A DNA stretch of 64,000 bases, taken from assembly GCA_963777155.1 (NCBI GenBank), contig CAVZPM010000039.1:32001-96000 (forward strand), in the 5' to 3' direction. Below, piece by piece: positions 1-64,000 of the stretch. The DNA comes from Candidatus Bathyarchaeota archaeon (GTDB lineage: Archaea; Thermoproteota; Bathyarchaeia; Bathyarchaeales; Bathycorpusculaceae). The translations under genes were made by a program, and so were the position numbers. The number at the start of each line of letters is the position of its first letter. The first letter of the stretch is position 1. The notes beneath the pieces were generated by a model. That model made no database searches, was not told the origin of the DNA, and saw only the letters and a program-made list of their open reading frames with translations.

Positions 1-67
1 ATCTAAGTGAAGGCGAACCCTTCTTAGCCACTTGGAGCAGTGCCCCGCATTTTGGACAGAAATTCAT
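1..67 (-). CDS. 5' end of a zinc-ribbon protein, probably transcription factor S / RpoM family (runs off the window)
   Basis: Minus strand from ATG at 67 reads MNFCPKCGALLQVAKKGSPSLR, a typical TFS/RpoM N-terminal FCPKCG ribbon; not in the ORF track. Confidence 0.6.
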   Translation of the reverse strand, partial: MNFCPKCGALLQVAKKGSPSLR

Positions 68-314
68 TGTTAGTCACTTTCGTCAGAACTTTTCTAATTT
101 AAAATAATTATTATATTTTATGAATTACACATCACAAATAATTCGATTAACATATGCAAAGACATAAGAAAAGCCAATTTTTCTTTTTTACTCGATCAAA
201 AATAGGGTAACAGTATAGTCAGAAACGAGTATGCGACTTTTAGAGAAACTTCTGCTTATTTATCCACGATTATTTTATATGGACAAAAATTAACAATATG
301 TAATGTGAAATCAT

Positions 315-794
315 ATGTCCTTCCTTGATATTCCCGCGATATCTGTTGTGATTGCGTCAGCCAGCGTAATTGGCAGTGCAGTCTATTACATGATTGAAAC
401 CAGACATCAGCGTAGGATTAGGCAAACCGAGAGTATTATCAGGCTTTCTCCATGGTTTAGTTTGGATGCGAAAGAAATTCAAGAGGCAATAAGCAATGTT
501 TGCTCCCTTGAATATACTGATTACAAGGATTATCTTGCAAAATATGATGGAAAACCCGAACAGATATCACTAAAACTTTTGGGCAATTATTTTGAAGGCA
601 TTGGCTTGCTCGTTTACATGAAATTGGTAGAGCTTGACATTGTCTTTAATTTTTGGGGTGACGTTGCAGAATCTGTTTGGGACGATAATGAAGAGTTAAT
701 TAACGGTATGCGTGAGGATTCTGGCACTCCATTTACGTTTCAATATTGGGAGTTTCTTGTAAAAGAGTTCAAGAAAAGAAAAACTTGCTCTTAA
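315..794 (+). CDS. DUF4760-like membrane-anchored protein
   Basis: N-terminal TM helix followed by NYFEGIGLLV...FQYWEFLV pattern resembling DUF4760. Confidence 0.6.
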   Translation: MSFLDIPAISVVIASASVIGSAVYYMIETRHQRRIRQTESIIRLSPWFSLDAKEIQEAISNVCSLEYTDYKDYLAKYDGKPEQISLKLLGNYFEGIGLLVYMKLVELDIVFNFWGDVAESVWDDNEELINGMREDSGTPFTFQYWEFLVKEFKKRKTCS

Positions 795-837
795 CAAGAA
801 TAGGTAATCAAAGACTAATCATCTCTGTTATTTACAA

Positions 838-1332
838 TCAAGACCATTTGGGTGTAATTTCTATTCTGGTCACTGAGTCAGCTACATCACAATGAATGTT
901 TGTTCTTGAAATGTAGAAATAACCGCCATCTCTTGACAAATTCCGGGTTCCAATATTGCCCATGTCTATTTCTGATGTTTGAAGTAGTGTTTGTTTATTG
1001 TAGAAGTGAATGATTAATTTACAATCTAGAGCAGGTTCAAGACCAACATTTGTTACTGTTCCGTAGATTGTGAAATTATGTCTCGAGTCAACGACGGGGT
1101 CTGTACTATTATGCAGATACCAGCCTAAGTTTGTTACAAGATATGGTTTGATTAGATTCTCTGCATCGCCTAATCTTTGTGTTAAATTCATGTTTTCTTG
1201 GTTTAACTTTTCAATTAAACCTGTCAACCTGTCGTTTTCAGATGAAAACATTTTTTCGAAGTAGACATAGCTTACTATAGGAGCCAGAATTGAAATTATT
1301 ACACATATGCTTACTGTCGTTTTTATATCCAA
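838..1332 (-). CDS. Hypothetical membrane-anchored protein (TM, coiled coil, Ig-like domain)
   Basis: N-terminal TM, short coiled coil, IYGTVTNVG beta-rich domain. Confidence 0.6.
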   Translation of the reverse strand: MDIKTTVSICVIISILAPIVSYVYFEKMFSSENDRLTGLIEKLNQENMNLTQRLGDAENLIKPYLVTNLGWYLHNSTDPVVDSRHNFTIYGTVTNVGLEPALDCKLIIHFYNKQTLLQTSEIDMGNIGTRNLSRDGGYFYISRTNIHCDVADSVTRIEITPKWS

Positions 1333-1575
1333 ACAACTCCACCAACATTAAAGCAGCAATGGGTGCTTCTTAGTTCTATTCATGGAACAGACAACGAACA
1401 TGTTGTTCCTTTTTGGAACGCTAACCTGCAATTTGTTTGGGTCGAGTATGATTAAAAAGTTCAATGCTGAAACGCTTTTCCACTGTAATGGAGAGGTTAG
1501 CTAAGTAAAACGTGATTTTTAATGAAAGTGCAAAACGATGCTTTTCCAATGAAACGCCTGCTAGAAAGCAGAAGG

Positions 1576-1581
1576 TATATA
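1576..1581 (+). promoter_or_regulatory. TATA box of the 5S rRNA gene
   Basis: TATATA preceded by a purine-rich BRE-like tract, ~30 nt upstream of the 5S 5' end. Confidence 0.6.
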
Positions 1582-1608
1582 TGGGGTTGTTGAACAGTTA
1601 TGTTTCGT

Positions 1609-1726
1609 CTGCCGGTCAAAGGGCACGGGTTCCACCTGATCCCATTCCGAACTCAGAAGTTAAACCGTGTTCCGTTCCCAGCTGTAGTGTGGTCTTAGGC
1701 CACGTGAACCTGGGAAAGCTGGCAAC
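1609..1726 (+). rRNA. rrf: 5S ribosomal RNA (stand-alone)
   Basis: Conserved CCCATTCCGAAC...GAAGTTAA core; helix I TGCCGGT (1610-1616) pairs with GCTGGCA (1718-1724); ~118 nt; T-rich tract downstream. Confidence 0.93.
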
Positions 1727-1799
1727 ATTTTGACTTGTTTTTTCAGGGCAGTTTTTCTGGGTGATTTAGCATATCCTTATAAGGGTCTGAGAATAGTTT

Positions 1800-2933
1800 T
1801 TGAAAAGAAGTGGTGCATATAACTTGAGTCTTATTCCCGGAAGCGATTCAATTACTCAGATTATCAGCTTGCTATCGTACGTGTTCTTCATAGTTCTGAT
1901 CTTTTACGGTCAACGTATTCAGATGTACGTCATGATCCGCGAGGTGGAAAACTCTCTGCATAAGCTCCGCCATATTAAGGAGGAAGGCAGAAAAACCGCC
2001 ATTGAAACCATAAAAGAAATCGGCAAACCAGCCACCGACCCATCTGCACGCGTTGACCGATACCTCGAATACTTTACCATTGGGCCCCAAAACATGGATC
2101 CCGCAGGAATCGTCTCCAAACTTGATCACATCCTCGATGTACGAGACGACCGCCTAAAAGAAGAAGTCAAACTCATGGCACCACAAATCCAAAACGACCC
2201 AGTACAAATTAACAACCTGGAAAACACCCTTGAAGCCGCGATGGCCTTAAACTTCATCTACAAAGTCGTTCGCCACTATTACATCCAGGGCAAAAAAACC
2301 CTGAGCCTGTACGTAATCATGCAGCTACAGATGATCCTACCAATGGTCATGAAGGAAGCAGACGCATACTCAAGCGCTTTGAAAGCCTTCGCTTATGGGC
2401 AACCAATCGGAGACGGCGCAGGTCCACTTGTCGCAGGCAAACTAATGCATGGCTACGAAGTTCGCAAGCTGCCCAAAGACTGTGTGATGGCAACAGTTCC
2501 CTTGGAGGGACGCACTGCCTTTGTCATGAAGGCTGAAGGTCCAGGCGGAAACGTCGGCAAACCCGGTGATGCAATAGAAGCAGTCATAGAGGAAAACGAG
2601 GGCAAAATCGCATGTCTCATTATGATTGATGCTGGCCTTAAGCTTGAAGGCGAAATGGTCGGCGAAGTCTCAGAAGGTATCGGTGCAGCCATCGGTGGAC
2701 CAGGCGTTGACGCATACAAGATAGAAGATAAACTAACTAAATACAAGATACCCAACTACGCCGTCATCATAAAACAGGACATCGGAGACGCAGTTACACC
2801 TATGCGCAAAGAAATTCATGACGCAACCGACAAAGTCATCGAACGCGTAAAATCGATCATCGTTGAACGCACAAAAGAAGGCGACAAAGTGATTATCTTC
2901 GGCGTTGGCAACTCCATTGGAGTGGGACAATAG
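1800..2933 (+). CDS. DUF1512 family protein
   Basis: PIGDGAGPLVA, GPGGNVGKPG, IDAGLKLEGE and C-terminal GVGNSIGVGQ motifs. Confidence 0.85.
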   Translation: MKRSGAYNLSLIPGSDSITQIISLLSYVFFIVLIFYGQRIQMYVMIREVENSLHKLRHIKEEGRKTAIETIKEIGKPATDPSARVDRYLEYFTIGPQNMDPAGIVSKLDHILDVRDDRLKEEVKLMAPQIQNDPVQINNLENTLEAAMALNFIYKVVRHYYIQGKKTLSLYVIMQLQMILPMVMKEADAYSSALKAFAYGQPIGDGAGPLVAGKLMHGYEVRKLPKDCVMATVPLEGRTAFVMKAEGPGGNVGKPGDAIEAVIEENEGKIACLIMIDAGLKLEGEMVGEVSEGIGAAIGGPGVDAYKIEDKLTKYKIPNYAVIIKQDIGDAVTPMRKEIHDATDKVIERVKSIIVERTKEGDKVIIFGVGNSIGVGQ

Positions 2934-2945
2934 GAGGATTAGACA

Positions 2946-3371
2946 ATGACACAAAACAACAAAACTCAATCGACAAATGCAAACCAAAAAATCAGCACTT
3001 ACCTAACCATGATTGTCCTGATTGTTATGGCGCTTGCCGTAACAGCCCTGCTCATTGCAGGCGAAACCTACCTTGCCGGCGACCAACTGGCCGCTGGTGT
3101 CCTAGCAGGCATAGGATTAATCGCATTGGTGCTCTCAGGATTTCTACTCTACCAATCCAAACTGCAGTCCAAACAGGTAAAAATCGATGTACCCAAAGTC
3201 ATGACAACAATCGAATGCAAATGCGGCGACAAAACCGTACGTGAATTCCAACGCGGCGACTATGTCTACAAAGAACTTGATGTTCCATGCCCCAAGTGCC
3301 CAACAACACACCAGATGATAACATCCATCTACAAAGAAGTCAAAGAAAAAGAGAAAACCTACAACGTCTAA
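2946..3371 (+). CDS. Membrane protein with C-terminal zinc ribbon (DUF1512 neighbour)
   Basis: Two TM helices then TTIECKCG..REFQRGDYVYK..CPKC; SD GGAGG upstream. Confidence 0.75.
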   Translation: MTQNNKTQSTNANQKISTYLTMIVLIVMALAVTALLIAGETYLAGDQLAAGVLAGIGLIALVLSGFLLYQSKLQSKQVKIDVPKVMTTIECKCGDKTVREFQRGDYVYKELDVPCPKCPTTHQMITSIYKEVKEKEKTYNV

Positions 3372-3389
3372 GTACGAACGAAGTTTAGC

Positions 3390-4292
3390 TTAAGTTAAAA
3401 CTTCGCAACCCTCATCTTTTATCAGCAATGTGTGCTCAACTTGAGCTACAGGTTTTTTAGTTGCCTCAACAAAAACAGGGTACCCCATAATCGCCTTCGA
3501 GGCGAACAGCTCCTTGAAAGCTGCTTTATGTTGCTCGGCTGGTACCACGCCAATTAGCCATCGTTCGGCGAAAGGCAGAGTTCTGAAGTTGGTTTCAATG
3601 TGCTTGAGCATTTTTTTTGCTGCTTCACTCTTTGTGGATTTGGCTTTTAACAGGCGGTAGATGGTGATTTTTGGTGAATCTTCTACTCGGGCAGCGGCTT
3701 CGGGCAATGTGACGAAGGGTTCGATAGCGTAGACTTCGCCAGTTTTGACTTTGTTTGGGTAAAAGCCTGACACGTTTGGGATGGATGTTCCAGCGTGGAT
3801 TAAGTAGCGTCCAACGCTGTGTCCGGTTAGGTTGCTGATTGGTTTAAACCCGCGGTTTCTTATGGTGGTTTCGATTAATCCGCCGATTTTTCCCAGCGCC
3901 ATATCGCCGTGGATGTTATCGATTAAGGTTTTCAGGGCAAGTTCAGCGGTGGCTGTCATGCTTCTGCCTTCAGCGCTAAAAGCTGATGTAAACGCAGTGT
4001 CAGTCACGTAGCCGTCCACTTGCACGCCAATGTCTACTTTAGCGGTGGAGCCTTCGGGTATTCGTGCTATGTCGCCTGGGGGTGAAGTATAGTGTGCCGC
4101 AACTTCGTTGATGCTTACGTTGCATGGAAACGCGGGTTTGCCACCTTTTTGGCGGATTAGTCCCTCGGCTTTTTCGCAGACTTCTATGATTGGCATGTTT
4201 TCTCGGACGTAACTGCGCATTTCTTCTCGGGTTTCGCGTAGAATTTTGCCTGATTGGCGGAATTTTTCGAGTTCTTCTTTATCGTATGGCAT
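3390..4292 (-). CDS. map: Type II methionine aminopeptidase
   Basis: AFPCNVSINEVAAHY, DIGVQVDGYVTDTA, NLTGHS, AIEPF, AQVEHT motifs. Confidence 0.96.
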   Translation of the reverse strand: MPYDKEELEKFRQSGKILRETREEMRSYVRENMPIIEVCEKAEGLIRQKGGKPAFPCNVSINEVAAHYTSPPGDIARIPEGSTAKVDIGVQVDGYVTDTAFTSAFSAEGRSMTATAELALKTLIDNIHGDMALGKIGGLIETTIRNRGFKPISNLTGHSVGRYLIHAGTSIPNVSGFYPNKVKTGEVYAIEPFVTLPEAAARVEDSPKITIYRLLKAKSTKSEAAKKMLKHIETNFRTLPFAERWLIGVVPAEQHKAAFKELFASKAIMGYPVFVEATKKPVAQVEHTLLIKDEGCEVLT

Positions 4293-4428
4293 GGAAATTC
4301 GCTTCTATTCAAAATTGGTTTATGCGTTGGATGCTTAAATGCATAACCACAACACCATCTAAATACTCAGATAAACGAAGTCCCCTTCATCAAGCCGAAT
4401 AGTCAAAAATGAAAAGAGGCGATGTAGC

Positions 4429-5271
4429 TTAAGTTGACTCAGGCAAGCTCTTTTGGGTCGTTACTCTACGAAGGAGCGCAACCACCACGATTGCAAAGCA
4501 GGCAATGATTACAGCCATAACTATGAGAGCGGTTTGTTCCCAGTCAGAACCAGACAGTATTCCAGTTAAGATGTTTGGTTGGGTTGGGGTTGCTGTTGGG
4601 TTTTCCGGCCAAGGAGTTGAGGTCGGATAAGTTGGCGTTATAGTTGGATTCGGGGTCCAAAATGGTTGAGATGTTGGAGATGCCTGAGTTGGGTTTCCTA
4701 TTGTGACTGTTCTCGTAGTGCTCCAGCCGCTTTCTCCGACTGTATTTTTGTATTGTGTGCCGCAAGCTTGAGAATTATAGATGGTATATCCTTCAATAGC
4801 CTTTACTTGAAAATCGATTTGACCTCCTTGAGGTACACTCCAGTATTGGATATTAAAGGACACGACCGTATAGGCGGAACTGGTTGCTTGAATGCCTGTC
4901 TGGCTGTGGCTTCCAAAGTCAGTGTCACCATTCCAGTTTTCAAAGTGCCCCTTTGAGCGTATGTTATAGTACAAGTAGACAGTGCTGTTGCTTGAATCTA
5001 TGTAGGGTGTGAAGGGCTGATTTCTTATCGTAACGTCGATGGTTCGGTTATCTACACGTTCCCCGCCGCTGCTATGGGTTATTTGCTCACCAGTGTAGGG
5101 ATCTGTTGTAGTCCAATGTGTTACGGGAACAGTGTATGAGTGGTCGACGTAAGCCACGCTGAAATCTGGGACTGACGGGTTAGCAAAAACGCTCGAAGGA
5201 AAAGCCATCAGCATAGTCGATGCAGATAAGATAAGAACTGTCAGTAGAGCAAATATCTTAGTTGGTTTCAT
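4429..5271 (-). CDS. Secreted/cell-surface protein with Pro/Thr linker and C-terminal TM anchor
   Basis: Signal peptide, PSVPDFS...LYYNIRSKGH...IDFQVKA...SGWSTTRTVTI domain, PT-rich linker, TM plus basic tail. Confidence 0.8.
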   Translation of the reverse strand: MKPTKIFALLTVLILSASTMLMAFPSSVFANPSVPDFSVAYVDHSYTVPVTHWTTTDPYTGEQITHSSGGERVDNRTIDVTIRNQPFTPYIDSSNSTVYLYYNIRSKGHFENWNGDTDFGSHSQTGIQATSSAYTVVSFNIQYWSVPQGGQIDFQVKAIEGYTIYNSQACGTQYKNTVGESGWSTTRTVTIGNPTQASPTSQPFWTPNPTITPTYPTSTPWPENPTATPTQPNILTGILSGSDWEQTALIVMAVIIACFAIVVVALLRRVTTQKSLPEST

Positions 5272-5387
5272 AGGTTACTCTTGTTCCAGTTACAATAAAA
5301 AGCTTGTAGTAAAGGTATTTTGACTAACTTAAGTCAAAGTTCCTTGACTGACAAGCTTTTATGTAAAACCTTACATGTACTTACCTA
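5271..5387. repeat. Imperfect palindrome spanning the divergent promoter of two paralogs
   Basis: Core TTTGACT-N6-AGTCAAA (5319-5338); arms TACAATAAAAAGCTTGTAGTAAAGGTATTTTGACT vs reverse complement TACATAAAAGCTTGTCAGTCAAGGAACTTTGACT; both ATGs lie ~58 nt from the centre. Confidence 0.75.
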
Positions 5388-5956
5388 TGCGAAAAAAAAT
5401 AGCAATATTACTCAGCTTTCTTATGTTGATTTCAGGCTTGATTGCAATAGAGCCTGTGTTCACCCAAATCAGCCCTCCCGTTCCAAGCTTCACTTTGAAA
5501 CTCGAAGATGACTCACACGATGTAACGAACGCGACTGGAACTTACCACATATCAATTAAGTTCATCGACGTTGTCGTAAACAACACTGGGGAACTATCCA
5601 ATTACGCAGTCGTAAACGAAACCCTCGTTAAACTGTATTATAACATCCGCGTAAAAGATCACGCCGCTCAAGACTGGGCGCTGGTCACACCAAACCTTGC
5701 CCCATCAACTACAGACTACACAACCATAAAGTTTGGGCTCGGCAGCACTAATCCAGACCCGGGCGGCTGGAGCATCTGGATCGGCAACATAACCAAAAGC
5801 GGCAAGGTAGATGTACAAGTGCTAGGAATCGACGGGTTCTACACGAAACTAATCGATGACCCACCATGCTGGCGAATACCCCAATACAGCGCCTTTAACG
5901 AAACTGGAAGAAGCGCTTGGAGCACCACACAAACAATAACCATACCAACCAGTTAA
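5387..5956 (+). CDS. Secreted paralog of 4429-5271 lacking linker and anchor (possibly truncated)
   Basis: PPVPSFT...LYYNIRVKDH...VDVQV...SAWSTTQTITI matches the neighbour; ORF track starts at 5375, ATG 5387 preferred by symmetry. Confidence 0.75.
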   Translation: MRKKIAILLSFLMLISGLIAIEPVFTQISPPVPSFTLKLEDDSHDVTNATGTYHISIKFIDVVVNNTGELSNYAVVNETLVKLYYNIRVKDHAAQDWALVTPNLAPSTTDYTTIKFGLGSTNPDPGGWSIWIGNITKSGKVDVQVLGIDGFYTKLIDDPPCWRIPQYSAFNETGRSAWSTTQTITIPTS

Positions 5957-6054
5957 ACCTCATAATCAGCACCTCAACTTCTCCTCCTTCCTTCACTATT
6001 ACCACTGAAATCCAAGACGCAACCGAAGAGAACTAACTCTGTCTTACTTCATAG

Positions 6055-7212
6055 CTAGCTAACACCCGTAATGTTGGGGGAAAATTCAGAATTGAAGACT
6101 GAAGGCCACTTTGCATCCCTAAAGTCATCAAGCCATCCGGCATCTTCATCTGCATGGCATTTGAACATAACACCCAAGTTCTTTCTGTCCTTTGCTTCAT
6201 GGTATTTAAAGTAAATCTCGTCATCCATTATTCCAAGTATCTCTAACTTCCCAGTTACATGCGACATGATATACTTGAAACGCTTGCTAAGCCCATTGCA
6301 ACTAGCTTTTGCTTTTTCTATTATCCTAATTCCTTCGCACAAGGGAACCTGGAACTGATGCTTAACTCTTTTAACAGGGCGGCACTGGAAAAGGTAGTAA
6401 GGCATAACGCCAACGTCCACGAGCTTATTCATTAAGGTTGCAATCGTGAGGGGACTGTCGTTAACTCCGCGCAGGAGAACTGTCTGGTTGCTGACCAGAA
6501 CGCCTGCCTCAAGCAGATTGTTTACAGCGCCAATGGATTGTGGTGTTATTTCTCGAGGGTGATTAAAATGAGTCACAATATGTACTCTCTTATCACTCTT
6601 CGAGTATTTCCTAAAGAGGGCTATAAGTTTAGGATCAGAAAGCCTCGCGGGAAGAGTAACGGGAACTCTGCTTCCGATTCTAATGAATCTAACATGTTTT
6701 ATTCTATTTAAAACTTCAAGAAACCTCTCGATCATTTCGCTCTCAAGCACAAGCGGGTCACCACCGCTGATTAGAACATTGTTTATTTCTTTATGTTCTG
6801 CGACATAAGCGGCGGCGTCCTCAAAACGCGCCAAGATTTCTTCATTTGGCAACCCAACTAGACGTTTCCTAAAACAGTGTCTGCAATACATTGCGCACTG
6901 GTTCGTAGCTAAAATCAAAGCTGTCTCCGAATACTTATGCTGCATTCCATGAACTACAGTGTTTTCTGTTTCTCCACTTGTGTCATAAACCCCTTCAACG
7001 CTTAGCTCTTCAATAGAAGGCACAGCCATTTTTCTTATCGGATCATCAGGATCATTCCAGTCAATAAGTGACAAATAATAAGGGTTAATACGCATAGGGT
7101 GAACTTTAATTATTTTTTCCAGCATCTTTGCTTCGTCAGGAGCAAGGTCCACATACTTCTTGAGCTGCTTTACGCTGGTAATGCTTTTCTCTAATTCTTT
7201 AATCCAAGTCAT
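6055..7212 (-). CDS. KamA family radical SAM protein (lysine 2,3-aminomutase-like)
   Basis: CAMYCRHCFRKR, ISGGDPL, THFNHPREIT, NQTVLLRGVND, PYYLFQC motifs. Confidence 0.9.
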   Translation of the reverse strand: MTWIKELEKSITSVKQLKKYVDLAPDEAKMLEKIIKVHPMRINPYYLSLIDWNDPDDPIRKMAVPSIEELSVEGVYDTSGETENTVVHGMQHKYSETALILATNQCAMYCRHCFRKRLVGLPNEEILARFEDAAAYVAEHKEINNVLISGGDPLVLESEMIERFLEVLNRIKHVRFIRIGSRVPVTLPARLSDPKLIALFRKYSKSDKRVHIVTHFNHPREITPQSIGAVNNLLEAGVLVSNQTVLLRGVNDSPLTIATLMNKLVDVGVMPYYLFQCRPVKRVKHQFQVPLCEGIRIIEKAKASCNGLSKRFKYIMSHVTGKLEILGIMDDEIYFKYHEAKDRKNLGVMFKCHADEDAGWLDDFRDAKWPSVFNSEFSPNITGVS

Positions 7213-7472
7213 GCAAATAAAACTCCTTTGTTTGACCAGCGCGTTATTGATTTTTTTCCCTAAAGTGCTGATTAATCTTTAGGAATACAATATAGTGATG
7301 TCTTTACTTTTGGAATAAACTTTTTTGAGAAGCAAAATTTACTAAATTTCCAAATGTCTCAATCAATAAGCAAAGCCCAGTAAGCTAAATTAGCAAAATC
7401 TTGTACGCATATAACTATTGTAAATTACTTGTTTGTGTAGAAGCCGCTCGAGAAATTAGTCTTAAGAAAGTA

Positions 7473-7580
7473 TTATTTGGATTTTAGCTTTTCTTCGATA
7501 ACTTCTTTGAACGTTACGGTGGTTTCTGACGGTATCGTTTTTTGTGTTATCTTGTATTTTTTGCTCTTTTTATTTTTCAT
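7473..7580 (-). CDS. Candidate small Lys-rich ORF (35 aa)
   Basis: MKNKKSKKYKITQKTIPSETTVTFKEVIEEKLKSK; TTATAAA box ~27 nt upstream. Confidence 0.35.
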   Translation of the reverse strand: MKNKKSKKYKITQKTIPSETTVTFKEVIEEKLKSK

Positions 7581-7696
7581 AGGAAACTCTCAGATTGAAT
7601 TAAGGCTTTATAAGTTGTGTTCACTTTGACTTCATTCTGCCATCGCCTTTTTGGTTGGAAGAATATGTATGTTAACTTCAGGGTAAGGGGCTTGTT

Positions 7697-8617
7697 TCAT
7701 CGTGCATTTAGGAGCACGGAGAGATTGCGGGGCAATTCATTTAAGTAATCCGTTAGGCTTAGCGCCTTCATTTTCTCGATAGTTGCAGAGGGAATTTGAT
7801 CACTGGGTGTACCTTTTAATAAGAGCTCAGTTTCTTCTTGGGTGAATTCTGTGGTTTCTCCAATTTGTCCCAGATAGGCTTTGTTTTGAGGACAGACGGC
7901 TTGACATTTTATGCATCCTACAATGCAGTTGTGCCACTCAGGCTTTATCCAATTAGGAAATGGGATTTTGCTTTCTTTTTCATTATGGTACGTTAGGCAT
8001 TTTTCTGCGTGGAGCAGGAAGCGATTTTTGGTGATGGCGCCTGTTGGACATGCATTCCGACAAAGGGTGCAGTCCTTGCAGCTATTCATCATCTTTGCTT
8101 CTTGCCACTGGTCGCTTTCACAGGGCATATCTGAGTAAACTGCGGTTAAACGCATGAAACTGCCCATGCCTTGAACATAGGCGATGTTGTTTTTTCCATA
8201 AAAAGCTAATCCACTGTGTACTGCAAGCAATTTGAGGGGTAAGTTGGGAGTGGCAATTCTGTAGCCTTCTTTTCCAACTGCTTCAGCCACCAAGTGTTCT
8301 ACGTGTAGCCTTTTTTCATCGTATGCGGTGTAGGTTGGGGGCAAAATGAAGGTTTGTTTCTTTCCGTTCCAATTAAAAATCGCTTGGGTGGCGGGTCTGG
8401 GCATGGCTACTATGATGAGGGATTTTGCGTTCTTAAGCTCATCAGGTAATGAAAATTTGAATCTGAACAAGTATTCTTTAGAAAATTCCTCGTTAAATTG
8501 ATTCTGTTTTTGGCGGTTTTCAATTTCAGAACGCAAATCGGCAAGATGGCTTGTAGAAACAATGGTAAACTTGAGGTTTTCCTGTGTTAGTTTTTCGAAG
8601 TTAACTTGAGGAGTCAT
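7697..8617 (-). CDS. Epoxyqueuosine reductase (QueG)-like double 4Fe-4S protein
   Basis: AKSLIIVA, KLLAVHSGLAFYGKNN, GSFMRL, CKDCTLCRNACPTGA, CIVGCIKCQAVCP. Confidence 0.8.
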   Translation of the reverse strand: MTPQVNFEKLTQENLKFTIVSTSHLADLRSEIENRQKQNQFNEEFSKEYLFRFKFSLPDELKNAKSLIIVAMPRPATQAIFNWNGKKQTFILPPTYTAYDEKRLHVEHLVAEAVGKEGYRIATPNLPLKLLAVHSGLAFYGKNNIAYVQGMGSFMRLTAVYSDMPCESDQWQEAKMMNSCKDCTLCRNACPTGAITKNRFLLHAEKCLTYHNEKESKIPFPNWIKPEWHNCIVGCIKCQAVCPQNKAYLGQIGETTEFTQEETELLLKGTPSDQIPSATIEKMKALSLTDYLNELPRNLSVLLNAR

Positions 8618-8631
8618 AAATGAGTCATTTT

Positions 8632-9186
8632 TTAGGATTTGTAAAGTCTGGGATCCAGCAATGCGAAATTGTTTCCGCCTGCATGGTAGAGTACTCGTGC
8701 CTTTTTGAGATCATAACCACTTTCGGTAAAGACACCCATGTCTGCGTAGGCTTCAAGGATTTTGCCGACAAAGATTGTGTGGTCGCCTGTGGTGAATTGT
8801 CCATCGATTTCACACTCAAGATGCGCAATGCATTCACGGATAGCCGGCGCTTTAATTTTTTTGCCTGGCATTTGGGTGAGGTTGGCTTTTTTGAATTTGT
8901 CAAAGCTTCTGCCAGTTAGGCTTCCGCAAGCGTAGACTGCTTGGAGGGTTTCCATTGTGGGGATGTTTACTGTGAATTCGCCTGATTCTTCGATGAGGGT
9001 GTGGGTGTGACGGGTGGGTGCGAGGCTGATGGCGAGGAGTGGCGGGTTGATTGAGGTCGGCATTGCCCACGCGACCGTGGTTACGTTTGGTTTGTTTGCT
9101 TTTCCAATAGCTGAGACAAGTACGGTGTGCATTGGGTGAAGAAGCCGATATGCTGAGTTTATGTTGACAGTTGTTTTCACGGACAT
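8632..9186 (-). CDS. Flavin reductase family protein
   Basis: AWAMPTSINPP, EFTVNIP, AHLECE, GDHTIFVGKI. Confidence 0.9.
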   Translation of the reverse strand: MSVKTTVNINSAYRLLHPMHTVLVSAIGKANKPNVTTVAWAMPTSINPPLLAISLAPTRHTHTLIEESGEFTVNIPTMETLQAVYACGSLTGRSFDKFKKANLTQMPGKKIKAPAIRECIAHLECEIDGQFTTGDHTIFVGKILEAYADMGVFTESGYDLKKARVLYHAGGNNFALLDPRLYKS

Positions 9187-9242
9187 TTTTCTCGCCTATG
9201 TATATACTTATGAGACTTGATCGTTATCAAAATATTTCGGTC

Positions 9243-10388
9243 TTACCGTTTAACGTGGTATTGTTCGATTGTGTCTTTGGCTTTTTCCCGTCGTTCCTGA
9301 TGTTGCTGCAGGAAAGCGTTGAGTTTTTCAGCAATGTCTTTTTTGCATTCGCCGCAGAGCATTTCGCCGCCTTTGCATCGGCGTTCGCGTTCGGCAAGTT
9401 TTTGGTTGTCTTCTTCGAATAAGAAGAAGTAGTATTGGAAAATGCTGCATACTGTTGGGTCGGCGCCTGTTTTGCGTTGTTCCGCAGCGGTGCCTTTACC
9501 GCCTGTGAAGGCATTCCATATCTTCTTTTTTACCACGTCTGGTTGGTCGGTGGTAAATATGCTTGTTTCAGGCATTGACGCACTCATTTTTCCACCTGCA
9601 CCAAGACCAGGGAGGAAGCGGCAATGGATTTGCGCGGGTTTGTAGTAACCGAGTTTTTGAGCTATGTCACGTGTTACTCGCCAGTAGGGGTCTTGGTCGA
9701 TAGCGGCTGGGATAAGTGCTGGTACGTTTTCACCAGTGAGTTTTTTATGGATAAAGCATGGGGCGGCTTGGATGGCAGGCCAGAAGACCCAGCCGATGTT
9801 GGTGCTGTCTTGGAAGCCAAAGCTGCTGCGGGCTGTGCTGTAGGTTATGCGTTTGGCAACTTCAAGGGTGATGTCGTAGAGTAGATCGATGTCTTTTGTG
9901 TCATAGATTATGAATGTGTCCTCGGGCTTGAATCCTAGAGCGATAAGGTCCAGCGCGTTTTCGTAGGACCACTTTTCAGTTTTTTTGAGGTCAGCGTTGT
10001 CGCTGATTAGGTATTTTTCGTCGTCTGTTATTTGGAAGTAGAGACGCGTTTTGAATTTTTGTTGAATATGCAGAGTGAATATCCACGGAACAAGATGTCC
10101 AATATGAACGGGACCGCTGGGTCCTCTGCCCGTGTAGAGCACAAACTTGGTGCCCTTATCGTATAAGTCAAGGACGGTATCGAGATCGCGGTGACTGAAG
10201 AAAATCTGTCTTTCCAGTTGGAGATGAAGTTTGTCTGTGTATTTCTCCACGCGGTTTAGAAGTTGGGGTGTGAGGGGTTGAGTGCCGAACTCTTTAATGA
10301 GACGTTGGTAATCCACTTTGCCCTTAACTTCCCAAGGAGTAACTACCATTTCATTGTTGTTCTCTTCAGCGTTAGCCGTTGTATTCAC
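9243..10388 (-). CDS. trpS: Tryptophan--tRNA ligase (archaeal type)
   Basis: VTPWEV, YTGRGPSGPVHIGH, DQDPYWR, KMSAS. Confidence 0.97.
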   Translation of the reverse strand: MNTTANAEENNNEMVVTPWEVKGKVDYQRLIKEFGTQPLTPQLLNRVEKYTDKLHLQLERQIFFSHRDLDTVLDLYDKGTKFVLYTGRGPSGPVHIGHLVPWIFTLHIQQKFKTRLYFQITDDEKYLISDNADLKKTEKWSYENALDLIALGFKPEDTFIIYDTKDIDLLYDITLEVAKRITYSTARSSFGFQDSTNIGWVFWPAIQAAPCFIHKKLTGENVPALIPAAIDQDPYWRVTRDIAQKLGYYKPAQIHCRFLPGLGAGGKMSASMPETSIFTTDQPDVVKKKIWNAFTGGKGTAAEQRKTGADPTVCSIFQYYFFLFEEDNQKLAERERRCKGGEMLCGECKKDIAEKLNAFLQQHQERREKAKDTIEQYHVKR

Positions 10389-10481
10389 CAGTACCTTTTA
10401 CAAGAAAGGTACCGTTTGCTGATATATGTTTTTTCCACTCAAGATATATTTGAAAACAAAATGTGTTCTGTATTCATTTTT

Positions 10482-10625
10482 CAAAGAATTAGCCCAAAAG
10501 GAAGAGTTAAGCGAACCAAGCCATGCGCCCGCAGGATAGAAGCCTAAAAAGGGCAGGGGTGGGCAACAGCTTTCTCCTGCTAGGAGCTAGATTCGCTCAA
10601 CTTTTGTTGGCTATCCTTTGCATTC
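10482..10625 (-). ncRNA. Candidate rod-shaped structured ncRNA (or MITE-like inverted-repeat element)
   Basis: ~35-40 nt imperfect inverted repeats (10482-10521 / 10586-10620), inner stem GCAGGA/TCCTGC, three G-U-compatible arm differences on the minus strand, TTATAT box at 10652-10657. Confidence 0.5.
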
Positions 10626-10749
10626 CTACTTACTGGTAACCTGCTGGATGGATATAAGATAATGTTGGTTACAGCTTGATGCAACAACTGGGAATAAACT
10701 GGCTCTTTAAATGAGTAGTATTTGAGGCTTTTTCCATTTTTCTTTTAAA

Positions 10750-12468
10750 CTACAAGTAGGCGTCGGTTACGTATCGGCGCATCATGCGGTGGCTATTGAA
10801 GTAGTAGGCTATCTTGCCGATGGAGTTTTTCATCATCTTTATCCATTCGTCATGTCTATCGTAGAACATCGGAGTGATAACGTACTCCAGCTTGTTATAG
10901 AGGTCGTCAGCTTCTTTCTTGAAGAGCGTTTGGTTGTCCAAGTTTTCGACGTTTGCGGGTCCAATCGACCAGCCTGTAAGGTTTTCCATCCAACCTTCCA
11001 TCCACCAGCCATCAAGAACGCTTAGGTTGATTACACCGTTGTGCGCAGCTTTCATTCCGCTTGTTCCCGAAGCCTCCATTGGTCGAAGCGGCGTGTTAAG
11101 CCAAACATCAACACCAGAAACCATCTTGGCAGCGATGCCCATATTGTAGTCTTCTAAGTAAACTATTTCGATGTCTTCTTTGAGTTGTTTAGCGTAATTG
11201 TAGATTTGCTCTATGAGTTTTTTTCCGCCTTCGTCTCGGGGGTGAGCTTTGCCAGCGAATATGACTTGGAACTTTCCTTTTCTGCTTATCGCGCGAAGTC
11301 TGTCAAGGTTAGAGAACAGTAGGGTGGGTCGCTTGTATTCGGTTGCTCTTCGGGCAAACCCAATAGTAAATATGTCTGTGCTTAGGTTAGCGTCTGTTGC
11401 CTGGTTAGCGTAGTCTATTAAGATCTTTTTTTGTTCCTCGTGGGCATGCCAGATTTCGCAATCAGGAATAATGTCAACTTTAGCTAGCAATTCTGGCTCA
11501 ATCGCCCAGCCTGGCAGGTACTGGTCATAGATTTTTCGGAAGTTTTCCCCTGTCCAAGTAAACGAGTGAACACCATTGGTTACCGCGTGAATTTCGTAGC
11601 CTGCAAACATTTTGCTGGAGATTTCCTGATGACGTTTAGCGACGCCGTTTACATACTTGCTTAAGTTAAGTGCGAGGCAAGTCATGTTCAGTCGGTCACA
11701 GCTGCCATATTCCTTTAAGGTGTCTAAATCGCCTACTCCTAGTACCTCAGCAACCAGGTCATAGTTGAATTTGTCATGTCCAGCTTCAACAGGTGTATGT
11801 GTTGTAAAAATGCATAGTTCTCTAACTTTTTCCGGATCTGAATCGTTTTTCCGTAGTAGCTCAACGGCTAGAAGGCTGGAGTGTCCCTCATTCATATGGT
11901 ATTTTCTTACCTTGAAGCCCAAGGCATCAAGCATTCTGACTCCGCCAAAACCCAAAATTGCCTCCTGTTTCAGTCGGTAGCTTTCGTTTCCGCCGTAGAG
12001 GTAAAAAGTTATTTCTCTATCCTCCGCTGTGTTTCCATCACAATCGGTATCGAGAAATAGGACTGGAACTATTCCTCCTGTCACACTTTGGTACTTATAG
12101 ACCCATGTCTTAACTTTTACACTGCGCCCCTCTATCTGGACATGGACTTCGTTTGGGGCAAGGGTCATGAATTTCTCGGGGCTCCATTCACGTGGTTGCT
12201 CTGTTTGTCTTCCGTCCTGATCGAGTTTTTGCCTAAAATAATTTCGTTTACTGATTAATGTCACAGCGACAAGGGGAAGCTTTAGGTCGGCGCTGGAACG
12301 GATGGCATCTCCTGCCAATGTGCCTAATCCACCTGCGTATGTGGGGATATCGCTGGTTAACCCTACTTCCATAGAGAAATAAGCTATCTTCTGACCTTTC
12401 AGTACACCCTCCAAATTATCCATCGATTTTTCCCCTCTCATTTCTGCTAACGGTGCGCCCCTCACCAT
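10750..12468 (-). CDS. glgP: Alpha-glucan phosphorylase
   Basis: YFSMEVG, YAGGLGTLAGD, HMNEGH, FARRATEYKR, EASGTSGMK; start may be ATG 12423. Confidence 0.95.
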   Translation of the reverse strand: MVRGAPLAEMRGEKSMDNLEGVLKGQKIAYFSMEVGLTSDIPTYAGGLGTLAGDAIRSSADLKLPLVAVTLISKRNYFRQKLDQDGRQTEQPREWSPEKFMTLAPNEVHVQIEGRSVKVKTWVYKYQSVTGGIVPVLFLDTDCDGNTAEDREITFYLYGGNESYRLKQEAILGFGGVRMLDALGFKVRKYHMNEGHSSLLAVELLRKNDSDPEKVRELCIFTTHTPVEAGHDKFNYDLVAEVLGVGDLDTLKEYGSCDRLNMTCLALNLSKYVNGVAKRHQEISSKMFAGYEIHAVTNGVHSFTWTGENFRKIYDQYLPGWAIEPELLAKVDIIPDCEIWHAHEEQKKILIDYANQATDANLSTDIFTIGFARRATEYKRPTLLFSNLDRLRAISRKGKFQVIFAGKAHPRDEGGKKLIEQIYNYAKQLKEDIEIVYLEDYNMGIAAKMVSGVDVWLNTPLRPMEASGTSGMKAAHNGVINLSVLDGWWMEGWMENLTGWSIGPANVENLDNQTLFKKEADDLYNKLEYVITPMFYDRHDEWIKMMKNSIGKIAYYFNSHRMMRRYVTDAYL

Positions 12469-12577
12469 CGCTTAGCAGCATTAAATCCATCCATGCAGGG
12501 GATTGTCTTAATCTACTTTTCGCAAACCCAGAAAAATAAGCGTAAAAGAAAAAACCAAAAATTAAGAAATGTGTTGA

Positions 12578-13752
12578 TTATGTTGTTGGCGCTGGTCGGG
12601 TTCCTAAAACAACGGTTACTGAGGTCTGCGAGTTTCCTCTGACCACTGTCATAACTAGGCTGTCTCCTGGTAAGGTGTTTTCTTCTAGGTAACTGGCTAA
12701 GTCATCGTTGTTTTTGATAGTTTGCTGGTTTACAACAGTTCCGTTTGATCCCTGTAGTCCCATGGCTATGATGATGTCGTTGGCTTCAAGTTTTCCTGCT
12801 GAAGGTCCTCCAATTGAAATTGAGGAGATTCTTCCAACCGTAAGTTACGCTAGCGTTTGATTGTTGTGCTGTAGTGTAGTCCATGTCGGTTCCCATGACG
12901 CCGAGGTATGAGTGGCCATGGTAGGATCCTGTGCTGATTAATGCTGAGACTTCTCTTAGTATGGTATCAGTGGGGATGGCAAAGCCTAAACCTTGGGAGT
13001 CAGAAACGATGGCTGTGGTTATGCCTACTACGTTTCCAACAGCATTTAACAATGGACCCCCAGAGTTTCCTGGGTTTATTGGTGTGCTGGTTTGGATTAT
13101 GTTGGCGATTGCATATCCTCCTGCAGTATCCTCCGTTATGGTTCTTCCTGTGGCACTGACAACACCCGTAGTTAGTGATCCTACGAGCCCATACGGGTTT
13201 CCTATGGCGATTACTGGTTCACCAACACTCAATGAAGATGAACTAACGATTGTAAGTGGCTTAAACTCTGAAGCTGGGGCATTAGAGGAAACGGAAACAA
13301 CAGCTAAATCAGAGTACGGGTCGGTTCCAAGAACAGTGGCTGAGTAGCCATGTCCATCGGAGAATGTAACGCTTAGACCGGTTGTGCCCTCTACAACATG
13401 GTAATTGGTTAGCACGACGTTTCGACCAGCAAAATTATATATGAAACCTGATCCTTGGACGCCACCGCTGCTGGTGGTGCCTTGAACCAGAACCACTGAA
13501 GATCGAACATTAGCATAGATTTCTGCTAGCGAGGTTCCATTTTGCACTATGTTGATGTTTTGGGTGGTGGCGTTTTGGAAACCTCTGAGTTCAGAAATTT
13601 GGCTCTGTAAAAAAGAAACTTGACTGTTTATCTTTGAAACCTGCTGGTATTCGACTAAGGAAAATCAGCAGTCCTCCAACTAGCAATCCTGCAACGAATA
13701 GTAGTACCAGGATGCCTGCTGAGGCTTTACTGTAGCCTTTGGACGTAAACAT
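12578..13752 (-). CDS. htrA: HtrA/DegP-like trypsin serine protease with PDZ domain (two apparent +1 frameshifts)
   Basis: TNYHVV, SDLAV, GNSGGPLL catalytic motifs; TM N-terminus from ATG 13752 (MFTSKGYSKASAGILVLLFV) joins after an extra base near 13660; PDZ part joins after an extra base near 12833. Confidence 0.85.
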
Positions 13753-13797
13753 GCACTTGCCTCGAAAGAGGATTCACGAATAAGAAAATAAAAGTTG

Positions 13798-14803
13798 CTA
13801 TGCACGGCGGTCTATGAGGTCTAGGGCGTCTGGTCCAGTGCCGATGAAAACGATGGGTACGCCTGTTCGGGTTTCAGCTTCTTTTATGAAGTCTTTGGCT
13901 TCTTTGGGCAGATCGCTGTATTTCCTTGCGCCTTTGCAGCTGGGATATATGCAGTCGAGCTTTGTCATCGCAGCTTGGGTTGCACCATTTATTTTTGCTG
14001 TCTTCTTGGCTAAGTCAAAGTCGAAGGGTGCACTGCGGCGATCACGACCAGTTCCAGCTGCAACCTCAAACCACCCTCTCTTCTGGGCTTCTTCCTTGGT
14101 TATTTCGCCTGGCAACGGTCCAGCGCCCACCCTTGTCATGAACGACTTGTAAACGATAATTACGTCATCTACCCTTGTGGGTCCCACGCCTGCCTCTGAA
14201 GCAATGGCAGACGCTCCCGTGTCTCTACCTGTAACGTATGGATAGCCTCCGCCTAGAAACAATGATAACATAAAGCCCTGAGTGCCTTCAAGAAGCACTT
14301 TTTTGCCTAAATCCAAGCCGTCGTTTACTTCAGATACTTCGTCGGCAAGGAATGGTTTGAGTTCAGGGATGTCTTTGGCAAGTTTAGCTGTGCGCCTTAC
14401 GCGTTCTTCAAGGGCTGGTCCAACACCCCACCCTGTGGTTCCTATGCCCTTGTTGACAGTGCTTGCCTTGTCTTGGTCGCTGTGTTTTTGCTCGATAATG
14501 GAGGCGTATTGATCTATGCCTACTGCGTTTTGGGTCGACTTGGGTAAGTTCCATTTCTTTGAAGAATTGTCCAACATGAACGTTTGCACCTGCGGCTATG
14601 AGGAGGCGTGTTTTTGGGTTGATGAAGGCTGCTGGAACCATGTGGAGGGCAAATTTTTTGCCTTCATACCATATGGTGTGTGCTGCGTTAACTGAGCCTG
14701 TTCGAACGCAGAAATCAAGGTTATCTTTTAGGGCTAAGTACGAGATTATTTTTCCTTTGCCTTCGTCTCCCCAGAAGGCGCCTACAATTACTGAGCATGG
14801 CAT
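13798..14803 (-). CDS. purA: Adenylosuccinate synthetase (short archaeal type; one apparent frameshift near 14525)
   Basis: GAFWGDEGKGK and NAAHT in one frame; GTTGWGVGPA, EGTQG, YPYVT, TKLD in the next. Confidence 0.93.
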
Positions 14804-14965
14804 AGCTTTTCACGTGCACATGTCAGTTCAAGAATTATTTAAAGCTGTAGGGTTCTTCTGGAGAATGCTTCATTTTTAGCTTCGTTTTCGTCTGCATTTG
14901 TTAGTTCAGCTAAATTGAACAATGCCGATGTAGAAAAAATGGGAGAAACAAGAAAACCCATGTTT

Positions 14966-15346
14966 CTAGTGGCAGCGACTCGTCGCCTCTGCATCGATTA
15001 TTTTCAGAAGCGCAATCACACGTTTACCCTTCAATTTTTTTTCTGAAAGCGTTATTGAATTCCTCAACTCACAAATATCATCTAAAATTATCCCTACTTC
15101 CTCATCCAAAATGACTGGGTAAACTCTGCAGCCCGCAGGGCGGTCCACGTAGACGCTGCATTGGCGGTTTTTTAGATCGTAGAAGGTGCAGTAGCCATCA
15201 CTGTTTTTCAATAGAGCGTAACCTTGTCTGTCATATTGCACGAATTGATTTTCGCTAAAACCTTTCTCTTCTAGACGTTTAATGTCTTTTTTAGAAAGTA
15301 ACATTTCGGTTTCTGTGCAACAGACTCCACAATTTGAACAACGCAT
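14966..15346 (-). CDS. YkgJ family cysteine-cluster protein
   Basis: CSNCGVCC...CTFY...CSVYVDRPAGCRVYP. Confidence 0.85.
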   Translation of the reverse strand: MRCSNCGVCCTETEMLLSKKDIKRLEEKGFSENQFVQYDRQGYALLKNSDGYCTFYDLKNRQCSVYVDRPAGCRVYPVILDEEVGIILDDICELRNSITLSEKKLKGKRVIALLKIIDAEATSRCH

Positions 15347-15398
15347 AAACGTGAACTAGTTTGGGTGGTATTTGTCTTTTTATCTTCGTCAGTTATCT

Positions 15399-15647
15399 TT
15401 AGGCCGAGTTTTTCATTAAATTAATGTTAAGCATTTCGGCCCATGCAATATTTCTTAGAGGCACGCAAGTGGCTTTACGATTACCTATAAGCGAATATTC
15501 AATCAAGTGTTTATTTTTTCCAACACCCTTGGTCATCTTTGTTAGTTGAACATTCACTATTACTGCCCCATCTTTAAGGTGTAAATTAACGTTTCTTCCA
15601 ATGAAGGACCTTGCGCTATTGGCACTGAAGCTCTCCAACTCTACCAT
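15399..15647 (-). CDS. Small hypothetical protein, possible Sm/LSm-like fold
   Basis: FIGRNVNLHLKDG (Sm1-like) and VPLRNIAWAE (Sm2-like). Confidence 0.55.
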   Translation of the reverse strand: MVELESFSANSARSFIGRNVNLHLKDGAVIVNVQLTKMTKGVGKNKHLIEYSLIGNRKATCVPLRNIAWAEMLNINLMKNSA

Positions 15648-15898
15648 TCCTCATCTTGTTCAGCAATTTTGCTCCAGCATTGCTGGCATATAGGCAGGTT
15701 TTCTCCTTTTATTTGGATGTAGAGTTTAATGTTTTCGCTTTTACAAGTGTCTCTCCAAGGGTTTTTGCAGTGTTCCATTTTTTTGCCTCAAGTCACAGCT
15801 CTTGTGTTTTTTACTTTTAAAGTCGTTGCAGTAGCTACCGTTTGATTCTGGGGAGGGTTGAGTGAAAGTGAAACTTTATACGCTAAGTTATCGATTGA

Positions 15899-16366
15899 TT
15901 GATTGTGGTGTTAATGGCTTTTTTGAACAACAGTGTTGCGCTCATAATTACAGCTAATTTAGTAATTCAAATCGCTGTACTGTTTTTGCTTGCTTACGGT
16001 TACAATTTAAAAAGAAAACTGAAGTTTCGACATCATGGGATAGTTATGTCTACCGCTCTTATCCTACATCTGATAATGGCGGCTTATGTGATGATACCTT
16101 CATTTGTTTTTGCAGTGATAAAAGAGTATATTATACCTGCTCCCTTAGCAGCTACCTCAGTTGTCGCAATGATTCATGCAATACTCGGTTCAATTGCCCT
16201 CTCTTTTGGTATTTGGTTGGTGGCTTCATGGCGTTTTAGCAAAAACTTCCAAGGATGCTTCAGCAGGAAAAAATACATGCTGAAAACTCTGACAGTTTGG
16301 GTTGCTTCGTTAATCTTTGGTATAATCCTCTACTTACTATTTATCGGATCCGTTTTAAAGGGTTAA
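15899..16366 (+). CDS. DUF420-like four-TM membrane protein
   Basis: Four hydrophobic helices with HHG, LH and HAILG histidines. Confidence 0.65.
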   Translation: MIVVLMAFLNNSVALIITANLVIQIAVLFLLAYGYNLKRKLKFRHHGIVMSTALILHLIMAAYVMIPSFVFAVIKEYIIPAPLAATSVVAMIHAILGSIALSFGIWLVASWRFSKNFQGCFSRKKYMLKTLTVWVASLIFGIILYLLFIGSVLKG

Positions 16367-16902
16367 AGTTCGATTATCTGTGGAGTTATGTTTTCCCGGG
16401 TGATTTTTAGTAGTGCAACCGAAGGTTTAGTCATTACTAACTGTGGATCCGTTGGGCTGCCTGGATTAATGTAGAGGATCTTATTTTCCCATCTGACATT
16501 AGGCGAATGTGTATGTCCATAGACAAAGACGTCAAAATTTTGCCCATTAATTTCAGCTATCTTGTCTGTACCATAGAGACTGCCTTGGTCATGAACTACT
16601 CCGATTTTCCAATCGAAAACCTTTAATGAGTTGAATCTGGGAAACCCACTTGTGACTTCTAAGCAATCCATGTTGCCATGAACAGCTAAGACTGGTGCAA
16701 TCTGCTCCAACTCATCAACCACAGACAATTCAACCAAGTCGCCAGCGTGAATAATGTAGTCTGCATTTTCGAAGATTTCAAAAACTCTCTTGGGTATTGC
16801 TCTTGCTCTTTTGGGTACATGCGTATCAGAGATTAACCCGACGGTTTTAACGGGAATGAGATTTGGAGGTTCTTTTTTTATTAATGCTTGTTCACCGAGC
16901 AT
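16363..16902 (-). CDS. YfcE/MJ0936 family metallophosphoesterase
   Basis: ISDTH, HAGD, VHGNMD, GHTH, NPGS. Confidence 0.92.
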   Translation of the reverse strand: MLGEQALIKKEPPNLIPVKTVGLISDTHVPKRARAIPKRVFEIFENADYIIHAGDLVELSVVDELEQIAPVLAVHGNMDCLEVTSGFPRFNSLKVFDWKIGVVHDQGSLYGTDKIAEINGQNFDVFVYGHTHSPNVRWENKILYINPGSPTDPQLVMTKPSVALLKITRENITPQIIEL

Positions 16903-17001
16903 TTAGGGTTGCCTCTATAGTAGGATAGCTTCACAATAACATAGCACTATGGCAATAAAAATTGAACTGTTAAAAAAAGCTCAAAATGTATTAAGGTAGA
17001 T

Positions 17002-18360
17002 TTAGGTCATGAATCTTTTGACCGTTTCGTAGAGGATGCTTGTTCCGAAAACAAGGTTCTCCACTGTTATGCGTTCATCGATGCCATGCATACGTTTTTC
17101 CAATTCGTCATTGGGTTCATCGGGTCGCATGGGGTGAAAACCGTAGCATACGCTGCCCATTTCCCTAAAAAAGCGCGAATCAGTTCCACCTGTTGTCAAT
17201 GTAGGGGTTACTCCACAGTTTGGCTCGAATTCTTTTAGAACCTCAGTTATGGTTTCATAGAGGGGTGTTTGCGTCGTAGATTCATTGCCGTCATGAATTT
17301 GTATGATTTCAAAACTTAACTTATCCAACCCCACATCCCCAAGCAAACCTTTGATGATTGCAAGTGTTTCATCTACACTTTGTCCCGGCAATACACGACA
17401 ATCAAAGACTGTTTCGCATTCGGATGGTATGATGTTTTCTTTCACTCCCCCGTGGATAATGGTTGGGGTTATGGTGGTTTTAGTTCTAGGTCTTATTTCC
17501 TCTGCCAACGCCTTTTGCGTTTTGGCTAGCTGGTCTAGGATTTGGTTGCTTTGCCTAGGGTTGTCTAGTAACTGCGTAAGTGGTCCATTTAGCTCTGGGT
17601 TCAGTTTTGCTATTTCAGATAGAAACTTTCTAAGAGTTGGGACATAGAAGGTTTCTGGCTGGTAAGTGCTAAGTCTGTTTATAACCATGTTCATTCGTAA
17701 AATTGCGTTGTCAGCCATATTTGGCGTCGAACCGTGCCCAGGGGTTCCTTTAGCTTTTACTTTGAACCAGAGGATACCTTTTTCCGCGGTCTGCACTGGA
17801 TAGACATTACCCATCTCCTGTGGGATAGCCAATCCACCCCCTTCGTTAAGTACATAGGGGCACCAAACTTTTTCCTTATAATTCCTTAAAAGATAGCCTG
17901 CACCTTCTTCTCCACCTTTTTCCTCATCGGCAGTGGCTGCCAGCACTACATCACCTTTTAGGGGTATGTTGTTCCTCTTAAGAAGCAAGAGAGTTAGGAC
18001 TTCGACGGAGGTCATGCCTTTCATGTCATAGGCGCCTCTACCATAGACATAGCCATCTTTTACTGTTCCAGCGAAGGGGTCAACACTCCATTCAACTGGG
18101 TTTGCCGCAACAACGTCGATGTGTGAGAGCAATAGTAGGTTTGGTTTTTCGCCTGTTCCCTTGAGTCGTGTAATTAGGCTGCCTCTGCCTGGAGCTGATT
18201 CGATGACTTCTGTTTTAAGGCCTTCTTTTGATAGATAATTAGAGATGAAGTTGGCTGCTACCGTCTCGTTACCAGGTGGGTTGGTTGTGTTTATGCGTAT
18301 TAAATTGCTAAGAAAACTTGTGACTTCTTGCTCTATCTCCTTTAGGATTTGAATCGGCAT
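17002..18360 (-). CDS. M20/M25/M40 family metallopeptidase
   Basis: SHIDVV, GRGAYDMKG, DEEKGG, GGTDSRF, HGIDERI. Confidence 0.92.
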   Translation of the reverse strand: MPIQILKEIEQEVTSFLSNLIRINTTNPPGNETVAANFISNYLSKEGLKTEVIESAPGRGSLITRLKGTGEKPNLLLLSHIDVVAANPVEWSVDPFAGTVKDGYVYGRGAYDMKGMTSVEVLTLLLLKRNNIPLKGDVVLAATADEEKGGEEGAGYLLRNYKEKVWCPYVLNEGGGLAIPQEMGNVYPVQTAEKGILWFKVKAKGTPGHGSTPNMADNAILRMNMVINRLSTYQPETFYVPTLRKFLSEIAKLNPELNGPLTQLLDNPRQSNQILDQLAKTQKALAEEIRPRTKTTITPTIIHGGVKENIIPSECETVFDCRVLPGQSVDETLAIIKGLLGDVGLDKLSFEIIQIHDGNESTTQTPLYETITEVLKEFEPNCGVTPTLTTGGTDSRFFREMGSVCYGFHPMRPDEPNDELEKRMHGIDERITVENLVFGTSILYETVKRFMT

Positions 18361-18510
18361 TTTAGGAGTACCTGCATGTTTAAGACAATGTTTTCTCTTA
18401 AGAGTATCTGTTGCTGTGTGCCTGTTGAACTGGGAGTATTTGGCGATTATTCAACATGAAGTTTATATATGATGGCAAAAAATGCTATTGAGTAACAAAA
18501 AAAGTTTAAG

Positions 18511-19029
18511 TTGATTGCAATGAAGGACCTAAAACCAATTGATTACAAGATTCTGTTTGAGCTTATGAAGGACTCGCATAGAAGCGATAGGCAACTTGCA
18601 AAAGCCCTCGGTGTTTCCCAACCAACAGTGACCCGGAGAAGGGCCATGCTGGAAGAAAACTTTATTGAAGGATACACGGTAATCCCCAAATTTGGTCAAA
18701 TAGGATTTGAAATTGCGGCCATAACTTTTTTGAAGAGTAAACTGAAATGTATGGCAGGCGAGGATAAGGCTCAGGCATTACAAAAGATGAAAGAATGGTT
18801 CACAAAACAAACCAATGTTGTTCTTGCTTTAGATGGCAGAGGGATGGGTTGGGATTCCGTATGTGTTTCACTTCATGAAAACTTTGAGAGCTTTGCAGCT
18901 TTTATTAGAGCTCTTGATTCTGACCTTTCAGATTGGGTGGTTGAGAGTCAAACTTTCAACGCCGATCTTAAGGGCGGAATAGTGATTAAACCATTCCACC
19001 TCAAGTATTTGGCATCTACAAAACAGTAG
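18511..19029 (+). CDS. Lrp/AsnC family transcriptional regulator
   Basis: DYKILFELMKDSHRSDRQLAKALGVSQPTVTRR helix-turn-helix. Confidence 0.88.
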   Translation: MIAMKDLKPIDYKILFELMKDSHRSDRQLAKALGVSQPTVTRRRAMLEENFIEGYTVIPKFGQIGFEIAAITFLKSKLKCMAGEDKAQALQKMKEWFTKQTNVVLALDGRGMGWDSVCVSLHENFESFAAFIRALDSDLSDWVVESQTFNADLKGGIVIKPFHLKYLASTKQ

Positions 19030-19398
19030 ACGCCAACCAAAACCTTCCTTCTATCTTTTCTTATTATTAAGCAGCTGTAGCCTTTCTAGTTTGAGGTACT
19101 CTCAAGTAATTTCTATGGCAATAGCGTCGAGAAGAGTTCCTCTGAATTATATGCGGCTAATCTTCTTTAGAATCCTTTTTTTAGGCAGCTTTGGCTTTTT
19201 TGTCCTACTTACATCAGTGGTCAAACAAATCAACCAAGTTGAATCTATATTTGCTAACCAAAGATAAGATATTGGGCTTGTCGTGAAATAGGTTTTTGTT
19301 CTTTTTAAGGGTTAAAGCCAAAATGGCAGGGTAAAAGCATATATCTCTTAACTATTCCTGTTTTCTTTCACGTTAACCTCTTGCACTAAGGCGAAAAC

Positions 19399-20310
19399 AT
19401 GGATTTATCGGAAAAAATCCAAAAGCTCAAGAAAGAAAAGAAAGCTGTCATACTGGCTCATAATTATCAGCGGCCAGAAATCCAAGACATAGCTGACTAT
19501 GTCGGAGACAGTATTGAACTTAGCCGCAAAGCTGTTGAAGAAAAGGACGCTGAAATAATTGTGTTTTCAGCAGTGGATTTTATGGCTGAATCAGCGGCGA
19601 TTTTGAACCCGAGCAAAAAAGTTCTTTTACCCTGTCTTGGCGCACGCTGCCCGATGGCACAGATGCTTACCGTTGATGAGATAAAACGCGCCAAAAAACA
19701 GTACCCGGACGCTCCCGTGGTTCTCTATGTTAACACTTTAGCTTCGTGCAAAGCCGAATGCGACGTTTGCTGCACAAGCGCCAACGCGGTCGAAGTCATA
19801 AAATCATTATACGCTGACACAATATTGTTTGGTCCAGACAAAAACCTCGCCGAATATGTCGCAGAAAAAACAGGGAAAACACTAATTCCAATCCCTGAAA
19901 ACGGGTTTTGCCCAACACATCTTCTGTTCCAGCCGGAAGACGTCAAAGTCCTAAAGATGCAGCATCCTGAAGCAATGGCTATGGTTCATCCTGAATGCAG
20001 TTCAGAAATGCGCAAAGTAGCTGACTTCGTGGGCAGCACCTCAAAAATGTGCCGTTACGCTAAAGAAAGCCACGCTACAGACTTCATCGTTGGCACAGAA
20101 GAAGGTATTCTGCATAGATTGCGTAAAGAGAACCCGAAGAAAAACTTCCATCTCGCTTATGAGGGCGCCGTTTGCCCCAATATGAAGCTGACAACTCTTG
20201 ATAGACTCTACGCTGCTCTTAAAGAGGAAAAGAATGTGGTTAAGGTTCCGGATGCAATAGCTAATAGAGCCCGCACTTCGCTAGAACGCATGTTTGAAGT
20301 AAAAAACTAA
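19399..20310 (+). CDS. nadA: Quinolinate synthase
   Basis: ILAHNYQ, FMAE, CPMA, YVNT, CTSANA, HPEC, CPNMK. Confidence 0.97.
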   Translation: MDLSEKIQKLKKEKKAVILAHNYQRPEIQDIADYVGDSIELSRKAVEEKDAEIIVFSAVDFMAESAAILNPSKKVLLPCLGARCPMAQMLTVDEIKRAKKQYPDAPVVLYVNTLASCKAECDVCCTSANAVEVIKSLYADTILFGPDKNLAEYVAEKTGKTLIPIPENGFCPTHLLFQPEDVKVLKMQHPEAMAMVHPECSSEMRKVADFVGSTSKMCRYAKESHATDFIVGTEEGILHRLRKENPKKNFHLAYEGAVCPNMKLTTLDRLYAALKEEKNVVKVPDAIANRARTSLERMFEVKN

Positions 20311-20726
20311 AGTGAAACAATCATTGATTTGAGGATTTTTACTCCTCTTCTTGAAGCCAAGTGGTCACTCAGGTGTCTTATTTCTGAGCCTTTACCTTTT
20401 ACAGCTATAACTTCGAGGCAATCATGTTCGCCTAGGTGTATGTGCATGGTTGAGGAAATCAATTCAGTATGGTGATGCTGTGTTTCCGTCAGGTCGCTTT
20501 CCAGCCCTCTCGTGTCGTGGTTGTAAACCATTAATAGGACGCCTGTTTGTTGAGCGTCTTCATCTTTGACCCATTTACGTTCGGAAACGTAGAGTCTTAC
20601 GGCATCTTGGATGGCTTTGCTGCGGCTTTCGTAGCCCATTTTTGTGGTGATTTCGTCGAAGTCTTTGAGGAGTTCAGGTGGGAAGGTTACACCTATTCGT
20701 GTTATCTTTGACATTTGTGGTCCCAT
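20307..20726 (-). CDS. nikR: Nickel-responsive regulator
   Basis: RHH N-terminus RIGVTFPPELL...SRSKAIQDA; HIHLGEHDCLE Ni site. Confidence 0.93.
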   Translation of the reverse strand: MGPQMSKITRIGVTFPPELLKDFDEITTKMGYESRSKAIQDAVRLYVSERKWVKDEDAQQTGVLLMVYNHDTRGLESDLTETQHHHTELISSTMHIHLGEHDCLEVIAVKGKGSEIRHLSDHLASRRGVKILKSMIVSL

Positions 20727-20754
20727 CTAGACTTTGTTTGTTGTGCCTAAAAGC

Positions 20755-20764
20755 TTTTATATTA
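20755..20764 (+). promoter_or_regulatory. TATA box of nikM/cbiM
   Basis: TTTTATATTA preceded by AAAAGC, ~45 nt upstream of ATG 20809. Confidence 0.6.
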
Positions 20765-20767
20765 AAG

Positions 20768-20795
20768 GTAACACGTTTCTCAAGAAAAGTGTTAC
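20768..20795. promoter_or_regulatory. Putative NikR operator
   Basis: GTAACAC-N14-GTGTTAC (28 bp) between divergent nikR and nikM, directly after the TATA box. Confidence 0.75.
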
Positions 20796-20808
20796 TGAAA
20801 GTGTGTAA

Positions 20809-21474
20809 ATGCACATCTCTGACGGATTAATCCTAAACAACACCTCAATCGTCTTAGCCGTTATTATGTGGATTCTCTCAATCAGTATACTCGCATGATC
20901 CTGGAAAAAAGCACAACAAACCTACACACGCTCAATCACTGCGTTGCTGGCAATTTCGAGTGCGTTTGTTTTCGCTGCACAGATGATAAACTTTCCGATA
21001 ACCTTCGGCACAAGTGGGCATTTAGTCGGTGGAACATTCCTCGCAGTGTTGTTAGGTCCATATGCCGCCATATTAAGCATGACCTTAGTCTTGGGGATGC
21101 AAGCTCTCTTCTTCGCGGACGGAGGAATCGTAGCGTTTGGCATGAACATGTTTAACATGGCAATAATTGGTGGATTAAGCTATTTTCTCATCAGAGCATT
21201 AACAAGAAAAAACAGTAGCCAAAAATGGTTCATATCAAGCGTTTTTATTTCATCATGGATTTCCGTTATGCTTGGCGCAGTAATCACAAGCTTTGAAATT
21301 GCTCCAGCATTTTCAGGCGGCTTAGCGGTAACTTTGCCTTCCATGTTGTTCCTCCATGGGTTAATCGTGGTAGGTGAAGGTGCCATAACAACAGTTCTAG
21401 TAACTTCTATCCAACGATTGAATTCAACGATCATTGGAGGTCTTTCGCTGCTAAAATGGAGAACCGATAAATGA
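20809..21474 (+). pseudogene. nikM: NikM/CbiM ECF substrate component with in-frame TGA at codon 30 (20896-20898)
   Basis: Diagnostic MHISDG N-terminus in frame with FAAQMINFP...GTSGHLVGG...QALFFADGG, interrupted by one TGA; could be a sequence error. Confidence 0.8.
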
Positions 21475-21761
21475 GAAAAACTCTCGTGGCTACAATTGCG
21501 ATAGTTATTTTTCTTATTATTTTACTTCCGTTTGCATCGAGCAACCCTGATGGATTAGAAAAAGTGGTAATAATGTATGGCGGACAAGAACATCAAAGCC
21601 TATGGAACGGGATCATGGCGGATTATTCTTTCTTTTCAATTGGAAATCAATATATCTCAACTTTGCTTGCAGGCATATTCGGAGTTGTAGCAGTCTTAGT
21701 AGCTGGTTTGGTTATTAGCAAAGTCATGGCGACAACCCACAAAAGCGCCAAAGAACGCTAA
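21471..21761 (+). CDS. nikN: NikN / PDGLE-domain membrane protein
   Basis: PFASSNPDGLEKV...MADY followed by a TM helix. Confidence 0.85.
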   Translation: MRKTLVATIAIVIFLIILLPFASSNPDGLEKVVIMYGGQEHQSLWNGIMADYSFFSIGNQYISTLLAGIFGVVAVLVAGLVISKVMATTHKSAKER

Positions 21762-21873
21762 CTATCCATGAAGAGTTGAAAAGTCAGCAAGTAACCACTG
21801 ACTGATCCTATCTCGTATAAAAGAGAATACATAACATTTGGTGAGTTGAAAAGTTTTTATCATTGATTTAGCC

Positions 21874-22776
21874 ATGCTAAAGCTGATGTCGGGCAAAGAA
21901 TTTTTCTTAGATCGCTATGAACGGCTGGGTTGGAAATACCGAGAAGTTACCTTGAAGCAGGCCATAAGAATCAACACCATGAATTCGAAAGGAAAAAACC
22001 TCATCGCAAGGCTTGCAGATTTAGGTGTTAACTTGGAAAAAATCCCGTTCCTCGACTCAGGTTACTGGGTGCTTGATTCCAAAGTTTCTGCTGGTGCCAC
22101 AGCCGAATATCTATTGGGGCTGTATTCGATTCAGGAAGTAGCCGCCCAGATCCCAGTTTCTCTCTTCACCCATCCGAAGGGCAAAAAAGTGCTTGACGCA
22201 GCTGCGGCACCCGGAGGAAAAACTGTGCAGTTGGCGGATGTAATGGAAAACTCGGGGGCGATTGCAGCTTTGGATGTGGATAAGCGACGGTTGAATGCGT
22301 TGAGTAACCATTTGGAACGCTGCCATGTTAGCAACACGGTGGTTTATCTGTTGGATGCACGGCGAGCATCAGCGTTAAAGGTCAAGTTTGATCGGGTGCT
22401 AGTGGATGCACCTTGCTCGGGCAATTTTGCATCAGACAGAGATTGGTTCAAAAACAGAACCCTAAAGGATGTGGAGCGCAATGCGAACCTACAACGTGAA
22501 ATAATAGTCAAGGCTGTTGAATGTTTGAGCGATGATGGAGAAATGATTTATTCTACCTGTTCGCTTGAGCCCGAAGAAGACGAATTGAACATTGATTGGG
22601 CAATAAAAAACCTCAATCTTCAAATCGAACAAATCTACTGTCAGGGAGATAAAGGCTTAACCAACATTTTCGGCACACAACTCGACCCATCCATTAAACA
22701 TTGCAGGCGGCTATGGCCTGGAGAAACTCAGGGTTTCTTTGTCTGTAAACTAAAAAAACGGAGCCCCAAACTTTGA
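21874..22776 (+). CDS. RsmB/NOP2 family RNA m5C methyltransferase
   Basis: AAAPGGKT, DAPCSG, YSTCS. Confidence 0.92.
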   Translation: MLKLMSGKEFFLDRYERLGWKYREVTLKQAIRINTMNSKGKNLIARLADLGVNLEKIPFLDSGYWVLDSKVSAGATAEYLLGLYSIQEVAAQIPVSLFTHPKGKKVLDAAAAPGGKTVQLADVMENSGAIAALDVDKRRLNALSNHLERCHVSNTVVYLLDARRASALKVKFDRVLVDAPCSGNFASDRDWFKNRTLKDVERNANLQREIIVKAVECLSDDGEMIYSTCSLEPEEDELNIDWAIKNLNLQIEQIYCQGDKGLTNIFGTQLDPSIKHCRRLWPGETQGFFVCKLKKRSPKL

Positions 22777-23246
22777 ACTCAAAACCAATAACGAATTTTG
22801 CCGCACAATTCGGTGTCCAAATAGCTTTGAACTTGGATTTGATGGTTGAGAAGAACGGGCGCTTCTATCTGGTGAATCCTGTTTTGAAACCGTTGGTTCA
22901 GCAAGATTTTTTTTGGGCTGGTGTCTATCTTGGGAAGGCTAAGGAGGGCAAGTTTTTTCCAAGTTTTAACTTGCTTGGGATGCTTGCAAGAAACGGTGCT
23001 AATCGAATTATCTTAGATAGGAAAGCTGCTTGGCTTTTTATCTGCGGCAGGGATGTTTTAGGGACGAGTATAGTGCGCGTTTGGGGTCCAGGCAAGAAGA
23101 ATACCAATACTTTAGTGGTAAACGAATTTGGCGAATGTTTAGGTTTTGGCAGAATTGTTGGAAACCTGAGCGGTGAAGGTGCAGGTAAACAAATTGTGGT
23201 TAGGAACGTTTCAGATGTTGGCGATTTTTTGCGTAGAGAACGATAA
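22773..23246 (+). CDS. NIP7-like PUA-domain protein
   Basis: AWLFICGRDV, NEFGECLGFG, DVGDFLRRE; overlaps the NOP2 gene stop. Confidence 0.8.
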   Translation: MNSKPITNFAAQFGVQIALNLDLMVEKNGRFYLVNPVLKPLVQQDFFWAGVYLGKAKEGKFFPSFNLLGMLARNGANRIILDRKAAWLFICGRDVLGTSIVRVWGPGKKNTNTLVVNEFGECLGFGRIVGNLSGEGAGKQIVVRNVSDVGDFLRRER

Positions 23247-23462
23247 TGGTGGTTTTTTGGTTATTTGTCCAGTTGTAAGCCATTTTTAGGCGTTTTTTTC
23301 AGCGCATTACACGTGCAGAGTTTAATACACTATTTCAATAATTTGCCTGGTTACTGAACATTTATCAATAATAATGAAGCGATAAACTTAAATATGTTTA
23401 CGTTTAATCTGATTTCCATAACATATGGAGAGCAAAGCCAAGCCTAAGGAGAAATTAATTGA

Positions 23463-24827
23463 ATGAAAAATTTTAAAAACCCAGCCTGGAAAGAAGCAGT
23501 AACAAAAGTAGTCAAACAAATCCAAGAACTAGACATCAAATTTGTCAGACTACAGTTCACTGACATCAACGGCATGTTAAAGAACCTAGCAGTAAGTGCA
23601 AAGAACATTGAAAGCATCTTCGAAAACGGACAATCTTTCGACGGCTCATCGATCACCGGTTACAGGCCAATCGAAGAATCCGACATGGTCCTCTACCCAG
23701 ATCCAACAACTTTCGCCGTACTACCTTGGAGACCAAAAGAAAAATCTTCCTGCAGACTAATCTGTGATGTTTACACTCCACAAAACAAACGTTTTGAAGG
23801 AGATCCACGGTACATTCTAGAACGCGCAGTAGAAAAAGCAAACAAAGCAGGCTACACCTTCATCTGCGCTCCTGAACTGGAATTCTTCATCGTCAAAGAA
23901 AGCGAAAATGGCGGATTACCAAAACCCATCGATTTAGCAGGGTACTTTGACTTTCACCCAAGCGACCTAACCGACGACCTACGTCGAGAAATCGCAGACA
24001 CCGCAGAAGCATTCGGCATAGAAATCGAGATCAGTCACCACGAAGTCGCCCTCGGACAAAATGAAATCGACTTCAAATACGGCGAAGCGCTCGTTACTGC
24101 CGACCGCGCTATAACTATGCGGATGTGCGGCAAAGTCGTTGCTGCACGTGCAGGTTACGTTACAACATACATGCCCAAACCCTTCCAAGGCATAAACGGA
24201 AGCGGCATGCACTGCCACATGAGCCTCTGGAACAAAGAGAACACTCAAAACCTCTTTTATGCAGACGACGCCAAGAACGGTTTCCTCTCAGACCTGGCAA
24301 GAAACTACATCGGTGGACAACTAGCCCATGGACGCAAAATGGCTGCAGTCCTTAACTCGTGGCCAAACAGTTACAAACGGTTAGTCCCAGGCTACGAAGC
24401 CCCAGTTTACCTTGCATGGGCACACAAAAACCGTAGTCCCCTCATCCGTGTCCCTAACTTTGGCGGCAGAAAGAACGCAGCAAGATGCGAAATCCGTTGC
24501 CCAGACGGCGCAGGCAACCCATACCTACAATTCGCGGTGCTCCTAGCAACCGGCTTAGACGGAATCAAGAACAAGATTGACCCAGGCGACCCAGTTGAAC
24601 TAAACGTTTACCATATGACCTATGAAGAACGCAAAGAACGCGGCATAGTATCCCTGCCAGAAAACCTCAAAGAAGCACTCGACGAACTTGAAACCAGCGA
24701 CTTAATGCGAGAAACCCTTGGTCCAGTCACATTCGAGAACTTCCTCAAAGAGAAACGTCACGAATGGGACCTCTACCGCACCCAGGTCACCGAGTGGGAA
24801 GTCAACCGCTACATCAAACGGCTCTAA
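23463..24827 (+). CDS. glnA: Glutamine synthetase type I
   Basis: FDGSSI, ELEFF, HHEVA, MPKP...NGSGMHCH, RLVPGYEAP, EIRCPD. Confidence 0.97.
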   Translation: MKNFKNPAWKEAVTKVVKQIQELDIKFVRLQFTDINGMLKNLAVSAKNIESIFENGQSFDGSSITGYRPIEESDMVLYPDPTTFAVLPWRPKEKSSCRLICDVYTPQNKRFEGDPRYILERAVEKANKAGYTFICAPELEFFIVKESENGGLPKPIDLAGYFDFHPSDLTDDLRREIADTAEAFGIEIEISHHEVALGQNEIDFKYGEALVTADRAITMRMCGKVVAARAGYVTTYMPKPFQGINGSGMHCHMSLWNKENTQNLFYADDAKNGFLSDLARNYIGGQLAHGRKMAAVLNSWPNSYKRLVPGYEAPVYLAWAHKNRSPLIRVPNFGGRKNAARCEIRCPDGAGNPYLQFAVLLATGLDGIKNKIDPGDPVELNVYHMTYEERKERGIVSLPENLKEALDELETSDLMRETLGPVTFENFLKEKRHEWDLYRTQVTEWEVNRYIKRL

Positions 24828-24870
24828 ACCAAAAGAAGTAAGCCTTTTGGCTTACAAAAAATTTTCTTTT

Positions 24871-26145
24871 TTAATTCTTAATCTTTTCAACCAATTTATC
24901 TATAGGTATCGTGTTTTGCTGTCTATTTACTAAATCCTTCAAAACTACAGCGCCCTCTTTGAGTTCACGTTCTCCGACGATTACTGCAAAATCGATTTTT
25001 CGTTTATCTGCATCTTCGAGGGCTTTAGCCATTTTTCTTCCCATAACCTCAAACTCCACCAATATTCCGGAGGCACGTAAGGTCTGGGCTATTTTTAGTG
25101 CTTGAGACTTTAACTCTTCAGTTATGGAAATAACGGTTACTTTTTTTTCCGCTGTGGCAGTGAGAGCTGCTTTTTGAGTCTGTAAAGCAATTGCAACTCG
25201 ATCAATTCCATGGGCACAGCCGACTGCGGGTGTGGGTTCGCCGCCGAAGGCTTCGATGAGTCTATCGTATCGCCCTCCGCCACCCAATGCAATCTCCAAT
25301 TCAGGAATGTAGATTTCAAAAATTATTCCAGTGTAGTATTCTAGTCCTCTGGCAAACGCGGGTTCAACAATTATTGGTGGATTAGCGTTTTCAACTACGA
25401 GTTTGATCACTTTCGCGAGGTTTTCTACTGCCGCTTTCGCCTTATCGTATGTGGCAACATAGGTTTGGATTTGTTCAACCGCATCGAGCCAATCGTTGCC
25501 TCTAATTTCAAGTAGTCCTCTAAGCATACTTCGGCACTTATCAGCCTCTACTAACTTAAGTGCGGCATCGTACTCTTTTTTGTCCATATATTGCAATACT
25601 GCATTCTGAGTTTTCTCGTCTACACCCTCTTGGCTAAGAATTCCTCGAATGATGCCTATATGCCCAATTTTGAAGGCATATCCTTTTAGCCCTAAAGCCT
25701 GCATCAAACTATTTGTGAGTAGGATTATTTCGGCATCTGCTTCAGGTTTAGCAGACCCCATGAGCTCAAAGTTTGACTGCCAGAATTCCCTGTACCGTCC
25801 ACGTTGCGGCTCATCATAACGGTATACAGTTCCTACAGAGAACAACCGCAACGGCTTGGGCTCATTTTTTAGGGTTGTTGTCGCTAGACGGGCGATGGAT
25901 GCAGTAAACTCGGGTCTCAGGGCAACTTGGCGGTCGCCGAGGTCTTTGAAGATGAACATGCGTTGCCGGATTTCCTCGCCTGATTTGGCGCTTAACAGTT
26001 CAAGAGGCTCTACATGTGGTGTGATGACTTCTTTGTAGCCATAGAGTGTAGCGTTTTCTCTGGCTTTAGCTATTATGTGAGTGAATGTTTGTGCTTCTTC
26101 TCCGGTTAGGTCTCTCATTCCGCGGACAGGTTGGAAAGCAGGCAT
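24871..26145 (-). CDS. hisS: Histidine--tRNA ligase
   Basis: VRGMRD, LRPEFTASIAR, RYDEPQRGRYREF, RGLEYYTG, GGGRYD. Confidence 0.97.
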   Translation of the reverse strand: MPAFQPVRGMRDLTGEEAQTFTHIIAKARENATLYGYKEVITPHVEPLELLSAKSGEEIRQRMFIFKDLGDRQVALRPEFTASIARLATTTLKNEPKPLRLFSVGTVYRYDEPQRGRYREFWQSNFELMGSAKPEADAEIILLTNSLMQALGLKGYAFKIGHIGIIRGILSQEGVDEKTQNAVLQYMDKKEYDAALKLVEADKCRSMLRGLLEIRGNDWLDAVEQIQTYVATYDKAKAAVENLAKVIKLVVENANPPIIVEPAFARGLEYYTGIIFEIYIPELEIALGGGGRYDRLIEAFGGEPTPAVGCAHGIDRVAIALQTQKAALTATAEKKVTVISITEELKSQALKIAQTLRASGILVEFEVMGRKMAKALEDADKRKIDFAVIVGERELKEGAVVLKDLVNRQQNTIPIDKLVEKIKN

Positions 26146-26288
26146 GTATTGATCTCCAGGATAGCTTAAGATGGGGCGATTATTCTTTTAAACTCTCGCA
26201 CTGCAGAAACAAGGTATGTGCTTAAATCGTTAAGGGGTTAGTCTAAATTGGTGGTTTTTCAAGCCATTAACATGTTGAAAAGGGGGTA

Positions 26289-27092
26289 TTATGGTTTGTA
26301 CGCTTCTACTTCGAGCCGCATCATACCCAAATGAACCACACCGTCCGTGTCTGCGGGGTGGTTTTTGAGATAGCGTGCAGTGATTTCTTTAACGAACATA
26401 TCCCGCTTTTCAGCAGGCAACCGTTCAGTATAGGGTAACCACGTGGTTCTTATCCAACCCGCCAATCCTTCTGCGCCCGCATGCTTCATGTCTCTAGGAA
26501 AAAGCTCAACACGCAGTGGCTTTAACCCTGCCTCATGAAGAAATTCTCCGTATTCTTCTGCGCTAAAGAATCCGTAGGGAAAAGAGAAGCCTTCAAAAAA
26601 ATTTTTCCAAGAGCTATTGGTTAGTAGATCTTTTAGGATTGAGATTATGTCTTTGGCGTTGCCTTTGCCAGCCATCTGGACTATGAATCTTCCCTTTGGT
26701 CTCAGACTTCTGTGAATGCCTTTCAAAACTGCTTTCTGGTCGACAATCCAATGTAGAGCTGCATTAGAAAATATCAGATCGAATTCTTGGTCAAACGTGA
26801 TTTTTCGGGCATCCATAACTTGAAAACTAAGATTAGGATACTCTTGCTTGGGGAAAGTGCTCTGTGCAAGATTGATCATTTGGGTTGAACTATCGATGCC
26901 AACTGCTTTGCCCTCTGGGAGGCATTTGCTTATTTCCGCGGTAATTTTTCCGTCGCCACATCCAATGTCCAACAGAGCTTCGTTTCCTATGAGTTTTAAT
27001 TTTGGGATGAGTTCTTGTGCCCATTGAAATTGGTTCTGAGAATTCTTTGCGTAATCTTTTGCGTCCCAGGCGTAACTTTTGGATTTATTCAT
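26289..27092 (-). CDS. Class I SAM-dependent methyltransferase (Tam-like)
   Basis: LDIGCGDG, FSNAALHW. Confidence 0.88.
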   Translation of the reverse strand: MNKSKSYAWDAKDYAKNSQNQFQWAQELIPKLKLIGNEALLDIGCGDGKITAEISKCLPEGKAVGIDSSTQMINLAQSTFPKQEYPNLSFQVMDARKITFDQEFDLIFSNAALHWIVDQKAVLKGIHRSLRPKGRFIVQMAGKGNAKDIISILKDLLTNSSWKNFFEGFSFPYGFFSAEEYGEFLHEAGLKPLRVELFPRDMKHAGAEGLAGWIRTTWLPYTERLPAEKRDMFVKEITARYLKNHPADTDGVVHLGMMRLEVEAYKP

Positions 27093-27109
27093 CTTGGTCC
27101 TGCTCTATC

Positions 27110-27661
27110 TTACTGAAACTCAGACGGGGAGACAGAGTAGTGTACGATTTCACCTCTACGGTTGATGACAGCTAAAATTAGCTCTTTCTTTTGGCTCTTG
27201 CACTTCCCCAATGCGTTTGCAAGGTCGTTTATTGGAAGCGGCTTACCCTCCTGCGTTCCCATAATCAAATAGGGCGCGATGTCTTTGCCGTATGTGCCTC
27301 GCTCATAGATGCGGAAGTCGATTCCACCTCCGAAGCCTTCCCTGACAACGTAGCCGCGACTTCGGAGGTCACGGTAAACCAAGTAGTTGACCCATGCGTT
27401 CTCGTTTTGGGCTTCATAACAGTGTAGTAGGCTCTGGAAATCGACGACTTTGCCTCTTTCTCCCTTTACTTCAAGCATTCCTTTGTCTAAAAGATAGAGT
27501 GACTCGTAAAAGGTGAGTGTGAAAACCTTGCTCTCTATTGTGCCGTAGCCTCGTGAAGAGAGTGCATCGATGTTGCTTTGCTCGGAGATAGTGACACCTT
27601 TCTCTGCGAGTACGCCGCTGGTTCTGAATTCTACTGAGGGTGCCTTTTTGTTTTCACTCAT
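27110..27661 (-). CDS. endA: tRNA-splicing endonuclease, probably the structural (beta) subunit
   Basis: YLVYRDLRSRGYVVREG...DFRIY...ILAVI; catalytic Tyr/His not evident. Confidence 0.82.
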   Translation of the reverse strand: MSENKKAPSVEFRTSGVLAEKGVTISEQSNIDALSSRGYGTIESKVFTLTFYESLYLLDKGMLEVKGERGKVVDFQSLLHCYEAQNENAWVNYLVYRDLRSRGYVVREGFGGGIDFRIYERGTYGKDIAPYLIMGTQEGKPLPINDLANALGKCKSQKKELILAVINRRGEIVHYSVSPSEFQ

Positions 27662-27689
27662 TACTTAATCGCTACTTTACTGTTCTGTG

Positions 27690-28718
27690 CTATACTTTTC
27701 CTTTTCTGAAATCGCCAAAATCCTTGCTGTAGATGACACGGCTTTCTGTTATGATAGCTGTGACGTATTTGAGGGGTGTCGGATCGAAAGAGGGATTCAT
27801 AACCTTTACGCCGTGGGGTGCAACTTGGATGCCTCCGATGTGGGTAACTTCTTCAGGTTTGCGTTCTTCTATTTCGATGTCGGCGGCCTCTCGGGAGAGG
27901 TCAAAAGTGGATTTGGGCGCAGCTACATAGAATGGGATTCTGTGTTCATGAGCCAAAATTGCGACACTGTATGTGCCTATCTTGTTGAAGACTGCATCCT
28001 GCACGATTCGGTCGGCGCCAACAATCACCAAGTTGACTAGGTTTTTGCTCATGATATAGCCTGCCATATTATCAGTGATAAGGGTGACTGGGATGCCGTC
28101 GCGTTTTAGCTCGTAGGCTGTGAGTCTCGCACCCTGCAGGAGCGGGCGGGTTTCGTCTGCTATGACGTTGATTTTTTTGCCCTCTTCCCACGCTGATCGA
28201 ACCACTCCAAGAGCGGTTCCATACTCAACCGTTGCCAACTCACCTGCGTTGCAATGTGTTAGGATGGTATCACCGTCTTTAATGAGAACCGAGCCGTTCT
28301 TGCCTATTGCGTGGTTCTGAGCCGCATCTTCGTCAGCGATTTTCTGTGCTTCCATGATTACAGCTACCTTTAGTTCATCTGCGGTCCCTGAAAAGCTCCG
28401 CGCCATGGTTAAGACGCGATCAATTCCCCAAAATAGGTTCACAGCTGTGGGTCTTTGTCTTTTGATAATGGTGCCTGCAGTTTCCAATTCCATCATCAAT
28501 TTAGCCTTATCTTTTGCCTCAGAACTGTACGCTGCTAATGCCACGCCAAACCCTGCAGCTGCACCCAAAAGCGGCGCGCCCCGAACGCGGAGCATCTTAA
28601 TGGCTTCTGCCATCTGATCAACGGTTTTAATTTCTAGAGTGACTTCTTGGAGGGGGAGCTTGGTTTGGTCCAGTGTTATGACGGTTCCCTTTTGCCACTT
28701 AATCATCCGCATGTACAT
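27690..28718 (-). CDS. mtnA: Methylthioribose-1-phosphate isomerase
   Basis: VRGAP, RPTAVNL, THCNAG, ETRPLLQGARLT, NKIGTY. Confidence 0.93.
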   Translation of the reverse strand: MYMRMIKWQKGTVITLDQTKLPLQEVTLEIKTVDQMAEAIKMLRVRGAPLLGAAAGFGVALAAYSSEAKDKAKLMMELETAGTIIKRQRPTAVNLFWGIDRVLTMARSFSGTADELKVAVIMEAQKIADEDAAQNHAIGKNGSVLIKDGDTILTHCNAGELATVEYGTALGVVRSAWEEGKKINVIADETRPLLQGARLTAYELKRDGIPVTLITDNMAGYIMSKNLVNLVIVGADRIVQDAVFNKIGTYSVAILAHEHRIPFYVAAPKSTFDLSREAADIEIEERKPEEVTHIGGIQVAPHGVKVMNPSFDPTPLKYVTAIITESRVIYSKDFGDFRKGKV

Positions 28719-28779
28719 ACCTCAAATGTAACTTCAGTGTTAACGGTTAGTTGGGGATGGTTGTTTTAAGGATTTTCTA

Positions 28780-29181
28780 TCAATGTGGTTTGAACCGTTG
28801 AACTAAATCAAACAGGTTGCCGTAGAGATCCTCCAAAACCACGTCAATGCCCCAAGCTTGCACCTGGGGTTTGCCGTAGAATTTAATGCCTCTAGCTTTA
28901 AGCGCCTTGTACTCTTTTCGACAATCATCTGTCTCCAATGTGAGGAACACATGGTCTCCTGCCTGCTTTCCCAGCGCTCTACGTTTTTCTTCGCTATCAG
29001 CCAAAATAAAGGTTAACTCAAGGTCCATCTGGTCTTTGGGCGAAACGGTGACCCAACGCATTGGTCCCAATGTGAGGTCTTGGCGTTTCTGGAATCCGAG
29101 TTTTTCCGTGTAGAATTTTAAGGCTTCATCTATTTCTTTTACAAGCAGAGTTATGTGGCCTATTTTATTCATCGTTACCAC
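28780..29181 (-). CDS. VOC/glyoxalase family protein
   Basis: HITLLV...FYTEKLGF...RWVTV...EDLYGN. Confidence 0.88.
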   Translation of the reverse strand: MVTMNKIGHITLLVKEIDEALKFYTEKLGFQKRQDLTLGPMRWVTVSPKDQMDLELTFILADSEEKRRALGKQAGDHVFLTLETDDCRKEYKALKARGIKFYGKPQVQAWGIDVVLEDLYGNLFDLVQRFKPH

Positions 29182-29223
29182 CCAACATTGGTTAATTGAA
29201 GAAAAGGTTGGCTTAAGTTTTAC

Positions 29224-29976
29224 TTAAGCTGATGTATCAAAGGGTGATTTAAGGTGGGTGACGACTTCGACGGGTGAGTCTTCGCCTGACTTTAGCCGTT
29301 TCTTCCATTCTTCGCCGACAGCGATGAGTGAAAAGATGCCTGAAACTTCAGCCTTCGATTTCTTAACAAGATTCACTAGTGCCTCTTGGGTTTCACCGCT
29401 CTTGATCATGTCATCAACAATCAGTACGCTGTCACGTTTCTTAATCGATTCTTTGGGAATGTAGAGGGTTACGGTGACACCTGAATCGCGACCTAAAATG
29501 TAGGTTTCTTCTATGAAAGATTTGACGCCGACTTCCTTGTTGCGTTTGGCAACGATAAGGTTTACACCTAGCGAGTTGGCGACCATGGTGGCTAAGGGGA
29601 TGCCGTCGACGGCTGCAGTTAATATTTTGGTAACACGTTTGCCTGCGAAATTGGCGAGGGCGTGGTTTGCAGCTTGTTGGAGGATGTTGTAGTCGCCGAC
29701 GATTTCGGTATTGTCAAAATAGCCTATGTCGTCGAATTTTATTCTGCTGCGAAGTTCCGCTTCTAGACCGACAAGTTTGGTTAGGACACGCCAGAGTTGT
29801 TTGGCTCGGGTTGTGTTTGGGAGGACATGTCCTTTTGCATAGCGGCTAAGCACGGTGACTGGCAAGCCTGTTTTTGTGGCTAACTCCCTATAGGTGATGT
29901 TGCGTTTGTATTTTGCTGTTCTAAGCAACTCGATTGTCATTAAACGAAGTTTCAAATCCTCTGCGTGAGTGCTCAT
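29224..29976 (-). CDS. HTH plus phosphoribosyltransferase protein (PurR-like regulator)
   Basis: TYRELATKTGLPVTVLSRY helix-turn-helix and VLIVDDMIKSGET PRPP loop. Confidence 0.85.
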   Translation of the reverse strand: MSTHAEDLKLRLMTIELLRTAKYKRNITYRELATKTGLPVTVLSRYAKGHVLPNTTRAKQLWRVLTKLVGLEAELRSRIKFDDIGYFDNTEIVGDYNILQQAANHALANFAGKRVTKILTAAVDGIPLATMVANSLGVNLIVAKRNKEVGVKSFIEETYILGRDSGVTVTLYIPKESIKKRDSVLIVDDMIKSGETQEALVNLVKKSKAEVSGIFSLIAVGEEWKKRLKSGEDSPVEVVTHLKSPFDTSA

Positions 29977-30103
29977 TTTCCCTTATCCCCAATTTTACAT
30001 CTATTAGTTAATTATTATATGCTATCCACTATTGCATCTTGCTAATTTATAACTTTCCGTTAAAATTTGTGCGCGCTTATGAAAAGCTGATAAACAACTC
30101 GGG

Positions 30104-30475
30104 TTAAGATGAAAATTTTCCAAAGTAAACAATTTTGCCTTCTTTGAACGCTCGCAAAAGCTCACAATGACGCAAAATAGCAAATTCCCGTTCCATCTTC
30201 TCAGGAGTCAAATTCAAGCTGTTTATTAATTCTTCCCTGCTGATTTTTCCCCTTTTTACAACATTTTCATAAATCTTTTTTTGCAGCTCGGTCAAGCCTT
30301 CGGTTCCAGTTTGACCCAATTGCTTGCGAACCGATAAAGTAGATGATACTGCTAAAGGGTCACATACTTTTGGTGGATTCATAAGTTCAAAGCAACAATC
30401 TTCGCACAGAACTTTGCCTTGTAAATAATTAACCTCGTTTTCTTCAAGATTCAATCCACATTGGTCACATTTCAC
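30104..30475 (-). CDS. Zinc-finger plus winged-helix hypothetical protein
   Basis: CDQC...LCEDC...CDP, then LTELQKKIY...REFAILRHCEL; likely GTG start 30475 (ORF track 30625). Confidence 0.7.
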   Translation of the reverse strand: MKCDQCGLNLEENEVNYLQGKVLCEDCCFELMNPPKVCDPLAVSSTLSVRKQLGQTGTEGLTELQKKIYENVVKRGKISREELINSLNLTPEKMEREFAILRHCELLRAFKEGKIVYFGKFSS

Positions 30476-30610
30476 AAAAATTCCTACAATATCATTACCT
30501 ATACGAATGCTTATCTTTCTTTCGCAGTTCACGCAGCAAACGAAAATTTTTGTTAACATTAAGCTTTTTAGATGGAAAAGTAACCTCCTATACACCAGAG
30601 GGGTACATCG

Positions 30611-31159
30611 ATGCAGAGGCTCCAACGACTATTCATAATTGCGCTCTTCGGCGCCATAATCTTTGTCACCAACATGTTCCTGCCTCCTCCACTCAACTAC
30701 ATAATCATTGTCGTTCAAGCTATCCTGCTCGCATTAAGCGCACTGTTCATCCCAAAAGTAGGTGCCATGTACGTTGGTGCAGTCGGCGGGCTGTTAACAG
30801 CGTTAGTCAGTCCCGCTCTTGGTCCCTTCACATTCTTTTTTGCTTTTCTCTTCGGCGTTTTTGTTGATCTTTTCCTGTTCGCCTTCAAAATCAGAGGTAC
30901 TCCTCAGGGCGTTAACCAAAACAGGTTAATCGCCGCGATGGCTGTAAGCACCCTGTTGATTGCTGTTTCCAGCTATTCAGCATTCGCGATTTTTCCCCAA
31001 TACATCAAATCAGAAGGGTTTTCTATTGTCAGTTTATTTGTTCAAAGAAGTCAAATGCTCGATGCACTCGTGTTGTTTATGGGTCCGGTAACGGGTGCAG
31101 TAGCGGGCTATGCGGCTTCATATCTTTGGAATAAGTACCTGCGGCATATTAACGTCTAA
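30611..31159 (+). CDS. Integral membrane protein (ECF S-component-like)
   Basis: 5-6 TM helices, GAMYVGAVGGLL, GVFVDL. Confidence 0.6.
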   Translation: MQRLQRLFIIALFGAIIFVTNMFLPPPLNYIIIVVQAILLALSALFIPKVGAMYVGAVGGLLTALVSPALGPFTFFFAFLFGVFVDLFLFAFKIRGTPQGVNQNRLIAAMAVSTLLIAVSSYSAFAIFPQYIKSEGFSIVSLFVQRSQMLDALVLFMGPVTGAVAGYAASYLWNKYLRHINV

Positions 31160-31338
31160 AGGTGCAATTCTCTAATTTTTTTGGTCAACAATCTTAGCGA
31201 TCGTTAAGCTAGAAAAACATTTTACATCGTAATCTTTAACGCTCTTCAAACCCGCTTCCTGCACAGTTAAAACTTGATGTTCAAAGTCTCCAAGTATTCC
31301 TTCAAGCCAACGTAAATTTGGTCAAGCAGAATCTTCAT
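31160..31338 (-). pseudogene. Degenerate DUF5615/Mut7-C PIN-like gene remnant
   Basis: MKILLDQIYVGLKEYLETL, then after a frameshift HQVLTVQEAGLKSVKDYDV; much shorter than an intact PIN domain. Confidence 0.55.
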
Positions 31339-31389
31339 GGCTTTTCAGTTAACTCTTAGATTATTTGGCCTTTTCCAGTCTGCCAATGT

Positions 31390-32022
31390 CTAATCTATGA
31401 GTAATATTGCGAAGGATTCTGGATTCTTAGCGAATGGGAAAGTTACTACAATCCCGGCATTGGCTGCGGTTTTCTTTACGTTAACTCCAATTGCGTCTTC
31501 AGACCAACGAGCTAATTCAGGATGTCGACAAATCCTTGTTTCAGTGTTGCATTTCTCACAAAGTTGACAATGCCCAGAAACAAACGATAATGCTAAACTG
31601 TACCCTTTGTTCATCGCGGCTTTCTCCAAATCCACGACGCTTTGGAGCATTTTGCGTTTGTCGTCTTTCCAGTCCTGCCAAAACTTGGCCGCTTTCTCCC
31701 TAATTTCTTTAGAGACAGTTGGGTCCGATTCGGCAACCATTAGCTTTGCTAGCACTTCGGGTTCAGCTTGTGCGTTGGAAGTGAACTTCATGAACATGGC
31801 GTAGCTGTATTCTGAGACGATTTTGCGGAATTCCTCTGCTGTTGGCGTGTATGGTGGACAGGCGAGGGTTTTGCCGTAGTGGTTGCAGCCGACTTTGCAT
31901 TTGAGGACAACGCGGTCTTCTACGACGACTTTGTCGGTTGGGATGATTTTTGCGTCTGCGGCTCCTTTTTCGAGGGCTAATTTGACTAGGAACTGGAATT
32001 TTTCAGCGTTTTCAGAAGACAT
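31390..32022 (-). CDS. DUF2284 family metal-binding protein
   Basis: KCKVGC..YGKTLACPPY, GHCQLCEKC...CRHPELAR.SEDAIGVNV. Confidence 0.85.
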   Translation of the reverse strand: MSSENAEKFQFLVKLALEKGAADAKIIPTDKVVVEDRVVLKCKVGCNHYGKTLACPPYTPTAEEFRKIVSEYSYAMFMKFTSNAQAEPEVLAKLMVAESDPTVSKEIREKAAKFWQDWKDDKRKMLQSVVDLEKAAMNKGYSLALSFVSGHCQLCEKCNTETRICRHPELARWSEDAIGVNVKKTAANAGIVVTFPFAKNPESFAILLID

Positions 32023-32183
32023 TATTTCACTAACCTTCTGGGCTTGACGTTTCTTTTTGATATAAACATTTAGCGGTCAAGCTATATTTTTTATGATGTT
32101 TGCTGTAGCTAAACTAAAAAGTAGAACTGCGTTAAAAAACCTTATAGCTAATTACAAATAGCTTCTCTATTGCATGTGAGACT

Positions 32184-32882
32184 TTGGTAGCTAACAGAAA
32201 GGCGGTTTGGGCGGTGATCATCTTGGTGCTGTTTTGTCTCTTGGCAAACCCACAGTTTTGCGCCATTACACAAGCTCAAACCCAAACGGCTTTCACCACC
32301 GCAGATGAATTCAGCATTCCCCAATACAACAGTTCCATAAGGTTTGCCCTAAACGGCTCCTATTCAGCAGCGACGCTGGAAAACGGGTTCTGGACTTTTA
32401 AGAATTTAACGCTGTTTTCTCAAAATCTTAGTTTCTTGGGACTCAACGCCACGCAGGGTTCGGGAGAGCTAAAAATATCGGCTAAAAACTCTAATGTTAC
32501 TGTCTGGACTTACATTTCTGTAAATTACTCTTTTCCAGTTGATTTACTAAGTTACTATGCAGAGGGCACAGGCAATCAGACCGTAAATCTGGGGTTGAAT
32601 GCTTCTCGATCTTCAAGTGATGAGTGGAGTGTTATCGTTGCGGACAGCGTTTTTTTGCCTCTTGGTCAAAATTGGCGCCTTTTGCCTGACGACTCAGTAC
32701 TTGTGTGGGACAAGACGGGTAACGTGACTGTTGCTCATTTTAGCTTCAATAATGAATACAAAAATTTGTCTTTCTTTCTTCAGCACTACGTTGGCATATT
32801 TACTGTATTACTGTTAGCATTCGTTATTCTTGTGGCAGTTGTAATTAGGGTTCGAGCAAAAAAATTAACAAAGAACCGTTAA
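32184..32882 (+). CDS. Hypothetical secreted protein with C-terminal TM anchor
   Basis: Signal peptide, beta-rich body, TM plus basic tail. Confidence 0.7.
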   Translation: MVANRKAVWAVIILVLFCLLANPQFCAITQAQTQTAFTTADEFSIPQYNSSIRFALNGSYSAATLENGFWTFKNLTLFSQNLSFLGLNATQGSGELKISAKNSNVTVWTYISVNYSFPVDLLSYYAEGTGNQTVNLGLNASRSSSDEWSVIVADSVFLPLGQNWRLLPDDSVLVWDKTGNVTVAHFSFNNEYKNLSFFLQHYVGIFTVLLLAFVILVAVVIRVRAKKLTKNR

Positions 32883-32959
32883 CATCTGTTAGAGTCTTAA
32901 CCAGTTGACCTATTTCTATTCATGCAAGCGCAAGGATAATATAGAGAATCACTGAAATT

Positions 32960-34142
32960 GTGTGTGCACTGAAGGTGCGCGTTGCTATTAAAAGCAAAAT
33001 CAGTACAATTGGATATGTTAACAAAATCCAAGAAAACATTATGGCTATCAAAAAAAGAGAACTTGCACCCCTCTATGAGGAGCTGAAGGCGGCGGACTGT
33101 GTTATCTGCGGAGGGTCAGGACGATCTCTCTACTCATTAAATGCTGCTATGAGCCAGATAGCATTAAGCCAAGCAGGTTGGCGAAATAAAGTTGTCTTAA
33201 CACCTGACGATCCTGGGTTTCCAGGTAAAAGTATGTACGACGCCGCAGCCTACTTGGGACGTCGCTACAAAAAAATCCTGCTTCTAATGAACTCAGGCAG
33301 TGGCTACAGCGACGACCCACTTGTCATGGCACAAGACCTAGCCCAATATATCGAAGAGAAGAAATCCACCCATTTCTCCATGGGGCTCTTAACATCTGCG
33401 GTGGACTCTCCTTTAGCGGAAATAACCGCCAAATACGGCCAAGTTGTTCAACTTAAAGGACGCGGCAAATCCAAACCCGGTCAAGAATACGCTGAAACCG
33501 GAATGATGGGCGACATCTTTGAACTTGGTACACTTGAACTTCTCAATAGTATGATCGAAGCTATATTCTGTAACCTTGAAGTCGGCGACGTCTTCCGTCT
33601 CTGTGAAGAAGAATTCGAGAAAGTCGGCGACATGATAGACGCAAACGTCAACTCAGAAACCTACGCTCAACTCGTAGACATCATGGAGAAACGGACTAAC
33701 GTGTTCCTAGGTGGGAAAGGCACAGGAAACGAAATCGCCAAAATGACAGGAGTAAGACTTTTCCACATCAAAAGCTTCCTCGGAGACAACGTATACATCA
33801 CAAGAGGCGTTAACACTCCCCATCCAAGAGCGGGCGACCTCGAGATTTTGCTATCGTTCTCAGGTGAAACCCGTCCAGTCATCATATGGGCGGATGTACT
33901 GAAAAAATTCGGCGGGAACTGTCTTCGCCATAACTGGCAACAAAGACTCCACACTCGCCAAGAAAGCTGACCTCAAAATCATTTTGCCTGAAGAAGTCAA
34001 GCCATCTACGCCAAGACGTTTCTATACTAGAGCCGCATACGTGCTAAGCCCGTTGCCAGTGAAACTTGCGGAAAGGCTAGGCGAACGAGGACTTAATCTG
34101 CCAGAATACATTATCAGCTGGTACCACTCCGTAACCCAATAA
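32960..34142 (+). CDS. Tandem SIS-domain protein (3-hexulose-6-phosphate isomerase-like); apparent +1 frameshift near 33915
   Basis: GGSGRS...NSGSG and GKGTG...SFSGET; after an extra G the frame continues FAITGNKDSTLAKKAD...WYHSVTQ to TAA at 34142. Confidence 0.75.
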
Positions 34143-34161
34143 TCGCTCAAGAAGCCGAAGT

Positions 34162-35595
34162 TTACGAGTTCCTTAGCCAAAAGGGCTTGCCGAACAAGAA
34201 ATCAGTGAGGAACTCTGCAAACTCTCCATTTTTATTATAAACTTCTATCACTTCGTTGTTAATGAGTACTCTGAAATTTTCACTGATTGTTTTTGCAATC
34301 AAATCAGCGATGCCGCTGTTTTTGCCTCCATCCACCAGCTTTTCTCTTAGAAGCGTAGCGGCATCGGTGGTTTTTCGTGGCAACTCAACTATCCAGCGTC
34401 CGTCTTCTATGTAAGGACCAGAAATTACCTGTTTACTTTTTGTATATTTAGTTAGATACTTTTCGCATTCAGCTTCCCGATCCAACGGCGGACCTAAATG
34501 CTTTTTGATGTCAGGCAGCACCTGCGCCTCAAGCTCAAAGACAAAGACGCTGAGGGTTTTCTCGTTGCTCCAGACATCGTCTTTAAGGACATTGTAATCG
34601 TTAAGCTCAAGAAGCGTGCGCAACGAACGCTTTGACCTATAGAGTTGCCCCCACAAAACATCAGGGACAGCCTTTAACTCACCTATGACCAAAAAAATGA
34701 TAGATGAGCTACGGCTGGTCAATTGACTCTTCAATGTCTCAGGTGACAAAACCATTGGGTTGGGCGGGTAGAAGAAGTCTTGGCTTGGTTTTTTCAGAAA
34801 TGCTCTTGATGCGCCGATAAAAGTGTAGAGTTTTTGGGGCTGCACTGCAGATGCCACGTTTCTTCCTTTGTCAACAGGGTCAACGATAACCAGAGGTTCG
34901 GGAAAGAGCAGTGAGAGTTCTTTTATTCTATCTGCATAAAAGCCCCCCAGGTCAATTACGACTCGCCGATTGTAACGGGCGAAGGCACGCACAGTTTCGG
35001 TGAAAGATCCAAACTTCATAATCAGAAGCTCGCAGAGGTAACCGCTAAAACCTCCAACCTTAATCTCTGCGCCATAGACATTTATGCCCTGCATGAACTT
35101 TTTGAGAAGCCTAACCTCGCCCAGCAACTGCTTACCTAAATGGGTTTTGATGTAGTCGGTATGGTAGGGTGTTCGGTCCGTTGCGCTTTGCCACTCTCCT
35201 GGCTTTGCGTCGTAGCAGGGAACAATGTCGACTCGGTGACCCTCTAAGAAGATTTCAAGGTAAGGGTGCTCAGCGAAACGTTCAAGCTGCTCGGCGTCGC
35301 CGGCTGCTTTTTTAGCAATCTTCAGCCCAACATCACCTAAGCTTTTGCGGGGAATAGATTTAGGCAACCGCATGAAAATGTCGATGTCAAGGCTGTCACT
35401 TAACCAAGTGTCCTTTGCAACAGAGCCTTCTACGCGAACGGTGGCTTTTACTCCTTCTTGTTGACAGGCTAAACTGATTTTTTGCTCTAACGCTTTTGTT
35501 AACGCAGTTACTTTGGCGTAGTCGGCTTTTGTAGGAGTTATTTTCTGTAAAACCTGCTTAGTTAGAGATTCTATTTCCTTCTCCATTTGTATCAT
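34162..35595 (-). CDS. cca: CCA-adding enzyme (class I)
   Basis: EGSVAKDTWL..DIDIF, AEHPY, DRTPYH, GGFSGYLCEL. Confidence 0.96.
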   Translation of the reverse strand: MIQMEKEIESLTKQVLQKITPTKADYAKVTALTKALEQKISLACQQEGVKATVRVEGSVAKDTWLSDSLDIDIFMRLPKSIPRKSLGDVGLKIAKKAAGDAEQLERFAEHPYLEIFLEGHRVDIVPCYDAKPGEWQSATDRTPYHTDYIKTHLGKQLLGEVRLLKKFMQGINVYGAEIKVGGFSGYLCELLIMKFGSFTETVRAFARYNRRVVIDLGGFYADRIKELSLLFPEPLVIVDPVDKGRNVASAVQPQKLYTFIGASRAFLKKPSQDFFYPPNPMVLSPETLKSQLTSRSSSIIFLVIGELKAVPDVLWGQLYRSKRSLRTLLELNDYNVLKDDVWSNEKTLSVFVFELEAQVLPDIKKHLGPPLDREAECEKYLTKYTKSKQVISGPYIEDGRWIVELPRKTTDAATLLREKLVDGGKNSGIADLIAKTISENFRVLINNEVIEVYNKNGEFAEFLTDFLFGKPFWLRNS

Positions 35596-35596
35596 T

Positions 35597-36160
35597 CTAA
35601 GGACAGTATTCTTTGAGTGTTGAGTAAATTGGACCTTTGGGTGAGAGCTGGCTTTTTTTGAGCCGTAGGCAATCTGCTCTTATGATGCCGAAATCATAGT
35701 TCTCTTGTTTCTGAACCAAATCAACCAGCCGTTGTTTGTTGGCGCCTGAGCGGACTCGTGCAATAGTTAGATGCGGCGTAAACCCATTGGGGTCTGGCGC
35801 GAAGCCAAGTTCGTGAATTTGGGGTTCAAGCTGCTCAAAGATGCTTGTCAGCTGTTGTGCGCCGTCTGTTATTCCTGCCCAAACTACCCTTGGATAATTA
35901 AGAGTTGGAAACACACCAAGCCCTGACAGCCTAATGTTGAAAGGGCTAAACTTCACATTCTTCATGACAGCATGGAGTTTCTCTACCATTTCTGGACTGA
36001 TAGCACCAAGAAAACGAAGCGTAATGTGGATGTTAGATGGCTCTACAAGTTTTAGGTCTGCGTTTGTTTGAATCAACAGTTTTTGCGCAGCGGCAAGCCT
36101 GTTTAGTACACTGTCGTTTTTCATATCGAAAGCGATGAAGCTTCTTATTTGCTCAGACAT
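35597..36160 (-). CDS. thpR: RNA 2',3'-cyclic phosphodiesterase (2H family)
   Basis: HITL and HLTI 2H motifs, RSFIA. Confidence 0.93.
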   Translation of the reverse strand: MSEQIRSFIAFDMKNDSVLNRLAAAQKLLIQTNADLKLVEPSNIHITLRFLGAISPEMVEKLHAVMKNVKFSPFNIRLSGLGVFPTLNYPRVVWAGITDGAQQLTSIFEQLEPQIHELGFAPDPNGFTPHLTIARVRSGANKQRLVDLVQKQENYDFGIIRADCLRLKKSQLSPKGPIYSTLKEYCP

Positions 36161-36252
36161 TAATTGTTCCTTCTAGTATTTTTAACACATAACCCTCATA
36201 AATGCTTTTTAATCAAGGATGCTGCTATACAACCAAAAAAGGGTAAGTTAAC

Positions 36253-36816
36253 GTGGACACTGACAAACTTGTTATTGGTTTAGCGGGGATGCCTGGCTCA
36301 GGTAAATCCATCGTAGTCGATGTGGCACATGAGATGGGTTATGCCATTGTAGTTATGGGTGATGTGATTAGACAAGAGACACTCAAACGTGGCTTGGAGT
36401 TAACACCCCAAAATGTGGGAAGCGTCATGCTTGAACTAAGAAAGGAAAGTGGGAACTATGTTATCGCTCAAAAATGTGTTCCGAAAATTGAAGAACAGCG
36501 CAGTCTAAAAGTTCTTGTTGACGGGTTAAGAAGCCTTTTCGAAGTAGATATCTTCAAGGAGCACTTTGCTAAATTCAGCTTAGTAGCAGTTCATGCATCT
36601 CCCCAAACACGTTTTAGTCGTCTATCCAACCGACGTCGAAGCGACGATCCAGCTGAATGGAAAGTCTTCCAGGAACGAGATATGCGCGAGCTTGGAGTTG
36701 GTTTGGGAAATGTTATAGCAATGGCTGAACACGTGATAGTGAACGATAATAGCTTCGAGCATGTTAAAGCTAAGGTTAAGGAATCTTTGGAAAGGATTGA
36801 GGGGAAATGGAAATAA
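36253..36816 (+). CDS. UPF0200 / dephospho-CoA-kinase-like P-loop kinase
   Basis: GMPGSGKS, MGDVIR, DGLRS, RDMRELGVG. Confidence 0.85.
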   Translation: MDTDKLVIGLAGMPGSGKSIVVDVAHEMGYAIVVMGDVIRQETLKRGLELTPQNVGSVMLELRKESGNYVIAQKCVPKIEEQRSLKVLVDGLRSLFEVDIFKEHFAKFSLVAVHASPQTRFSRLSNRRRSDDPAEWKVFQERDMRELGVGLGNVIAMAEHVIVNDNSFEHVKAKVKESLERIEGKWK

Positions 36817-37212
36817 CAGTTTTTGCTCAAACCGAAATCTACCCGACAGAAAGCGAAGACAACGTTAAGGTAGCAGTCAATAATGTTTTGGACAATGTAA
36901 CGCATGACCGTCAAACCCTCGGTTAAAGGTAGTTCCTTAATTGCGACTGCAAAAGGTCAAGATTCTCTAATAAAACTTCGTAACATGTTCCATAACGACC
37001 GAATCCGTGATGCAGCAAGAAGACTACTTTTCAAATCAATCAGAGGCAACATGGTGTCTTTCTGTTTAAACAAGCAGGTAGCGTTTGCAGGGCATGTGTC
37101 CTTTTCTGAAGAGACAGCGGAGTCACCTTTGGGACCTATAAAGATAGATATTGAAGCAGAGCATCCCCAGCAACTAGTCGAGTGGCTGGCAGAAAAAACT
37201 AGAGAAGGATAA
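36807..37212 (+). CDS. UPF0201/DUF54 RNA-binding protein (apparent +1 frameshift near 36903)
   Basis: MEITVFAQTEIYPTESEDNVKVAV in one frame; RIRDAAR...LNKQVAF...SPLGPI in the next. Confidence 0.85.
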
Positions 37213-37215
37213 GGT

Positions 37216-38235
37216 TTGGCGGAAAGGGCATTGGTTACTAAGAGTGGCGCTGTTTTGTTAGGTGACAATGTCGCCTGTGATGCACATGACCCTTCAAGAC
37301 CTCTACGGGTTGTGACACATGCACATGCTGATCACCTTAACGGTTTACGAAGCAGTTTGAAGCGTTGTGAGAAGGTTTTGATGACAAAAGCCACCCGTGA
37401 CCTTACAGAAACCCTCAACGGCTCGCTTAAACTCAAAGATACCCCCTCAGTTAAGACCTTAGAATACGGGAAAGTTCTCAAATACGGCGGCGAAAAAATC
37501 AGCCTCCTAAAAGCTGACCACATTTTGGGTGCATGCCAGGTGTTAGTTGAGGATGCTGGTGGAATACGTATTGTTTGGACTGGCGATTTTAGGCTTGAAG
37601 GCACCCCAGTTGTGGACTGCGACGTGTTAGTGGTTGAAGCTACTTATGGAAATCCCTCTTGTCGACGGAACTTTAGAGTTGACGTACGCGAGCTTTTGGT
37701 TTCTATGATTGAGAAGCGCTTGCGCGGCGGCGCCGTCTATGTTTTCGGTTACCATGGTAAACTCCAAGAAATCATGCAGCTTCTCAGAAATGCGGATGTT
37801 GCGGTTCCTTTTGTTATGCCTGAAAGAGTTTATGAGGTTACTAAGGTCTGCGAGAAACATGGGATGAATTTGGGTTGCCTCTCGCTTTCCACCGACAAGG
37901 AGGGGCATGAACTGCTCGACGATAACTTGCCCTGTGTAGCATTCTATCACATGAATCAACGTCAGCACGTGGGATTGCGTAACGCTCGGATTTGTGTGAG
38001 CGGCTGGGAGTTTCATTCGCCCTGCAGGCAAATCGGTGACCGAGAACATTTAGTGGCGCTTAGTGACCACTCAGACTTTGACGGATTAATCGAGTATGTA
38101 AGGCGCTCTGGGGCAAAGCAAGTTATTACTGACAATTACAGGAGCAACGGAGACGCTTTAGCAAAGGAAATCAACAAGCGCTTAGGCGTCTGCGCGGTTG
38201 CCATGCCCAGAACTAACGGTCAAACTACCCTGTAA
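37216..38235 (+). CDS. MBL-fold metallo-hydrolase (exonuclease-like)
   Basis: THAHADH, HILGA, TGDF, EATYG, LSDHSDF. Confidence 0.88.
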   Translation: MAERALVTKSGAVLLGDNVACDAHDPSRPLRVVTHAHADHLNGLRSSLKRCEKVLMTKATRDLTETLNGSLKLKDTPSVKTLEYGKVLKYGGEKISLLKADHILGACQVLVEDAGGIRIVWTGDFRLEGTPVVDCDVLVVEATYGNPSCRRNFRVDVRELLVSMIEKRLRGGAVYVFGYHGKLQEIMQLLRNADVAVPFVMPERVYEVTKVCEKHGMNLGCLSLSTDKEGHELLDDNLPCVAFYHMNQRQHVGLRNARICVSGWEFHSPCRQIGDREHLVALSDHSDFDGLIEYVRRSGAKQVITDNYRSNGDALAKEINKRLGVCAVAMPRTNGQTTL

Positions 38236-38240
38236 GCATA

Positions 38241-39584
38241 ATGTTTTGGGGTAAGGGTTGGTTAAAGTTTAAAAGCAGAAAACCAGACACTCACATGCTA
38301 AGTGACAGAAACATGGCTAAGTCATCAGTAATTTCAGGCTTCTATAAGCTTCCGCCGAAAGAGCGGCTCGCGATCATTAAAGATTTTGCAGGATTAACCG
38401 AGGATGAAGTTCGTTTATTAGAAAATACCGGTTCTTTGCCTATCGATGTGGCTGACCACATGGTTGAAAACGTCATCGGCGTCTTCCCTGAACCAATGGG
38501 GATAGGAGTTAACTTCCAAATCAACGGAAAAGATTACCTCATCCCGATGGCTACCGAAGAGCCAAGTGTAATTGCAGCCGCCAGCTACGCCGCTAAAATG
38601 GTTCGTGACGGTGGAGGATTCCACACAAGTAGCACAGCGCCTGTGATGATTGGGCAAATCCAAGTGGTAAAAATCAAAGATGCTGAAACAGCAAAAAAAC
38701 AGGTCTTAGGTGCCAAAGTTGATATTCTCAAAAAAGCAAACGATCAAGACCCCGTCCTTAACTCGTTTGGTGGCGGAGCTAAAGACCTCGACGCCCGAGT
38801 CATCGAAACTACGATGGGGCAAATGCTAATCGTGCACTTGTTTGTTGACTGCCGAGATGCTATGGGTGCCAACGCTGTTAACACGATGGCTGAAGCGGTG
38901 TCTCCGATGATTGAGCAGCTTACCGGCGGACAAGTTTACCTGCGAATCATATCTAACTTGGCTGTTAAACGTCTTGCCAAAGCATGGTGTACCGTTCCCA
39001 AAGAAGCCGTTGGTGGGGAAACAGTCGTAGATGGAATCGCTTATGCATCTGCTTTCGCAGCAGCTGACCCATACCGAGCGGCTACCCACAACAAGGGAGC
39101 TATGAACGGCATAATCGCCGTTGTCTTAGCTACAGGCAACGATCACCGAGCCATCGAGGCAGGCGGACACGCTTACGCAGCGTTCAACGGACCCTACACC
39201 TCCTTCTCGAAATGGGTAAAGAATAAAAACGGCGACTTAGAAGGCTCAATCGAGTTGCCGATGGCTGTCGGGTTAATCGGAGGAGCAGTTAAAACCCACC
39301 CAATCGCACGCATCGCCATGAAAATTCTAAACGTGAAGTCCGCCAACGAATTCGGTGAAGTCCTCGCTGCTGTGGGTTTAGCCCAGAACTTGGCTGCACT
39401 TCGTGCACTGTCAAGTGAAGGCATTCAACGTGGTCACATGTCCCTCCACGCAAGAAACATCGCGGTAACAGCAGGCGCCAAAGACGCAATGATCGATTTA
39501 GTGGCGGAGCGGATGGTTAAGGAACGCAGAGTCCGCGTGGACCGAGCTAAAGAAATCCTTGATGAACTATGTACAAAACAATAA
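38241..39584 (+). CDS. mvaA: Hydroxymethylglutaryl-CoA reductase, class II
   Basis: ENVIG, EEPSVIAA, DAMGAN, RAATHNKG, GIQRGHMSLH; likely start 38313. Confidence 0.93.
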   Translation: MFWGKGWLKFKSRKPDTHMLSDRNMAKSSVISGFYKLPPKERLAIIKDFAGLTEDEVRLLENTGSLPIDVADHMVENVIGVFPEPMGIGVNFQINGKDYLIPMATEEPSVIAAASYAAKMVRDGGGFHTSSTAPVMIGQIQVVKIKDAETAKKQVLGAKVDILKKANDQDPVLNSFGGGAKDLDARVIETTMGQMLIVHLFVDCRDAMGANAVNTMAEAVSPMIEQLTGGQVYLRIISNLAVKRLAKAWCTVPKEAVGGETVVDGIAYASAFAAADPYRAATHNKGAMNGIIAVVLATGNDHRAIEAGGHAYAAFNGPYTSFSKWVKNKNGDLEGSIELPMAVGLIGGAVKTHPIARIAMKILNVKSANEFGEVLAAVGLAQNLAALRALSSEGIQRGHMSLHARNIAVTAGAKDAMIDLVAERMVKERRVRVDRAKEILDELCTKQ

Positions 39585-39713
39585 TGACTACTCTGCCTTT
39601 AACTATTAGCGCAATTGCAAAAATGTGTGTGCACTAAAAATTAATTAGGAAGCTGATTTTCTTAAAGATGGAATAAACACTAAGAAAGACAGAAAATGAA
39701 GAAAAATGATAAT

Positions 39714-40409
39714 TTATTCTAGTATTATTCGTGCGTCGACTGTTTTTGCGCCTTTAGAGTAAGCCATGATTGGGTTTAGGTCGAGTTCCTTGATTTCGGG
39801 GTAATCCATGATTAGATGTGATGTATTGCATAGTATGGCGACTAGGGCATCGATATCTGCTGGCGGCGTGTTTCTGTATCCATTGAGAAGCGGATAAGCC
39901 TTAAGTTGCATTATCATTTCTTTCGCGTCATCGGCAGTTAGTGGGGCAACGCGGAAGTTCACATCTTTTAAGAGCTCAACAAAAATGCCGCCGAGGCCAA
40001 ACATGACGGTTTGCCCAAACTGCGGATCCTTGACCGCTCCCACGATAACCTCTGTTGACTGAGGCGCCATCTCTGCCACCAAGACGCCTACAATTTTTGC
40101 GTCCGCTTTGTACTTGGCTGCGTTCTCGATGATTTTTTTGTAGCCTGCGGCGACGTCGGCGGCGGTTTTGAGGTTAACGATGACTCCGCCAGCTTCGGTT
40201 TTGTGGATGATGTCTGGGGAAACAATTTTTAAAACGACGGGGTAGCCGATCTGGTCTGCTTGTGCTGCGGCTTCTTTGTCGCTTTTTGCGAGCATAAATT
40301 TGGTGACTGGGATGCCGTATTCGGCGCAGATGGTTTTGGCTTCGGTTTCTAAGAGTGCTTTTCTGCCTTCTTTTTTGGCTTGGTTGATGATTTTTTGGGT
40401 TTGATTCAC
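39714..40409 (-). CDS. acdB: ADP-forming acyl-CoA synthetase beta subunit (ATP-grasp)
   Basis: GYPVVLKIVSPDIIHKTEAGGV, FGLGGIFVE, ELDLNP, VDARI. Confidence 0.92.
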   Translation of the reverse strand: MNQTQKIINQAKKEGRKALLETEAKTICAEYGIPVTKFMLAKSDKEAAAQADQIGYPVVLKIVSPDIIHKTEAGGVIVNLKTAADVAAGYKKIIENAAKYKADAKIVGVLVAEMAPQSTEVIVGAVKDPQFGQTVMFGLGGIFVELLKDVNFRVAPLTADDAKEMIMQLKAYPLLNGYRNTPPADIDALVAILCNTSHLIMDYPEIKELDLNPIMAYSKGAKTVDARIILE

Positions 40410-40585
40410 GGGTTATTCTTCCTTTGCCGTATGTATGTGGTGTTTTGGGGGATTAAAAATGGTTTTGTTTGTAGGTTATTTTTGTTTGACTTGTGTATGT
40501 GTCGAACAGATTGACAATACTGTTTAGTGAGACATAATATTTAATAGCGATTGGAAGCCCAAAATACAAGTTAAAGGGCCCAACA

Positions 40586-42379
40586 ATGTCAAAACTCAAC
40601 CTCAAACAATCAATCAAAGAATCAATAGCTAAAACAATTACCAAACTAAAACGATCCAGTAAAGCTGACAAAAGCCCCCAAAAATCAAAAATAAACAAAA
40701 AAAGCTTCCTGGCAAACGCCACAGCACGTATAAAAAACATAAAACTCCCTAAAATAAAACTTAAAATTCCAAAAATAAACCTTAAGATTCCAAAAATAAA
40801 ACTTAAACTCAACCTAAATCTTAAAAAGAAAAAAGCCGAACCAGAACCAATCCCCATAGCCAAAACGCTTCAAAAAGGCATAAAAATCATTGACAAATAC
40901 TCACTTTATGAACCATTCGCCCAGGTAGCAATAGTCCAAGACCCCAAAACGGGCGAACACAAATATATTCTCGATGAGCTCCAGCTTGACCCAATGGAAC
41001 GCGGAATATACAACCGCATCCTAGAAATCTTGCTGGCTGAAATCGAATCCCCAAAAGAGGAAATAGCTGACCCCAGAAAGTTTTTCGCTGAAGAAGCCAA
41101 AAAAATCGTCGATAAATACCGAATCAGCCTCGGTTGGCTTCCTGATGTTTCTTGGTACAAAATTCTCTATCATGCTGAACGCGATTTAGTCGGTTTTGGT
41201 AAAATCGATCCGTTAATGAGGGACCCCAACATTGAAGACATTTCCTGCGACGGAGTAAACAAACCCGTTTACATTTGGCACCGCGTCTTCGAAAGCATAG
41301 AAACTAACCTGCAGTTTGAAAGTGACGAGGACCTAGATAATCTGGTCGTCAAACTGGTTCACATGGCAGGCAAACATGTCAGTAGCGCCTTCCCTATCGT
41401 TGACGCTTCGCTTCCAGGAAAACACCGCTTAGCAGTAGCTTACAGACGGGAAATTACGCCATTTGGCACTGCCTATACCATCCGAAAATTCCGCGAAGAC
41501 CCCTACTCAATAATTGACCTAATCAACATCGGCACCTTCACCGAAGAAATGGCAGCTTACCTTTGGATTTGCCTAGAAAACCGCGCCTCTGTCATGGTTC
41601 TAGGAGGAACCGCAGCGGGCAAAACAACCGCGCTAAACGCTTTGGGCTGCCTGATTAAGCCAGGTAGCAAGATTATGACTATCGAAGAAACCGCTGAACT
41701 TAACTTGTCCCATGAAAACTGGGTCTCACTCATCGCGAGACAAAGTTACGGCTTAGGTGGAAGCAGTGTCGGAGAAGTTGCATTATTTGACTTGGTAAAG
41801 ACATGCATGAGACATCGCCCTGACTTGATGATTGTAGGCGAAGTCCGAGGCCAAGAAGCATACGTCTTATTCCAGGCTCTAGCCACAGGTCACGGTGGCA
41901 TGTGTACAATGCACGCTGAAAACGTTCAGTCAGCAATCAGGCGTCTCACTCAAAAGCCCATGGACATTTCGCCAGCGTATATCCCGTTAATGAACATAGT
42001 CATGTCCGTTCAACGTGTTCACTTAGTAAAGAATGGCGAAAAGAAAGCTTACCGCCGAATACTATCAGTCAACGAAATCATTGATTCCGAAAAATACGTT
42101 AATCCATTCAAGTGGGATCCAATCAAAGACCAGCAGACGGTCGATATAGCTTCCAGCTTCTTGCTCACTAACTATGCAGAGCGCTTAGGAATAACGCGTG
42201 AACAACTTGTTGATGAGTTGAATCGCAGAAGGGATGTGTTGCATTGGATGATAATGAGTAATATACGGAGTTACAAAGAAGTCGCCTCAATCATCGCCGA
42301 ATACTATGCTAGACCAAAAGAGTTCTACCAAAGAACAGTTGAAAGTGAGGAGGCTAAACCAGTTGCCAATGCTAAATAA
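40586..42379 (+). CDS. Type II/IV secretion (pilus assembly) ATPase with Lys-rich N-terminal extension
   Basis: IEDISCDG, TIRKF, Walker A GGTAAGKTT, IEETAEL, VGEVRG, TGHG...HA. Confidence 0.93.
   Translation: MSKLNLKQSIKESIAKTITKLKRSSKADKSPQKSKINKKSFLANATARIKNIKLPKIKLKIPKINLKIPKIKLKLNLNLKKKKAEPEPIPIAKTLQKGIKIIDKYSLYEPFAQVAIVQDPKTGEHKYILDELQLDPMERGIYNRILEILLAEIESPKEEIADPRKFFAEEAKKIVDKYRISLGWLPDVSWYKILYHAERDLVGFGKIDPLMRDPNIEDISCDGVNKPVYIWHRVFESIETNLQFESDEDLDNLVVKLVHMAGKHVSSAFPIVDASLPGKHRLAVAYRREITPFGTAYTIRKFREDPYSIIDLINIGTFTEEMAAYLWICLENRASVMVLGGTAAGKTTALNALGCLIKPGSKIMTIEETAELNLSHENWVSLIARQSYGLGGSSVGEVALFDLVKTCMRHRPDLMIVGEVRGQEAYVLFQALATGHGGMCTMHAENVQSAIRRLTQKPMDISPAYIPLMNIVMSVQRVHLVKNGEKKAYRRILSVNEIIDSEKYVNPFKWDPIKDQQTVDIASSFLLTNYAERLGITREQLVDELNRRRDVLHWMIMSNIRSYKEVASIIAEYYARPKEFYQRTVESEEAKPVANAK
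40748..40810 (+). repeat. 3 x 21-nt tandem repeat encoding PKI(K/N)LK(I/L)
   Basis: CCTAAAATAAAACTTAAAATT / CCAAAAATAAACCTTAAGATT / CCAAAAATAAAACTTAAACTC. Confidence 0.85.
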
Positions 42380-44084
42380 GTTCGAAGCCTGGTCATTTCG
42401 TCTTTTCGGCCGCTTCGCTCCATATTTTCTGAAAAACGTCTTTCCACAAGTCAAAGGTACGCTAGAGAAGGGTCGAGTGAGAATTTACCCTGAAACATAC
42501 ATCTCACTTATGTTCTTCGTTGCATTGTTAACCCTGCCTGTATCGATTTTCGCGGTAGCGGTGGCTTTAACTTTTGGGTTCTTACCCATTCTTGCCCTAG
42601 CTTTCCTGCCTCTCTTTGTTATCGTAGGTTTTCTGATTGTTCCAATGAACAATGCCAGTGATAGATCCTCTGGTCTGGAGCGCGAAATGCCTTTTGCGGC
42701 AGCATACATCAGTGTTATGTCGTCAGGTGGTATAGCACCCTATACTAGCTTCAAACGTTTAACTCAAGTTGACCTTATGCCTACGATGAGTAAGGAAGCA
42801 AGAGACATCATAAAAGATGTGGAAATCTTCGGCGTTGATCCACTTTCAGCCCTTGATATAGCTGCAAAAAAGACTCCGCTTGACATCTTCAAGGATTTTT
42901 TGGGCGGCTACGCCTCCACGGTCATTATAGGCGGCGACATCGGACACTATCTTGAACGCAAAGCAGAAGATATCTTCAAAATACGTGCACTAAGGGTTAA
43001 AGCGGCTGCTGAACGTCTAGGCATGTTGCTGGAAACTTTCATAATCGTTATGGTTATGATGTCATTGTGTTTTTACATTCTGTTTGCTGTAAATGGCATC
43101 CAGAGTGGAGTCAGCTCAACTGCTGATATATCACAGTTCTCAGGTATACTGCTGTACACTTACATTTTCACGCCTATGCTTTCAGTAATGTTCATCTATC
43201 TCGCGCATAGCATGCAGCCGAAAACACCCCTTATGGAAATGCGTCCATACAAAATATTCGGTATATTCAGTGTAGTTGCTGTAATCGTGTTCCTGCTTCT
43301 CACCAACTTCTTGGGCGCAACTCAGCTTCCAATCTTTACTCAGTTGCAAGCGATAGGAGTTGACTTGCCAATAGCCTTAGCTGTGTCATTGTTCATTTCT
43401 GCCGCACCAGCCGCAATGGTACACATTAAATTAGCCAAAGTCAAAAATAGCATGGAACAAGGAGTCACAAACTTCCTACGAGACCTCACCGAAGTGAGAA
43501 AAACTGGGCTCTCACCGGAAAAATGCATCGAAAGCCTCTCTAAACGTGACTATGGCACTTTCACTAAGGAACTTAGAAAAATCAGCACCGAGATTTCCTG
43601 GGGCATCCCCATCAAGAACGTCATGATGAAATTCCTTCACCGGACACAAAGTTGGATGGTGCAAATCGTCATGTTTCTGCTAGTCGAGACCATAGATGTG
43701 GGAGGCGGAACCATCGCTATGATCGAGTCTTTAGCGCGGTTCAACAATCTAACTCAAGAAGTGGAAAAAGAAAAGAAAATGAATGTCCGCCCCTACGTAT
43801 TCATGCCTTACTTAGCCTCGATTCTGCTGGTGGCGACTACCATAATGATGATGGGATTAACCACCGGAATAACTGTGCCTGGGGTGAACTCCGCTCCACA
43901 GGATAACAGTCTGATGCAGGTAGTATTCATCTCATCTGTTATCTTCAACAGCTATCTCATCGGTATTGTTGCAGGAAAAATCAGTGAAGAATCCGTTGGA
44001 GCGGGCTTTAAGCATGCTGCCATACTTGTCCTAATCTCAATAGTAGCTGCCAAGTTGATTCCGCAATTCGTAAAACTAGGATAA
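42369..44084 (+). CDS. Type II secretion system F / TadC-like platform protein (two T2SSF domains)
   Basis: EREMPFAAAY...GVDPLSAL and NFLRDLTEVRKTGLSP; multiple TMs; ORF track starts at 42306. Confidence 0.9.
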   Translation: MLNKFEAWSFRLFGRFAPYFLKNVFPQVKGTLEKGRVRIYPETYISLMFFVALLTLPVSIFAVAVALTFGFLPILALAFLPLFVIVGFLIVPMNNASDRSSGLEREMPFAAAYISVMSSGGIAPYTSFKRLTQVDLMPTMSKEARDIIKDVEIFGVDPLSALDIAAKKTPLDIFKDFLGGYASTVIIGGDIGHYLERKAEDIFKIRALRVKAAAERLGMLLETFIIVMVMMSLCFYILFAVNGIQSGVSSTADISQFSGILLYTYIFTPMLSVMFIYLAHSMQPKTPLMEMRPYKIFGIFSVVAVIVFLLLTNFLGATQLPIFTQLQAIGVDLPIALAVSLFISAAPAAMVHIKLAKVKNSMEQGVTNFLRDLTEVRKTGLSPEKCIESLSKRDYGTFTKELRKISTEISWGIPIKNVMMKFLHRTQSWMVQIVMFLLVETIDVGGGTIAMIESLARFNNLTQEVEKEKKMNVRPYVFMPYLASILLVATTIMMMGLTTGITVPGVNSAPQDNSLMQVVFISSVIFNSYLIGIVAGKISEESVGAGFKHAAILVLISIVAAKLIPQFVKLG

Positions 44085-44090
44085 GGAGCG

Positions 44091-44972
44091 ATGACAATGC
44101 GAAATAGTCAAAGAAGCTTTCGGAAAGATAAGAGGGCAGCTAGCCCAGCTATCTCAACGGTCATAATGATGGCTGCCGGAGTCGCCATGATTCTAGTTGC
44201 AATGACTTACGCAAACAACATGTTAGGAACGAAGATGGCAGAGAACGAATACAACACAAACAAGCAATTCATGCAAACTACGGGACAACAAATTGATGAC
44301 ATCGCTTGGACAGTGGGTCGTACTCAAACAGTCAGTTTTTCAAGCAAGTATGGCAACATGAAGTTCCAAGAAGTTGCGCTTAACTACACTTTTCAAGTTC
44401 AATACAGTTCAGGGGTATGGCAGAATCTAAGTTTGTCCGGCAAGACAGGAATAATCCTGTATAATATGCCTGTGGGCTACTACTCTTTGGGCAACAACTC
44501 GTTCGCACGCGTTCCATTTGCTTCCAATAGCTCATTTCTCCTGTCTGATTCAACAGCGCCGATAAGCCAAGTTATATGTGAACAGAGATTGCCTATGAGT
44601 GACGGTGGCTACGCGCGAATCGTTTTAGTTCCGACAATGAGGGTTCTTACTTCAACTATAACATCAACCACTGGGTCAACGAACTACTTTAAGTTCTATC
44701 TTCCAGACCTTGAAAACGGTACAAACCTCTACAGATCCCAATCCATAACTTTAACAGGTAATGGTATATCGAAAGTAACTCAAGATCACGTTGACCAAGT
44801 AATTATAAGTGTGAGTTTTCCTCAGGGAGCGTCTCTTGGATTTGATTCTTCTTTTTTCAACTTCAAAAGCAATACTATAACACTCAATAATACTTCCACT
44901 CCGAGGCTGCCAGCTGACTCAGTTGTTGAATTTTATGTTGGCAAAGTGGTTGTTACGATAGGGCAGGTATAA
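44091..44972 (+). CDS. Pilin-like protein with class III signal peptide
   Basis: RKDKRA/ASPAISTVIMMAAGVAMILVA. Confidence 0.8.
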   Translation: MTMRNSQRSFRKDKRAASPAISTVIMMAAGVAMILVAMTYANNMLGTKMAENEYNTNKQFMQTTGQQIDDIAWTVGRTQTVSFSSKYGNMKFQEVALNYTFQVQYSSGVWQNLSLSGKTGIILYNMPVGYYSLGNNSFARVPFASNSSFLLSDSTAPISQVICEQRLPMSDGGYARIVLVPTMRVLTSTITSTTGSTNYFKFYLPDLENGTNLYRSQSITLTGNGISKVTQDHVDQVIISVSFPQGASLGFDSSFFNFKSNTITLNNTSTPRLPADSVVEFYVGKVVVTIGQV

Positions 44973-44990
44973 AACTATGGAGGTTGAATC

Positions 44991-45467
44991 GTGCCGTCGA
45001 TAACCATTGAATACATGATAATGATTCCTGTCCTTATTCTACAGATCTTCCTTTTCCCTATAGCCGCCTCAGTAATCATGAACACTTGGGCGGATTCCAG
45101 CATGACACTTCAACTCCAAGAAACGGCAGGGCACATCGGCAGTTCTATCCAGCAGCTATACTACACTATGAATCACGCCTCAATTCCCAACGGTACAATG
45201 TCAATCACCTTAGATACACCACAATTAATAGAAGGACATGTTTACACAACGACCCTAAGTCATGCGAATAACCTTGAAACCTCAATCCAAATAATGAACG
45301 TCACGCTCAAGCTGTTAGGCACCAAAGACCAAACTTCAACATTAGTGACGCTTGGACAAAATGTTGACTGGCAAGAAAACTTGGCCTTCAATAGCACTGC
45401 GCATTCACTTAGCATAGTCGCCCACAAGACGTCTAATTCTATCTTGCTATCCTTCGGAGGAACATAA
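44991..45467 (+). CDS. Minor pilin-like protein (no basic leader)
   Basis: PSITIEYMIMIPVLILQIFLF; SD GGAGGT; position in pilus operon. Confidence 0.7.
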   Translation: MPSITIEYMIMIPVLILQIFLFPIAASVIMNTWADSSMTLQLQETAGHIGSSIQQLYYTMNHASIPNGTMSITLDTPQLIEGHVYTTTLSHANNLETSIQIMNVTLKLLGTKDQTSTLVTLGQNVDWQENLAFNSTAHSLSIVAHKTSNSILLSFGGT

Positions 45468-45471
45468 CAAT

Positions 45472-46704
45472 ATGGCGAGTGGATCAATCGACCATATGAT
45501 TTCCCTGATAATATTTATTGCAGCTATCACGATATTTATTGGTCTTTTCAGCCAAAGCATGCAGACCGGGATTACCTACGAACGTCACAAGGTGTTGTCT
45601 ACTAAAACCAGTGACCTCTTAGATAACGTACTCTTGAATCCAGGTATACCTAGTACTTGGGGAAAAAGTGACGGTGCAATTATTGGGTTTGGGCTGCAGA
45701 ATCCAGACTACTCACAATACAAATTGAGTTCGTTTTCTCTGATGCGGTTAGTTTCCACTCAATCGCCTGTTTATTATCCCAGAACTGGCACATACTATAG
45801 CAATGATAGCGTTAGATCAGGCAGCTACTTACTTGTGCCTTCCACAGAAAGCGTAAACTACTCTACCGTTTCCAAGATTCTAGGAATAAATGGTACCTAC
45901 GGATTCCAATTATCTCTGTCTCCAACACTAACTTTTGATTTTCAAAAAATATCTGATTATTCGCCACTAACTATGCAGGTTAGCATATACGGCACGGGTT
46001 ATCCACTTGCAAATGCACCAATAATCTATAGCCTTATGGTAGTTAACCCAGGCACAGGTAATTATCCCTCATACACAGTTGTCAACAATGTATCTACCAC
46101 TGATGGAGCGGGATTAGCACAATTGGTATTTCCCCAAATCACTAGCGGAAGCCAATCTTATGCGCTAATAATATATTCAGACCTTAATGGACTCAAAGGA
46201 ACAGGCTACTACGTAAACAATCCACCTAGCTTCTCTAAAACAGTGATTCCTTTAACTGATAGTTTCCAAAACAGAACAATCTTGCTTACCCACAGCGACT
46301 CCATAGGTCAGCCTCCACAGCCTCCAGTTTACTCAAAGTTGGGTTATAACGCATCATTTGTGATTTTGACTGAGGATTACACATTGCGCCAAGTACAATT
46401 AGACCAACAAAGTGCGGTTGGAAATCTATCTTATGCCTCCGGCAGCGAACCAGACCACGTTTCCATAACGGTTCCAGATAATGAAGGAATTTTAATTGTA
46501 ACTTACAAGAGCACTTCAGGGCAGTGTGGGGTTGTTCTAATGCCTTGGGGGTTGGGTTCTCTGGCTTTCCCCCTAAAGTTTGGCGGTAATCCAGCGGGAC
46601 AAGAATGGGTTACAACTGATATTCGGCAAGTTACTGTCGGCGGTATCGCTTATCAGGCTCAACTTAGCCTTTGGAATCTGCAAGGATATTCGGGGACTGG
46701 TTAA
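45472..46704 (+). CDS. Minor pilin-like protein (no basic leader)
   Basis: ASGSIDHMISLIIFIAAI...LLNPGIPSTW...GFGL; SD GGAGGA. Confidence 0.7.
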   Translation: MASGSIDHMISLIIFIAAITIFIGLFSQSMQTGITYERHKVLSTKTSDLLDNVLLNPGIPSTWGKSDGAIIGFGLQNPDYSQYKLSSFSLMRLVSTQSPVYYPRTGTYYSNDSVRSGSYLLVPSTESVNYSTVSKILGINGTYGFQLSLSPTLTFDFQKISDYSPLTMQVSIYGTGYPLANAPIIYSLMVVNPGTGNYPSYTVVNNVSTTDGAGLAQLVFPQITSGSQSYALIIYSDLNGLKGTGYYVNNPPSFSKTVIPLTDSFQNRTILLTHSDSIGQPPQPPVYSKLGYNASFVILTEDYTLRQVQLDQQSAVGNLSYASGSEPDHVSITVPDNEGILIVTYKSTSGQCGVVLMPWGLGSLAFPLKFGGNPAGQEWVTTDIRQVTVGGIAYQAQLSLWNLQGYSGTG

Positions 46705-48009
46705 ATGATTCGAACAATCGAAATCCTATTTGTTATAATAATTATCTCTGGCGCAGTGATTGCGACTTCATACTTTACTGTTCTACCATCGCCAAGAGAA
46801 GTCTCGCCAATAAACCTTCGACGCTTATCTTTCACGACCTTGCAGGTGCTTGATTCAGATTATGACTTAAGTCGAGCTGCTTTCCAAACGGATAATGCTA
46901 CAGCTTGGAGCGGGCTGCAAGTTGCGCTTTCAGCTTCCTTACCTTCCAACGTAGTGTACAATCTAACAGTTTATGACGTCAATGATCAAGATGGGCAAGT
47001 CTATAGCTATGTGTCTTCTATCTCAAATGCCGCGAGCCTTTCAACCTCTGATGTTTCGACTTACACTGTGGCCTCTTCGAACGTTACATTTAATTTTACA
47101 CCACAGAAAATCGGTGAAGGCAGCGGTGGAACTCTCTACATATTGAATTGCAGTGACGCAAATGGATGGTGGATTACAGGCTATACAGCGCAGAGCTTAG
47201 CACAAGACCTCTACAACCTGTTATCGCCATATTTTGTTAACACTATAATGGTTCAAAATACGTCCCAGCTTGCCCAGATTTAAGCGGAACATCCATTACA
47301 AGGAGAGTCTCTTCAGAACGCGGTTGTCATCAATACTTATGGAGAAGCGGTACCTATCCCAACGACTTATTGCCAAGCGCCTTATTCCCAGAACGCGTAT
47401 GCGTATTACAGTTACTACTTAGGGCAACGGGTAAACCTTTACAATTGGACCTGGTCCAGCATAGTAGGCTACCCATTCTACTATGTAAGCAACACTGGGG
47501 CGTTTTCAGGTGTACAAAATGGTTGGGGTATTTACGGGATGCAAATGACGGGTCCAGGAGGCTCAAGGGCTTTCCTCGAGGGTATAAATAACCAAACCTA
47601 TGTTTCTAACACTAATGCAGTTACTGATAGTGCTAACAGGCAGGTCACATTTACACAAAACGTCTTAGATAAGAGCAATTATTATGGAATTTATCCTTCG
47701 ACATATCAGACTTCAACCAGAGCCTTATCCAACTCAACCTTGGCAGGTTACAACCTTAGAGTTGGACTCAACATATTCAACCCGGCTGGTGACTATTTTG
47801 CTGGAGCCATTTACAATCACTATGCAACTGGTTCATCAAACATTACTGGTTCACTCTTAGCCTTAGGATTAACTCGAACACCTGACGTTCGAGTCACAGG
47901 CATAGGTCTCCTGTCATATTATCAACCTAGATTATATGCATCAGAATATACAGCACAGGGCACTTCGCGATTGGTAATTTTACAGTTGGGTTTGGTGGGG
48001 AGTGTATAG
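46705..48009 (+). CDS. Pilin-like protein interrupted by an in-frame TAA at 47281 (probably compensating indel errors)
   Basis: IRTIEILFVIII N-terminus; ORFs 46705-47283 and 47539-48009 share one frame that is open after the TAA. Confidence 0.7.
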
Positions 48010-48010
48010 A

Positions 48011-51000
48011 ATGAACAACAAAGGTCAATTTTCAATCATAGCCGCATTGCTTGTTGCAGTGGTCTTAATCGCTTCAGTTATTGGCACTTACTCAGCCATT
48101 CGCTATAGTCCGATCCAAGAACAACCTCAAATCTTGAGTTCTATAGATGAAACCAACCAAGCGCTTAAACAGCTATTAGGTTTTACTGTAGGTTATTATG
48201 GTTCCGTTTTAAAGGTAACAGGAAATGTGACTTATGCTCAGAAGTTAGCCCAAGACTACTTTGATGGCGGCATTGGGAATCTGGGTTCTATTAAGCCTGA
48301 GTGGGGTTTGGCGTTGAATGCCTCTCAAGTGGAGCTTAAAGCGAATTGGTTTACCAACGATAGTTACAGTCAAGGTAGTATGAACGTCACTTATGATTTG
48401 AACGGTTTAGGAATAACGGGAGTAAGCTACTCCGCTTCAAGTCGATTAGAGGTACAAGTATCAAACATTAACTCAACAACGCAGGCACAGTTCAAAATAT
48501 TAACAGACAACAGTGAACCACTAATCAACCTTGGAGCTAATAACCTGAAGTTCTTCCGATATGTGTTTGGAAACTTAACATGGGACTTTTCGGTTCCTAC
48601 CAACGTAATTTCGCATGCAGATGGAACTTACATAGTTGACTTGCCTTCAGGAGTATCAAGCAACGCCTACGTGCTTCAAGTTGAAGATATCCGTGGTCTC
48701 TCAGTTTTAGCCGCATCTTACAGCCAATTCACTTCTTCGATTGCTTGGAATAAAACAGCGTACGGAACTGATTTGGACTATGTAGATAACGCCAACTTAA
48801 ACGTTACCGGTACACATGGTAACTTCACTGCCCAACAATACGGACCCGACAATGTCTACGACACCTTGACAGAAGCAGCTTCAGGAATCACTCAAGTGCC
48901 AAGCTACCCCACAAACTACAACACCTACGGCTCAACCACATTAGCTAGTGGGTCCATAGGTAATTTGCAAGTTAACGATGGCAATTACCTTAGTTTTCAC
49001 TCTTATAGTTCAGCCTATGGTGGCTCAGCTAACTTTGGATACACCTCAGTAGGCGGGACAAGCAGCGATTTAACTTACGTCAGAGGTTCCAGATTTACAT
49101 TAGGTGCATCAAACGGTTTAGCAAATAGTGTAAGTGCATACCTGGGTTTCACAGGTTCTAGTAATACTTTCGGGAACACCAACACCGGTTCCTCGGGTAG
49201 TGCAATCATCGACACGATTAGGGGTCAACGTTTTACTTCTCCTGCCAATCCAGTCGTCGCCCAAAGCATATCCGCTTATATTTACTGCACAACAAGCGCC
49301 AAGAACATGAAAGCAGCCCTCTATGACTCAAGCGGAAACCTAATTGCTACAACCAACCAAAACTCTATACCTGCAAGCGCTTCTGCGGCTTGGCAGACCT
49401 TTATTTTTGCTTCTCCGCCAACCTTAACGGCAAACACCCAATATGTGTTGGTGGTTTGGTCCCAGTTTGGAACAGGAAGTGGCGATCTACGCTATAGCTC
49501 TGCAACTGGTGGTAACGGTCGTTCTCTAAGTCAATCTTACGGAACTTGGCCATCTTCACCGTCTTTTTCAACGGACGCTGTTCAATACTCAATCTACTGT
49601 AACTACCTAACAACATTCAAGGTGCAAGCCGCCATTTATTCTGGCACTGGTGGTGCAATTGTTGGAACAACGGAGGAAAAGACCTTAACGACAACCAACG
49701 GCTGGGTCACCTTCAACTTTATAACCCAACCAACATTAACTGCATCTACAAATTATGTTTTAGCCATTGAGTCTTCTGATACAAGCGCAACCATGTACTA
49801 CAATAGCGGTGCAGAGTATTTCCGTGCTTCTAGGAACTATCCCACCTGGCCAACCACAATTGCTGACCAGGGCAGTCAACGTCGATATAGCATCTACTGT
49901 ACTTATTCACCTGCGAACCAGCACACCGCACAGGTTGAGTTAATAGGCAATTCAACTGCGCCTTTACCGTGGAGTGACCTTACATGGGTTATAGACAGTT
50001 CAACTTCCACGAGTTCAGTTGCTACAACTTTCCAACTCTACAACTGGGGCACAGGACAATACCCCATTAGTGGCGACGGGTATATGACAGCATCACTTTC
50101 AAGTGGCGATACAACAAAGACACAAACGATAGTTGTTAATCCTGCTAACTTCTTGAACAGTAGTGGCTATTGGAAAGTAATGATTACTGCAGTCAAATCG
50201 GTTGCCACAGCCTTTGACCTCAATTTTGACATGGTGCAGTACAGCCCAGACGCTACCAATTACGCACTTAACCTTCAAGAACAATGGACAAATGTTAACG
50301 CGACGAACCTTCGCCAAGATCTTTGCATCAAAACAGGCACCATGGGTACAGAGCCTTTGTTAGTCCAGGTCTTACATAGTGGCGTATGGCAGAATCTGAT
50401 GACGCTATCTCCGAACTATTTCAACAATGTTTCCCTCGCGCCATACATAGACTCTTCAACTCTCACAATTCGTTTCATAGGAACCAACGATGTAACCGAT
50501 CCAACACAGGACAGTTGGAACATCGACTCAGTGTTCCTGCAAGATGAACCCGACATCACCTTCCTGGTCAATCAGCAACAATCTACATTTGCACTTGAGA
50601 TCCTTCAGAACGGTACAATGCGCTGGCTGGGGCAAAATATGCAAATAACTACCCAAACCTTACCCATTCCACCCATTCCAGTGAAAGCAATTCATGTTAA
50701 CCAGACAATAAACGGCATAAACCAGGAAGTTCCTTTCCAAATTGAAGACTGGGCGTCTAACTACCAAATACCCTTGGGATTAACGAGTAACACTACCCTC
50801 TTCGGAAATAGGCAAATGATTGTCTTTCTCTTAAATAGTAAAGTTACCGATTTTACAGTTTGGTGGAATGGAAGCGATATAGCAACCCAAACACCGCTAG
50901 CCTACACCAGTAGATACTTCACTAATGACAATCCAACCTCCTCGATACTTACGAATGGTAACGTTACTCTCCAATTCGGAAGCTTTAATGTTAAGACAAC

Positions 51001-51733
51001 TGTTGCTGGATCGGGCAACTTTAGTACCGCAAATTTCATGCGTATTAACCAGGAAGCAAGCGTGTATGGTGCCGGCGCGGCATTTGTGATTCACCATGGT
51101 ATAGTCAGAGATGTTGTTCAGCAAGAAGCAGAGTGGAACGATGGTGCAGCGGGTTCTCCCAACCTCTATGCAAACATCGTCTTAACACTTCCAGCAAACA
51201 CAACCTACTACACGTACCAACTACGAATAATGTTTATTACTTCAACTCAGGCACGCTCTATCACAGATCTCTGTCCAATACAACTCACAACCTCTCTGTC
51301 CTCAGTGCAGACTCAAACAGAAAATGGCACACTCGCTGGCTTACCTACAATTCAGAATGGCACAGGAACCTTCATTAACTCTACAATCAGCAGTTGGACG
51401 CCGCATCACTTTAGCCAATTCATGTCAAGCGATGGAAAGGGTGCAGGATTAATGTTTTCAGACGTAGCTAACCAGAAGCTTTACGCATTTGATTCCTTCT
51501 CAGCAAGCACCTCTAAGGGTGCCTTAAAAGCTAGCAGTGGATTGCTTGAATTGTTGCCTGTGAGCCAATCGCAAGTTCAGTTTACCTACGCCTATGATAC
51601 TACTTGGGTGGGTGCAGTAGCAACGTTTGATGGAACAACACCTATCGCTAATCTTTATAGAGGAACTACTCCTATGGGTCTTTGGATTTTAGTTGAGTAT
51701 CCACCCACGTTAACCGTTACAGTAAATAGTTAA
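48011..51733 (+). CDS. Giant pilin-like adhesin (~1240 aa) with class III signal peptide
   Basis: MNNKG/QFSIIAALLVAVVLIA; Ser/Thr/Asn-rich beta domains with an internal repeat; ORF track starts at 48002. Confidence 0.85.
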   Translation: MNNKGQFSIIAALLVAVVLIASVIGTYSAIRYSPIQEQPQILSSIDETNQALKQLLGFTVGYYGSVLKVTGNVTYAQKLAQDYFDGGIGNLGSIKPEWGLALNASQVELKANWFTNDSYSQGSMNVTYDLNGLGITGVSYSASSRLEVQVSNINSTTQAQFKILTDNSEPLINLGANNLKFFRYVFGNLTWDFSVPTNVISHADGTYIVDLPSGVSSNAYVLQVEDIRGLSVLAASYSQFTSSIAWNKTAYGTDLDYVDNANLNVTGTHGNFTAQQYGPDNVYDTLTEAASGITQVPSYPTNYNTYGSTTLASGSIGNLQVNDGNYLSFHSYSSAYGGSANFGYTSVGGTSSDLTYVRGSRFTLGASNGLANSVSAYLGFTGSSNTFGNTNTGSSGSAIIDTIRGQRFTSPANPVVAQSISAYIYCTTSAKNMKAALYDSSGNLIATTNQNSIPASASAAWQTFIFASPPTLTANTQYVLVVWSQFGTGSGDLRYSSATGGNGRSLSQSYGTWPSSPSFSTDAVQYSIYCNYLTTFKVQAAIYSGTGGAIVGTTEEKTLTTTNGWVTFNFITQPTLTASTNYVLAIESSDTSATMYYNSGAEYFRASRNYPTWPTTIADQGSQRRYSIYCTYSPANQHTAQVELIGNSTAPLPWSDLTWVIDSSTSTSSVATTFQLYNWGTGQYPISGDGYMTASLSSGDTTKTQTIVVNPANFLNSSGYWKVMITAVKSVATAFDLNFDMVQYSPDATNYALNLQEQWTNVNATNLRQDLCIKTGTMGTEPLLVQVLHSGVWQNLMTLSPNYFNNVSLAPYIDSSTLTIRFIGTNDVTDPTQDSWNIDSVFLQDEPDITFLVNQQQSTFALEILQNGTMRWLGQNMQITTQTLPIPPIPVKAIHVNQTINGINQEVPFQIEDWASNYQIPLGLTSNTTLFGNRQMIVFLLNSKVTDFTVWWNGSDIATQTPLAYTSRYFTNDNPTSSILTNGNVTLQFGSFNVKTTVAGSGNFSTANFMRINQEASVYGAGAAFVIHHGIVRDVVQQEAEWNDGAAGSPNLYANIVLTLPANTTYYTYQLRIMFITSTQARSITDLCPIQLTTSLSSVQTQTENGTLAGLPTIQNGTGTFINSTISSWTPHHFSQFMSSDGKGAGLMFSDVANQKLYAFDSFSASTSKGALKASSGLLELLPVSQSQVQFTYAYDTTWVGAVATFDGTTPIANLYRGTTPMGLWILVEYPPTLTVTVNS

Positions 51734-51843
51734 GTCTCCGAAACTGGTCAAGTCCATTGTACGAAGCAGCAATTACCAACAAAATCTTATTAGCCTAACC
51801 ATCAACAAATTGTTGTTATAACAGAAAAGGATGCGACCAGCAA

Positions 51844-52668
51844 ATACAATCATTACAGATCGCTTTAACCGCGGCAAACGTAATTGTCACCTTGGTTTTT
51901 CTGCTTTATGCTTCGTGGCGAGATCACAAAACAAGGGAAGTCAGTAATCGCGTTTGGGTAATTTACGGGCCTATAGCACTAACTCTGTCTCTCTCCGAAT
52001 TACTATTCTTTGAGCCATCTCAATTACCCCTTTATGGTTTAAGTGTTGGTGTAACAGTTGGTTTTGCGCTTCTTTTGTTCTATTCTAGCGGCTTTGGTGG
52101 TGCAGACTCTAAAGCCCTCATGTGTATCGCTCTTGCTTTACCCTTTGCCCCTGTTGCCCTCACTATGCCCTTCTTAGCTGAGGGACTATCGCCCATTGCT
52201 CAGTATATTTATCCCATAACTATTCTAGGTAACTCCGTTTTTTTCGCTGCGGCAACCGCCATATATATGGCTCTGCGAAATGTCGTTTGGCACAAAAAAA
52301 ACGGTGTTCAAATGTTCCAGGGGACACTAGCTTCCGAGTCCCTGGGCAAAAAATTTCTTGCGGCCATAACTGGTTATCCTACACCTGTTGACACACTAAA
52401 GAAAAAGCATATGTTCCCAATGGAAGACCTCGAGGAACAAACGGAAAACTTTGTGAAACGCAAACTTGTGGTGTTTCCACAGGATGAGGAGACACAAGAT
52501 AAAACCCTTGAACGTCTATCTAACGCTGTGCAATCTGGAAAAATCAATAACTATGTTTGGGCAACCCCGGGATTGCCTATGTTGATTTTTGTTACTTTAG
52601 GCTTAATTGTTGCCTTAACCTTTGGCGACATTGTGTGGCTGCTAATCAGACTTATTTTAGGAGCCTAA
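51844..52668 (+). CDS. A24 prepilin peptidase (PibD/FlaK-like)
   Basis: ASWRD...REV, GFGGADSKA, VWATPGLPML; first TM extends upstream of TTG 51892 to an ATA at 51844. Confidence 0.9.
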   Translation: MQSLQIALTAANVIVTLVFLLYASWRDHKTREVSNRVWVIYGPIALTLSLSELLFFEPSQLPLYGLSVGVTVGFALLLFYSSGFGGADSKALMCIALALPFAPVALTMPFLAEGLSPIAQYIYPITILGNSVFFAAATAIYMALRNVVWHKKNGVQMFQGTLASESLGKKFLAAITGYPTPVDTLKKKHMFPMEDLEEQTENFVKRKLVVFPQDEETQDKTLERLSNAVQSGKINNYVWATPGLPMLIFVTLGLIVALTFGDIVWLLIRLILGA

Positions 52669-52679
52669 AACTCCAAAAT

Positions 52680-52880
52680 TTACTGTAGAATATTTTTACT
52701 TTTTTTAGAATAAGAAATCGAAGCTGTAACCATAGATACTGAGCCGAAACCCACGAACGCAAGTGCAATTCCTCGGTAGGGATAACTTAAGCTTAGACTT
52801 TGGTAAGAATAAAAGAACATTGATACCGCGAATAAGGCGATGGCAACCAATAGCAAACTAACTTCTGTCTTGAACTCTAT
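52680..52880 (-). CDS. Small two-TM membrane protein (66 aa, probable ATA start)
   Basis: EFKTEVSLLLVAIALFAVSMFFYSYQ...YPYRGIALAFVGFGSVSMVTASISYSKKSK; GAGGAG just before the ATA; not in the ORF track. Confidence 0.6.
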   Translation of the reverse strand: MEFKTEVSLLLVAIALFAVSMFFYSYQSLSLSYPYRGIALAFVGFGSVSMVTASISYSKKSKNILQ

Positions 52881-52973
52881 ACTCCTCTACTCCCCTTTCA
52901 GTATAACGAATTAGTATTCTAAATCAAAAGGTTATTTTAGCTTTTTGGAAAATACACTACTAGGAGCCTTCAA

Positions 52974-54056
52974 ATGACATCAGCTGGATGTATAAAAGAA
53001 CTGCAAACCTTCCTGCAACAAAAACCAAAAGAATGCAAAACGGTCGTTATGCCTGATTTTTTCCTTGACCGACTAATAAGCTTGGATTGGGACACCGCCG
53101 AGTTTTCGGAGCTAGTTGCTGAGGTTACTAAACGGAAAGGCGGCAGTATCGATGGAATCTCCCAAACTGATCAACGCGGAGGCAACGCGATCAACGTAGC
53201 ATCAGCCTTGGCTCATTTAGATATCGAAGTCACACCCATCATTTGCACAAGCGAATTTGGCATGCAACAAATAAAATACCACTTCCAAAACGCACCTATT
53301 GACCTTTCTCACATAAAGACATCTGGCAAATCCTCAATAACAACCGCTCTTGAGTTCAGAAACAAAGATGGAAAAACAAACATTATGCTTCGCGATTTGG
53401 GGGCACTAGCAAATTTTGGACCTGCAAACATAGATGAATCCGATTACGAGCTTATTGAAAATGCGGATTATGTGTGCCTTTTTAACTGGTCAGGAACCGT
53501 TAGTTTTGGTACAGAATTGGCTCAAGCTGTTTTTGAGGGGGCAAAACGGGGTGGAAGGAGCAAAACCTATTATGACACCGCAGATCCGACTCCAAAAAAC
53601 AAAGAGGTTCCTGCTTTGATGAATAAAGTGCTGAAAACCGACAAAGTGGACATTCTAAGTGTTAACGAGAACGAAGCCATCATTTATGCCAGTATACTTG
53701 ACTTCGATCTGGAAGAGAAGAAAGAACATCTTGGGTTTGCTGAGTTAGCGTTGGAGGCGGCAAGAGTTCTAGCTAATCATTTGTCCGCGAGAATTGACTT
53801 GCATACAACTGCTTTCTCTGCGACCTTGAAAGGTAAAAGGGAGGTAGTGGTTCCTGCGTTTAAGGTTAAGGCTTTGCGTGCAACTGGTGCAGGTGATGCT
53901 TGGTGCGCAGGCAACATACTAGGTGACCATAACGGGCTCTCTGATGAGTGCCGTTTACTGTTAGCAAATGCTGTTTCTGCCTATTACCTCCAAGACGTCG
54001 ACGGTCAACATCCCACTAAAGAAAAACTAGTTGGTTTCCTTGAAACTCAAGCTTAG
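52974..54056 (+). CDS. PfkB family carbohydrate kinase
   Basis: GGNAINVASALA, NENEA, ATGAGDAW. Confidence 0.88.
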   Translation: MTSAGCIKELQTFLQQKPKECKTVVMPDFFLDRLISLDWDTAEFSELVAEVTKRKGGSIDGISQTDQRGGNAINVASALAHLDIEVTPIICTSEFGMQQIKYHFQNAPIDLSHIKTSGKSSITTALEFRNKDGKTNIMLRDLGALANFGPANIDESDYELIENADYVCLFNWSGTVSFGTELAQAVFEGAKRGGRSKTYYDTADPTPKNKEVPALMNKVLKTDKVDILSVNENEAIIYASILDFDLEEKKEHLGFAELALEAARVLANHLSARIDLHTTAFSATLKGKREVVVPAFKVKALRATGAGDAWCAGNILGDHNGLSDECRLLLANAVSAYYLQDVDGQHPTKEKLVGFLETQA

Positions 54057-54117
54057 GCAGTGACAAATTCTTTTTTAAGGAACCAATACACTACCATGCA
54101 CTGACAGGTGCATATCT

Positions 54118-55482
54118 ATGGCTAAGCTGTTCGGAAGCTCAGGCGTCAGAGGAATAGCAAACATTGATTTGACTCCAATTCTTGCTTGCAAGGTTGCTTC
54201 AGCGGTAGCGACATACGCAAAAGCGAAAAAAGCCATTGTTGCTCGAGACACACGAGTCTCAGGCTGCATGCTTGAAGACGCATTGGTTTCAGGTATAGTT
54301 TCATCTGGTACAGATGTTTTGCTTCTGGGTATGGTGCCGACGCCCGTCTTGGCTTATGTCGCTAAAGCGTTGGGTGCCGACGTTGGTTTTATGCTTACAG
54401 CTTCCCATAACCCCCCTGAGTATAATGGAATCAAAGTCTTCAATGGTAATAGTTTATCTTACACCGATGAGGACCAGGCTGCAGTGGAAAAAATCGTTGC
54501 AGAAAGAACCTTTGCCTTAGCGGATTGGCGCAGACCCGGCAGAGTAACATCCGTAGATGCGGAACAAATTTACATAGATATGGTTGCTAAGTCCGTTTCC
54601 TTGAAAAAACAGTGGAAAGTTGTCGTTGATGCAGGATGCGGTGCCGCGTTTAAGATTGCTCCGCAAATACTAAACTCGTTAGGCTGCAAAGTAACTGCCT
54701 TGAACGCTCAACCCGATGGATATTTTCCAGCCAGAAAATCTGAGCCAACAGCCGAATCGCTCCAAAACCTCGCCAAAACGGTAAAAAGCCTTGGCGCAGA
54801 CATTGGGATTGCTTTTGACGGTGATGCTGACCGCGTTGCATTTGTTGATGAAAAAGGCGTTTTTGTAAGTTTTGATCGGTCCTTAGCAGCTTACGGTGCT
54901 TCCGCTTTGAAACGTAATGGCGGCGGAACTATAGTTACTACGATTGAGGCGTCAATGTGTGTAGAAACTATGGCACAAAAATACGGTGGTAAAGTTGTCC
55001 GCACAAAAGTTGGCGACATTTATGTTTCTGAAGCCCTCAAACGCAACAGAGGTGTGTTTGGGGGTGAGCCATGTGGCGCGTGGGTACATCCTCAAATGCA
55101 TCTGTGCCCTGATGGACCACTTTCGGCTGTGCTTTTCCTTGCAGCACTGGAAGAGGAGGGGAAAAGTGTCTCGGAGTATATTGGTGAAGTGCCAGAGTAC
55201 ATAACCGAGCGTGTAAACATCACCTGCAAGAACGAGCAGAAATACAAGTTGATCGACCTTCTTGGCGGGGTTCTTAAAGTCGAGTTCCCAGCATACACCG
55301 CTTTCTCAGCTCTTGATGGGACTAGGTTGACTTTGAAAAATGGCTGGCTTCTAGTTCGCGCATCAGGCACAGAGCCGCTTATTCGTCTTACTGTTGAAGG
55401 TGAATCCAAGATGGCGGCAAAAGATATAACCGCAAAGGCAACAGCTCTAATACATAAACAAATCGAGGCAAACCAGACATGA
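54118..55482 (+). CDS. glmM: Phosphoglucosamine mutase / phosphohexomutase
   Basis: LFGSSGVRG, TASHNP, DGDADR, RASGTEP. Confidence 0.9.
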   Translation: MAKLFGSSGVRGIANIDLTPILACKVASAVATYAKAKKAIVARDTRVSGCMLEDALVSGIVSSGTDVLLLGMVPTPVLAYVAKALGADVGFMLTASHNPPEYNGIKVFNGNSLSYTDEDQAAVEKIVAERTFALADWRRPGRVTSVDAEQIYIDMVAKSVSLKKQWKVVVDAGCGAAFKIAPQILNSLGCKVTALNAQPDGYFPARKSEPTAESLQNLAKTVKSLGADIGIAFDGDADRVAFVDEKGVFVSFDRSLAAYGASALKRNGGGTIVTTIEASMCVETMAQKYGGKVVRTKVGDIYVSEALKRNRGVFGGEPCGAWVHPQMHLCPDGPLSAVLFLAALEEEGKSVSEYIGEVPEYITERVNITCKNEQKYKLIDLLGGVLKVEFPAYTAFSALDGTRLTLKNGWLLVRASGTEPLIRLTVEGESKMAAKDITAKATALIHKQIEANQT

Positions 55483-56759
55483 AGGCTGTCCTCTTAGCAG
55501 CTGGCGCCGGCGAAAGACTCCTGCCCATTACGGCAACACGCCCCAAACACCTTATCAAGGTTACGGGGAAACCAATTCTTCAGTTCTGTCTAGAAGCGGT
55601 CAAAAAAGCTGGGATTGATGAAGCAATAATTGTTACTCACTATATGGGCGAATCCATTCGTAGCTACTTTGGAGACGGCGTAGAACTCGGCTTAAAACTC
55701 AGTTATGTGAAACAGAAAGCGATTCTAGGTACGGGCAATGCTGCAGAAGTTGCTGAACCTTATATTGACGGTGACTTTGTCTTGATTTATGGAGATTTGC
55801 TCTTTGGTCAAGACGCCGTAAAAGACGTTTTAGAGCAGTTTAAGAAAGGAAAAAGTTCCTCAGTTATAGGTGTAGTCCCTGTTGACCGACCAGAAAACTA
55901 TGGCATAATCGAGAAAGACACCGATGGCAAGGTGAAACGTTTAGTTGAGAAACCCGCTACTGGAAAAGCCCCTTCTAATCTGGCAAACGCAGGAATTTAT
56001 GCTTTCTCAAAAGATGTCTTCGATAAAATAAAAAAGACCAGTGCATCGGTCCGTGGTGAATGGGAACTCACAGATGCTATAACCCTGCTTGCCAAGGAAG
56101 GTAAAACCGTTTTGGCAGCCCAGCTTTCCAAAGATGACTGGTTTGACGTAGGCAGACCTTGGGATTTGCTTGATGCAAATATCTGGGCGCTCAAACGCAT
56201 GGAACACAGAGTTCTTGGTAAAGTTGAGCAGGGAGCGCATTTAATCGGGCCTGTCACCGTTGCTGAATCTGCAAGAATTCGATCAGGTGCTTACATCGAA
56301 GGTCCAGTCTTCATCGATGAAGAAGCAGATGTTGGACCCAACTGCTACCTCCGTTCAGGTACTAGTTTGGGCAAGAAAGTCCGCGTTGGAAACGCTTGCG
56401 AAATCAAAAACAGCGTTCTCATGGACGGCACTCATGTAGGGCACTTATCATATGTTGGTGACAGTATCTTGGGTGAGAAATGCAACATTGGTGCTGGCAC
56501 CATATTTGCGAACTACCGTTTTGATTCTGGATCCATCAAAATGATGGTTAAAAACCAAGTTGTCAATACAGGAAGAAGAAAACTTGGTGCAGTCCTTGGC
56601 GACAATGTAAAAACGGGGATTAAATCGCTTTTTATGCCCGGCGTTAAAGTCGGAGCAAATACTTGGGTTGGAGCAAACTTTATGGTTGAACGTGACCTTC
56701 CCTCGGACACAATAGTGGCGCTCAAGCAGAACTGCGAAATAAACGAAAAACACGCTTAG
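55479..56759 (+). CDS. glmU: Bifunctional sugar-1-phosphate nucleotidylyltransferase/acetyltransferase (GlmU-like)
   Basis: LAAGAGERLLP..RPK, RGEWELTD, hexapeptide repeats, HLSYVGDS, GRRKLGA. Confidence 0.88.
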   Translation: MKAVLLAAGAGERLLPITATRPKHLIKVTGKPILQFCLEAVKKAGIDEAIIVTHYMGESIRSYFGDGVELGLKLSYVKQKAILGTGNAAEVAEPYIDGDFVLIYGDLLFGQDAVKDVLEQFKKGKSSSVIGVVPVDRPENYGIIEKDTDGKVKRLVEKPATGKAPSNLANAGIYAFSKDVFDKIKKTSASVRGEWELTDAITLLAKEGKTVLAAQLSKDDWFDVGRPWDLLDANIWALKRMEHRVLGKVEQGAHLIGPVTVAESARIRSGAYIEGPVFIDEEADVGPNCYLRSGTSLGKKVRVGNACEIKNSVLMDGTHVGHLSYVGDSILGEKCNIGAGTIFANYRFDSGSIKMMVKNQVVNTGRRKLGAVLGDNVKTGIKSLFMPGVKVGANTWVGANFMVERDLPSDTIVALKQNCEINEKHA

Positions 56760-56933
56760 TTTCTTTAGGGCTCTACTTCCGAAAGGTTGTGAAATAGAGT
56801 TATTCCGCTTGGTTTGTTCAGTGCTGGCGAGTTCTGGGTTCTATTTGAGTGTCGTTGTGTTGTACTTTTCGCTTCATGTATTTAATCTCAATAAACAATA
56901 AAAGGGGGCTGAATAATATTCAGAGCGATACCC

Positions 56934-58172
56934 TTGAGAACTCATAAAATAACCCTCGTTCTTCTGTCATTATTGCTAACCAGCATATTCTTAACCGTAC
57001 AAGTCAGCTTTCCCAGCAACAAGCTTGCCGCCTCGGGCGACGTGGGAACACAAGTAGGTGGAACAATAACAACCAACACAACTTGGACAGTAGCAAACAG
57101 CCCCTATATCATAACCGAAACGATACAAATCCCAGAAGACGTTACTCTGATAATCGAGCCGGGTGTAACAGTCACTGTTCAGTCATCCGTAAACAAGATG
57201 TTTCTAATCAACGGTTTCATCACAGCCCATGGCGACGTTAACAGCAAAATAATTTTTGATGGCAACGGCAACTCAAACTTTTTTATGACAAATCATACAA
57301 ACGCTCCAGGATTCGCAGATTTGGATTACTGCATTATCAGAAATGGGTTGAGCGCCTTTTGGTTTGACAATACTGGCTCTTTTAATTTAACTAACTCAGA
57401 GTTAAGTAACTTGTCACAAGAATCTTACTTGTGGTACCCTTCGCAAAACGTATTTATTGAATATAATATTTTCACGAATACTTCAGGCATAAAGATAGGA
57501 ACAGATGATTACTATACTTCCAACACCACAGGATTTGTCTCGATAACGTACAACCTGTTCCTTAACAACCAAGGATACATCATTAACAACTTTGCAAGCT
57601 ATGGGTTAAGCAAAACCTATGTTAACAATAATTCTTTCACCAACACATTTGGAGTAATCCTCGAAGTAGAACAAACCTCAACCACTGCAGACATGGATGC
57701 TTCACAAAACTACTGGGGAACAGATAACACAACAATAGTCGATTCCATGATTTACGACATAAACGATGACACTGCATGCTCCAGCTACATAAATTACCTG
57801 CCCTTGCTTGATATTCCAGACCCCGACACTCCCATAGCGCCAACCCCAACACCATCACCAACGCCAACGGAAACACCTTCTCCTTCTCCAACCCCAGACC
57901 CCACAACCTCTCCTATTCCATCACCAACTCCAACAGATACCCAAATACCCACAACCGATGAGAACACCTCTTCTACTACTGAAATAACAACCCCTACATC
58001 TACAGGAACTCCAGATTCATCATCCAACCAAACCAGTAATCAGACCCCAAACACATTGAATGCCCAAACTATCCCAGAGATCTCACCTTTTGTCGCATTA
58101 GTAATTCTAATTGCTGGGGGTCCCATAGGCGCTATAGTGTTGCGAAAAACCAGAAAAACTAAGCATTCCTAA
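56934..58172 (+). CDS. Secreted beta-helix surface protein with Pro/Thr linker and PEF-like C-terminal sorting signal
   Basis: Signal peptide; GTITTNTTWT..SPYII..TLIIEPGV; NYWGT; (PT)n; IPEI plus TM plus RKTRK. Confidence 0.8.
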   Translation: MRTHKITLVLLSLLLTSIFLTVQVSFPSNKLAASGDVGTQVGGTITTNTTWTVANSPYIITETIQIPEDVTLIIEPGVTVTVQSSVNKMFLINGFITAHGDVNSKIIFDGNGNSNFFMTNHTNAPGFADLDYCIIRNGLSAFWFDNTGSFNLTNSELSNLSQESYLWYPSQNVFIEYNIFTNTSGIKIGTDDYYTSNTTGFVSITYNLFLNNQGYIINNFASYGLSKTYVNNNSFTNTFGVILEVEQTSTTADMDASQNYWGTDNTTIVDSMIYDINDDTACSSYINYLPLLDIPDPDTPIAPTPTPSPTPTETPSPSPTPDPTTSPIPSPTPTDTQIPTTDENTSSTTEITTPTSTGTPDSSSNQTSNQTPNTLNAQTIPEISPFVALVILIAGGPIGAIVLRKTRKTKHS

Positions 58173-58285
58173 AATTAATGTAAGAATAATTGCTAAACCA
58201 GTAAATTGTTTAACTTTTTTCTCTTTATATTAAAGATAAATAGTTGAAATGCAATTTCATGTACCAATTGAAGGAGTAATAAAAA

Positions 58286-58711
58286 TTGTCTGTAGCGCAA
58301 AGAAAATACTTTACTGAAGTTGCAGCGTTAGCTGAAAAAAACGTTGCTGTCGTCACTAATAATGGAAAAATGTTTAACGGCACATTGGTCGGCATTAACC
58401 CTGACAGTCTTAGCTTAGCTTTGGCTGAGGTAAAAGATGAGAATGGAAAACTTCTTAACCGTCTTGTAATCAACGGATCAGCCGTGATATCAATATCCAG
58501 CGCTGATAAACCCTTTGATCTTAAATCCCTCGCACACAGACTAGAAAAAGTTTTCCCAACTCTAGTCGAACTTAACGAGCAAGCCGGCTACATCGTAGTT
58601 ATGCGTAAAGTTAAACTCACAGAAAAAGGCATCATGGAAGGCGCAGGTAGCCCAGCGGCTGACCGCGTACAAAAAGTCTACGACACTTTCATGAGCGAAC
58701 CCAAAGCTTAA
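58286..58711 (+). CDS. Lsm family RNA-binding protein with C-terminal extension (SmAP3-like)
   Basis: VAVVTNNGKMFNGTLVG..LSLAL..LVINGSAVISI plus C-terminal domain. Confidence 0.8.
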   Translation: MSVAQRKYFTEVAALAEKNVAVVTNNGKMFNGTLVGINPDSLSLALAEVKDENGKLLNRLVINGSAVISISSADKPFDLKSLAHRLEKVFPTLVELNEQAGYIVVMRKVKLTEKGIMEGAGSPAADRVQKVYDTFMSEPKA

Positions 58712-58713
58712 CT

Positions 58714-59463
58714 TTAGATGAACCAGCGCAGCTGCTGCTCCTCTTTCTTCTTTTCTTCTGTTATACTCCGAATTACTCCGAAGGATTCGAGCATATTTTT
58801 GATTTCGTCACCGCTGGTTTCCAACCCTGACAAATCAACTTCTAGATACAGGTACTTGCCCAATGTGAGCAGTGCATAGCGTGCAGCGTTCACGTCAGGG
58901 TTCATGCCTGGAGTATCCACAAGTAGCGAGAAACCCTTCATGTCCCTGATCTGTGCCAACCCAATTGATAAACCCGCGATGCCAAAAACGTGTCCAACCA
59001 TAACTTTTGTACCTAAATCAAGCGCTTGCTGCATAGTCTCCAAATCCGTAGCAGTGGTGTAGATTCCCGGCACAGGTTGTGCTTCATCCTTCTTGAAGCC
59101 GCCTATTGAAACGACAAAGCGGCAGCCAAACGATTGCGCTATATCCAGCACTTTGCCTACCAACTCATACTGCCCAACTGTGGTTAACGCCTGCGTGTTC
59201 CCGTACCAAATAATGAGGTCGCGTTCGCCATCCCGTTTGGCGTAGTAGAGTTCGTTTATGGGTGTTCTGGCTCCACCGTCGCCAGTTGTTATGGCGAAAT
59301 CCTGAAAGGATGAGGAGAAGATTTGGACAAACCTTGTAGCTTTCAGCTCTTTAATCAGATGCAATGCTGCGATGTTTGCTACAAATCCGATGCCGGGTAA
59401 GCCTTCAATTAGGATTGGGTCGTTGAGGGTTGGTTTCTCGCTTATATCGATTGAGCAGACCAT
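58714..59463 (-). CDS. PAC2 family proteasome assembly chaperone
   Basis: LIEGLPGIGFVANIAALHLI, SIGGF, GIAGL. Confidence 0.88.
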   Translation of the reverse strand: MVCSIDISEKPTLNDPILIEGLPGIGFVANIAALHLIKELKATRFVQIFSSSFQDFAITTGDGGARTPINELYYAKRDGERDLIIWYGNTQALTTVGQYELVGKVLDIAQSFGCRFVVSIGGFKKDEAQPVPGIYTTATDLETMQQALDLGTKVMVGHVFGIAGLSIGLAQIRDMKGFSLLVDTPGMNPDVNAARYALLTLGKYLYLEVDLSGLETSGDEIKNMLESFGVIRSITEEKKKEEQQLRWFI

Positions 59464-59567
59464 GACTGTGCACTTCGTTGGGTATTTAAATAAACAAAGC
59501 GATATAAGGATGACTAAAGGGCTAATGTTTTTTATAATAGAGCAATGTTTCTTGTTTAGGTTTCACT

Positions 59568-61205
59568 TTGAGCTTTGAGATTAAAGAAAAAGATTTGCTT
59601 GGCAGAATCGGCAAACTAAAAACTAAAAGTGGCACAGTGGAGACACCGCTGCTTTTCCCAGTCATCAACCCAAGCATTCAACCTATCCCACCCAAACGGC
59701 TCAAGGAAACCTTCGGATTCCAAGCCATAATCACAAACTCATACATAATAAAAAAACGCTATGAAAACAAACCCATCGAGATGGGCGGCTTGCATAAGTT
59801 TCTCGATTACGACGGCGCAGTTATGACCGATTCGGGTGCCTACCAAATCCTGGTCTATGGGGAAGTTGAAGTCTCTCAAAAAGAAATCGTTGCTTACCAA
59901 GAAAGCATCGGCAGCGACATAGCCACCATTCTGGACATTCCTACAGGCTGGAAAGTCACGAAGGAACAGGCAGAAATTACTGTAGCAGAAACTCTGCGGC
60001 GAGCCAAAGCTTTCTTTAAAGAAAAAACACGCGACGATATATTGTGGGTTGGTCCCGTGCAGGGTGGAAAACATCTTGACTTGGTAGCCAGTTCGGCAGT
60101 TGAAATGGGAAAGTTGCCCTTCCCAATACATGCCTTGGGAAGCCCAACAGAAGTCATGGAGAACTACCGCTATGATGTCCTGGCTGATATGATATTAACC
60201 TGCAAAAAGGGTATCCCCATAGAGCGTCCTCTGCACCTTTTTGGCGCTGGGCACCCGTCTATGTTCGCGTTGGCGGTGTCTTTGGGATGCGATCTCTTCG
60301 ACTCCGCAGCCTACGCCTTGTACGCTCGAGAGAACCGCTACATGACAGAGAATGGTACCTGGCGACTAAACGAACTAGACTATTTCCCATGTAGCTGCCC
60401 CAGATGCAGTACAGAGACGCCTAGAGGACTAGAGCGGAAATTACCTAAAGAACGGGAAGTCTTCCTTGCTGAACATAACCTTCACGTTTGCCTAGCCGAA
60501 TTGCGGCGAATTAAACAAGCTATCCGCGATGGCAGACTATGGGAACATACCGAAATGCGTCTCCACGCCCACCCAGCACTGCTTTCAGCCCTAAAACGGG
60601 TGCGCAACCACGAAGACTTCTTGGAGACGTATAGCCCAACTTCAAAGAGTAGCGGTTTCTTCTACTTCGACTCTGTGGGACTTGTACGACCAGAAATAAC
60701 CCATTACCGCAAACGCCTCAGCGAACGGTACTCACCTCCCCAGGCTGCAAGGGTGCTTCTGCTTGTTCCTCAAACCAGAAACAAACCCTTCCATAAAGCA
60801 CCAGAGTTCAAGAAAATTAGGCAATTGCTCAGAACTTTAGGCAAAGAACTTTCTATGCAGGTGCATGTTTGCGTCTACTCGGCTCCGTTTGGGTTGGTGC
60901 CTTTGGAGCTCGATGAGGTTTATCCGCTTTCCCAACACGAGACTGCCCACCCGTTCGATTGTGAAACGGTCGATTATGTGGCAACTCAAACTGCGGAGTA
61001 CATCAGACGTTCAGCTTACAAAGGAGTTGTTTTGTTAAATGACCCTAAACACTGGAGCGACGCCGTCAAAAAAACCTGCATAAAAGCATGTAAATCTGCA
61101 GGGTTGCCGTTTGACTCTGTAGATGCCAACGTGCAGGGAAGTCGAGAAATTTTTAGCCGCTTAGAGAGTATTCTGAGAAAGCAGCTAACGGAAAATCTGA
61201 AATGA
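59568..61205 (+). CDS. tgtA: Archaeosine tRNA-guanine(15) transglycosylase
   Basis: ETPLLFPVINP, MTDSGAYQ, HLFGAGHP, DLFDSAAY, CSCPRC, HNL. Confidence 0.95.
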   Translation: MSFEIKEKDLLGRIGKLKTKSGTVETPLLFPVINPSIQPIPPKRLKETFGFQAIITNSYIIKKRYENKPIEMGGLHKFLDYDGAVMTDSGAYQILVYGEVEVSQKEIVAYQESIGSDIATILDIPTGWKVTKEQAEITVAETLRRAKAFFKEKTRDDILWVGPVQGGKHLDLVASSAVEMGKLPFPIHALGSPTEVMENYRYDVLADMILTCKKGIPIERPLHLFGAGHPSMFALAVSLGCDLFDSAAYALYARENRYMTENGTWRLNELDYFPCSCPRCSTETPRGLERKLPKEREVFLAEHNLHVCLAELRRIKQAIRDGRLWEHTEMRLHAHPALLSALKRVRNHEDFLETYSPTSKSSGFFYFDSVGLVRPEITHYRKRLSERYSPPQAARVLLLVPQTRNKPFHKAPEFKKIRQLLRTLGKELSMQVHVCVYSAPFGLVPLELDEVYPLSQHETAHPFDCETVDYVATQTAEYIRRSAYKGVVLLNDPKHWSDAVKKTCIKACKSAGLPFDSVDANVQGSREIFSRLESILRKQLTENLK

Positions 61206-61290
61206 AAGGGTCTTGGCAAACTTTTTTTGCCACTAACCGCTGAAAGTATATTTAGTAAATCTTGCCCTTAGTGTTCATGGAGATGTAAAT

Positions 61291-61903
61291 ATAGAACCCC
61301 TATACGCCGACTTCCACATCCACACGATCTATTCTGCGGACTCCGTTATTCAACCTAAAACTCTTGTTGATATGCTTGCGGCACACAGTTTCATTAAGGT
61401 TGCAGCCGTCACTGACCATGACAGCGTACGCGGTTGTAGGGCGACAGTTGAGTTGGCTTCCGCTTACCCTGATATTTTGGTGATTCCGGGTGTTGAAATT
61501 AGCACTGAGCAGGGAGATGTCGTGGTTTTAGGTACTTATGAGTTGCCACCTAAGCCTTGGACGCCCGAGGTTGTTATTGACTTTGCAAAGTCGATTGGTG
61601 GGGTTTCTATTGTGGCGCATCCATTCAGGATGTATGGTATGGGTGAGCGTGCCAGAAACGTACAAGGTTGATGCTATCGAAGTCTTAAATGGTGGCTCCA
61701 GCCAAACTGCAAACGACGAGGCAAAGGAACTCGCTAAGAGTTTAAGTTTGCCTGGAACCGCTGGTAGCGATGCACATCAAGTGTCCGAATTGTTCAGCGT
61801 TTTCAACAAAGTTAGCGCTTCACTTGATGTCGACTCGGTCTTAAAAGCCATAAAACAAGGCTCTGTCTCGGCGCAAGTAAATCGAGGGTCAATACGTTTT
61901 TAA
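61291..61903 (+). CDS. PHP domain phosphoesterase (probable ATA start; apparent +1 frameshift near 61657)
   Basis: ADFHIHTIYSAD, VTDHD, GVEIST, AHPF, EVLNG, GSDAH spread over two frames. Confidence 0.85.
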
Positions 61904-61947
61904 AACAGCTTAGTCCATTTTTAATCGTTAAATGTTAATAGTAAGGA

Positions 61948-63213
61948 TTGGTCTGTTTGCAAGTTGGATTTTTAGGTGGAGCTCGCGAAGTTGGCAGAAT
62001 TGGAATAAGCGTTAAGACTGCGAAGACTCAGGTTGTTTGCGATTACGGTGTTATGCTTGATAATGAACCAGGTTTCCCCATGCATGTTCCACCCAAAGAA
62101 GTCAACGCTGTAATTTTAACTCACAGTCACCTTGACCATTCAGGTGCCGTTCCAATCTTCTACATAAACGATAAGAAACCTCTTTACACAAACAAGCTCA
62201 GCTTAGAATTAACCCAGCTTCTCGTACAAGACTTCATCCACCTATCCAGCTACTACTTACCCTTCGAGTATCTTGAACTAAAAACCATGATGCATAACAA
62301 CAAACACCTAGATTTTGGCGTTGAAGAATCCATCGGAGACATGAATATCAAATTGTTCAACGCAGGCCATACACCTGGAAGCTCACAAGTGCTGATGGAA
62401 GCAGAAGGCAAACGTGTCCTCTACACTGGTGACTTCAACTTGGAAGATAGCAAACTTCTGGCAGGTGCTCCTATGAATTATGGCGATTTAGATGCAGTGG
62501 TCATAGAAAGCACATACGCAGACGCCGACCACACGGAACGCTTGGAGCTTGAGCGGCAGTTCGTTGAAGCCTGCACCATTGTGGTTGAAGCAGGTGGAAC
62601 CGTGCTTGTGCCTGCGTTTGGTGTGGGGCGTTCACAGGAGATAGCATGTGTCTTGGCAGCGCACCATTTTGATTACCCCGTAACCTTAGATGGCATGGCT
62701 CGCGAAGCAAGCCGCGTAATCATGAATTACAAAGAATTCCTCAAAGACCCAAAACTCTTCATGAACGCCATGCACTCAGCAGAGTGGGTAGAAGGCTGGC
62801 GTGACAGAAGAAATGCCCTCAGAACACCCGGAGTCATTATTTCGACTGCAGGCATGCTTAAAGGCGGTCCAGCAGCATTTTACATCTCCAAACTTGGCAA
62901 AAAAGCAAACAACGCGGTCTTCTTAGTTAGCTACCAGATTCCAGGTACACCCGGTAGGGAACTTATGGAAAAGGGCGTCTGTACAATCGATGGCCAAGTC
63001 CGCAAAATAAAGGCGCAATACCGCCACTTCGACTTCTCGTCACACTGCGGCGCAAGCAAACTCAAAGAAGCCCTAATCAAACTGGGCGGCAAACCCAAAG
63101 TCTTTGTGGTCCATGGTGCAGAAGGCAACTGTGAATTGTTTGCTAACTGGGCAAAAACCGAGTTGGGTTTGGATGCGGTTGCGCCACGAACCGGAGAAAC
63201 CTACCAAATCTAG
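61948..63213 (+). CDS. Beta-CASP MBL-fold ribonuclease (aCPSF2-like)
   Basis: GGAREVGR, THSHLDHSG, AGHTPGS, YTGD, ESTY, FGVGRSQE, SSH, VHG. Confidence 0.92.
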   Translation: MVCLQVGFLGGAREVGRIGISVKTAKTQVVCDYGVMLDNEPGFPMHVPPKEVNAVILTHSHLDHSGAVPIFYINDKKPLYTNKLSLELTQLLVQDFIHLSSYYLPFEYLELKTMMHNNKHLDFGVEESIGDMNIKLFNAGHTPGSSQVLMEAEGKRVLYTGDFNLEDSKLLAGAPMNYGDLDAVVIESTYADADHTERLELERQFVEACTIVVEAGGTVLVPAFGVGRSQEIACVLAAHHFDYPVTLDGMAREASRVIMNYKEFLKDPKLFMNAMHSAEWVEGWRDRRNALRTPGVIISTAGMLKGGPAAFYISKLGKKANNAVFLVSYQIPGTPGRELMEKGVCTIDGQVRKIKAQYRHFDFSSHCGASKLKEALIKLGGKPKVFVVHGAEGNCELFANWAKTELGLDAVAPRTGETYQI

Positions 63214-63222
63214 GCTAAGCAT

Positions 63223-63779
63223 ATGAAAGTTGGGATTTTGCAGGTTGGGCAAGTTGCCCCAGAGGTTCTGGCTGCGCTAGCTGAAGGCTTACCGAAAGTT
63301 TTCCCTGATACCACAGCAACTGTAATCACGGATGTCTTGCCTGTTTCCCAGGGCGCGTTTGACAAGAAACGCAGCCAATACAACTCGAGTTTACTTCTCA
63401 ACGAGGTTAGGGTCTACGCGGCTAAAAGACAGCAGGATTTTCACCGTGTCCTGGGGGTTGTGGATGCTGATATGTTTGCTTTCGGGTTAAACTACGTTTT
63501 TGGGGAAGCCTATACTCTGGGTGCGGCGGCGCTTGTTTCGCTTTGGCGGCTAAAGCCCGAATTCTGCAGAGACCAGTCCTAACAAGTCGCTCTATCTGCT
63601 GCGGGCACAAAAAGAAGCAGTCCACGAGCTGGGGCACACGTTGGGTGTGAAACATTGTCCTCGCTCTCTTATGTGTTATGCACTTTTCCAACTCCATCTT
63701 TGATACCGATAAGAAGCAAAACTTGTTATGTGACGATTGTTACATGCAAGCGGCTATAGCGATTAGCAATTTAGGGTAA
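63223..63779 (+). CDS. amzA: Archaemetzincin Zn metalloprotease (two apparent frameshifts near 63578 and 63670)
   Basis: RSQY, LNYVFGEA; then KEAVHELGHTLGVKHC; then CVMHFSNS..DTDKK..LCDDC in successive frames. Confidence 0.85.
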
Positions 63780-63784
63780 GAGAC

Positions 63785-64000
63785 GTGACTGAACAACAAA
63801 AAACTGAACCACAAAAGCCTGAACAGAAAGAACAGGACAAATTCAAGTTCCAATTCGTCTACCTAGTTCCCATATTGGCAAGCATGCTTTTCGGTTTAGC
63901 CTGTGCATATTTGATTGCGCCTCAACAATCAGAAGCCATTCCCGTCACACCCATTCCTGAAACAACCCCAGGCGCACCATTCGGCAATGCACTGTACTTT
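63785..64000 (+). CDS. 5' part of a membrane protein (runs off the window; possibly presenilin-like)
   Basis: GTG start, TEQQKTE...YLVPILASMLFGLACAYLI...GNALYF, open to the window end. Confidence 0.55.
   Translation, partial: MTEQQKTEPQKPEQKEQDKFKFQFVYLVPILASMLFGLACAYLIAPQQSEAIPVTPIPETTPGAPFGNALYF

Follow-up and report, generated by a model that had tools for sequence, protein, structure and literature searches.

The sibling small RNAs of Listeria known as LhrC are encoded in multiple copies and induced by stress, with a shared promoter element and CU-rich sites (PMC4132741). Among archaea, the loop of Methanosarcina sRNA154 masks a ribosome-binding site (PMC5867862), and the intergenic Haloferax rancRNA_s194 acts on translation (PMC6104027). 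A literature search returned no description of regulatory RNAs in Bathyarchaeia or of the regulon reported here; two 2026 non-coding atlases do not name the class in their main text, and their supplements may hold the family as an unnamed cluster.

Here we describe a previously undescribed archaeal multi-copy small RNA that is tied to a candidate general-stress operator, giving this lineage a structurally supported RNA family together with that candidate. The starting point was a hairpin in a 64,000-nt stretch (32001-96000) of contig C39 of a Bathyarchaeota genome (G000), hereafter the window.

The hairpin and its gene family

The rod lies on the minus strand between two genes of the same strand, taken from the ORF list: upstream, 10750..12468, presumably glycogen-phosphorylase-like and not recurring among the copies described below, and downstream, 9243..10388, which from its HIGH and KMSAS motifs we take to be trpS. 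Both are its neighbours only. The initial annotation had described a rod of about 140 nt whose arms, at 10482-10521 and 10586-10620, differ by three transitions that become G-U pairs on the minus strand alone. The sequence bears this out, and it also holds the inner helices, the C-rich loop (10545-10567), a TTATAT box and a separate TATA-like box for trpS (10422-10427). When both strands were folded, the rod at 10482-10620 appeared on the minus strand (z = -3.33) but not on the plus strand (z -0.17). A wider stretch gave -2.49 (minus) and -0.47 (plus), the core at 10503-10603 gave -2.56 (minus) and the predicted transcript -1.43.

The full length of the rod holds for this copy, but conservation covers a shorter RNA. 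In this copy the outer arm, formed by 10482-10495 and 10607-10620, folds well (z = -3.0), whereas family-wide its mean z is about 0 (101 copies) and the matching GGCT word occurs in 8 of 28 related tails; only this copy and a few relatives have it. Its 3' side (10482..10495, minus) pairs here with the leader but lacks conservation and probably lies beyond the end of the RNA. Likewise, the T tract at 10452-10462 that had been put after the 3' arm gives way to a conserved 3' signal directly after the stem, the U tract at 10496-10504.

Elsewhere in the window, a 5S rRNA gene occupies 1608-1727 (+); probe words for 16S and 23S were not found in the own assembly. Two genes, which we assume to be adenylosuccinate-synthetase-like (14408-14803 and 13798-14589) and HtrA-like (12786-13547 and 12578-12763), are each split over two frames, probably by assembly frameshifts.

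A covariance-model scan of the locus returned no Rfam 15 family at gathering score (best E 6.7) and ARAGORN found nothing there; the early impression had been that this does not look like a tRNA, 5S, SRP RNA, RNase P RNA or C/D guide. Guide features are not general among 102 copies, either for C/D guides (C box in 0, CUGA in 19) or for H/ACA guides (ANA box after the stem in 22; GA flanking the upper stem at its two strands, as in a K-turn, in 26). By BLAST the own genome has 1 copy; 17 of 36 genomes from the same genus contain homologues, and none of 24 genomes of other families does. With a covariance model of the hairpin, copies were found in 47 of 60 same-genus genomes, at least 1 to 14 in each (median 3) and three in G000; because the best 62 candidates per genome were scored, these counts are possibly low. 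This copy is matched at 10494-10605 with an E of 1.4e-22, being itself part of the training set. In a class-wide draw the model matched 3 of the 15 genomes that belong to the family and none of the 135 outside it, and a second model added only weak matches in genus g26 (2 of 4); its short match in G092, a 50-nt hairpin, was dropped. In the GTDB genome collection an exact pattern of the 3' arm occurs 45 times: 44 matches are in records titled Bathyarchaeota or Bathyarchaeia, and the remaining one is on a contig of 4.7 kb assigned to a bacterial bin, which is probably mis-binned. The family extends beyond what the models detect, since in several complete genomes without a model match (G008, G081) the same promoter is followed by rods that have diverged further. 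The hairpin is one copy of a multi-copy small-RNA gene family absent from Rfam, whose orthologous copies hold synteny across species and whose pairs covary.

Covariation supports the fold. In an alignment of 28 sequences 87.6% of cells were paired and 16 of 29 pairs showed two-sided changes, against controls that ignore the relatedness of the sequences: 0-1 of 500 shuffles scored as high, and slid alignments reached 26-48%. Among 108 model-aligned rows, two-sided changes affect 23 of the 29 pairs, in a set that is fitted to the model, leans towards it and includes six opposite-strand self matches. G-U cells outnumber A-C cells about 4:1 (498 vs 125 in 102 copies), so that the strand is fixed, which points to selection on the RNA.

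The conserved rod, delimited by covariation, model and folding, spans 10505..10602 (minus, about 95 nt). A 13-bp basal helix is followed by one variable pair or mismatch, a 4-bp helix with fixed G-U pairs, a 4-nt bulge on the 3' strand, the upper helices and the loop. The bulge (GCAU here, 10523..10526, minus) comes from the alignments, its length in the large one being partly set by the model. In the 108-row set, the first wobble pair is G-U in 84 rows, A-U in 9 and G-C in 7, and the second is U-G in 76, U-A in 3 and unpaired in 25; such rare conversion to Watson-Crick pairs is as expected of a recognised shape. Basal-stem columns mostly carry 1.3-2 bits (a few 0.75-1.2) and loop columns mostly less than 1 bit, save for the C run and the U run of this minus-strand apical loop, which was located by folding. 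The stem is the most conserved part of the RNA and the loop is among the least. Loops are 72% C+U, with a mean of 20 nt and an unpaired probability of 0.83.

From the distance to the TATA box, transcription is predicted to start at 10627 or 10626 with a purine-rich single-stranded leader (10603..10627, minus). Leaders average 25 nt, 68% purine and an unpaired probability of 0.70; they are kept among orthologues and differ between paralogues. The pyrimidine/U tract on the minus strand, present after the stem in 93 of 102 copies, is the predicted 3' end, making the RNA about 132 nt. Leader-loop and leader-tail pairing showed no covariation, and ORFs inside the transcript region vary in length among copies.

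The copies sit in varied surroundings: 224 neighbouring ORFs fell into 148 clusters, with no recurring neighbour gene. Of 118 copies, 59 are followed by a gene on their own strand and 57 by one on the opposite strand, while 2 have no gene downstream; trpS takes this place in 9. Since the neighbours vary, the RNA is not a leader of trpS. Covariation, strand bias, promoter conservation and the random orientation of neighbours together give good support to the proposal of a small RNA gene with a transcript of its own, transcription being what these features predict, and we consider it very probable that this is a real RNA gene. Three RNA runs have small word shares for the locus, and an RNA-library contig (depth 3.5) covers 10378-10606, reaching from the beginning of trpS to within the rod, in which RNA and DNA, and the ends, are indistinguishable.

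Certain copies have settings of their own. L135/L075 (G001) and L139/L123 (G014) lie divergently, 1-2 kb from a 16S rRNA gene, in two genomes where the 16S and 23S genes are unlinked. Members of one subfamily (L027, L030, L031, L076, L079, L107 and L112) lie directly behind a stand-alone Lrp/AsnC ligand-binding-domain gene, the two having been duplicated together.

A promoter box and the genes behind it

The TATA box proposed at this locus (TTATAT, 10652..10657, minus) stands without a purine-rich BRE in front, in a spacing conserved among homologues. The initial annotation had overlooked a 24-bp imperfect palindromic box of the TGT...ACA type at 10663..10686 (minus), 5 nt further upstream. 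In archaea, an operator that replaces the purine-rich BRE suggests an activator site; the box occupies that very place and is accordingly a predicted one. Box and TATA, 5-6 nt apart, precede 101 of 117 copies vs 42 of 1595 ordinary genes. A weight matrix of the box yielded 26 matches in G000 vs 1 in a shuffled genome. A strict pattern was found 15 times in G000, 14-22 times in five relatives and 0-3 times in controls, yet only 2-6 times in some same-genus genomes; outside the genus it gave 11 matches in G169, 5 in G163, 4 in G052 and 0-3 in other genomes. A scan for bacterial promoters and terminators found nothing, as one would expect of an archaeon. A suspected likeness of the box to the RosR site found no confirmation, PMC4287449 giving a different motif.

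Protein families behind the box include KGG, GT4, bPH, GYD, PEBP, a TFS paralogue, a lone Lrp ligand-binding domain and receiver domains, from a Pfam scan in which 12 of 24 proteins had any match, some of the 24 deriving from single, possibly chance, box matches in distant genomes. Small zinc-ribbon proteins are also among the candidate regulon of the operator. A conserved protein of about 90 aa behind the box (L214:1580-1861; C18 and C31 in G000) has no Pfam or Atlas match; it occurs in 11 of 151 class genomes, box-bearing ones included, with 5 copies in G169.

Dodecin marks general stress or stationary phase in other microbes. So do KGG repeats, according to their Pfam description. To avoid circularity, genes for both were found by family search first and the box was sought afterwards: it preceded 6 of 9 cases vs a background of 22 of 2104 genes, with a test window of 350 nt and a background window of 200 nt. 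Each of 4 genomes has one box-bearing KGG gene. The small RNA is thus probably co-regulated with stress genes, "stress" resting here on Pfam names, and the 24-bp box, a candidate general-stress operator linked to the RNA family, may define a general stress regulon in genus g1 and in G163, G052 and G169.

Other candidate rod RNAs lie behind the same box, in G000 (C35:1466(-), C8:20116(-), C8:19945(-), C36:72042(-), C25:21007(+) and C37:21048(-)) and elsewhere (L222, L215, L192, L236, L239 and L240). Many share a CCCUCUCUCUUCC-type loop and some are in tandem; one type makes up the 5' region of a TFS-paralogue gene. Possibly these rods and the studied RNA form one superfamily.

Protein binding, base pairing and other readings

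The reading that we rank first, with a probability of roughly 0.4, is that of a stand-alone, multi-copy small RNA of a stress or dormancy regulon which acts through protein binding. A dimeric activator would bind the 24-bp box and recruit the basal machinery to a TATA box that has no normal BRE. The predicted transcript of about 130 nt would then fold into the rod seen in the covariation, and its basal stem, fixed G-U pairs and 4-nt bulge may form a handle for one specific RNA-binding protein. Under stress the RNA would titrate or carry that protein, with copy number setting the dose. The variable leader and the C/U-rich loop may tune each copy and, more speculatively, the U runs could bind Lsm. 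In base-pairing small RNAs the seed is usually the most conserved part. Here stem, wobbles and bulge are kept while loop and leader drift, which points to protein binding and leads us to rank pairing of the loop with ribosome-binding sites second. Stem conservation could also stem from gene conversion between copies, which is suggested by two copies in one genome with like promoters and leaders and different upper stems. A search of five genomes (90-100% complete) found no Ro60/TROVE gene, and a search of five genomes for RNase III found none. If the stem is a protein handle, the family points to an unknown archaeal ribonucleoprotein.

A possible, somewhat less probable, explanation is that these are sibling base-pairing small RNAs of the LhrC/RsaE kind, in which, under stress, the open C/U-rich loop would cover purine-rich ribosome-binding sites on many mRNAs, the stem serving only to hold and protect it. 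Two marks of such RNAs are present, namely several homologous copies with a shared regulator site and an accessible C/U-rich single strand, and the CCCUCUCUCUUCC-type loop is common to other rods behind the box. Shine-Dalgarno words in the own genome are purine-rich (AGGAG, AAGGA, AGAGG and GGAGA), and pairing of the loops is stronger at start windows than at windows upstream (82 of 84 loops) or within coding sequence (77 of 84). The earlier idea that the loop could pair with Shine-Dalgarno regions is thus possible by base composition, but only 35 of 84 real loops outscored shuffled versions of themselves, the best start-region targets of this copy's loop were no better than shuffles, and no conserved mRNA target emerged for a loop that is itself so poorly conserved. 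A perfect match in some genomes between the loop and release-factor mRNA at the GGQ codons was rejected, these codons varying freely and independently of the loop in 56 genomes.

The leader fared no better as a guide. Long-guide matches in the own genome were unremarkable; genus-wide pattern counts stayed near the reversed control, the best matches being the RNA genes themselves; and comparison with 16S, 23S, tRNA and SRP RNA yielded no consistent site. One 9-pair 23S match and one gapped match at z = -5 were taken as chance, and as Shine-Dalgarno mimics leaders did no better than shuffles. No base-pairing target survived the controls. These negative tests are weak, since low-complexity pairing of C/U with A/G would fail against shuffles even if real. 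Should the loop mask ribosome-binding sites, the family would be an archaeal counterpart of the Gram-positive sibling small RNAs; pairing by the loop and protein binding by the stem are not mutually exclusive. As a separate observation, the full SRP RNA gene of G061 is followed at a distance of about 600 nt by another, incomplete copy limited to the S domain (L244, G061:C5:22058-22174).

A broader picture, which we regard as rather unlikely in its entirety, would make the family the RNA branch of a hitherto undescribed general-stress programme in archaea. A single activator would serve KGG, dodecin, other small stress proteins and up to 14 modular RNAs; the stem would load a dedicated protein and swappable leaders and loops would aim it, one subfamily at the 23S rRNA beside the P-loop, halting translation or transcription in dormancy.

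The 23S lead can also be taken alone, as a ribosome-targeted RNA whose loop, in the trpS-linked subfamily, restrains assembly or activity of the large subunit; we judge this improbable. Eight such loops form 13-14 contiguous pairs just 5' of the P-loop, at what we take to be the 3' strand of helix 75, with p values of 0.003-0.03 against shuffled loops and 0.01-0.03 against shuffled rRNA, and most other loops of this type keep a core of 9-10 pairs. The eight, however, are one inherited sequence, and pairing was non-significant for 16 of 24 loops of the trpS-linked type and for 70 of 70 others. The loop in the window has an insertion and reached p 0.12 against shuffled rRNA, at a different site. 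Moreover, the rRNA site is identical in three genomes, giving no covariation signal to read. Haloferax supplies a precedent for a ribosome-binding small RNA (PMC6104027).

Slightly less probable still is a decoy resembling 6S RNA or Ms1, to which RNA polymerase or TBP/TFB would bind in stationary phase, the first form of which was among the initial suggestions. The long rod, the stress-type regulon and the TFS paralogue behind the same box fit such a role, but the conserved structure has no two-sided central bubble, which argues against a mimic of the 6S type, there is no Rfam match, and genomes hold up to 14 diverged copies.

On a par with this decoy we place a selfish or neutral repeat without RNA function, either MITE-like or a copied promoter-plus-terminator unit. 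Its 1-14 dispersed copies would suit a repeat, as would the sequence that copies have in common, which in many cases runs from the box to about the U tract. Yet the covariation is strand-specific and orthologues keep their synteny; tallies of end offsets place the ends of close duplicates at varying distances beyond the core (0-17, 80 and 97 nt), and about 10 copies inspected by eye showed no target-site duplication. The MITE alternative raised at the outset thereby gains no support, the fixed ends, terminal inverted repeats and target-site duplications of such elements not being found. Viral contigs gave no match to one 5'-arm pattern.

Weakest, and very improbable, is a trpS cis leader (T-box-like) or the antitoxin of an opposite-strand type I toxin: although trpS follows 9 copies and a hydrophobic frame of 26-38 codons lies opposite this one, the varied neighbours and orientations give no fixed position 5' of related same-strand genes as in T-box or riboswitch leaders, trpS has its own TATA-like box, and the antisense peptide was rejected because its frame is not conserved in 20 homologues (frames 8/7/5, lengths 8-42 aa), leaving no conserved opposite-strand small ORF.

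Comparison with described RNA classes

Y RNAs combine a conserved stem bearing a bulge with a variable pyrimidine-rich loop and a 3' U tract. The Bathyarchaeia RNA resembles them in all these features and in being multi-copy, with a negative Rfam scan. It differs in its 5' single-stranded leader, in the Ro60-binding word (0 of 102 copies) and in the TROVE gene (0 of 5 genomes). 6S RNA and Ms1 are rod-shaped too, and a setting in stationary phase or stress is likely for the Bathyarchaeia RNA as well; unlike them it is shorter, has many paralogues and lacks both the central bubble and an Rfam match.

Among archaeal intergenic small RNAs, Methanosarcina sRNA154 and sRNA41 are alike in kind; in the passages on them, PMC5867862 mentions no paralogous copies, whereas the present RNA is multi-copy, has no Rfam match and shares no target with them. 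Haloferax rancRNA_s194, likewise intergenic, differs in being expressed mainly in exponential growth (PMC6104027). LhrC (PMC4132741) is similar in its several homologous copies, shared upstream element, stress context and C/U-rich loops. It differs in that no target was found here and, in sequence, the relation was compared via Rfam only; the promoter in Bathyarchaeia is an archaeal TATA promoter, one long rod takes the place of the two small hairpins of LhrC, and conservation is highest in the stem instead of the loop.

Follow-up and report, generated by a model that had tools for sequence, protein, structure and literature searches.

A giant pilin-like protein, P0001, is encoded in the window analysed here (the whole stretch of 64,000 nucleotides, from contig CAVZPM010000039.1 of a Candidatus Bathyarchaeota archaeon), and an original prediction made from its letters held that copies of a beta-rich domain lie in it one inside the other. 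The question raised by this locus is how such a protein is built and what purpose its architecture serves. Bathyarchaeia are an uncultured, globally abundant group of sediment and soil archaea, and extended extracellular stalks are normally tandem domain arrays, like the tandem Ig-like beads of other prokaryotes. The explanation that we favour, and consider likely, is that P0001 is a giant, prepilin-type accessory protein encoded in a type IV filament operon of Bathyarchaeia, in which four sandwiches have arisen by recursive hairpin insertion. At the level of homolog comparison and in-silico structure prediction, the mirror order, three discontinuous domains, adjacent halves in orthologs and a ladder of 0 to 5 levels could all be demonstrated. 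The features concerned are listed in Table 1.

Table 1. Positions in the window of P0001, its parts and the surrounding operon genes.
Feature	Position	Strand	Basis or remark
Type IV filament assembly ATPase (T2SSE; FlaI/BasE-like)	40586..42379	+	profile match; synteny in 65 of 80 related loci
Platform membrane protein (T2SSF; UpsF/FlaJ-like)	42306..44084	+	profile match; synteny in 66 of 80 loci
Four small/medium genes with hydrophobic N-termini, presumed pilins or minor pilins	44091..48009	+	
Giant pilin-like protein gene (P0001)	48002..51733	+	1243 aa counted from GTG 48002
Class III (prepilin-type) signal and hydrophobic N-terminal helix	48011..48106	+	MNNKG/QFSIIAALLVAVVLIASVIG...
Conserved N-terminal globular region, residues 36-258	48107..48775	+	conservation in homolog alignments
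A3, N-terminal half of outermost host beta-sandwich (level 3), residues 259-292	48776..48877	+	
A2, N-terminal half of second host beta-sandwich (level 2), residues 296-338	48887..49015	+	
N1, first four strands of outer DUF4082-like domain (copy 1), residues 344-387	49031..49162	+	
N2+C2, contiguous whole inner DUF4082/choice-of-anchor-R-like domain (copy 2), innermost doll, residues 389-536	49166..49609	+	
C1, C-terminal part of copy 1, residues 542-636	49625..49909	+	
B2, C-terminal part of level-2 host sandwich, residues 640-750	49919..50251	+	
B3, C-terminal part of level-3 host sandwich, residues 752-848	50255..50545	+	
Conserved C-terminal region, residues 849-1243	50546..51730	+	galactose-mutarotase-like beta-supersandwich fold (predicted structure)
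Class III signal (prepilin/preflagellin) peptidase, Peptidase_A24 + Arc_PepC_II	51892..52668	+	synteny in 74 of 80 loci

All 18 motifs quoted in the prediction were found in the translation of 48002-51733 (+), at positions right to within a few bases. Residues 259-848 follow the order A3-A2-N1-N2-C2-C1-B2-B3, corresponding to four beta-sandwich domains, each broken by the next. The claimed order of the inner copies, N1-N2-C2-C1 and not tandem, was borne out by Smith-Waterman local alignments, in which N1 against N2 (score 71, shuffle mean 24.7, sd 4.7, z 9.8) and C2 against C1 (135, shuffle mean 31.7, sd 6.4, z 16.0) were both far above shuffles, and N1 against the C1 region was at chance level (z -0.6). 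In global alignments N1 and N2 were identical at 18 of 44 aligned positions and C1 and C2 at 35 of 94, and when the family columns of C1 and C2 were compared by hhalign the probability was 100% (E 6e-43). No off-diagonal match was returned by blastp of P0001 against itself. No DNA repeat longer than 17 nt, between the two copies or any other, was present in 48700-50600; therefore, the duplication is old. The outer split domains that had been proposed by analogy with similar proteins were also present, as A2 with B2 and A3 with B3. Homology between the level-2 and level-3 hosts was not detected either pairwise (z 0.0 and 0.8) or by hhalign (9.5% and 0.7%). The proposed Russian-doll nesting was thus upheld as four levels, the outer three of them split by insertion, but levels 2 and 3 have no detectable sequence homology to each other, and the self-nest within P0001, judged by sequence, is that of the two innermost domains only.

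The order N-N-C-C can formally also be written as two tandem duplications. On such a beads-on-a-string explanation, A3, A2, N1, N2C2, C1, B2 and B3 would fold singly, and N1-N2 and C2-C1 would be two small tandem duplications. P0001 and the best 120 of its 220 homologs were scanned with HMMs of the N piece and the C piece, revealing balanced strings in 99 of the 121 proteins (40 NC, 39 NNCC and 20 NNNCCC), neither piece in 13, and unbalanced strings, from fragments or a stray near-threshold piece match, in nine; the order NCNC was found in none of the 121. Orthologs form a ladder of about 650, 785, 936, 1090, 1243 and 1390 aa, in which the number of levels runs from 0 to 5 and the junction stays the same. 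In level-0 orthologs (633-661 aa) the whole nest is absent and ...WN is joined directly to ...ELLQNGTMRWLGQNL. For the outermost domain, a homolog with YDTLTE directly before NY.L.L had been suggested as a check, and P0154 (785 aa) reads YDTLSE-AVNGT-TYALNLEEQW, with A3 running straight into B3. A2 is followed directly by B2 in P0100, P0101 and P0111 (936-941 aa), and N directly by C in the 40 single-copy homologs. At every level, therefore, there are natural orthologs in which the two halves make up one contiguous domain, which argues against separately folding beads.

An alignment of class representatives showed that the whole-domain inserts fall at homologous hairpins. In a class of ~1110 aa the level-2 hairpin holds a different, unrelated insert, about 170 aa long; for the alternative insert of P0093, the nearest ESM Atlas entries were unnamed clusters rich in tailed-phage proteins (0.94), which is to be taken as a lead only. 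The ladder and this unrelated insert at the same site support the lengthening and the variable tip that had been proposed. For 61 intact orthologs, the tree implied at least 21 changes of architecture (shuffle mean 37). An artefact of MAG assembly was rejected because the same architecture is present in dozens of independent assemblies.

The AF2 model of residues 241-863 (mean pLDDT 92.1; pTM 0.68, which leaves room for inter-domain uncertainty) predicted discontinuous domains, not contiguous segments folding independently, in agreement with the nesting claim. For levels 2 and 3 the discontinuity was judged from the first and last aligned residues and the aligned lengths, not from a contact map. 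At level 2, VIA-align matched CBM4-2 3jxs_A (Z 10.9, rmsd 3.2 A, 132 aligned, model range 58..509) and CBM16 2zew_A (Z 10.7, 127 aligned, model range 56..510), and A2 must contribute to the match because B2 alone has 111 residues. At level 3, it matched CBM8 7t7y (Z 10.1, rmsd 3.2 A, 124 aligned, model range 10..608) and CBM6 2cdo_A (Z 9.2, 117 aligned, model range 15..608), B3 alone having 97 residues. The halves matched by these single-domain CBMs, A2 with B2 and A3 with B3, stand 300-460 residues apart. A Foldseek top match to reelin (6a48, E 1e-10, TM 0.12) was set aside, as it reflects several jelly rolls in a row.

When N1 (340-388) and C1 (537-640) were supplied as separate chains, they reassembled in silico with an ipSAE of 0.89, compared to 0.01 for the best of 3 controls (51 of 78 solved complexes attained the ipSAE mark, as did 2 of 108 mismatched pairs), although this is predictor output and may reflect likeness to solved sandwiches. 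In these runs at least 96% of contacts agreed, partner pLDDT was at least 84, and the SVSAYL strand (376-381) of N1 was predicted to pair with residues 568-571 and 630-633. The numbers of A and B pieces are unequal in 25 of 89 A+B+ representatives, from missed pieces or a real imbalance, both being possible, and this would suit folding as beads. Against it stand the superposition of single-domain CBMs on A plus B over more aligned residues than B is long, the interleaving of N1 and C1 strands in silico, and the small size of the A pieces, which with 34-43 residues and 2-3 strands in the AF2 model are too short for stand-alone sandwiches. We therefore regard separately folding beads as very improbable.

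The pieces could also be paired in parallel by a domain swap, N1 completing C2 and N2 completing C1. Swapping of this kind has a precedent in the cyanobacterial RNA polymerase insert Si3, in which some HABAS domains are reported to be domain-swapped (PMC11515920). In P0001, however, no linker separates N2 (residues 389-436) from C2 (437-536), the junction being just like that between N and C in single-copy homologs, and copy 2 is contiguous in the model (145..298), where N2C2 superposes as one domain on the Cwp84 lectin-like domain 4ci7_B (top VIA-align match, Z 14.6, rmsd 2.5 A, 138 aligned); its other best matches were phage tail-tip and central-fibre domains. The assembly of N1 plus C1 in the split-chain prediction also speaks against a swap. 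In trees of the pieces, which rest on 47 and 100 columns and a quick search and contain many unresolved forks, the outer-copy clade of the C-piece tree, placed on the N-piece tree, required 2 changes if the pieces were paired as a nest and 8 if they were paired in parallel (shuffle mean 47); a positional-orthology model needed 8 changes, the minimum being 2.

The mirror order was also followed in a set of proteins clustered at 50% identity; of its 147 representatives, 36 had balanced A and B pieces of mixed type. The arrangement was mirror-only in 32 of the 36, parallel-only in 0, compatible with both in 3 and with neither in 1, and both outer orders were found (A2 A3..B3 B2 15 times, A3 A2..B2 B3 14 times). 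A domain-swapped pairing is hardly credible, and mirror nesting is the reading retained below. In more distant relatives the outer modules are nested up to six deep: P0135 has six A3 pieces, an F5/8 type C domain and then six B3 pieces, P0129 is a five-layer relative, and mixed forms, A3 A3 B3 A3 B3 B3 among them, also exist. Among 46 distant nest proteins Pfam named few cores, F5/8 type C (P0147) and Laminin_G_3 (P0208), its other matches being outside the cores.

Regarding the ends of the protein, the true start is probably ATG 48011, because homologs open with MNNKGQFS. The N-terminus has a short charged leader, a [KR]G cleavage motif and a hydrophobic helix of ~20 residues, these signal and helix columns being nearly invariant in 59-60 aligned homologs, some of which were named 'flagellin-like' or 'UPF0333' by JGI. 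The conserved N-terminal globular region ends in ...IAWN, the junction at which level-0 orthologs pass straight into the C-terminal domain. The C-terminal region (model pLDDT 83.5, pTM 0.87) resembles the PL26 rhamnogalacturonan lyase 5xq3_B (Z 18.6, rmsd 3.2 A, 296 aligned) and also galactose-mutarotase-like domains; in the ESM Atlas its nearest neighbours were unnamed bacterial clusters, one with PcRGLX_1st on 24% of its members (score 0.89; a lead only). P0001 matched no Pfam family at E <= 0.1, Pilin_N PF07790 and CBM models included, no NCBIfam pilin model and no catalytic family of either collection; phmmer against PDB sequences gave nothing but noise at E 0.81, and no second copy was found in its own genome with P0001 as query. 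Two of the distant nest proteins, P0253 and P0147, did match Pilin_N.

Five pilin-like genes, of which that of P0001 is the final one, stand between the genes for the platform protein and the prepilin peptidase, a layout typical of minor-pilin sets; the last of the four genes ahead of it (46705-48009) is broken by an in-frame TAA. Of 214 relatives from species-representative genomes, the best 80 all belong to Bathyarchaeota/Bathyarchaeia, and the same operon was present in 65-74 of these 80. As a filament protein, P0001 would be cleaved by the peptidase and built into the filament.

The nest could also be real in a protein of another kind, a membrane-anchored or bindosome-like surface protein for glycan binding or polymer processing, which would use the class III pathway for export only. 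The operon ATPase also resembles bindosome BasE (E 1e-74), and the platform protein BasF (E 1e-29), both below cut-off, so that the protein might be displayed other than on a filament; glycoside hydrolase/lyase accessory domains share the C-terminal fold, and class III-signal substrate-binding proteins are widespread according to a review of archaeal T4F systems (PMC13705601). However, the gene keeps its place as last of the five in 65-74 of the 80 loci, no ABC transporter gene adjoins it, and the lack of a match to any catalytic family also weighs against such a role, which we judge rather unlikely, though clearly less so than either beads or a swap.

On the preferred reading, a nested accessory protein of a filament, the nest lies between the conserved N-terminal region and the conserved C-terminal supersandwich. 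The chain would make the first strands of the level-3 host X3 (A3), exit at a beta-hairpin, make the first strands of the level-2 host X2 (A2), exit again to form four strands of a DUF4082-like lectin-type sandwich (N1), and exit once more to form a complete second DUF4082-like domain (N2C2), after which C1, B2 and B3 would be finished in mirror order. The nest would form an arm projecting from the conserved base, with neighbouring domains joined by two covalent strands, not one, and might present glycan-binding-type modules. By whole-domain insertion or deletion at the same hairpins, evolution could alter depth and cargo, tuning attachment reach and specificity. As had been proposed, the insertion loops may be apical, the nest may be a telescoping stalk and P0001 may act as a pilus adhesin; P0001 points to a probable attachment organ of uncultured Bathyarchaeia.

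An extended stalk, elsewhere the product of a tandem array, is seemingly achieved here by recursion, and syntenic orthologs hold a full natural series of intermediates (0 to 5 levels). Because each rung of this ladder can be expressed, the evolution and folding of deep domain insertion become directly testable. The abundant nest proteins of Bathyarchaeia have no Pfam annotation because discontinuous domains escape linear profile models. More tentatively, and with about as much doubt as confidence, we propose a 'bracket grammar' for the surface proteins of Bathyarchaeia and neighbouring lineages of the phylum, in which jelly-roll A/B modules that tolerate insertion nest at one hairpin, with up to six identical layers round a lectin core and two-strand links, and layers are gained, lost and swapped so frequently that species of one family differ, giving an attachment organ variable in length and tip.

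Several known systems resemble parts of this architecture. The N/C unit is a kind of DUF4082 (PF13313)/choice-of-anchor R (NF041539) beta-sandwich: the three-copy homolog P0040 passes PF13313 (E 1e-11, 45.4 bits, cut-off 28.4), as does P0042, and residues 388-525 of P0001 match NF041539 weakly (25.8 bits, below the cut-off of 30) and do not match PF13313. In the literature searched on these families, no domain was found that is inserted into itself at the hairpin joining strands four and five. X2 and X3 are predicted to fold like the jelly rolls of CBM4, 6, 8, 16 and 61 and the ephrin-receptor ligand-binding domain (Z 9-11, rmsd 3.2-3.4 A, 117-136 aligned), but the likeness is of fold only, as they have no sequence similarity to these domains (identity 7-17%) and, unlike them, are both split by large insertions.

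Bacterial type IV pili carry large minor pilins and tip adhesins (CofB/TcpB, PilY1/PilC) with linear domain orders. For archaea, PMC13705601 gives arCOG03511 as a 'PilY-like' adhesin of subsystem 4A. Like all of these, with which it is compared by description, P0001 combines a pilin-type N-terminus or pilus association with a large binding region in a pilus operon; unlike these linear proteins it is nested, and its predicted C-terminal fold is a supersandwich, not a beta-propeller.

The closest parallel is Si3 of the cyanobacterial RNA polymerase beta' subunit, for which PMC13114784 and PMC11515920 describe recursively inserted HABAS/sandwich-barrel hybrid motif domains in a six-level nest. 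Recursive insertion is therefore already known; the literature searched contained no description of nesting in archaeal pilins or DUF4082 proteins, nor of a nest of variable depth in any archaeal surface protein. In both systems, domains of the same family are inserted one into another repeatedly, and the chain runs out and then back in mirror order. Si3, as described there, belongs to an intracellular enzyme and has one architecture per lineage and a small, partly domain-swapped hybrid-motif fold, whereas the protein studied here is extracellular and pilin-like, is built from sandwiches of jelly-roll or lectin type that fall into at least three sequence families, and has a depth that ranges from 0 to 5 between orthologs belonging to one operon, with interchangeable cargo.

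All motifs quoted in the original prediction were found in the window protein (P0001) at the positions given there, and the order N1-N2-C2-C1 that it had proposed for the halves of a repeated domain (here DUF4082-like) is real, as the repeats scored far above shuffles. For N1 (residues 344-387) against N2 (389-436), z was 9.8 with 18/44 identities, and for C2 (437-536) against C1 (542-636) it was 16 with 35/94 identities; by hhalign, the C1 and C2 families matched with a probability of 100%. The alignment of the N1 and C1 regions scored at chance in the shuffle comparison. As no repeat between the copies survives at the DNA level, the N/C duplication is old.

The discontinuity of the domains was read from the VIA-align alignment ranges of the 1000 best Foldseek chains on an AlphaFold2 model of residues 241-863, obtained with a 59-row alignment (mean pLDDT 92.1, pTM 0.68). 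At level 2, single-domain CBMs were superposed on model residues of which the first and last lie ~450 apart (CBM4-2 3jxs_A, Z 10.9, rmsd 3.2 A, 132 aligned, range 58..509; CBM16 2zew_A, Z 10.7, rmsd 3.4 A, 127 aligned, range 56..510). As B2 has only 111 residues, fewer than those aligned, A2 and B2 must form one sandwich in the model. Level 3, in which B3 has 97 residues, behaved likewise (CBM8 7t7y, Z 10.1, rmsd 3.2 A, 124 aligned, range 10..608; CBM6 2cdo_A, Z 9.2, rmsd 3.3 A, 117 aligned, range 15..608; two ephrin-receptor ligand-binding domains, Z 8.9). The inner copy was contiguous (model residues 145..298) and closest to the lectin-like domain of Cwp84 (4ci7_B, Z 14.6, rmsd 2.5 A, 138 aligned), with further likeness to mycobacteriophage central-fibre and tail-tip domains and to PHR domains.

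Since none of the VIA-align rows listed spanned N1..C1, this pair was tested separately by predicting residues 340-388 and 537-640 as two chains, with three controls. An ipSAE of 0.89 was obtained, compared to 0.01 for the best control, a score that expresses how confident the predictor is and to which resemblance to solved sandwiches may contribute; the ipSAE mark used is reached by 51/78 solved complexes and 2/108 mismatched pairs. The runs showed at least 96% contact agreement, partner pLDDT of at least 84 and about 278 contacts, and the SVSAYL strand was placed between residues 568-571 and 630-633. These predictions support the view that N1 is no separate unit.

A word-seeded search with residues 250-860 yielded 220 proteins at E <= 0.001 among 8000 scored candidates, several of the best 120 being named Candidatus Bathyarchaeia or Bathyarchaeota. 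When the N- and C-piece HMMs were run on P0001 and these best 120 of 220, balanced strings were detected in 99 of the 121 proteins: NC in 40 (about 1090 aa), NNCC in 39 (about 1243 aa) and NNNCCC in 20 (1382-1435 aa if full length). Neither piece was present in 13, nine had unbalanced strings (fragments or a stray near-threshold match), and NCNC occurred in none of the 121. In an alignment of class representatives, the extra copies were whole domains sited in the hairpin of the host copy, between ...S.SAY. and ..AAIY. At level 2, the homologs P0100, P0101 and P0111 (936-941 aa) pass from A2 (...FRSYTSG) to B2 (AEKRAQVEF...) with no gap between the halves, and P0093, P0095 and P0119 (about 1110 aa) carry an unrelated ~170-aa insert (residues about 336-510) at the same hairpin as the DUF4082-like copies. 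No Pfam family matched this insert, and in the ESM Atlas it lies nearest to unnamed clusters in which tailed-phage proteins abound (score 0.94, to be taken as a lead only). The outermost halves, for which the original prediction had proposed a search for joined forms in homologs with fewer inserts, are adjacent in P0154 (785 aa, same N-terminus), which reads YDTLSE-AVNGT-TYALNLEEQW. Homolog comparison and in-silico prediction support the structural core of the proposed nested architecture, and also its extension to a ladder that runs from 0 to 5 levels.

In a one-genome-per-species scan, 214 relatives were found, and the best 80 loci, all from Bathyarchaeota/Bathyarchaeia MAGs, were analysed. 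The big gene had the architecture AABB in 20, AANCBB in 16, AB in 15 and AANNCCBB in 8 of them, no piece in 13, and was odd or fragmented in 8. For a set of 61 intact orthologs that includes the window protein, lengths fell into rungs of 633-661 and 774-793 aa (no piece), 938-951 and 1183-1185 aa (AB), 936, 1109-1177 and 1332 aa (AABB), 1085-1115 aa (AANCBB) and 1193-1256 aa (AANNCCBB). In the shortest class, the N-terminal region, ending in ...TLNWN, runs directly into the C-terminal region, which opens with ...ELLQNGTMRWLGQNL, and the 774-793 aa class has a single contiguous ~125-aa domain at this junction; both observations indicate that the whole nest occupies one fixed junction in a ~650-aa base protein. 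A tree built from the C-terminal 400 residues requires at least 21 changes of architecture label (in shuffles, 37.3 on average and never fewer than 31), a rough lower bound for a labile trait because the labels are HMM-derived and the tree is a quick one.

Trees of the C pieces (178 pieces, 100 columns) and N pieces (47 columns) gave results that are only indicative. The outer C copies formed one clade (SH-aLRT 100) holding 33/39 '1 of 2', 14/20 '1 of 3' and 8/40 single copies, and the second copies from two- and three-copy proteins formed another (98), to which 17/20 innermost third copies were sister. As positional orthology (outer, middle, inner) needed the fewest label changes (8, compared to 10, 11 and 19 for three alternatives), the third copy was most likely derived from the second and seated within it. 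Nest pairing accounted for the outer-clade label on the N-piece tree with 2 changes, whereas parallel pairing required 8 (shuffle mean 47). There were exceptions, suggestive of repeated and independent events: in P0026, P0027 and P0034, the innermost copies clustered with single copies from another lineage, and the two copies of P0099 were sisters.

When 1.84 billion cluster representatives were searched exhaustively with phmmer, 1571 proteins were obtained at E <= 0.001 (752 at E <= 1e-10), and many among the best 150 showed multiple B2- or B3-part matches. Piece HMMs applied to the 147 new representatives detected A or B pieces in 130 and a simple A+B+ pattern in 89, with equal A and B numbers in 64 of the latter. 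Where piece types were mixed (n=36), 32 strings were mirror-only, none parallel-only, three fitted both and one neither; both mirror orders were seen, A2 A3..B3 B2 (15) and A3 A2..B2 B3 (14). Among the deepest examples, the metagenome protein P0135 (2025 aa) has, within residues 855-1869, six A3, an F5/8 type C (discoidin) domain (1153-1252, Pfam E 1e-08) and six B3, which would amount to seven nested domains, with identical hosts enclosing a lectin core. Similar forms were five A2 and four B2 pieces (P0129) and A3 x4 ... B3 x4 (P0165), and bracket-like mixtures were also seen, such as A3 A3 B3 A3 B3 B3 (P0188). NCNC was found in 1 of the 57 representatives with N or C pieces (P0221, copies about 580 residues apart), and most cores of these relatives had no Pfam name. 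Among 400 sampled other genomes of the phylum, 36 had a B2/B3 match (E <= 1e-5), concentrated in the window's own family (14/25) and one other (11/32). Very large proteins with B2-like modules exist in the same order, since one such match (G216:C1:37485-37802, in a related genome) lies within a 4343-aa open frame.

The giant gene is the last in a row of genes with hydrophobic N-termini, which follows the ATPase and platform genes and precedes the A24 peptidase gene. Around the big gene, the ATPase was kept in 65/80, the platform protein in 66/80 and the peptidase in 74/80 loci, and each of five small genes in 66 to 74.

Features of the window around the giant gene
Feature	Position	Strand	Length	Remark
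ATPase, T2SSE/FlaI-like	40586-42379			upstream of gene row
Platform protein, T2SSF/UpsF-like	42306-44084			upstream of gene row
Gene directly upstream of giant gene	46705-48009	+	192 + 156 aa	two ORFs, same frame
In-frame TAA	47281-47283			breaks the preceding gene
Giant protein ORF	48002-51733	+	1243 aa	counted from GTG
A24 peptidase with archaeal C-terminal domain	51892-52668			downstream of giant gene
Putative surface protein	56934-58172	+	412 aa

Translation probably begins at ATG 48011 and not at the listed GTG at 48002, because homologs begin at the Met of MNNKGQFS; the GTG start puts three extra residues (V/M-Y-R) ahead of it. The N-terminal sequence MNNKG|QFSIIAALLVAVVLIASVIG conforms to an archaeal class III (prepilin-type) signal, and a Pfam search of the whole protein gave no match at E <= 0.1. 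Only the signal type and the operon suggest placement on a filament, and display in a bindosome-like or membrane-anchored manner is a live alternative (PMC13705601). Abundant Ser, Thr and Asn and 23 N-x-S/T sequons would be compatible with a glycosylated surface protein. The two parts of the gene broken by TAA form a single ORF in 66/73 related loci having both, with Leu or Ile at the TAA position in eight aligned loci from those 66; the TAA reflects either a nonsense mutation or a sequencing error, a read-through stop being less likely. A further surface protein seems to be encoded by the 412-aa ORF: its N-terminus resembles a signal sequence and its middle part is rich in repeats, and then come a linker rich in Pro, Thr and Ser and, at the C-terminus, a hydrophobic anchor with basic residues behind it.

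The model of residues 847-1243 (pLDDT 83.5, pTM 0.87) has the beta-supersandwich fold: it resembled the PL26 rhamnogalacturonan lyase 5xq3_B in the N-terminal half of that enzyme (Z 18.6, rmsd 3.2 A, 296 aligned), and also galactose mutarotases and accessory domains of GH38. Such likeness in fold shows no function.

We infer a stalk geometry and an adhesin role. The nest would start and finish at one point on the conserved base, and neighbouring domains would be tied by two strands, because each insert would enter and leave its host through a single hairpin; the innermost, lectin-type domain would be the most distal element. Reach and specificity may have been altered in evolution as entire domains were inserted, lost or exchanged at the same hairpins, with new layers arising by whole-domain copy-paste or by two successive partial duplications.

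Insertion of one domain into another is common, and cases of nesting are documented. In the literature searched, nested domains were described neither for archaeal pilin-like proteins nor for DUF4082/choice-of-anchor families. In a 2026 survey, insertions are reported in 20% of multidomain proteins, together with a six-level recursive nest in the cyanobacterial RNA polymerase beta' (PMC13114784). The latter is the closest analogue of the nest in the window protein, which differs from it in its fold, its extracellular location, a depth that varies among orthologs and an interchangeable cargo.
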